A stretch of 24,000 nucleotides of DNA, from NCBI RefSeq assembly GCF_044923475.1, contig NZ_CP137338.1:4151404-4175403 (forward strand). Direction: 5' to 3'. The notes under the pieces are model-generated. The model was not told the DNA's origin. It saw only the letters and a program-made list of their open reading frames with translations, and searched no databases. Shown one piece after another: positions 1 to 24,000 of the stretch (positions within the stretch are counted from its first letter, which is position 1; each line of letters opens with the position of its first letter). The DNA is from Altericista sp. CCNU0014. Its GTDB lineage: Bacteria; Cyanobacteriota; Cyanobacteriia; Thermosynechococcales; Thermosynechococcaceae. Position numbers and translations under genes: made by a program.

Positions 1-1
1 T

Positions 2-178
2 TTGGACGAGCGTATTTTAAATGGGCTTCGAGAAACCTACAACGCTCTGGGTGTCCCCATTGGCGGAACGATTCGGGCAATCCAGGCCATGAAGGAGGTT
101 ACAGCCGAGCTGGTGGGTGCTGAAGCTGGAAAGGAAATGGGTGTCTGCTTTGACTATATGTGCGCTGGTCTGAGCTAA
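2..178 (+). CDS. apcB2: Allophycocyanin beta-subunit paralog, 3' end only (58 codons plus TAA); the 5' part is off-window
   Basis: The frame from nt 2 reads [58 protein letters not shown], which is collinear with the canonical ApcB C-terminus. The '2' paralog number comes from its position inside the FaRLiP cluster. Confidence 0.8.
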
Positions 179-276
179 GCCCTTAGTCGAGGGGCATTGG
201 TATGAAGCTAGATGCAAGCCCTAGCTAATACAAGTGCCCCATGACTCGCCGTTTTTAGTCCCATAACCTATCTAAA

Positions 277-759
277 ATGATGAGCATTATCACGCAGTCC
301 ATTGCGATCGCCGACCGTGAAGCCCGCTATCTCAATCCGGGGGAACTCAGCGCCATCCGCGACTTTTTAGAAGCAGGCCAGCATCGCATCGGCATCGCCG
401 CCACCCTGATGGCGAATGAAGAAAGCATCGTGTACAAAGGCACCCAAAAATTCTGGGAGCGCTGCCCTGTAACGCCCAGCAACAGCGGTAATCCTGTGTT
501 TCAGTCTTCCTGTATGCGCGATCAAAGCTGGTATTTGCGGCTCGTGACCTACGCGGTGATTGCCGATGATGTAGAGCCAATTGAAACGGTGGGACTTAAA
601 GGAGCCAAAGAAATGTATGTCTCTTTGGGCGTTCCCCTCAATAACATCGTGGAATGTATGAAATGCCTAAAGGACGTAGCCCTAGACCGACTGCCTTTAG
701 AAGATGCGGGGGAAGTTGCCCCCTATTTTGATTATCTGATTCAGGGACTAAAACCCTAG
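277..759 (+). CDS. apcD2: Far-red allophycocyanin alpha-type (ApcD-family) subunit, 160 aa
   Basis: Globin-fold phycobiliprotein alpha signature: RYLNPGELSAIRDF, chromophore Cys in SSCMRDQSWYLRLVTYA, C-terminal PYFDYLIQGL. The paralog number is tentative and rests only on remembered synteny (apcB2-apcD2-apcE2-apcD3). Confidence 0.8.
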   Translation: MMSIITQSIAIADREARYLNPGELSAIRDFLEAGQHRIGIAATLMANEESIVYKGTQKFWERCPVTPSNSGNPVFQSSCMRDQSWYLRLVTYAVIADDVEPIETVGLKGAKEMYVSLGVPLNNIVECMKCLKDVALDRLPLEDAGEVAPYFDYLIQGLKP

Positions 760-827
760 GCCAGCAGCCTCTTCTTGCTGCCGAGTCGACCGTCCCCATT
801 CATCCTCAAGGGAGCGAGTGAAGTTCT

Positions 828-3206
828 ATGAATTCTCACCCAAAATGTCATGCTAATGGCGGTAGCCCTGTGGTTCATCCGCAGCAATATAGCACAGTCC
901 CCAAAGCAATTATTTCTCAGGCAGAGCAGCAAGACCGCAGCCTCCAAAAGAGCGAGTTGACTGCCTTAGCCAACTACTTTCGTTCGGGCTCAAAGCTAAT
1001 CCAGATTGCGGCAACGCTAACCCAGCACTCGGAGGCGATTGTGGAAGCGGCAGCCCATCGGATCTTTTACGGCGGAGTGCCGATGGCCTACCTGGAACCT
1101 CCCGCCAATCGCAAAGATCTGCCGGGGTATTCCAAGCCCCTCCGACAAAGGTCAGTGACGTCTCAGGAAGCGCTCAAGGTTCAGGCTCCAAAGTTTGGCA
1201 ACTCCCTAGGCAACTTCCTTGCATTTTGGAAGACGCAGTTCAGCGCCAATCGGGAACCCATACCGGAGGGATTCCGCACGATCGATATTGGACGTTACGG
1301 CCCCACTCGCATGAAACGCTCGATGCGTGACTTGAGCTGGTTTTTGCGCTACGTCACCTATGCGATCGTTGCTGGGGATTCTAGCATCTTAGTCGCGAAC
1401 GCCCAGGGATTGCGGGGGGTTATTCCAGAAGATGTCACTGAGGCAACGGTGGTGGCGATTAAGGAAATGCGTTGGAGATCGCTAGGTTACTTCAAGACCG
1501 ACCCAGAGGCTACGGCTATCATTCAGCAACACTTTGACGACCTGGTTGCAGCCTATATCGTCGAGAAACCGCCGACCCTTTTGCGGCAGGGGTTTTCTAA
1601 CGACCAACAAGGGCTGCAACTGCCTGAAAGCTATGCACTCTCGTCCGCCTCCCAGTCCAAATTTGTAATGAAGTCAGGGCAAGCGGTTACGGAGCAAAAT
1701 CGCGTAATTCAGGCGGCCTATCGGCAGGTCTTTGAGCGCGATATTACCCGCGAGTACGGCATATCCCTAACAGATTTGGAGTCTAAGCTCAAGGGCGGTG
1801 AAATTTCAATGAAGGAGTTTATCCGTCGTGTCGGAAAATCGCGACTGTATCGCAAGGAGTTTTACGAACCCTTTACGATTAGCCGCGTCATTGAGCTGGC
1901 AATTCGGCACTTTCTAGGGCGGGGATTGAGATCGCCAGAAGAGTTTCAGCAATATTTTGAGCTGATGGCTCAGACAGGACTGCCAGCCTTGGTAGACACG
2001 CTGGTAGACTCCCAAGAGTATGCCGATTACTTTGGCGAAGAAACAGTACCCTACCTGCGCGGGTTGGGTCAAGAAGCTCAAGAGTGCCGTAATTGGGGTC
2101 CGCAGGCAGCGTTGTTTAAGTACAGTACCCTAGCCCGTAAAGTGCCTCAGTTTATTACGCTCTTTGGCGACTATCGGAAACCGTTGCCAAACCAGCATCC
2201 CTACGGATTGGGCAACGATCCGCTTGAAATCCAGTTTGGGGCAATCTTTCCCCATCAAGATCGTAACTTTGAGGAGCATCCGGCCTTATTTGACCCAGAC
2301 AGTCGCCGTATTTTGATTGGCTGTAACGTGTCTAGTCGCTCACCTCATGAGACGACTTTGGGACAAGTGCCAGGGTCTACCCAACGGGTGCTCAAGCTGA
2401 ATTGGCCTATCCGCCTCCATGGTCGTGGCAATGGTAAAAGCGTCGCGCAAGGTGCCAGCATTAATCTGAACAATCAGTCTACCTCGGCGTTTATTGATGC
2501 AGCCTATCGCCAGATCTTTGGACGAGATATTCTCGTCAGCCAACGGGTACCTGCGACGGAACTGAAGCTGAAAAGCGGCGAAATCCCAGTGCGCGAATTT
2601 GTCCGCCAAGTGGCAAAATCTCGTCTGTTCCGCCATCTGTATTGGGATGCGCTGTACGTTACTAAGGCTATCGAATATATCCATCGACGGCTTCTGGGAC
2701 GGCCCACCTACGGACGACAGGAAACGCGACGCTACTACGATATCTGCGCCAGGAAAGGGTTTTATGCGCTCATTGACGCTATTCTGGACAGCCCGGAATA
2801 TCTGAATGCTTTTGGAGAAGATACGGTTCCCTACGAGCGTTACGTCACGCCGAGAGGGTATGAAATGCGATCGCACCATCGGGAGAGCAGCAGTAACAAT
2901 AGCTCAGTTGGCCAACCTCGCGTTGCGGATGGGACTTGGGTTAAAGCGGCGCTTCAGAGAGCGGGGCATCTCAGGCAAGATGGGATTCTAGCATTGCTTC
3001 CAGGTGCGGAGCCAGCAATGCTTTTACCTGCTCGGGAACCTAATGCTTTGCCGGAGTCTGAGGGCGAACATTTGGTAACAGCTACATCAGCTTCTACACC
3101 AGCTTCGGTTGCCGAAGACCCTGCAACTTTGTCAACGGCTTCAGCGCAACCTTCTGCTGCAATTCAGTCTGATTCCTATGGTTCCTATGGATCGGTGGCA
3201 CTATGA
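828..3206 (+). CDS. apcE2: Far-red phycobilisome core-membrane linker ApcE2: phycobiliprotein-like domain plus two REP linker domains, 792 aa
   Basis: N-terminal ISQAEQQDRSL...MRDLSWFLRYVTYAIVAGD matches the ApcE PB domain with its loop insertion. Two linker repeats are present (AAYRQVFERDI...EETVPYLR and AAYRQIFGRDI...EDTVPYERY), versus 3-4 in conventional ApcE. The PB domain has Val (nt 1434-1436) in PEDVTEA where canonical ApcE has ENACSGEA. The start codon is uncertain. Confidence 0.9.
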   Translation: MNSHPKCHANGGSPVVHPQQYSTVPKAIISQAEQQDRSLQKSELTALANYFRSGSKLIQIAATLTQHSEAIVEAAAHRIFYGGVPMAYLEPPANRKDLPGYSKPLRQRSVTSQEALKVQAPKFGNSLGNFLAFWKTQFSANREPIPEGFRTIDIGRYGPTRMKRSMRDLSWFLRYVTYAIVAGDSSILVANAQGLRGVIPEDVTEATVVAIKEMRWRSLGYFKTDPEATAIIQQHFDDLVAAYIVEKPPTLLRQGFSNDQQGLQLPESYALSSASQSKFVMKSGQAVTEQNRVIQAAYRQVFERDITREYGISLTDLESKLKGGEISMKEFIRRVGKSRLYRKEFYEPFTISRVIELAIRHFLGRGLRSPEEFQQYFELMAQTGLPALVDTLVDSQEYADYFGEETVPYLRGLGQEAQECRNWGPQAALFKYSTLARKVPQFITLFGDYRKPLPNQHPYGLGNDPLEIQFGAIFPHQDRNFEEHPALFDPDSRRILIGCNVSSRSPHETTLGQVPGSTQRVLKLNWPIRLHGRGNGKSVAQGASINLNNQSTSAFIDAAYRQIFGRDILVSQRVPATELKLKSGEIPVREFVRQVAKSRLFRHLYWDALYVTKAIEYIHRRLLGRPTYGRQETRRYYDICARKGFYALIDAILDSPEYLNAFGEDTVPYERYVTPRGYEMRSHHRESSSNNSSVGQPRVADGTWVKAALQRAGHLRQDGILALLPGAEPAMLLPAREPNALPESEGEHLVTATSASTPASVAEDPATLSTASAQPSAAIQSDSYGSYGSVAL

Positions 3207-3427
3207 CACAACTCAATCAATCGACTCAATTTGAGGTTACTCAATATGAATCGACTCAATTTTTAACTCGCCCGCTCCCCCAGACCTCACGCGCACTCAA
3301 TCTTGAACCTGTAACGCGGAGTAACCTATGGCAACGGCTCTTTCGCTATTTCCCTAGACCCCAGCGCAGACTCTATCTGGGCTGGTTTGGAGGGATACAA
3401 ATTTACTATAAAGGGAGGCGACCATGA
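3203..3427 (+). CDS. 74-codon micro-ORF resembling the N-terminal stromal tail of D1/ChlF; either a coupled small gene or a psbA-family relic
   Basis: ATGA overlap with the apcE2 stop (3203-3206) and ATGA overlap with the next apcD start (3424-3427). The C-terminal half NLWQRLFRYFPRPQRRLYLGWFGG is collinear with in-window Chl[25 protein letters not shown], with the same W-to-GWFG spacing. DNA at 3374-3390 versus 12174-12190 matches at 15 of 17 positions. Confidence 0.4.
   Translation: MTQLNQSTQFEVTQYESTQFLTRPLPQTSRALNLEPVTRSNLWQRLFRYFPRPQRRLYLGWFGGIQIYYKGRRP
3211..3301. repeat. Array of five ACTCAAT heptamers, including a 14-mer AATCGACTCAATTT repeated with a 30-bp period
   Basis: ACTCAAT occurs at 3211, 3224, 3239, 3254 and 3295. 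AATCGACTCAATTT occurs at 3219-3232 and 3249-3262. Confidence 0.7.
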
Positions 3428-3945
3428 GCTTAGTTCAGCAGGTGATTCAAACTGCTGCTGAGGAATTGCGCTACCCCACCCCAAGCGAGATTCGTACGAT
3501 CCAAAACTTCTGCGAAACCGGAGAACGACGGATCCGCATTGCGCAGATTTTGGCTAGCCACGAGCGGGAGCTGGTGGAGCGCGGCAGCTACCAGTTTTGG
3601 AAGCAGTGTCCCGTGACGCCTAGTAACAGCGGCAGTCTTCGTAAAACGGCTTCCTGTCAGCGCGATCAGGGGTGGTATATCCGGTTGGTGGCCTACTGTA
3701 TTTTGGCAGGAAATGAGAAGCCCATGGCCGATATTGGCACCATCGGCATGAAGGAAATGTACAAGTCTCTAGGTATTCCGCTGGCGAACTGGGTGGAGGC
3801 CGTTCGCTGTCTCAAGGCAGAGGCGATCGCCCTCCTCGGCGAAGAAGACGCAGTGGAAGTCACGCCCTACTTCGACCACATTATCCAAGCATTAGCCTAT
3901 CCCGGTGCCCCCTACTTCATGAACGAAGGCGTTCTGACGTACTAG
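3424..3945 (+). CDS. apcD3: Far-red allophycocyanin alpha-type (ApcD-family) subunit, 173 aa, with a short C-terminal extension
   Basis: RYPTPSEIRTIQNF, chromophore Cys in ASCQRDQGWYIRLVAYC, PYFDHIIQAL followed by an extra AYPGAPYFMNEGVLTY. AGGGAGG Shine-Dalgarno at 3412-3418. The paralog number is tentative (synteny memory only). Confidence 0.8.
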   Translation: MSLVQQVIQTAAEELRYPTPSEIRTIQNFCETGERRIRIAQILASHERELVERGSYQFWKQCPVTPSNSGSLRKTASCQRDQGWYIRLVAYCILAGNEKPMADIGTIGMKEMYKSLGIPLANWVEAVRCLKAEAIALLGEEDAVEVTPYFDHIIQALAYPGAPYFMNEGVLTY

Positions 3946-3996
3946 CAGCGTTCTGACGTAAAAACTCGCAACTCGTCCTAAAACAAGGAGGATTGA

Positions 3997-5058
3997 ATGA
4001 CTATTGCAATTGAGCGCCCCGAACCGGGGTGGGCAAGAGGGTTAAAGCTCTTTGACGATTGGCTAAAGCGCGATCGTTTTGTCTTTATTGGCTGGTCGGG
4101 GTTGCTGCTATTTCCCTGCTCCTTCTTGGCCCTAGGTGGCTGGTTTACGGGAACCACCTTTGTCAGTTCTTGGTACACCCACGGCCTTGCAAGTTCTTAT
4201 CTAGAAGGCTGCAACTTTCTAACGGTAGCGGTTTCTACCCCCTCGAACAGCATGGCACACTCCCTGCTGTTATTGTGGGGGCCAGAAGCCCAGGGCGACT
4301 TTACCCGTTGGTGCCAGTTGGGCGGATTGTGGACCTTTGTCGCCTTTCACGGTGTATTTGGCTTGATTGGCTTTTGTCTGCGCCAGCTAGAAATTGCTCG
4401 CCTTGTGGGGGTTCGACCTTACAATGCCTTAGCCTTTTCAGCACCGATCGCCACTTACATTGCCACCTTCTTAATTTATCCCCTCGGGCAATCGGGCTGG
4501 TTTTTTGGGCCGAGTTTTGGGGTTGCCGCTATCTTTCGCTTTATTTTGTTTGTCCAAGGCTTTCATAACTTTACCCTCAACCCCTTTCACATGATGGGCG
4601 TAGGCGGCGTACTGGGTGGAGCGCTCCTCTGCGCCATTCACGGTGCCACGGTTGAAAATACACTCTACGAGGATACGCGCGGCTTCAATACCTTCAGCGG
4701 TTTTACGTCCACTCAAGCCGAAGAAACTTACTCTTTTGTAACGGCAAACCGTTTCTGGTCGCAGATTTTTGGCATTGCATTTTCCAATAAGCGATGGCTG
4801 CACTTTTTTATGTTGTTTGTCCCCGTCTTTGGACTGTGGATGAGTGCGATCGGCATGGTTGGATTGGCCTTTAATTTACGTGCCTACGATTTTATTTCCC
4901 AGGAACTCCGTGCCGCAGAGGATCCAGAATTTGAAACGTTTTATACCAAAAACATTTTGCTGAACGAAGGTCTGAGGGCTTGGATGGCTCCGGCAGACCA
5001 GCCCCACGAACATTTTGTATTCCCTGAGGAGGTCTTGCCCCGTGGAAACGCCCTTTGA
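3997..5058 (+). CDS. psbD3: Photosystem II D2 protein, far-red paralog, 353 aa
   Basis: Near full-length collinearity with canonical D2 ([16 protein letters not shown]...[25 protein letters not shown]...[12 protein letters not shown]). AGGAGG at 3986-3991. Overlaps psbC as in all psbDC operons. Confidence 0.95.
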
Positions 5059-6460
5059 TCCTGCCACTATTACAACGGTTAAAACAGCCAAAGGTATTAA
5101 GATTGTCACCCCTAGTGAAGGACGCGATCAGGCTTCCACTGGCTATGCTTGGTGGGCTGGTAATATGCGCCTTGCTAACATGTCTGGTCGGTTTCTGGGC
5201 GCGCACTTGGCCCATGCCGGACTGATGGCGTTTTGGGCTGGAGCCATGCTGCTGTTTGAGGTGTCTCACTTTACGCCCGATAGACCCATGTACGAGCAGG
5301 GCTTAATTTTAATGCCCCATGTTGCCACCTTAGGATTTGGTGTGGGGGCTGGGGGGCAGGTCATTGATATCTTTCCCTTCTTTGCAATTGGGGTCATTCA
5401 CCTCATCGGCTCGGGAGTATTGGGTATTGCGGGGACGTACCTTGCCATTCGCGGCCCCGCAAAGCTTCCCGGTTTTTTAGATTTTGACTATGGCGACAAG
5501 GACAAAATCACCCTAATTCTGGGATTCAACCTGATTTGGCTCGGCGTTTTTGCCCTGCTCTTTGTCTGTAAGGCCATGTTTTGGGGCGGGATCTACGACA
5601 CTTGGGCACCAGGGGGCGGCAACGTGCGCCTGATTACCCATCCCACCCTCAATCCGCTGACGATTTTTGGTTACTTGGTTCGAACGCCCTACGGTCAGCA
5701 GGGATGGATTATCGGCGTCAACAATATGGAAGATCTGGTGGGCGGTCATATCTGGGTGGGTGTCCTGCTGATTGCAGGTGGCATCTGGCATGTTGTCACC
5801 ACACCCTTTAAATGGACGCATAAGATTTTTACTTGGACAGGGGAAGCCTATTTAGCTCAGAGCTTAGGCAATATCTGCGGGCAAGCCTTTATTGCAACGG
5901 CGTTTATCTGGTTTAACACGACGGCCTATCCCAGCGAGTTTTATGGGCCAACTGCAGCGGAAGCTTCTCAGGCTCAGGCACTCACGTTTTTAGTGCGGGA
6001 TCAAAATCTTGGTGCAAACGTGGTTTCTGCGCAAGGGCCTACGGGCCTCGGGAAATATTTGATGCGATCGCCCAGCGGAGAAATCATCTTTGGTGGAGAA
6101 ACCATGCGCTTTTGGGATTTCCGAGGGCCTTGGCTAGAGCCGCTGCGCGGCCCTAACGGGTTAGACCTCGATAAAATTCGCCACGATGTCCAGCCCTGGC
6201 AAGTGCGACGCGCAGCGGAATACATGACCCATGCACCCCTCGGTGCCCTTAACTCAGTGGGCGGAGTGGCCACCGAAATTAACTCCGTCAACTTCATGGC
6301 AACCCGAACGTGGTTAGCAGGCTCTCACTTTATTCTGGCCTTCCTGTTTTTAGTGGGGCATCTCTGGCACGCCGGACGGGCCCGTGCGGAAGCAGCTGGA
6401 TTTGTGCGGGGCATTAATCGCGATCGCGAACCGGTCAAGGCCATGGCTCCCCTAGATTAG
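5042..6460 (+). CDS. psbC2: Photosystem II CP43, far-red paralog; GTG start preferred, alternative ATG at 5015
   Basis: [46 protein letters not shown] and onward matches CP43. GAGGAGG at 5026-5032 lies 9 nt before GTG 5042. A GTG start inside the psbD 3' end is the established arrangement for psbC. Confidence 0.9.
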
Positions 6461-6488
6461 TCCCTAGATTGATACAGAGGTGTTCGGG

Positions 6489-6525
6489 ACGGAGGATGCT
6501 GCAATTCCCTTCAGGCATCCTTCGT
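6489..6525 (+). terminator. RNA stem-loop after psbC2 (11-bp stem with one G-U pair, 15-nt loop) followed by a short CTTTTCC tract; weak terminator or processing/stability element
   Basis: ACGGAGGATGC (6489-6499) pairs with GCATCCTTCGT (6515-6525). Confidence 0.35.
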
Positions 6526-6585
6526 CTTTTCCTAACTTACTTTCTCTTTCCATTGAAATTCTGTTCGTAAAAGGAGTAAAACCCA

Positions 6586-8160
6586 ATGGGACTCCCTTGG
6601 TACCGCGTCCATACAACGCTCATTAACGATCCAGGACGGTTGCTGGCGGTGCATTTGATGCACAATGCCCTCTGTGCCGGATTTGCTGGTTCCATGCTTT
6701 GGTTTGAACTATTTTCCTATGACCCTAGCGACCCGATCCTCAACCCAATGTGGCGACAGGGCTGCTTTTTGATGCCGTTTGTGGCGCGTCTCGGCGTAAC
6801 CCATTCTTGGCAGGGCTGGTCGATTACGGGCGAAAAGCTGGCAGATCCGGGGTTTTGGACCTTTGAAACGGTGGCGATCGCCCATATTATCTTTTCCGGC
6901 TTAGAGTTTCTAGCTGCCGTTTGGCATTGGAACTACTGGAATATTTCCACCTTCTTCGATCCGAAGACCAACAAACCCGCCCTCGATCTGCCCCGGATCT
7001 TTGGGATTCATTTGCTGCTGGCAGGACTGGCCTGCTTTGGATTTGGTGCATTCCACCTGACGGGGCTGTTTGGCCCAGGAATGTGGGTTTCCGACCCCTA
7101 CGGCTTGACGGGGCACGTCCAGGGTGTCGCCCCTGTCTGGGGGCCAGAGGGCTTTAATCCGCAAAATCCAGGAGGAGTAGTGGCCCATCATATTGCCGCA
7201 GGCATTGTTGGAATTGTGGGCGGACTGTTTCATATCTTCGTTCGTCCCCCAGAGCCACTGTACAGAGGGCTGCGCATGGGTAACATCGAAGGAGCCCTGG
7301 CCAGCGGGTTAGCCACCTTCTTTTTTGCGGCCTTTATTGCTACGGGTAGTATGTGGTACGGCACAGCTACCACGCCCATTGAGCTCTGGGGGCCCACACG
7401 CTATCAGTGGGATCAAAACTACTTCAACAATGAAATCAATCGGCGCGTCCAGGGAAGTTTAGCCGCAGGGAAGAGCCTTTCAGAAGCCTGGTCTGCGATT
7501 CCAGAAAAGCTGGCCTTTTACGACTATGTGGGCAATAGTCCCGCAAAGGGCGGACTATTCCGAGTAGGCCGCATGGTCGATGGGGACGGTGTGGGTCAAG
7601 CATGGCTCGGTCATCCTGTCTTTAAGGACAATCAGGGTCGAGAGTTGTTTGTGCGGCGGATGCCCAACTTCTTTGAAAACTTCCCTGTCGTGATGTCCGA
7701 TGAAGACAATATCGTTCGTGCAGATGTGCCGTTCTTCCGAGCCAAGGCCAAATATAGCGTCGAGCAGACGGGGGTAACGGTCAGCTTTTACGGCGGTCAG
7801 CTAGACGGTCAAACCTTCGACAATCCGCCTGTTGTCAAAAAGTACGCCCGTAAGGCCCAACTGGGCGAACCCTTTGAATTTAATACTACCATCCACAATT
7901 CCGATGGCATCTTCCGCACCAGTAATCGCGGCTGGTTTGCCTTTTTCCATGCCTGTCTTGCCATTCTTTGGTTCTTTGGACACCTCTGGCATGGAACCCG
8001 CGCCCTCTTCCAAGATGTCTTTGCTGGGATCGATCCAGATCTAGATGAGGAGCAAGTCGAGTGGGGCATTTACCAAAAACTGGGCGACAAAACCTCGCGC
8101 AAGAAGCCAGTGCTTCAACCCGCTTTGTCGGCGTTTCCATCTTCTCAAGAGGGTTCGTGA
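6586..8160 (+). CDS. psbB2: Photosystem II CP47, far-red paralog, 524 aa
   Basis: [26 protein letters not shown]...NPMWRQG...[13 protein letters not shown] is collinear with CP47. About 14 extra C-terminal residues relative to the remembered canonical length of about 507-510 aa. AAGGAG precedes the ATG. Confidence 0.95.
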
Positions 8161-8187
8161 GATTTGTGGTAGCTAGGTTTTAGATTT

Positions 8188-8385
8188 AACCCTTCTCCCA
8201 ACTACGGTGTACACACAAGAATTGGTTATGTCGTTTCACACTCTAGATCCCCCTAAATCCCCCTTAAAAAGGGGGACTTTGAATCCAGTCCCCCCCTTTT
8301 TAAGGGGGGCTAGGGGGGATCGAATGCAGGGTTTCAAGGTTCTTCAGACTTGTGTGTACACCGTAGCCCAACGGGGAGAAGGGTT
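8188..8385. mobile_element. MITE-like nested-hairpin element (about 198 bp) in the psbB2-psbH2 spacer
   Basis: Terminal inverted repeats AACCCTTCTCCC..CTACGGTGTACACACAAG (8188-8219) and its complement (8349-8385), with 12 + 18 bp matching around a small indel. The inner G/C-run palindrome is GATCCCCCTAAATCCCCCTTAAAAAGGGGGA / TCCCCCCCTTTTTAAGGGGGGCTAGGGGGGATC. No clear target-site duplication. Confidence 0.7.
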
Positions 8386-8439
8386 GCGATCGAAGGAAGA
8401 AATTTATGCAAGAGATTGAATATTTCAATGGAGTAAGCG

Positions 8440-8802
8440 ATGGAAACCACAAAATATCCTCCCAAAAAGATCGCTCCCATCCAGTATCTGCTGAGAAAAC
8501 TAAATTCTAATACTGGCATGGTGGTTCGGGGTTGGGGTACAGCCCCCGTCATGGTTGTTTTAATGCTGCTATTTTTCTTGTTTTTACTCATTATTTTTGA
8601 AATTGCTAATTCATCCATTCTGCTGGAGGGCATTAACATCGATTGGTCAGTCCTCGATCGATACAGTGGCACACCCGCAACCCAAAACCCGTCTTTTGCG
8701 ACGACGGGAATTGGAATCTTTTTGGGGCTACTGGCATTTGGACTATGTTGCGCTGCGTTCATCGTCTACGGATACCTAACCTATCCAGACGACGCCAAAT
8801 AG
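8440..8802 (+). CDS. psbH2: Photosystem II PsbH, far-red paralog, with a roughly 50-aa C-terminal extension carrying a predicted second TM helix (120 aa total)
   Basis: Residues 13-69 ([56 protein letters not shown]) are collinear with canonical PsbH of about 64-67 aa. The reading frame stays open to 8802 and encodes [30 protein letters not shown] lies 6 nt before the ATG. Confidence 0.85.
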
Positions 8803-8822
8803 TGCCATTATCATTCTATTAG

Positions 8823-11432
8823 GTGCAGGTCATGACGCAGCGCTTAATTAACATGCAGTCTGATGATGCTAGGCCAAAGCCGTTCGATTCCTTTGCACCT
8901 TTTCCCCAAGGGCAATTAGATTCGTTTGCGCTGTTGCTGCACCGAATGATCGATCGCATTCGGCAGTCTTTAGAACTTCCAGAAATTCTAACTGCCACGG
9001 CGGCAGAGGTACGAGATTTTCTGCAAACAGATCGCGTGATGGTGTATCAGTTTCATGCCGATGGGAGTGGGGAGGTGGTGGCGGAGTCTATTCAAGACCG
9101 GAAACTGCCTTCGCTCTTGAGGCACAATTTCCCCGCAGAAGATATTCCGGCTGAAGCGCGATCGCTATTTCTGAGCGCCCGTCAGCGATCGATTGTGGAT
9201 GTTGAAGCGCAAGAAATCGGCGTGAGCCCCTTAGACAGTGGATCGGTTGGAAAAGCATTGAGGTGCGATATTCGGTTTCGTCCGGTCGATCCCTGTCACG
9301 TTGAATATTTAACGGCAATGGGAGTACGGTCATCCTTGGTCGTGCCAATTTTGGTCCAAAACCGCCTGTGGGGGCTGCTGGTATCTCACCACAGTAAACC
9401 GCTCCGCATTACAGAGCATTCACTTCAAGTAGTTCAGCTGGTTGCCGATCAGGTCTCTATTGCGATTTCCCAATCTGACCTCCTCCTCCAAACTCGCTTA
9501 CGTGCCATTCAAGAAGCCACCGTCAATCGAGTTACGATGTTGCTCCACGCCACGCCAGAGATGCAATTTCAAGCTGCCTTAGAACAAACGATTGCGACCC
9601 TGCATGGGACGGGAGGCAGGCTTTATATTGCTGCGCCGAATGCCCATCAAGTACCGCAGCTCTTTACCTACGGCAGTCAGCCAGCAATGACAGATTGCAG
9701 CAACGGAGTTGAACGTATTGAGCAGCATCTCCACTGGCAAACATGGCTGGCGATGGAAGACGCCGTTGTTAAAGAGGCTGGGATTTGGGCGATTGCCGAT
9801 CTATACCAATCTGTCATGCCCTCCGATCTCGCGATGGCTTTTCTAGAAACACCTGTAAGAGGGCTGCTAACGGTGCACCTCTGCTATCGCAAACTCACCT
9901 TAGGTTACCTCAGTATTTTTCGACGTGAAATCGACCTAGAACGCATTTGGGCCGGACAAATCGATCCAGACGATCCGCGTCAACAGCGGCCTCGTCTGTC
10001 ATTTGAAACCTGGCGAGAGCAAAAAAAAGGTCAGGCACAGCCATGGACTGCCGCAGACATCGATCTAGCCAAGGAATTAGGAGAGCATTTCGCTGGTGCG
10101 ATCTATCAAGGCGAGCTGTACAAGCAAGTTCACGCCCTCAATGCCAATCTCAAGCTAGATATTCAAAAGCGCAGGCAGGCAGAACAAGAGATTGTTGCCC
10201 TTAATACAGAACTTGAAAGCCGCGTACTAGAGCGTACCGCCCAGCTTCAGCAGGCCAATGAAGATCTTGTGAAAGAAATTAAGGAACGGGAGCGGATTTG
10301 GGTAGCGCACCAGCAAGCAGAAGCCTCCCTAGAGCGTCTCAGTCGTCACAATCAACTCATTTTAAATTCTGCAGGCGAAGGGATTTACGGTCTGAATCTC
10401 CAGGGCAAAATTACCTTTGCCAACCCCGCAGCGGCCAGAATTTTAGGCTACGAAGTCAATCAGCTGATCGGGCAGTGGATGCACACTCTGCTGCATCACT
10501 CCCAGCCCGATGGTAATCTGTATCTTCTCCCAGAAAACCCGATTTATGCCACCCTACGGGAGGGCAAACTTCAGCAAATAACAGGCGATCTATTTCGCTG
10601 TCGAGATGGATCGATGATTCCCGTAGAGTATGTTAGCAGCCCAATTCGGGAACGAAACAAAATTGCGGGAGCTGTCGTTTTGTTCAAAGACATCACAGAA
10701 CGACAACTGATAGAAAAAATTAAAGATCAGTTTGTTTCCATTGTCAGTCACGAACTCCGTACCCCACTCACTTCCATCCGCAGTACCTTAGGGCTACTCT
10801 CTAGCGGCTGGCTCAAAAGCCACCCCGAAAAAAGCCAGCGCATGCTGGACATCGCGTTTTCCAATACCAATCGCCTGGTGCGACTCATTGGGGACATCCT
10901 GGATATTGAGCGCATGAAGTTTGGCAAGGTTGCGATGGAGAAAACGCACTGCAATGTTGCTGAGGTGATGATTCAGTCTGCAGATGCGATGCGGGCTATG
11001 GCCCATAAGGCTGACATTACGCTGCTGGTGGAGCCAGTAACGGCCAATCTCTGGGCTGACTCCGATCGCATTATTCAAACGCTGACGAATTTACTGAATA
11101 ACGCCATCAAATTTTCGCCGCCCAATACCACCGTCCGGCTGAAAGCGGAATTGCAAACCCACTCCCAAAGGCCTCAGCGTTGCCGAACCCCCTACCTTTT
11201 GTTTCAAGTCATTGATGAGGGTATTGGCATCCCAGAAGACAAACTGGAATCCATTTTCGATCGATTTCAGCAGGTAGATGTCTCAAACGCCCGCAGCCAA
11301 GGCGGAACGGGACTAGGCTTAACCATTTGCCGAGAGATTGTGGAGCAACACGACGGTCAAATTTGGGTTGAAAGTCAGCTCGGTCGAGGCAGTACATTTT
11401 ATTTCACACTACCGGTGAGCGATCGTGATTAA
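8823..11432 (+). CDS. rfpA: Knotless phytochrome histidine kinase RfpA (GAF-PHY-coiled coil-PAS-HisKA-HATPase), 869 aa; GTG start at 8823 or ATG at 8832
   Basis: Bilin-binding GAF motif RPVDPCHVEYLTAMGVRSSLVVPI. PHY tongue PRLSFETWRE. PAS region around NSAGEGIYGLN. H-box SHELRTPL, N-box LLNNAIKFSP, G-boxes DEGIGIP and GGTGLGL. No N-terminal PAS domain precedes the GAF domain. Located within a FaRLiP cluster. Confidence 0.9.
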   Translation: MQVMTQRLINMQSDDARPKPFDSFAPFPQGQLDSFALLLHRMIDRIRQSLELPEILTATAAEVRDFLQTDRVMVYQFHADGSGEVVAESIQDRKLPSLLRHNFPAEDIPAEARSLFLSARQRSIVDVEAQEIGVSPLDSGSVGKALRCDIRFRPVDPCHVEYLTAMGVRSSLVVPILVQNRLWGLLVSHHSKPLRITEHSLQVVQLVADQVSIAISQSDLLLQTRLRAIQEATVNRVTMLLHATPEMQFQAALEQTIATLHGTGGRLYIAAPNAHQVPQLFTYGSQPAMTDCSNGVERIEQHLHWQTWLAMEDAVVKEAGIWAIADLYQSVMPSDLAMAFLETPVRGLLTVHLCYRKLTLGYLSIFRREIDLERIWAGQIDPDDPRQQRPRLSFETWREQKKGQAQPWTAADIDLAKELGEHFAGAIYQGELYKQVHALNANLKLDIQKRRQAEQEIVALNTELESRVLERTAQLQQANEDLVKEIKERERIWVAHQQAEASLERLSRHNQLILNSAGEGIYGLNLQGKITFANPAAARILGYEVNQLIGQWMHTLLHHSQPDGNLYLLPENPIYATLREGKLQQITGDLFRCRDGSMIPVEYVSSPIRERNKIAGAVVLFKDITERQLIEKIKDQFVSIVSHELRTPLTSIRSTLGLLSSGWLKSHPEKSQRMLDIAFSNTNRLVRLIGDILDIERMKFGKVAMEKTHCNVAEVMIQSADAMRAMAHKADITLLVEPVTANLWADSDRIIQTLTNLLNNAIKFSPPNTTVRLKAELQTHSQRPQRCRTPYLLFQVIDEGIGIPEDKLESIFDRFQQVDVSNARSQGGTGLGLTICREIVEQHDGQIWVESQLGRGSTFYFTLPVSDRD

Positions 11433-11793
11433 GCATATTCTCATCATTGACGATGAACCGGATATCCGAGAGGCAACCCAGGTTTGTCTGGAAGTTTCTA
11501 AGGGATGGAGTGTCACAACTGCCAATTCTAGCAAAGAAGGTCTGGCAATGGCAGCATCCGAACAGCCTGATGCAATTCTTTTGGATGTGATGATGCCGGA
11601 CGTGGATGGATTGGCGACGTTTGAGCTGATGCGAGCCAATCCTGAAACGCAACATATTCCAGTCATTTTACTCACAGCAAAAGCTCAACCCGACGATCGT
11701 CGCCGCTTTATGGAGCTTGAAATTACGGCAGTGATCACTAAACCCTACGATCCGTTAACTTTAGCCGATCAAATCGAAAAAATCTTAAGTTAA
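11425..11793 (+). CDS. rfpC: Single-domain CheY-like response regulator RfpC, 122 aa, GTG start overlapping the rfpA stop by 8 nt
   Basis: ILIIDDEPD, LLDVMMPDVDG and ITKP receiver motifs with no output domain. Immediately downstream of and overlapping rfpA. Confidence 0.85.
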   Translation: MIKHILIIDDEPDIREATQVCLEVSKGWSVTTANSSKEGLAMAASEQPDAILLDVMMPDVDGLATFELMRANPETQHIPVILLTAKAQPDDRRRFMELEITAVITKPYDPLTLADQIEKILS

Positions 11794-11937
11794 TCCCTAA
11801 TGAATACCTAGGGGTGCAAGTGCATACGCAGTTTGTTTACCCAAGTGTGTACTTTTCTGAACGACGGCGGTGTCTTTAGAAGTTCTTTATTTTTTTTGTT
11901 TATTGTCCAGAGAATAGATAACTCAGTCTCTATAGCG

Positions 11938-11989
11938 ATTAACCCGTCACAACCGATCTTGCAATCTCTGCGACGGGTTAATCTATACT
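11938..11989 (+). promoter_or_regulatory. Candidate chlF promoter/operator: perfect 11-bp inverted repeat bracketing a -35-like TTGCAA, followed by a -10-like TATACT
   Basis: ATTAACCCGTC (11938-11948) and GACGGGTTAAT (11972-11982). TTGCAA at 11959-11964, TATACT at 11984-11989. AAGGAG at 11998-12003 precedes the ATG at 12015/12018. Confidence 0.4.
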
Positions 11990-12014
11990 TTGCAAGAAAG
12001 GAGCTATACCTTTT

Positions 12015-13157
12015 ATGATGACCCAATTCGATCGGGCGATGTTCGATCAGGCGATCGCCAGCGATCAAATTTGCACCGATCGAGTCTCTACAAGGAATGC
12101 TTTAATTCAGCGTCAGAATCCCCTATCTTGGGAGCGATTTTGCCAATGGGTAACCAGTACCGAAAACCGCTTTTATCTAGGGTGGTTTGGGGTGCTGATG
12201 ATACCCACACTCTCTACAGCAGCGATTGTTTTCGTCATTGCCTTTATTGCTGCCCCTGCGGTAGATATCAACGGCATTGGCACTCACCTGTCTGGATCTT
12301 TATGGGATGGAAATAGCCTTTTAACCGCTGCGGTGGTTCCCACATCGGCTGCAATTGGACTACATTTTTATCCCATTTGGGATGCGGGTTCTGTCCAAGA
12401 GTGGTTGATCAATGGCGGCCCTTATCAGCTCATCGTGCTGCACTTTGCAATTGGCATCATCTGCTACCAAGATCGAGAGTGGGAGCTGTCCTACCGTTTG
12501 GGCATGCGTCCTTGGATTTCCATGACCTTCACTGCGCCCGTTGCTGCAGCGTTATCCGTTTTAATTATTTACCCGATCGGTCAGGGTGGATTTGCGGAAG
12601 GGATGCCCCTCGGAATTTCCGGTACTTTCCACTTTATGTTTGTGTTTCAGGCAGAACACAACATTCTTATGAGTCCCTTTCACCAGTTGGGGGTTATAGG
12701 GGTCTTTGGGGGCGCTTTTCTTTGTTCTGTACATGGGTCTTTAGTGACTTCAACACTATTTAAAAAGACAAAGCCCCACGAACCGATTAATGCCGGATAT
12801 AAACTGGGTCAAAAAGAAGAAACTTATAGTTTTAAGGCCACTCAGCGCTATCAACAGAAACTCTTTTGGAAAGGTCTGTTTTTTCCTAGCTCGCGCTCAG
12901 TTCATTTTCTGCTGGCGGCATTGCCCGTGGCAGGCATCTGGTCAGCAGCGCTAGGGGTTGATATTGCGGCCTTTAACTTTGAAAAACTGACCTTTGACCC
13001 GCCTGTCGTCATTGACAATCCATCAGGCACTATTCCCACGTGGGCCAATGCTGTCCGTAGCGCTAACGCAGGGCTGGCAATGGCGAGCGGACGGGATGGC
13101 AACCCCTTTCCGCAAATGTTGGAGTTCAGCGATGAACCCGTAAGGGTTACGCGCTAA
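12015..13157 (+). CDS. chlF: Chlorophyll f synthase (super-rogue D1, PsbA4), 380 aa
   Basis: D1 fold ([15 protein letters not shown]...[13 protein letters not shown]...). It has CYQDREWEL where D1 has CYMGREWEL. D170 is replaced by E (GFAEGMPLG). The C-terminal Mn-ligand block EVMHERNAHNFPLDLA is replaced by [18 protein letters not shown]. There is an N-terminal extension of about 20 aa. Confidence 0.9.
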
Positions 13158-13180
13158 CCCAAAGATTTACCCAAAGATTT
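13157..13180. repeat. Perfect tandem duplication of a 12-mer, ACCCAAAGATTT x2, abutting the chlF stop codon
   Basis: Copies at 13157-13168 and 13169-13180 are identical and adjacent. Confidence 0.9.
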
Positions 13181-13234
13181 TTTATTCACCTAGACCGTAT
13201 ATCTCTCATACCTAAAAAAAGAGGAGAGTCTCCC

Positions 13235-15580
13235 ATGACAAAAAGTCCTCCAGAGCAGAGGGCGAGGGTCACTGTCGATCGAAGTCCAGTCCCCACTTCT
13301 TTTGAGAAATGGGCATTGCCGGGACACTTTGACCGATTGCTGGCGAAGGGCCCTAAAACCACCACCTGGATTTGGAACCTCCACGCCAATGCCCACGATT
13401 TCGATACCCATACCAGCGATTTACAGGACATTTCTCGCAAGATTTTTTCAGCTCACTTTGGGCATCTTGCGGTAGTCTTTATTTGGCTGAGCGGCATGTA
13501 CTTCCACGGCGCTCGCTTTTCGAATTATTCGTCTTGGATGGCGGATCCGATCCATATTAAGCCCAGCGCTCAGGTAGTTTGGCCCATTGTGGGGCAAGAT
13601 ATCCTGAATGGCGATATGGGCGGTGGTTTCCATGGCATTCAGATTACGTCTGGTTTATTCCAGATGTGGCGGGCCGCAGGTATAACCAATGAGTATCAGC
13701 TTTACTGCACGGCCATTGGTGGCTTGGTGATGGCAGCTTTGATGCTGTTTGCTGGCTGGTTTCACTACCATATCAGCGCGCCCAAGCTAGAGTGGTTCCG
13801 CAATTGGGAATCCATGATGAATCACCACCTGGCTGGGCTGCTAGGCTGCGGTTCCCTCGGCTGGGCGGGACACCAGATCCATGTGGCACTTCCCACCAAC
13901 GAACTGTTGGATCGAGGGGTTGCCCTGAAGGATATTCCATTACCCCACGAGTTCATTCTGAATAAGGCGCTGATGCCGGAAATATATCCGAGCTTTGCGC
14001 AGGGATTAACGCCGTTCTTTACGCTGAATTGGGGCGCTTACGCCGATTTCTTGACCTTCAAGGGGGGATTGAACCCAGTCACGGGTGGGCTTTGGCTCAC
14101 GGATACGGCCCACCATCACTTGGCGATCGCCGTAATTTTCATTATTGCGGGGCACTTCTACCGTACCAACTGGGGTATTGGTCACGACTTCAAGGAAATG
14201 CTGGAAGATGCCAGAGCACCCAAAATGCTCCCATTCCTGAACTTTATTGGCCCCGTAGGACATGGTGGTTTGGAGAAGATTTTTGAAACCTCCTGGCACG
14301 CCAATCTATCCATTCACTTGGTGCAGTTTGGCACGGCCAGTCTGCTGGTGGCCCACCATATGTATGCGATGCCACCCTATCCTTATCTGGCGACAGACTA
14401 CGCCACAGTCACGTCCTTATTTACCCATCACGTCTGGATTGCAGGCTTCTGTATTGTGGGGGGTGCGGCCCACGCCGCTATCTTCATGGTGCGGGACTAC
14501 AACCCAGCAGATCACGTCAACAATATTCTAGATCGCACCATTCGGCACCGAGATGCCATTATTTCCCACTTGGCTTGGGTCTGTCAGTTCTTGGGCTTCC
14601 ATAGCTTTGCGATGTACTGCCACAACGACACCATGCGAGCTTTTGGGCGACCTCAGGATATGTTTTCCGATACGGGTATTCAGCTTCAGCCCATTTTCGC
14701 CCAGTGGATTCAGCATATTCAGACCGCTGCAGTGGGGGCGACTCAAGCGGCTCAACCCTTGGGCGATGTCTTTGGCGGGTTGCGCAATATCGAACTTGGG
14801 GGATTAGGGATGACGGCTCCGGGGCTGAGCGCGCCCGTCAGTTATGCCTGGGGGGGTGGTATTGTTGCTGTCGGTGGAAAGATTGCTATGATGCCCATTC
14901 CGTTGGGAACGGCGGACTTTCTGATTCACCATATTCATGCCTTTACCATCCACGTCACCGTTTTGGTGCTCCTGAAGGGAGTCTTGTACGCCCGCAGTTC
15001 TCGGTTAATTCCAGACAAGGGCAGTCTGGGTTTCCGATTCCCCTGCGATGGGCCGGGACGGGGCGGGACTTGCCAGGTATCCTCCTGGGATCATGTCTTC
15101 TTGGGGCTGTTCTGGATGTATAACTCCCTATCGATGGTAATCTTCCACTTCTTTTGGAAAATGCAGTCGGATGTGTGGGGCACGCTCAATCCAGATGGCA
15201 CCATTACTCACATTACGGGCGGTAACTTTGCCCTGAGTTCAATTACCAATAACGGTTGGCTGCGAGACTTTTTGTGGGTGCAGTCAAGTCAGACGATCTT
15301 CTCCTACGGTTCTTCCGGTTCGGCCTACGGCCTGCTGTTCCTAGGCGGACACTTTGTGTTTGGATTCAGCCTGATGTTCTTATTTAGCGGTCGGGGCTAT
15401 TGGCAAGAGCTGATCGAGTCCATTCTTTGGGCCCATAACAAGCTGGGCATTACGCCCGCAATTCAGCCCCGCGCCCTCAGCATCATTCAAGGTCGAGCAG
15501 TGGGAGTAGCGCACTACCTCCTCGGCGGAATTGTTACAACTTGGGCATTCTTCCTAGGACGCATGGCCTCCATTGGGTAG
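13235..15580 (+). CDS. psaA2: Photosystem I P700 apoprotein A1, far-red paralog, 781 aa
   Basis: [35 protein letters not shown]..., Fx-binding [16 protein letters not shown]-terminal [28 protein letters not shown] at 13221-13226 precedes the ATG. Confidence 0.95.
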
Positions 15581-15651
15581 GGGGCGATAGGGAATCGTCT
15601 TGATTCTCCATCGCCCATTTTCACTAAGTTCACCACAACTGATTGAAAACT

Positions 15652-17886
15652 ATGGCGACAACAAAATTTCCTAAGTTCAGCCAGGATTTGCAGCAAGACC
15701 CGACCACGCGGCGGCTCTTCTATGCGATCGCCACTGCCCACGACTTTGAAAGCCATGACGGCATGACCGAGGAAAACCTTTACCAAAAGATTTTTTCCTC
15801 TCACTTTGGTCATCTCGCCATTATCTTTCTGTGGGCATCGGGTTTGCTGTTCCACGTAGCCTGGCAAGGTAACTTCGAGCAATGGATTCAAGATCCGTTG
15901 AATATCCGTCCAATTGCCCATGCCGTCTGGGATGCCCAGTTCGGGCCAGGGGCAATTCAGGCTTATACCCAATCTACTGCCCATAACCCGGTAGATATCT
16001 GCTACTCCGGTGTCTATCACTGGTGGTACACCATTGGCTTGCGCACAAATAACGAACTGTTTGTCGGGGCGCTCTTTTTGCTCCTGCTCGCTTCGGTTTG
16101 TCTCTATGCAGGTCGGTTACACCTTCAGCCTAAATTTCGACCAACCCTAAGCTGGTTCAAAAACGCAGAATCGCGGCTGAACCATCACTTGGCTGGGCTG
16201 TTTGGCGTCAGCTCTCTGGCATGGGCAGGGCACCTCATCCACGTTGCGATTCCCGAATCTCGCGGGCGGCATGTGGGCTGGGATAACTTCCTGCAATCGC
16301 CCCCCCATCCTGCGGGTTTGGTGCCGTTTTTTACAGGCAACTGGGGCGTTTACGCTCAAAACCCTGATGCGCCAACGCATCTTTTTAACACTTCCCAAGG
16401 AGCAGGCACCTCAATTCTAACGTTTTTGGGGGGCTTCCACCCTCAAACGCAATCCCTGTGGCTGACGGACATGGCCCATCACCATCTGGCGATCGCCGTT
16501 CTGTTCATCGTAGCGGGACACATGTACCGTACCAACTGGGGGATTGGGCACAACATTAAAGAAATGCTGGAAGCCCTGCAAGGCCCAGGGCCTAAAGGGT
16601 TCTTCATTGCCCCCAACACCGGGCGCGGCCATCAGGGAATTTACGACACCTACAACGAGTCGCTGCACTTCCAGTTGGGCTGGCACCTTGCTGCTTTAGG
16701 CGTCATCACCTCTTTGGTGGCACAGCATATGTACGCGATGCCGCCCTATGCCTTTATCTCTAAAGACTTCACCACAATGTCGGCGCTGTATACCCACCAC
16801 CAGTACATTGCGGGATTTTTGATGGTGGGAGCCTTTGCCCATGGTGCCATTTTTATGGTTCGAGACTACGATCCTGTGAGCAATCAGGACAACGTTCTCG
16901 CTAGGGTGCTGGCCCATAAAGAAGCGATTATTTCCCATCTGAGCTGGGTGTCGATGTTCTTGGGTTTCCATACTTTGGGGATCTACGTCCACAACGACTG
17001 TGAGGTCGCCTTTGGCGCGCCGGAAAAGCAAATCTTAATTGAGCCCGTGTTTGCTCAATGGATCCAAGCGACCCACGGCAAAGCGCTCTACGGCATCAGT
17101 ACGCTGCTCTCCAATCCTGATAGTGTGGCCTCAACCGCATGGCCGAATCACGCCAATATCTGGTTGCCGGGCTGGCTGGATGCCATTAACTCCGGTACCA
17201 ACTCGCTATTTCTGACCATTGGTCCAGGAGATCTACTGGTGCACCATGCGATCGCCCTCGGACTCCATGTCACCACCCTAATTCTGGTCAAAAGCGCCTT
17301 GGATGCCAGAGGTTCCAAGTTGATGCCCGACAAAAAGGACTTCGGCTATGCTTTCCCTTGCGATGGGCCGGGTCGAGGCGGCACCTGCGATATTTCCGCC
17401 TGGGATGGGTTCTATCTCGCCATGTTTTGGATGCTCAACACCCTAGGCTGGATTACCTTCTACTGGCACTGGAAACACCTTGCCGTCTGGTCTGGCAACG
17501 TTGCCTCGTTTAACCAGGGTTCCACTTACCTGATGGGCTGGTTCCGAGACTACCTCTGGCAGTATTCCGGCCCCTTAGTGAATGGGTACAACCCCAACGG
17601 CACCAGTGGCTTAGCGGTGTGGGCTTGGATGTTCCTGTTCGGGCATTTGGCTTGGGCAGTGAGCTTCATGTTCCTGATTACTTGGCGAGGCTACTGGCAA
17701 GAACTCATCGAGACGCTGATGTGGGCTCATGAAAACACGCCGCTCTCCTTCGGCTATCCCAAAGACAAGCCCGTAGCGCTCTCCATCGTTCAGGCGCGAT
17801 TGGTAGGGCTAACCCATTTTACTGTGGGGTATGTCGCGACCTATGGAGCCTTCTTGATTGGGGCAACGGCCAGTAAGTTCGGTTGA
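15652..17886 (+). CDS. psaB2: Photosystem I P700 apoprotein A2, far-red paralog (ATG 15652 preferred over the track's TTG 15643)
   Basis: [48 protein letters not shown]..., [19 protein letters not shown]-terminal GATASKFG. Confidence 0.95.
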
Positions 17887-17896
17887 TTTTTGATAA

Positions 17897-17930
17897 GCAA
17901 AAGGAGCGTACTCTCCTACACTCCTTTTGC
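17897..17930 (+). other. Perfect 10-bp stem / 14-nt loop RNA hairpin 11 nt after the psaB2 stop; no T-tract, so more likely a processing or stability element than a terminator
   Basis: GCAAAAGGAG (17897-17906) pairs with CTCCTTTTGC (17921-17930). Confidence 0.4.
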
Positions 17931-18035
17931 CATTACAAGCTTGAGACACTACTCTCCTCTCGTCTCATGAAGTCCTGGTCTCTGGGCTAAGTGACCAGGG
18001 CTTTTCCCATCATTTTAATTCAGCAAGGTAAAAAA

Positions 18036-18605
18036 ATGACGGCAACTCACGAACTAGAACCGAGCGCGGTTGAGTACGAAGATACCTGGGTCAAGCCCTA
18101 TCGGGGCGATCCGTGGCTCGGCAATCTCTCTACGCCGATTAATAACTCGCCGCTCGTCAGAGCCTACATCCAAAATCTGCCAGCCTACCGCAAAGGGCTA
18201 CCCCCCTTTATGAGAGGTTTAGAAATTGGCATGGCCCACGGCTACTTTCTCGTTGGGCCAGAAGTCGTCGTCGGCCCGCTGCGAGAAACAGCCCACGGCG
18301 CTAACCTAAGCGGCCTCATCACGGCGATTTACATCACCGCCTCTGCCTGCTTAGGAATTTCTATTTTTGCTCTGGCAACCTTTCAGGGCAATCCCAGGGG
18401 TACCTATAACTCTCACTCCCAAGATGCCTTGAGGCCCCTCCGCAAAAAAGAAGACTGGTTTCAACTTTGTGGCGGTGTCTTTCTAGGATCGATGGGCGGG
18501 GCTATCTTTGCATTTTTGCTACTAGAAAACTTTAGCGATCTTGATGCCATTTTGCGTGGCGCAGTCAATATTAGCCAGAGCTTGCCAAGTTGGCTGTTTG
18601 GGTGA
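18036..18605 (+). CDS. psaL2: Photosystem I subunit XI (PsaL), far-red paralog; ATG 18036 preferred over upstream GTG 17991
   Basis: VKPYRGDPWLGNLSTPINNSPLVRAYIQNLPAYRKGLPPFMRGLEIGMAHGYFLVGP...FLLLENF is collinear with PsaL. Confidence 0.9.
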   Translation: MTATHELEPSAVEYEDTWVKPYRGDPWLGNLSTPINNSPLVRAYIQNLPAYRKGLPPFMRGLEIGMAHGYFLVGPEVVVGPLRETAHGANLSGLITAIYITASACLGISIFALATFQGNPRGTYNSHSQDALRPLRKKEDWFQLCGGVFLGSMGGAIFAFLLLENFSDLDAILRGAVNISQSLPSWLFG

Positions 18606-18655
18606 TTCCCGCCAGCCGCCGCGACCCCATTCAAAATTTAATTGGAGTGTTCGTT

Positions 18656-18808
18656 ATGGTAACAGACCTAACCCAGCTCACCGGAGAGTATGCAGCTTCC
18701 TGGCTCCCTTGGATCCTGATTCCTCTGGTATTTTACATTCTTCCGTTCCCTATCATTGCGCTTGTCTTTCTCTGGATAGAGAAAGAGGCGATGGAGGAAG
18801 AAAATTAG
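18656..18808 (+). CDS. psaI2: Photosystem I subunit VIII (PsaI), far-red paralog, 50 aa (the track ORF starts too early)
   Basis: MVTDLTQLTGEYAASWLPWILIPLVFYILPFPIIALVFLWIEKEA matches the PsaI core (YAASFLPWIFIP...FLYIE). GGAG at 18644-18647 precedes the ATG at 18656. Confidence 0.8.
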   Translation: MVTDLTQLTGEYAASWLPWILIPLVFYILPFPIIALVFLWIEKEAMEEEN

Positions 18809-18842
18809 ACCCGTAAAAATCCTATTTTGAGGAAAACATGCG

Positions 18843-19337
18843 ATGCGACCATCTATCTCCCGCTTTTGGTTATTTGCGATAAGTTTGGCAATTGCCCTTT
18901 ATCTTGCCCACCCTGCCCACGCAGCCAATCTAAATCTTGTTCCTTGCAGCGAATCAGCGGCATTTCAACAGCGTCAGAACAGCGCTCCAGAAGGCTACTA
19001 CTACACCAAACCCTTTGAAGTTTATTCATCTGAACTGCTGTGTGGCGAAGATGGACTCCCGCACTTACCATTGGATCGTTTAGATCGAGCCGTGGATGTC
19101 GCGATCCCAATCGCATTATTTCTGTACGTTGCTGGATTTATTGGCTGGTCTGGTCGAGCTTACCTTCAGGCTGCCAGTAAATCAGAGAACCCAGCAGAAA
19201 AAGAGATTTTTATTGATTTGCCCTTAGCGCTTCAGTCTTTCATTCAAGGATTGCTCTGGCCTCTACTTGCACTACAACAACTCCTAAGCGGTAAGTTGAC
19301 GGTTAAAGAAAGCGAAATTACTGTGTCGCCGCGCTAA
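18843..19337 (+). CDS. psaF2: Photosystem I subunit III (PsaF), far-red paralog, with a signal peptide, 164 aa
   Basis: Signal peptide ...LAHPAHA, then LVPCSESAAFQQR, LCGEDGLPHL, FLYVAGFIGWSGRAYL, EKEIFIDLPLA, EITVSPR. Confidence 0.9.
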   Translation: MRPSISRFWLFAISLAIALYLAHPAHAANLNLVPCSESAAFQQRQNSAPEGYYYTKPFEVYSSELLCGEDGLPHLPLDRLDRAVDVAIPIALFLYVAGFIGWSGRAYLQAASKSENPAEKEIFIDLPLALQSFIQGLLWPLLALQQLLSGKLTVKESEITVSPR

Positions 19338-19376
19338 GCTGCCTATTTTATTCAAAAAACTCCCGGAGTCTTACTC

Positions 19377-19517
19377 ATGCAGTACTTTCTGAAATATCTG
19401 ACCAGCGCTCCAATCATGGCGGCACTAACAATGGCCATCCTTGCGGGGGTCCTCATTGAGCTGAACCTCTTTTTCCCAGGGTTGCAGTACGGTACTTATT
19501 TTCACTCAGTTCCGTAA
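19377..19517 (+). CDS. psaJ2: Photosystem I subunit IX (PsaJ), far-red paralog, 46 aa (below the ORF-track length cutoff)
   Basis: Hand translation: MQYFLKYLTSAPIMAALTMAILAGVLIELNLFFPGLQYGTYFHSVP*. Resembles canonical PsaJ (..FLSTAPVM....AGILIEFNRFYPDLL). Confidence 0.8.
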   Translation: MQYFLKYLTSAPIMAALTMAILAGVLIELNLFFPGLQYGTYFHSVP

Positions 19518-19595
19518 TCTAATTTTAATCAGATGGGATAGTGGCACAATATTGGGGTCGAGTTCGAAGCATCCCTTTATGGTTCGGAGGTTCCC

Positions 19596-20072
19596 ATCCG
19601 CATCCTTGGTTTAGACCCTGGCTTAGCTTCCCTGGGATATGGGGCGATCGCCCTTTCCCAATCCGCACCCGATCGAACGCCAGAGTTGATCGATTTTGGC
19701 ATCATTCAAACGCCAGCCAAAACGCCCATCGGAGATCGGCTTTGCACGATTTGTGCGGACTTGGCTACCGTCATCGATCGAGTTCAGCCCGACCTCGTGG
19801 CGTTAGAAAAGCTGTTTTTTTACCGAATGGGTAACATTATTTTGGTTGCCCAAGCCCGTGGTGTCGTTGCCTTGGTGATTGCCCAGCACAAGCTGCCCCT
19901 GATAGAATTCACGCCCGCGCAGATCAAGCAGGCACTGACGGGCTATGGCAATGCTGACAAAACTGCCGTGCAAGAGGCGGTGGCAAGGGAACTAAACCTA
20001 AAGGCCATCCCAAAACCCGATGATGCTGCCGATGCTTTAGCCGTGGCTTTAACAGCGCGATTGCAGCTTTAA
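19596..20072 (+). CDS. ruvC: Crossover junction endodeoxyribonuclease RuvC; apparent non-canonical ATC start
   Basis: (I)[15 protein letters not shown]...[21 protein letters not shown]...[17 protein letters not shown]...[14 protein letters not shown] is collinear with RuvC, including the catalytic Asp in LGLDPG. No ATG, GTG or TTG occurs in frame between the stop at 19539-19541 and the TTG at 19686. GGAGG at 19586-19590 lies 5 nt before ATC 19596. Confidence 0.8.
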
Positions 20073-20234
20073 CTGCGCTCGCAATATTTTTTTGCCAAAA
20101 TAAAACCTAAAAAAGAACCAACGGCGTTCGAGATGGGCATCATGAGGTAGTTGATAAGCCATTTCACCCCTAGCTTTGATGCGACGCAGTGTTGGTTCGT
20201 TCGTTTGGCTATTGTCAGCCTAGCGAATTAATGA

Positions 20235-21179
20235 CTAAGCGTCCATCGAGCTAGGGTTTTCTTGTGCGAAGGGAGCGATGGCGGGAGATTTGGGCGCGCT
20301 TAAACTGCGCCAGTAAAGGGTGCCAGCCACCGCCATGAAGACGAGATAGGCGATCGCTTGGCCTAGGAAAAGGCGATCGCGGTAACCCAAAAAGGTCTTC
20401 AGCAAAATACCGGGGAACTGACGATCTGGCAAAATCAGGTGTCCGTCCCACAATAACGGTCCCAAAATGCAGGAATCGGCGGATGGGATCGGACAAAGAT
20501 TTGTGGAAACGAAGGGATTCAGGATCCCGAGGGCTGCATCGAGCTGTTTGGTCGCTCCTAAAACAAGGCCGCCGACAATCAGCAATAAGAAAATCCCCAT
20601 GATCTGAAAAAACTGCTTGAGGTTGATGCGGATGCCGAGGGCAAAGAGCGCCCAACCGATTCCCGTTGCGCCTATGAGACCGGCGATCGCCCCCGCAACG
20701 GAAGACCACCCGCTCTGAAGTTGGGCCACGATAAACAGCGCGGTTTCGATGCCCTCTCGCAGTACCGCCACAAAAATGAGCGTCCAGATGCCCCATTCGG
20801 CTTTCCCGTCGGCGGCAATCATTTGCTTTACAGATCCTTCAATTTCGGCTTTGGCAGTGCGGGCTTGCCGAGTCATCCAGATCAGCATCCAGGTGAGCAT
20901 GGCGATCGCCACTAGGCTAAAGCTCAATTTGAGAAACGGCAGCAGCACTGCTGCGTAGGGTTGCTCGGATGCTTGCAAGCTCTGGAGCAAGGCGCTGAGT
21001 CCTACACCCACGAGGACGCTCCCGACCAATCCTGAAGCTAAGCCAAAGTACACCCAATGCTTGAGTTGAGGCTGCTGTGCTTTCTGAAGCAGGGCTAGGA
21101 CGATGCCGACCACGAGAGCTGCTTCGACGCCTTCTCGTAGGGTAATGACGAAGGTGGGAAGTGCGGCACTAATATCCAC
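20235..21179 (-). CDS. FTR1/EfeU-family high-affinity iron permease, 314 aa
   Basis: Two REGxE motifs (REGVEA near the N-terminus, REGIET mid-protein) in a polytopic hydrophobic protein. Confidence 0.85.
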   Translation of the reverse strand: MDISAALPTFVITLREGVEAALVVGIVLALLQKAQQPQLKHWVYFGLASGLVGSVLVGVGLSALLQSLQASEQPYAAVLLPFLKLSFSLVAIAMLTWMLIWMTRQARTAKAEIEGSVKQMIAADGKAEWGIWTLIFVAVLREGIETALFIVAQLQSGWSSVAGAIAGLIGATGIGWALFALGIRINLKQFFQIMGIFLLLIVGGLVLGATKQLDAALGILNPFVSTNLCPIPSADSCILGPLLWDGHLILPDRQFPGILLKTFLGYRDRLFLGQAIAYLVFMAVAGTLYWRSLSAPKSPAIAPFAQENPSSMDA

Positions 21180-21402
21180 GGGTCTTTCTCAAGGGATGAC
21201 GGCTGGAATCTCTTCTCTATTATGTCGAGTCTGAGATAGAGGGTGTATTTTTCGCTCGATAAATGGGTGTAGTAATGGTGCACGATCGTTACTTCGTCGC
21301 TTCAGATCGGGGTCGCATCGCGGTTGGCGAGGCAGTGGCGATCGCGGGTTCCAATCGCGACACGTTGAAACTGCATTTCAAGCATTTGATTGCAATGAAA
21401 GT

Positions 21403-21993
21403 TTGTCTTGGCGACCCCATCGATATGATGCCAATTACCCTGATACCTCGCTTAATTTTAGGTTTGGGACAGCGGAACTGTTGGATTGGCGCGATCGCCT
21501 AGACGAGCTGGAATCTAGCACTAATCCATTTGCGACGGTGGTAATGACGCATTTGAAGGTGGTTGAGACAAAACGCAATGTGGATCGGCGTAAGGCTTGG
21601 AAGTTTGCGTTAACTCGGGCGCTCTATGAGAAAAGCTACCAACGGCAAGAGATTCTGGATTTATACCGCTTTATCGATTGGGTTATGATTTTACCAGAGG
21701 CAGTAGAGCGTGAGTTTTGGCAGGAACTCCAAGTCTTTGAGGAGGAAAGAAAGGTGACTTATGTAACGAATGCGGAACGGTTCGGGTTTGAGCGAGGGAT
21801 TCAGGAGGGGTTACAACATGAACGATCGCTTATCCTCCGCCTGCTTTCCCGACGTGTAGGGATTCTCTCTTCTGAGGTGCGATCGCAGGTTGAATCCTTA
21901 CCCCTGGAACAACTGGAATCGCTGGGCGAGGCGTTACTGGATTTTTCTTCTGCGGCTGATTTGGATGAGTGGCTGCGGACTCTTGGTGCGTAG
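21403..21993 (+). pseudogene. 5'-truncated Rpn-family (PD-(D/E)XK putative transposase/nuclease) gene retaining its C-terminal DUF4351 region
   Basis: The C-terminus LILRLLSRRVGILSSEVRSQVESLPLEQLESLGEALLDFSSAADLDEWL is the typical DUF4351 signature of this abundant cyanobacterial family. Only about 140 nt of open frame lies upstream where about 150 codons of nuclease core are expected, and the only start is a TTG. Confidence 0.6.
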
Positions 21994-22029
21994 CTATCGC
22001 ACTCGTAATACTGCGGCCTAAGGGGCGAT

Positions 22030-22126
22030 CGCCTTGGATCGAGAACCGATTGAGAGCCTCCTCGCTGCAGTCGAATTGCTCTACCGCATGGCGACGTTCC
22101 AGCTTTTCAATACTCAGAACCGTCAT
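22030..22126 (-). pseudogene. Remnant (about the first 30 codons) of a GNAT-family TacT/KacT-like toxin
   Basis: MTVLSIEKLERRHAVEQFDCSEEALNRF matches the toxin N-terminus (..L...H....FDCG...LN.(F/W)L). The start overlaps the antitoxin stop by ATGA. Similarity is lost after about codon 30, and the ORF runs antisense into the DUF4351 gene. Confidence 0.55.
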
Positions 22127-22404
22127 GACGAAGCAGATTCATCAAAAATGCTCAGCTCGTTCAGCAGACGTTCCATGCGCTCATGACGACGGGGCGGCGC
22201 ATCGAGCGCGGCCATAAAAGCAGTCCATTGTTCGGCATCCAGTCCAAAATGCTGCCGATCGGCCAGTGTTTCATCGGCTTGCGCCAAAGCACTTTCGAGC
22301 ACGAAATCGCTGACAGAACGGTGGGCAGCGGCACGGTAGAGCTTTTGCTTGGCGGCAGGAGTCAGTCGCAAATCTAGTTTCTCAGAACGGGTTTTAGTTG
22401 TCAC
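22123..22404 (-). CDS. DUF1778 (TacA/KacA-like, RHH) antitoxin, 93 aa
   Basis: KLDLRLTPAAKQKLYRAAAHRSVSDFVLESALAQADETLADRQHFGLDAEQWTAFMAALDAPP follows the DUF1778 pattern (L.LR......K..I..AA...G.SVSDFV...A...A...I). Confidence 0.8.
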   Translation of the reverse strand: MTTKTRSEKLDLRLTPAAKQKLYRAAAHRSVSDFVLESALAQADETLADRQHFGLDAEQWTAFMAALDAPPRRHERMERLLNELSIFDESASS

Positions 22405-22477
22405 GGTATTACCCCGATTTGTAAGCTCATCCGAACATAAACGTCCGACAATGTCATAACATTCTTGTCGTTCAAAA

Positions 22478-22804
22478 TTATTGCAATGTGGGTACAGAGG
22501 GCGTCAGCTTTTGCGGTGCAAGACGATAACCCATCGCCTTCAAAATTGCGTTCACGCTGCTGAATTGCGGATTGCCATTTTCCGAAAGGGCTTTCTGCAA
22601 CCCTTTGCGGCTCAGGCCAGAGACCTCGGCAATCTGACTGACACCTTTGACACGGCTTACGATTCGCAGAGATGACAGCAGTGCAGCAGCATCGCCACTT
22701 TCCGCATACTCGTCGAACAGCACAGTAATGTAGTCATCAATTTCATCTGGATGCTTGCGAAGATATTCCTCTTCAACCTCGCCGATCGTTCTATGATTCC
22801 GCAT
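22478..22804 (-). CDS. HigA-type addiction-module antidote protein (HTH), 108 aa
   Basis: HTH segment VSQIAEVSGLSRKGLQKALSENGNPQFSSVNAILKAMGYRL. Lies downstream of the RelE/HigB-like gene and overlaps it by 14 nt. Confidence 0.8.
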   Translation of the reverse strand: MRNHRTIGEVEEEYLRKHPDEIDDYITVLFDEYAESGDAAALLSSLRIVSRVKGVSQIAEVSGLSRKGLQKALSENGNPQFSSVNAILKAMGYRLAPQKLTPSVPTLQ

Positions 22805-23132
22805 CGCTCAGATACTCCCGCCAATAGACTTTAGCTCGTGTAATATCATCATCCTGACTGCTTTTATCCCCACCACATAGCAGAACAACTAGATCGTTGC
22901 CGTGTTCGCCGAAATAAACTCTATAGCCGGAACCGAAGAACATCCGTAATTCGCTTACCCCTTCTCCGACTGGCTTGCAATCACCATAATTGCCCTGCTG
23001 CATTCGTGACACACGGGCAAGGATACGCTTTCTTCCCATGACATCCCTCAGGCCATTCATCCATTCGCTGAAGGGTTCCTGTCCATCGGGTGTCGTGTAG
23101 ACGATAACCCTTCTCGGTAATGCATTTGTCAC
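22791..23132 (-). CDS. HigB/RelE-superfamily addiction-module killer protein, 113 aa, GTG start
   Basis: PFSEWMNGLRD...ILARVSRMQQGNYGDCKPVGEGVSELRMFFGSGYRVYFGEHGNDLVVLLCGGDKSSQDDDI is typical of the 'killer protein' family. The toxin-first gene order is typical of HigBA modules. Confidence 0.8.
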   Translation of the reverse strand: MTNALPRRVIVYTTPDGQEPFSEWMNGLRDVMGRKRILARVSRMQQGNYGDCKPVGEGVSELRMFFGSGYRVYFGEHGNDLVVLLCGGDKSSQDDDITRAKVYWREYLSDAES

Positions 23133-23154
23133 GCTATTCTACTTTTCTTCCGAC

Positions 23155-23179
23155 ATTATAGCGAACTATAGTTCGCTAT
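23155..23179 (-). promoter_or_regulatory. Perfect 22-bp palindrome overlapping a consensus -10 (TATAAT on the minus strand) upstream of the HigB-like gene; probable autoregulatory operator
   Basis: ATAGCGAACTATAGTTCGCTAT (23158-23179) is its own reverse complement. The minus-strand TATAAT corresponds to 23155-23160, about 23 nt upstream of the GTG at 23132. Confidence 0.65.
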
Positions 23180-23328
23180 CGTTGCAAATGCAACAGGATC
23201 CCCTTCTGTAAGCACTTTGTGCAGACAGTATCCATCGCAAACAGTTCATCCGCATCATCCATGCTGAGGTCGGCAAAGACATTGCCACTACCTCGTTGAA
23301 AGGCAGGTTGTTCGTCAGGATGATGCAT
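23176..23328 (-). pseudogene. Fragment of an XRE/HigA-like antitoxin (N-terminal about 35 aa only)
   Basis: QRGSGNVFADLSMDDADELFA resembles the conserved N-terminus (GSGNVFADLG..(D/N)AEE) of XRE-type antitoxins. No HTH segment follows. The 3' end is overlapped by the HigBA operator. Confidence 0.35.
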
Positions 23329-23582
23329 GGTTTGGGGTAAACGCTTGACAAAGCGATGGGCTAAGATCGCCACGCATCAAGAGTCCGCAAACACCTGACA
23401 GGGTATGAGTTGGAGCAGACGATCGCTGCTGTTAAGGGCAATCGAAAAGAGACACGCGGACGATTCAGGCGTAAAATTCTATGATTGATGGGGACTGCTG
23501 GAACTCAAGCTTTGGGGGGCAGGTCTATCCCAACAGTGCTTTAGCGTTCAATTCCCAACAGGTTTCACCATAAACGGGTCGC

Positions 23583-24000
23583 ATGTCTCAATTTAATAGT
23601 GGTTTTACCCTGTTTCTCAGCCTAATCGTGGAGGCCATCCCCTTTTTGCTCCTAGGAGTGCTGGCCTCCAGCGTGCTGCTGCTGTTTGTCAACGAACAGC
23701 GTCTCATCGCGCTGATGCCCAAAAATCCGTTTCTAGGCGCATTGGCTGGGAGCCTATTGGGTTTCCTGTTTCCGGTGTGTGAGTGCGGGAATGTGCCCGT
23801 GGCCCGGCGTCTGCTTCTCCAGGGGGTATCGGTTCCGGTTGCGATCGGTTTTTTGTTGGCCGCACCCACCATCAACCCCGTCGTGATCTGGGCCACCTGG
23901 ACAGCCTTTCGGGACCAGCCTGAAATTGTGGTGCTCCGGGTCGTGTTTTCCCTGATTATTTCGACGACCGTGGCCTGCGTCTTCAGCGTTCAAAAGGATA
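23583..24000 (+). CDS. COG0701/DUF318-type (ArsP-like) membrane permease, 5' part; continues past the window end
   Basis: Hand translation: MSQFNSGFTLFLSLIVEAIPFLLLGVLASSVLLLFV...LLGFLFPVCECGNVPVARRLLLQGVSVPVAIGFLLAAPTINPVV. It has the EAxPFLLLG and PVCECG motifs of this permease family. Confidence 0.7.
   Translation, partial: MSQFNSGFTLFLSLIVEAIPFLLLGVLASSVLLLFVNEQRLIALMPKNPFLGALAGSLLGFLFPVCECGNVPVARRLLLQGVSVPVAIGFLLAAPTINPVVIWATWTAFRDQPEIVVLRVVFSLIISTTVACVFSVQKD

Follow-up and report, generated by a model that had tools for sequence, protein, structure and literature searches.

Sequence conservation indicates that the 74-codon open reading frame (ORF) at positions 3203-3427 of the window (the whole stretch of 24,000 nucleotides analysed here) is a real small gene under selection, conserved in two deep cyanobacterial lineages. 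The ORF lies inside the FaRLiP cluster, co-stranded and contiguous with far-red paralogues, at the exact junction of antenna and photosystem II (PSII) genes. Efforts to transfer far-red photosynthesis to other organisms are guided by a parts list that is regarded as closed, with about 20 FaRLiP genes and a small number of accessory genes. The ORF looks like an overlooked accessory part of this far-red-light photosynthesis cluster. A further conserved gene, shared by the two FaRLiP lineages that branched off first, would mean a component for which structural and genetic studies have not searched.

Position and conservation of the ORF

The ORF is on the + strand, as are all window features given below. 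It runs from ATG to TGA and encodes 74 amino acids from the sole in-frame start codon available. The original prediction had described ATGA overlaps with both neighbours, and both are present. The TGA of apcE2 (3204-3206) lies inside the ATGA at 3203-3206 that opens the ORF, and the ATG of apcD3 lies within the ATGA at 3424-3427 that closes it. From the ORF list and translation, apcE2 (828-3206) encodes the far-red core-membrane linker of 792 amino acids. Its orthologue on contig L001 matches the Pfam Phycobilisome and PBS_linker_poly models, and ApcE2 identity is 52-95% across at least 70 loci (tblastn). The downstream gene (3424-3945, 173 amino acids), predicted to be an apcD gene, is an apcD3 orthologue with a Pfam Phycobilisome match and 66-92% identity to ApcD3 proteins. 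The gene order of the window is apcD2-apcE2-ORF-apcD3-psbD3-psbC2-psbB2-psbH2-rfpA-rfpC-chlF-psaA2, continuing beyond psaA2.

We found about 60 homologues of 43-127 amino acids, among them P0001 (77% identity) and P0002 (55%). Family members are annotated only as “hypothetical protein”. Where the context was checked, homologues always lay between apcE2 and apcD3, with one exception on a short contig with non-apc context. Of 77 loci retrieved through ApcD3 or through a protein look-up, 28 have the ORF at this position. It recurs in loci reached independently from its protein, and more than 30 loci are known overall. The frame is open and starts with ATG in 28 out of 28 motif-bearing loci from two deep orders, and many members have a GGAG-type site upstream. 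A metagenome pattern scan (alignment A6) gave 111 matches, of which six were confirmed. These comprise two new members, two GWFGG variants of D1 and two ChlF sequences.

The family is present in 32 of the 33 sampled loci of the Oculatellales/Leptolyngbyales and Nodosilineales (groups V and VI) and was lost in one. Leptolyngbya JSC-1 is a carrier (L011, 3824-3973). None of the 44 sampled loci of Nostocales, Pleurocapsales/Chroococcales, Hydrococcus and Chroococcidiopsis has it. The original prediction would have fallen if no profile matched PsbA and orthologous spacers did not preserve the ORF; a PsbA profile match exists (see below), and the spacers of groups V and VI do preserve it. The ORF is dispensable, because four FaRLiP lineages lack it, and the family amounts at most to an accessory FaRLiP gene in groups V and VI, not to a core gene.

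The conserved core R-L-Y-L-G-W-F-G-G-I-Q-I spans 3368-3403 (residues 56-67), with W-F-G-G at 3383-3394. W-F-G-G does not vary within the family; 30 distinct DNA sequences all encode it, with either TTT or TTC for Phe. The first Gly is encoded by GGC, GGA, GGG and GGT in 15, 7, 4 and 4 of these sequences, and the second by GGC, GGT, GGA and GGG in 13, 8, 6 and 3. Because the motif is invariant while all four GGN codons occur at both glycines, selection must act on the peptide in this frame. The residues flanking WFGG hold their class (I/L/V, Y/H/S, R) despite first-position codon changes. The N-terminal halves differ widely in length and sequence. In the window this half contains a 15-nt tandem repeat (3219-3260, 2.8 copies) whose copy number varies among close relatives; L003 has six QFELA units and one QFELT. 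Family products are strongly basic (median pI 10.5, net charge +6). Pairwise dN/dS values among the window, L001 and L003 (0.16, 0.49 and 1.19) are noisy and of no use because they derive from only 5-11 substitutions. Of the two alternatives originally offered, a retained microprotein gains support, since about 60 sequences preserve both the reading frame and the peptide motif in this location.

Resemblance to the N-terminal segment of D1

Residues 36-67 of the ORF (3308-3403) are in register with D1 residues ~7-38, a stretch that covers the surface helix near the N-terminus and the first part of transmembrane helix A. The window also encodes the D1 paralogue ChlF (chlF or psbA4, 12015-13157), whose residues 39-63 (nt 12129-12203) match the ORF. 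The original prediction had proposed this match, and we recovered it without gaps at 10 identities out of 25 (BLASTP E = 7e-6 for a single comparison). At the DNA level, 3374-3390 and 12174-12190 are identical at 15 out of 17 positions, as had been reported, and both mismatches are synonymous third positions. The spacing of 17 residues from Trp to GWFG is also as claimed. The Trp aligned with D1 W14 is not conserved, being found in 6 out of 38 family members and often replaced by Leu. The proposed echo between TSRAL and STRNAL of ChlF is too weak to serve as evidence.

We assessed the specificity of the resemblance using two profiles that do not contain D1. Profile A3 comprises 25 family members, and profile A8 comprises 44 other members and excludes the window. 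Searched against 177,635 PDB sequences up to E = 10, each profile gave 53 matches, all of them to PSII D1. The best E-values were 1.9e-5 (A3) and 2.1e-5 (A8), with alignments to D1 residues 11-34 and 5-34. The NCBIfam psbA model (TIGR01151) aligned its positions 7-38 with residues 36-67 of the window ORF at 14.7 bits (E = 0.009), far below the whole-protein cut-off of 596 bits. It was the only model matched by several family members (4 out of 25, best E = 6e-4). When 28,299 six-frame segments of all loci were ranked, all D1 and ChlF N-termini came directly behind the ORF family. With the register fixed, positions -20 to -5 upstream of the core were still D1-like (z = 3.2-3.8). One member, P0161 (LWERFTRRIAKPRRRLYIGWFGG), is identical to D1 at 13 of 22 positions without a gap. 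The resemblance to the D1/ChlF N-terminal segment is therefore statistically specific and beyond chance, given the profiles without D1, the ranking and the register test.

The scale and extent of the match set limits on how it is read. A search of 1.84 billion proteins retrieved no D1 at E ≤ 0.001, and the D1 match alone is not significant at that scale. Identity to D1 is concentrated in 8-9 residues of a short aromatic, glycine-rich motif, and sequence convergence on an interfacial GWFG motif is possible. Pfam gave no match to the window ORF at E ≤ 10, even to Photo_RC (PF00124), and none to 25 family members. The Pfam result carries no information, as the Photo_RC model does not start before FYLGWFG (ChlF residue 53) and the ORF ends 10 residues past GWFG, leaving an overlap of at most ~8 residues.

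We modelled two family members with AF2 and used the models for secondary-structure tendency only, as both have low pLDDT (~58). The two models have the same helix and hairpin elements. The predicted amphipathic helix SNLWQRLFRY (3320-3349, residues 40-49), placed with low confidence, would be the counterpart of the first D1 helix, which carries Trp-14 (PMC10665015). The core around GWFGG is predicted to form a beta-hairpin around the GG turn.

Origin, possible role and rival readings

We propose that the ORF is a selected small gene of the far-red cluster, derived from psbA or chlF, whose product acts in trans, and we judge this whole model to have about an even chance of being correct. In the Oculatellales/Leptolyngbyales and Nodosilineales, the ORF forms part of an apcE2-apcD3-psbD3 stretch (adjacent, co-stranded and mostly overlapping) of the FaRLiP cluster. 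Early on, as FaRLiP evolved, part of the 5' end of psbA or chlF may have been inserted between apcE2 and apcD3 and retained there as a truncated paralogue. The C-terminal ~30 residues appear homologous to the cytoplasmic N-terminus of the psbA family (D1 ~11-34), with its surface helix, loop and R-x-Y-x-G-W-F-G membrane entry, and the ORF ends before any transmembrane helix. We also considered chlF rather than canonical psbA as the donor. A shared M-T-Q-[LF]-[DNG] start and a long N-terminal extension are suggestive of this; it is not demonstrable on low-complexity sequence.

The product would be a small, strongly basic protein. Its N-terminal tail would be disordered and free to vary, and the amphipathic helix and a short GWFGG hairpin would come after it. 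The protein would most likely work as a trans-acting factor on the cytoplasmic side of the thylakoid and may offer its D1-like surface to the usual partner of the D1 N-terminus, candidates being PsbI and assembly or turnover factors. Alternatively, it may offer this surface to the far-red allophycocyanin core specified by the surrounding genes, at the acidic base of that core. The ORF would probably also hand ribosomes on to apcD3, because its stop overlaps the apcD3 start in most genomes, although coupling would not be the conserved feature. The N-terminal helix of D1 lies at the cytoplasmic surface, meets PsbI and is required for FtsH-mediated degradation. A decoy or adaptor role connected with FtsH, raised in the original prediction, would be speculative. 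FtsH engages the extreme N-terminus of D1; the D1-like part of the ORF corresponds to D1 residues ~11-34 and comes last in the product, preceded by a long tail of variable sequence. A more specific proposal, possible but somewhat doubtful, is that the ORF encodes an ancient unrecognised accessory subunit or assembly factor. As a soluble protein originating from the 5' end of chlF or psbA, it would imitate the helix and interface of the D1 N-terminus and dock either on a partner of the D1 tail (PsbI, FtsH or assembly factors) or on the far-red allophycocyanin core at its base. It would control antenna-PSII coupling or the exchange of white-light for far-red D1. No additional small chain is reported in published structures of far-red allophycocyanin or PSII; the source of one of them, Synechococcus 7335 (group VI), lies outside the sampled loci. 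As a naturally isolated copy of the D1 N-terminal segment, the ORF would provide a handle on how this segment is recognised.

Instead of a product acting in trans, the ORF could serve in cis as a leader that brings ribosomes to the apcD3 start, or stalls them at that site by means of a conserved nascent peptide, and so sets ApcD3 stoichiometry, the released peptide being functionless. We consider this unlikely, although several aspects of the layout agree with it. In about three quarters of the loci, the end of the ORF and the start codon of apcD3 overlap (ATGA in 16; +13, +28 or +37 nt in about 10 more). The Shine-Dalgarno-like, purine-rich AAAGGGAGG for apcD3 (3410-3418, read from the sequence) lies inside the last ORF codons (K70-R72), and 14 aligned loci have similar purine-rich runs ahead of apcD3. 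In at least 20 loci that lack the ORF, the end of apcE2 overlaps apcD3 directly, by 14 or 29 nt, so that coupling to an upstream reading frame is general for apcD3. Like the arrest and leader peptides TnaC, SecM and MifM, the family combines a conserved C-terminal peptide and an invariant Trp with a variable N-terminus, and 18 of 38 members have exactly 10 residues past WFGG. As in coupled ORFs, the window ORF has ATGA at both ends and adjoins the ribosome-binding site of the next gene. However, these distances are not fixed: the motif is followed by 6-27 residues, and the ORF stop lies from +37 to -33 nt relative to the apcD3 ATG across loci apart from L078-80. In that lineage the ORF has its own strong TAAGGAGG ribosome-binding site and is ~420 nt upstream of apcD3, and one further copy of the ORF stands in a non-apc context. 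Simple coupling does not need a conserved peptide, and a leader function leaves the D1 homology unexplained. We found no conserved RNA structure, since RNAalifold gave -0.95 kcal/mol and no compensatory pairs across 14 loci. With nothing from Rfam in the region and a single-sequence fold at z = -1.86, an RNA element was rejected.

The gene could also encode a functional basic, linker-like component of the far-red antenna, comparable to ApcC (CpcD domain) or ApcG, with convergent rather than inherited D1 resemblance. Its position within the apc block and its small, strongly basic product agree with this, as phycobilisome linkers are strongly basic. So do the confinement of D1 identity mostly to the short aromatic, glycine-rich motif and the lack of significance at whole-database scale. 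We nevertheless regard a linker as quite unlikely. ApcC and ApcG have no sequence or profile similarity to the ORF, 25 members matched no Pfam or NCBIfam linker model (including PF00427 and PF01383), and no such chain is seen in the solved far-red allophycocyanin cores. In addition, the in-register D1 similarity spans ~25-30 residues beyond the core, and D1 alone was matched in the PDB up to E = 10.

The original prediction had offered a decaying psbA relic, tied to the absence of psbA3 from the window, as its other alternative. This link is not supported because psbA3 is intact in close relatives: a full-length 360-amino acid psbA3 is present upstream of the apc genes in the near-identical contigs L001 and L003, just beyond the 5' end of the window. 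The gene caller gave 324 amino acids in both contigs; the complete 360-amino acid ORF has its own N-terminus, and a split psbA3 was rejected. A functionless psbA-family relic or a chance spacer ORF would account for the almost free evolution of the N-terminal half, with its repeat expansion, and for the four FaRLiP lineages that manage without the ORF. Moreover, psbA 5'-end fragments do arise in FaRLiP clusters, for example at 2057-2257 of L028. Yet the ORF is open with ATG in all 28 motif-bearing loci of two deep orders, WFGG is invariant against saturated synonymous change, psbA3 is intact nearby and the ORF was lost in only 1 out of 33 loci of groups V and VI. The conservation data thus contradict a relic or chance ORF, which is highly improbable. 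We also rejected a frameshifted ApcE2 tail as the source of the ORF: in no frame do the spacer-filling ApcE2 tails of Nostocales and Pleurocapsales resemble the family HMM.

Comparison with known systems

We compared the ORF with D1 and with known classes of small proteins. Its 25-30 conserved residues align without gaps to D1 ~5-34 (the Trp-14 helix and the R-x-Y-x-G-W-F-G entry to helix A), and it is encoded in the same cluster as two psbA paralogues. Unlike D1, the product has no Photo_RC domain, transmembrane helix or cofactor ligands, and it comprises 43-127 rather than ~360 amino acids. After GWFG it continues with G-[VIL]-x-[IV]-[YH] and a short polar tail, whereas D1 continues with the helix VLMIPTLL. 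The D1-like part is C-terminal in the ORF product and preceded by the variable tail.

MicroProteins are truncated paralogues that keep only the interaction module, such as the plant LITTLE ZIPPER and ID proteins. The short ORF product is similar in sequence terms, being homologous to one D1 surface segment (5-34), with the functional core absent and with neighbours of the same pathway. To our knowledge there is no example of a MicroProtein from photosystem subunits or from cyanobacteria, and the ORF product would be the first reaction-centre-derived microprotein.

Small accessory FaRLiP genes have been described, namely psbH2', psbF2, rfpD, psbO2 and psbV2 (Antonaru et al. 2024, bioRxiv 10.1101/2024.05.15.594131, Table S8). 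The ORF resembles these genes in being short, cluster-embedded and lineage-restricted, and its distribution tracks the groups set out in that source (present in V and VI). The accessory list of Table S8 does not include the ORF. The text of that source mentions a group V “conserved hypothetical protein” of unstated position, possibly but not necessarily the same ORF. The published text searched, as distinct from the grey “hypothetical” boxes of cluster figures, contains no account of the ORF or of its D1 homology. Predicted tryptic peptides of the product include QSVHISWFGGIQIR for the Leptolyngbya JSC-1 member and LYLGWFGGIQIYYK for the window ORF.

A conserved gene family at the apcE2-apcD3 junction

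The 74-codon micro-ORF (3203-3427, + strand) shares an ATGA with each neighbor, as described in the original prediction: 3203-3206 includes the stop of apcE2 (828-3206) and 3424-3427 the start of apcD3 (3424-3945). The ATG at 3203 is its sole in-frame start codon. A protein search with the micro-ORF identified two homologues, P0001 (77% identical) and P0002 (55%), whose genes each sit in the apcE2-apcD3 spacer and, like the micro-ORF, overlap both neighbors by an ATGA. We inspected all frames of the sequence preceding apcD3 in 74 ApcD3 loci taken from named genomes. With the window and the three P0001/P0002 contigs included, an ATG-initiated ORF of 47-133 aa is present in this spacer at 28 loci, and all 28 ORFs share the C-terminal motif R/Y-h-[YHS]-h-[GSA]-W-F-G-G-[VIL]-x-[IV]. 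A profile search recovered 29 family members from 5.8 billion proteins, and an exhaustive HMMER pass detected 41 (E <= 0.001) among 1.84 billion representatives. The database members are 43-127 aa long and contain the motif without exception; they lack Pfam domains, and the named ones are labelled “hypothetical protein”. The context of the members that we looked up is apcE2-ORF-apcD3, with one exception. This protein, P0158 (L091, 2339-2722; 127 aa as called, with a probable internal start at MLQFNN...), follows a ParA/CbiA-like gene on a 3-kb SRA-assembled contig that has no apc gene; the copy may stand alone, or the contig may represent a cluster edge or a chimeric assembly.

In a neighbor-joining tree of ApcD3, 32 of the 33 loci sampled from two clades carry the ORF. 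Judging by member names, these are groups V (Oculatellales/Leptolyngbyales) and VI (Nodosilineales) of Antonaru et al. 2024 (bioRxiv 10.1101/2024.05.15.594131). Carriers include Leptolyngbya JSC-1, Elainellaceae, Nodosilinea, Romeria, Phormidesmis and an Aphanocapsa MAG; the sole locus without the ORF, L005, has an apcE2-apcD3 spacing of 29 nt. None of the 44 loci from Nostocales, Pleurocapsales/Chroococcales, Hydrococcus and Chroococcidiopsis carries it. Because Antonaru et al. treat groups V and VI as the earliest-branching far-red light photoacclimation (FaRLiP) groups, the simplest history would place the ORF in the ancestral cluster, followed by a single loss.

We found no description of the ORF, or of any D1-derived small gene in FaRLiP clusters, in the literature searched. 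The accessory FaRLiP genes reported by Antonaru et al. are rfpD, psbH2, psbH2', psbO2, psbV2 and psbF2, and the micro-ORF is absent. Both that preprint and the Kovacikia euganea paper refer to an unnamed hypothetical protein in group V cluster maps, which may or may not be the micro-ORF.

Similarity to the D1 N-terminus

The proposed resemblance of the micro-ORF to the D1 N-terminal tail was confirmed and strengthened. The ungapped match to the ChlF of the window (chlF, 12015-13157) covers 25 residues with 10 identities (E = 7e-6, BLASTP, single comparison), and both mismatches in the 15/17 DNA match to chlF are synonymous. Residues 36-67 match positions 7-38 of the NCBIfam psbA model (E 0.009). 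This full-length psbA model is the only NCBIfam model matched by more than one family member (4 out of 25, best E 6e-4). We searched a profile of 25 members, built without D1, against 177,635 distinct PDB sequences; the 53 matches at E <= 10 were all photosystem II D1 (best E 1.9e-5, D1 residues 11-34 aligned). A second profile, of 44 database members with the window sequence excluded, also gave 53 matches, all D1 (best E 2.1e-5, residues 5-34 aligned), and neither search detected a family member among PDB sequences. In a six-frame database of the fetched loci (28,299 segments), all D1, PsbA3 and ChlF N-termini rank just below the family and above every unrelated segment. When the alignment is anchored at GWFG, the 16 positions preceding the R-x-Y-x core also fit D1 better than permuted D1 (z = 3.2-3.8 for D1 and PsbA3, 2.5 for ChlF). 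The family protein P0161 (LWERFTRRIAKPRRRLYIGWFGG) aligns to D1 gap-free with 13 identities out of 22. The D1 match scores about 27 bits, which is not significant in a library of 1.84 billion, and only 6 of 38 members, including that of the window, have a Trp aligned to D1 W14. The micro-ORF has no Pfam match, but the Photo_RC model, which does not start until FYLGWFG, could not have revealed the resemblance. On these comparisons, the most probable origin of the family is the 5' end of a psbA-family gene.

The suggestion that the ORF is a relic of a lost psbA3 is rejected. Upstream of apcE2, at a position corresponding to just past the 5' end of the window, the near-identical metagenome contigs L001 and L003 carry rfpB, three apc genes and a psbA3 that is full-length at 360 aa, so psbA3 is not missing. 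Weak hints point to chlF, rather than canonical psbA, as the donor, because the group V proteins start similarly and a Trp occupies residue 39 in both the L001 micro-ORF, where it aligns to D1 W14, and the window ChlF. Group V members and group V ChlF have in common that they start with M-T-Q-[LF]-[DNG] and are extended by a long stretch before the Trp. Among the window and loci L001, L085 and L089, ChlF starts with MMTQFDR or MTQFGR (window 12015-12130) and the micro-ORF with MTQLNQ, MPQLD or MSKLG (window 3203-3330).

An independent case of a psbA 5' fragment made by rearrangement beside far-red apc genes occurs in a Waterburya MAG (L028). Its 66-aa ORF (2057-2257) carries a psbA/chlF N-terminus broken off exactly at the GWFG position, and it abuts a truncated psbB-like ORF (2224-3129). 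Two full-length metagenome D1 genes (L084, from 2375; L086, 311-1468) encode YIGWFGGLMIP (Val to Gly), so genuine D1 can carry the GWFGG form of the motif.

Selection, coupling to apcD3 and candidate role

We compared codons across 30 distinct DNA sequences of the family. W-F-G-G is unchanged in all 30, with GGC, GGA, GGG and GGT encoding the first Gly in 15, 7, 4 and 4 sequences, GGC, GGT, GGA and GGG the second in 13, 8, 6 and 3, and TTT (25) or TTC (5) the Phe. At the positions beside it, residue class (I/L/V; Y/H/S; R/W/H) is preserved despite non-synonymous first-base changes. These codon patterns indicate selection on the peptide in the micro-ORF frame and, with conservation as a gene family, favor the retained microprotein that was originally offered as the second reading. 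We detected no conserved RNA structure (RNAalifold -0.95 kcal/mol, zero compensatory pairs) and no Rfam match in the micro-ORF region. Pairwise dN/dS values for the three closest sequences (0.16, 0.49 and 1.19) are uninformative because they reflect only 5-11 substitutions. The N-terminal halves are unalignable and of unequal length. In the clade of the window they contain a 15-nt tandem repeat of variable copy number (2.8 copies at 3219-3260 in the window). In L003 (10001-10288) the repeat forms six QFELA units and one QFELT unit with the frame unbroken, so large changes in length are tolerated in the N-terminal half.

The ORF could serve purely in coupling to apcD3 or as an arrest peptide. 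At roughly three quarters of the loci, its stop and the apcD3 start overlap (ATGA in 16; +13, +28 or +37 nt in about 10), and the apcD3 Shine-Dalgarno sequence lies within its last codons; apcD3 is probably fed by ribosomes finishing the ORF. However, the geometry is not conserved. In six lineages the ORF stops 5-33 nt before apcD3. In L078-L080, from an abundant metagenomic lineage, about 420 nt of inserted repeats (6133-6553) lie between apcD3 and a 43-aa member that has a TAAGGAGG ribosome-binding site of its own and retains the motif; this sequence occurs in 54 assembly-collection blocks. The number of residues after WFGG also varies, from 6 to 27. A role of this kind is thus possible, though another reading fits better. 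Overlap of apcD3 with whichever ORF precedes it is a general feature, since in ORF-less lineages the apcE2 frame extends 14, 29 or 35 nt beyond the apcD3 ATG (around position 4001; L016, L019, L029-L035, L037-L040, L042, L044-L046, L048, L049, L054, L061 and L068). The L078-L080 insert includes runs of CACCCCT-type heptamers and an element that resembles a palindrome (GGGCAGTGCCCACCC).

The best reading, which goes beyond conserved, selected and D1-like, is that the product is a dispensable, trans-acting small protein. The family is basic (median pI 10.5, net charge +6). AF2 predicted the same layout for two different members at low confidence (pLDDT 58): the N-terminus is disordered, a 10-residue helix occupies the place of the first D1 helix, and GWFGG forms the turn of a hairpin. 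In PSII, the first D1 helix carries Trp-14, which is hydrogen-bonded to PsbI Ser-25, and FtsH-dependent D1 degradation needs the D1 N-terminal helix (PMC10665015). At the cytoplasmic face, the small protein would expose a module that combines a D1-like helix and interface, and its target may be a D1-tail partner or the antenna base. Published far-red allophycocyanin core structures from Synechococcus 7335 and Chroococcidiopsis 7203 list no unassigned chain; the latter belongs to a lineage without the ORF.

Gene order and group placement of the window

The window contains a FaRLiP gene cluster. An ApcD-type gene (277-759) precedes apcE2, the micro-ORF and apcD3, which are followed by psbD3, psbC2, psbB2, psbH2 (8440-8802), rfpA and rfpC, chlF, and then psaA2, psaB2, psaL2, psaI2, psaF2 and psaJ2 (19377-19517). 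An FTR1-family iron permease gene lies about 0.7 kb past psaJ2 on the opposite strand (20235-21179, - strand), which puts the end of the far-red cluster before about position 20000. The order rfp, chlF, psa is that of group V (Antonaru et al.). The 120-aa psbH2 product, in which a second hydrophobic segment comes after the PsbH domain (residues 17-62), agrees with the psbH2-psbH2' fusion typical of this group (Antonaru et al., Table S8) and supports the placement.

An Rfam match to IsrR, the antisense RNA of isiA (107.9 bits, 5491-5675, - strand), lies opposite psbC2 and most likely reflects the sequence homology of isiA and psbC (CP43 family), not a real antisense RNA gene. The extreme 3' end of apcE2 (3173-3190), at a site where the close relatives L001-L003 lack it, has a perfect 9-nt tandem duplication (TTCCTATGG x2) that encodes SYGSYG.

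Follow-up and report, generated by a model that had tools for sequence, protein, structure and literature searches.

A double-length psbH2 reading frame in a cyanobacterial FaRLiP cluster very probably encodes PsbH2 fused to PsbH2'

Introduction

A far-red psbH2 gene that can be read without interruption to about twice the length expected of PsbH raises two questions: whether its second half is a genuine part of the protein and, if so, what that half is. A framework for the second question is given by the 2.17 Å cryo-EM structure (9T5T) of far-red photosystem II (PSII) from Chroococcidiopsis thermalis PCC 7203, which contains PsbH2', a far-red-exclusive subunit of 48 aa without a white-light counterpart (Nat Commun 2026, PMC13396731). 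PsbH2' forms a single transmembrane (TM) helix beside PsbB2 and PsbH2, near the dimer interface but not touching it, at a site that is membrane-exposed in white-light PSII; it is part of the binding site of the chlorophyll (Chl) f B617 and covers this pigment (PMC13396731). Chl B617 is ligated by PsbB2 His114, and the hydrogen-bond donor to its formyl group is PsbB2 residue 107, which is Glu, Gln or Ser in far-red proteins and Leu in white-light proteins (PMC13396731, PMC9843442). The hydrogen bond from PsbH Thr5 to Chl 617 is lost in PsbH2, which has Ala instead, and the far-red PsbH2 motif in PCC 7335 comprises Ala11-Pro12-Gln14-Tyr15 (PMC9843442). A further suggested role of PsbH2' is the docking of far-red allophycocyanin or the exclusion of white-light phycobilisomes (PMC13396731).

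The original prediction for this DNA regarded a two-helix PsbH as undescribed, which the literature contradicts: such proteins were reported in 2022 (PMC9325196) and named fused PsbH2:PsbH2' isoforms in 2026 (PMC13396731). In the earlier paper, 6 of 31 FRL-PsbH sequences (Aphanocapsa GSE, Leptolyngbya, Elainella, and strains without a name) had a second helix homologous to a hypothetical protein of 48 residues that other FaRLiP strains encode downstream of psbH2 (Gisriel, Cardona, Bryant & Brudvig 2022, PMC9325196). Its authors proposed from the basal position of the fused form that it is ancestral, and that the split form perhaps arose by fission of a double-helix gene (PMC9325196). Phylogenetic signal on fusion versus fission is weak in the published attempts. 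Fused isoforms occur in Leptolyngbyales and Elainellales, and other species bearing psbH2' have it immediately downstream of psbH2 (PMC13396731). Our literature search found no further descriptions of the fused form beyond these two papers, and no proteomics or structure of any fused isoform.

Results

A single reading frame with two modules

The analyzed DNA, a stretch of 24,000 nucleotides referred to here as the window, carries genes of far-red light photoacclimation (FaRLiP) in the order apc, apcE-like, apc, psbD, psbC, psbB, psbH2:psbH2', an rfpA-like gene for a phytochrome-type histidine kinase, an rfpC-like CheY gene, a divergent psbA, psaA, psaB, psaL, and psaF. The gene of interest lies between psbB2 and rfpA, and the order psbC2-psbB2-psbH2 (fused, 120-121 aa)-rfpA-rfpC is the same in L018-L021, the metagenomic contigs that contain the closest homologs. 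The features discussed below are as follows.

6586..8160 (+): psbB2, encoding the partner subunit, a far-red CP47 of 524 aa (906 bits for the NCBIfam CP47 equivalog)
8430..8433 (+): GGAG, putative ribosome-binding site 6 nt 5' of the psbH2:psbH2' ATG (read from the sequence)
8440..8802 (+): gene read, with high probability, as fused psbH2:psbH2' (ORF list, 22 full-length homologs, synteny with relatives L018-L021)
8440..8646 (+): PsbH2 module, codons 1-69, comprising the N-terminal cytoplasmic arm and TM helix 1 (Pfam and NCBIfam matches, alignment to 9t5t_H)
8539..8613 (+): predicted TM helix 1, approximately codons 34-58 (Kyte-Doolittle peak, AlphaFold2 helix)
8647..8694 (+): probable lumenal linker, codons 70-85, variable in sequence and length (alignment, dN/dS, AlphaFold2 pLDDT)
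8695..8799 (+): PsbH2' module, codons 86-120, comprising F86-A-T-T, TM helix 2, and the probably cytoplasmic end T114-Y-P-D-D-A-K (9t5t_G match, split-ORF alignment, dN/dS)
8704..8778 (+): predicted TM helix 2, codons 89-113 (Kyte-Doolittle peak, AlphaFold2 helix)

The ORF list shows a single frame at 8440..8802 (+) with an ATG start, 120 codons, and a TAG stop. The GGAG that we regard as its putative ribosome-binding site, as judged from the nucleotide sequence, is also kept in L018 and L019. Most cyanobacterial PsbH chains in the PDB comprise 62-69 aa, and a protein of 120 aa is therefore roughly twice the normal length, as had been predicted. The first part is readily recognized as PsbH: Pfam PsbH (PF00737) matches residues 17-62 (E=4e-17, 62.1 bits against a cutoff of 24.6), and the NCBIfam PsbH equivalog (NF002728) matches residues 17-69 (88.9 bits against a cutoff of 65). 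Searched by itself, the tail (residues 68-120) matched no family in the Pfam and NCBIfam profile scans, and PsbH2' is so far absent from both libraries.

The two modules share one frame, with neither a stop nor a restart between them. From codon 48 to codon 94 there is no in-frame ATG, GTG or TTG, and on this basis separate synthesis of the tail from this gene by internal initiation was ruled out. An antisense ORF of 142 aa (8334..8762, -) covers most of psbH2:psbH2'; it was rejected as a true gene since the homology and selection signals all lie in the + frame.

Two transmembrane helices

In a Kyte-Doolittle scan (19-residue sliding span, TM threshold of 1.6), two peaks exceeded the threshold, one of 3.18 at residues 37-55, representing the PsbH helix, and another of 2.66 at residues 91-109, with a polar segment between them. 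The predicted hydrophobic stretch of 25 residues is present and ends at nt 8778, as had been given, but it comprises residues 89-113 and starts at nt 8704 instead of about 8701. An AlphaFold2 model, computed from a 23-sequence alignment and used for helix boundaries only, has moderate overall confidence (mean pLDDT 62.5, pTM 0.34) and places helices at residues 34-64 (block pLDDT 68-80) and 87-114 (block pLDDT ~76), joined by a linker with pLDDT 53-59. A Foldseek search with this model against the PDB gave no match.

In residues 1-69, a basic cytoplasmic N-terminal arm leads into one TM helix, the organization that defines PsbH, and the charge bias falls on that arm (6 K+R and 1 D+E in residues 1-33). 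The second module has the single TM helix expected of PsbH2', as indicated by both the 2.66 peak and the AlphaFold2 helix 87-114. Since PsbH starts on the cytoplasmic side and its helix terminates in the lumen, we infer that the linker is lumenal, that helix 2 recrosses the membrane, and that the C-terminus, a tail of 7 residues (TYPDDAK), is cytoplasmic. The structural side of the original prediction, a second TM helix that leads the C-terminus back to the cytoplasm and puts a further membrane-spanning element beside CP47 (PsbB2) in far-red PSII, holds.

The extension is conserved and under purifying selection

Canonical PsbH stops near residue 69-72, and one may ask whether a stop codon near codon 70 was lost here through a sequencing or assembly error or a recent mutation, leaving 50 extra codons that are untranslated or read through without function. 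The chance of 51 further open codons is about 9% ((61/64)^51, calculated by hand), so length alone is weak evidence for a real extension. The decisive evidence is conservation in the sequence. A search of 5.8 billion proteins returned 22 homologs, from genomes and metagenomes independently, all of which share the architecture (120-128 aa, 54-95% identity, 97-100% query coverage); they include proteins of Leptolyngbyaceae cyanobacterium JSC-12, Leptolyngbyaceae HOT.MB2.61, and Leptolyngbya sp. NK1-12. In the resulting 23-sequence alignment, tail residues T89, G96, L97, C104, Y110, G111, Y115, and P116 are invariant and F86, I108, and T114 nearly so, whereas the linker (approximately residues 73-85) is poorly conserved and contains indels, with variable sequence and length.

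Selection was estimated from Nei-Gojobori counts against one relative, L019 (82% amino-acid identity, dS ~1.0-1.3), and the dN/dS ratio was 0.045 for codons 1-69, 0.79 for the linker (codons 70-85), and 0.056 for the tail (codons 86-120). Taken together, the homologs, the invariant residues and the dN/dS values indicate translation of the tail in the + frame, under about the same constraint as acts on the PsbH part. A stop codon lost near 8640-8660, against which the original prediction had cautioned, is refuted by the full-length homologs, the invariant tail residues and the purifying selection, seen in the tail at dS ~1.3; the homology of the tail to a solved PSII subunit (PsbH2', 9T5T chain G) stands against it as well, and we consider this explanation extremely improbable.

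The tail corresponds to PsbH2'

In a PDB sequence search, residues 1-69 aligned end to end with PsbH2 of C. thermalis (9t5t_H, 69 aa; E=1.3e-23), and residues 85-119 of the full protein matched chain 9t5t_G, annotated as PsbH2' (48 aa; E=2.2e-4). With the tail alone as query, the match to 9t5t_G reached E=3.5e-5 over 36 aligned residues (query 17-52 to chain 12-47). The tail also aligns without gaps to 10 separate PsbH2' ORFs of 47-51 aa from Fischerella, Chlorogloeopsis, Nostoc, and Chroococcidiopsis. The far-red character of the first module is evident from the motif A12-P13-x-Q15-Y16, invariant or nearly so in the 23-sequence alignment, and from its N-terminus, which is 6-7 residues longer than in white-light PsbH: residue 17 pairs with residue 10 in Synechocystis PsbH (6wj6_H) and, in the T. 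vulcanus chains, with residue 9. The gene product is thus very probably a fused isoform of PsbH2 and PsbH2', two subunits of far-red PSII.

Fused and split forms

A degenerate DNA pattern based on invariant tail residues (T-x6-GL-x6-C-x3-I-x-Y-[GA]-x2-TYP, ~41 bits) matched the window once, against 0 matches expected. In a scan of one genome per species (185,579 species), the tail module was found at 17 loci, all of them cyanobacterial and many belonging to known FaRLiP strains. At 7 of the 17 the tail and the PsbH domain are in the same ORF, as in the window, where PsbH2' is colinear with PsbH2. These fused loci are:

Leptolyngbya sp. JSC-1
Leptothermofonsia sp. ETS-13
Leptolyngbyaceae RU_5_1
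Leptolyngbyaceae HOT.MB2.61
Cyanobacteria RU_5_0
Synechococcales C42
Aphanocapsa GSE-SYN-MK-11-07L

The other 10 loci have the split form, a separate ORF of 47-51 aa (Fischerella, Chlorogloeopsis, Nostoc/Nostocaceae, Chroococcidiopsis) with its own GAGG-type ribosome-binding site and ATG. At the 9 split loci with upstream sequence (L006 excluded), psbH2' starts 111-260 nt past the stop of a psbH2-like ORF, in all three relative frames. psbH2' is therefore accompanied by psbH2 at all 16 assessable loci, in fused form at 7 and with a PsbH2-like ORF upstream at 9 (L006 excluded). In Fischerella muscicola PCC 7414 (L009), upstream of psbH2' at 5819-5901 (-), psbH2 ends early at a TAA codon (...EIDNSSILL*), and the codons for the usual G-I-N-M-N end continue in frame beyond it; this sequence points to a premature stop that strips the last few lumenal residues just upstream of a separate psbH2'.

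No protein on record is identical to the window protein, and its nearest named relatives are from Leptolyngbyaceae. Together with its five closest metagenomic relatives (P0001-P0006, 120-121 aa), it has the shortest linker seen; this sub-clade, P0001-P0006, is known only from metagenomes, and the scan of species-representative genomes contained no representative of it. Split proteins begin with M-x-x-(I/M)-(Y/F)-L-A-Y-G-E-G-Q-F-A-S-T, and the element Y-G-(E/Q)-G-(Q/E)-F precedes helix 2 in all split PsbH2' and in several fused forms (JSC-12, RU_5_1, Aphanocapsa). In the window protein and its close relatives YG(E/Q)GQF is missing and T-Q-N-P-S-F is found instead, so lumenal contacts may differ in this sub-clade. 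Members of the sub-clade also have adjacent cysteines, C103-C104, inside helix 2.

The existence of both forms invites the alternative that the fused product is a precursor, cut in the lumenal linker after insertion to release separate PsbH2 and PsbH2', with the fusion serving only for 1:1 synthesis and co-insertion. The poor conservation, variable length and nearly neutral evolution of the linker (dN/dS 0.79) would suit such processing, as would the fact that in other lineages (Nostocales, Chroococcidiopsis) the two halves work as separate proteins. However, a variable loop is equally expected of a simple hairpin turn, the 23-sequence alignment contains no conserved cleavage motif in the linker, and we found no report of such processing in the literature. 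We regard cleavage as improbable.

The psbB2-psbH2 spacer and the surroundings of the cluster

The spacer upstream of the gene contains, at 8200-8372, a MITE-like insertion of ~170 nt with perfect 18-nt terminal inverted repeats CTACGGTGTACACACAAG (8202-8219, 8349-8366) and an inner G/C-rich palindrome (8246-8275 and 8292-8321, 87% complementary). The element is flanked by CCCAAC at 8194-8199 and 8367-8372, which may represent a target-site duplication. The closest relative, L018, has no such block, and its spacer measures 109 nt compared to 279 nt in the window. A hairpin AACCCTTCTCCC...GGGAGAAGGGTT between psbB2 and psbH2 is kept in the window (8188-8199 and 8374-8385), L018 (~2960-2990), and L019; in the window, the MITE-like element occupies its loop, so that the stem arms are 174 nt apart. 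For the PSII operon, this hairpin might serve as an element of processing, stability or attenuation.

Directly 3' of the CheY-type rfpC-like gene (11425-11793, +) lies a gene for a PsbA paralog of 380 aa (12015-13157, +) that scores 480.6 bits against a psbA equivalog cutoff of 596, a divergence that fits ChlF, the chlorophyll f synthase. Neither an rfpB-like gene (a response regulator with a DNA-binding domain) nor psbA3 was found within the window. The FaRLiP cluster ends after psaF2, and other genes span 19686-23132. The first is a RuvC-like ORF (128 aa from a TTG start), which the profile matches from position 26 and which is possibly truncated or mis-started; it is followed by an FTR1 iron permease (-), a DUF4351 protein, and a pair of small genes (-). 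The pair combines an antidote-type domain of the HI1420-downstream family with a weak Gp49-like match and resembles a toxin-antitoxin module.

Discussion

We propose that the gene is expressed under far-red light together with the other PSII genes of the cluster, and that its product would form a two-helix hairpin in which a lumenal loop of 16 residues joins PsbH2 to PsbH2' and both termini are cytoplasmic. The PsbH2 half would take the normal PsbH position on PsbB2 (CP47), and helix 2 would pack antiparallel beside it on the membrane-facing side, covering the peripheral, His114-ligated Chl f at B617 and stabilizing its binding, as in the split homolog of C. thermalis. The position of helix 2 in the complex and its role in shielding Chl f are inferred from the literature, by extrapolation from the split C. 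thermalis protein, to which the tail is ~49% identical. Of the residues at the Chl B617 site, PsbB2 encoded in the window carries Glu107 (nt 6904-6906) as well as His114 (nt 6925-6927), and together with the A12-P13-x-Q15-Y16 motif of PsbH2 these residues fit the published description of that site. The original prediction had offered two roles for the second helix. A pigment contact would match the split homolog in 9T5T, in which PsbH2' is part of the Chl f B617 site (PMC13396731). Occupation of the site of a neighboring low-molecular-weight subunit is not supported, given that PsbH2' has no white-light counterpart and that its site is membrane-exposed in white-light PSII.

In addition, the fused protein may help to form the surface on which far-red allophycocyanin docks at the cytoplasmic side. 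A stronger version of this idea is that helix 2 acts mainly at the cytoplasmic surface, docking far-red allophycocyanin (ApcE2/ApcD3) or sterically excluding white-light phycobilisomes, with Chl f shielding being secondary. The most conserved tail residues (Y110, G111, T114, Y115, P116) do lie at the cytoplasmic end of helix 2, but only 7 residues extend past the helix, and the proposal derives solely from modeling in PMC13396731. Moreover, Chl B617 and the N-terminal arm of PsbH2 are in the same cytoplasm-proximal region, so the conservation of the tail does not separate docking from a pigment role. We consider a mainly cytoplasmic function unlikely, and the covering of Chl B617 remains our preferred reading of helix 2.

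Tethering the two helices may also matter functionally. It is conceivable, at somewhat less than an even chance, that in this lineage mature far-red PSII keeps the two helices linked, which would enforce a 1:1 stoichiometry and joint assembly with the CP47 module, and that the lumenal and lipid contacts of the short-linker sub-clade are unlike those of split PsbH2'. Should the ancestral form be the fused one as well, gene fission would have given rise to PsbH2' as a photosystem subunit.

The two-helix form of PsbH2 is relevant to two topics that are already in print (PMC9325196, PMC13396731): how the most red-shifted peripheral Chl f of far-red PSII is held in place (B617, associated with the ~749-751 nm band), and how a new small PSII subunit originated. 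The present locus adds one more fused member, from a sub-clade otherwise known only from metagenomes and with the shortest linker seen. Its main value is confirmation, showing that a real and fairly recently recognized feature can be read from raw sequence.

Comparison with known systems

The canonical PsbH of 6WJ6 (chain H, 64 aa) and PsbH2 of Synechococcus sp. PCC 7335 (8EQM chain H, 66 aa) have the PsbH fold region and the TM helix in common with the window protein but stop just past the first helix. The far-red N-terminal extension is found in PCC 7335 PsbH2 as well, together with the Ala-Pro-x-Gln-Tyr motif. PCC 7335 has no psbH2' at all (PMC13396731), and canonical PsbH retains the Thr5 that hydrogen-bonds Chl 617 (PMC9843442), in place of which the window PsbH2 has Ala. 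PsbH2' of C. thermalis (9T5T chain G) resembles window residues 85-120 in the pattern F-A-(S/T)-T...G-L...C...I-x-Y...T-Y-P-x-D, and its partner PsbB2 has Glu107 and His114, like that of the window; in C. thermalis and Nostocales, however, psbH2' is a separate gene, while here it is covalently joined to PsbH2.

The closest likeness is to the fused PsbH2:PsbH2' isoforms of Leptolyngbyales and Elainellales, in which a single ORF, downstream of psbB2 in a FaRLiP cluster, encodes far-red PsbH followed by a lumenal linker and another TM helix. Those of JSC-12, HOT.MB2.61, NK1-12, and JSC-1 are 55-62% identical to the window protein over a full-length alignment, and the window sub-clade differs in having the shortest linker and in lacking the YG(E/Q)GQF that several of the fused forms contain. 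The gene is not new; it belongs, as a typical member, to the class of fused PsbH2:PsbH2' proteins described earlier for FaRLiP cyanobacteria.
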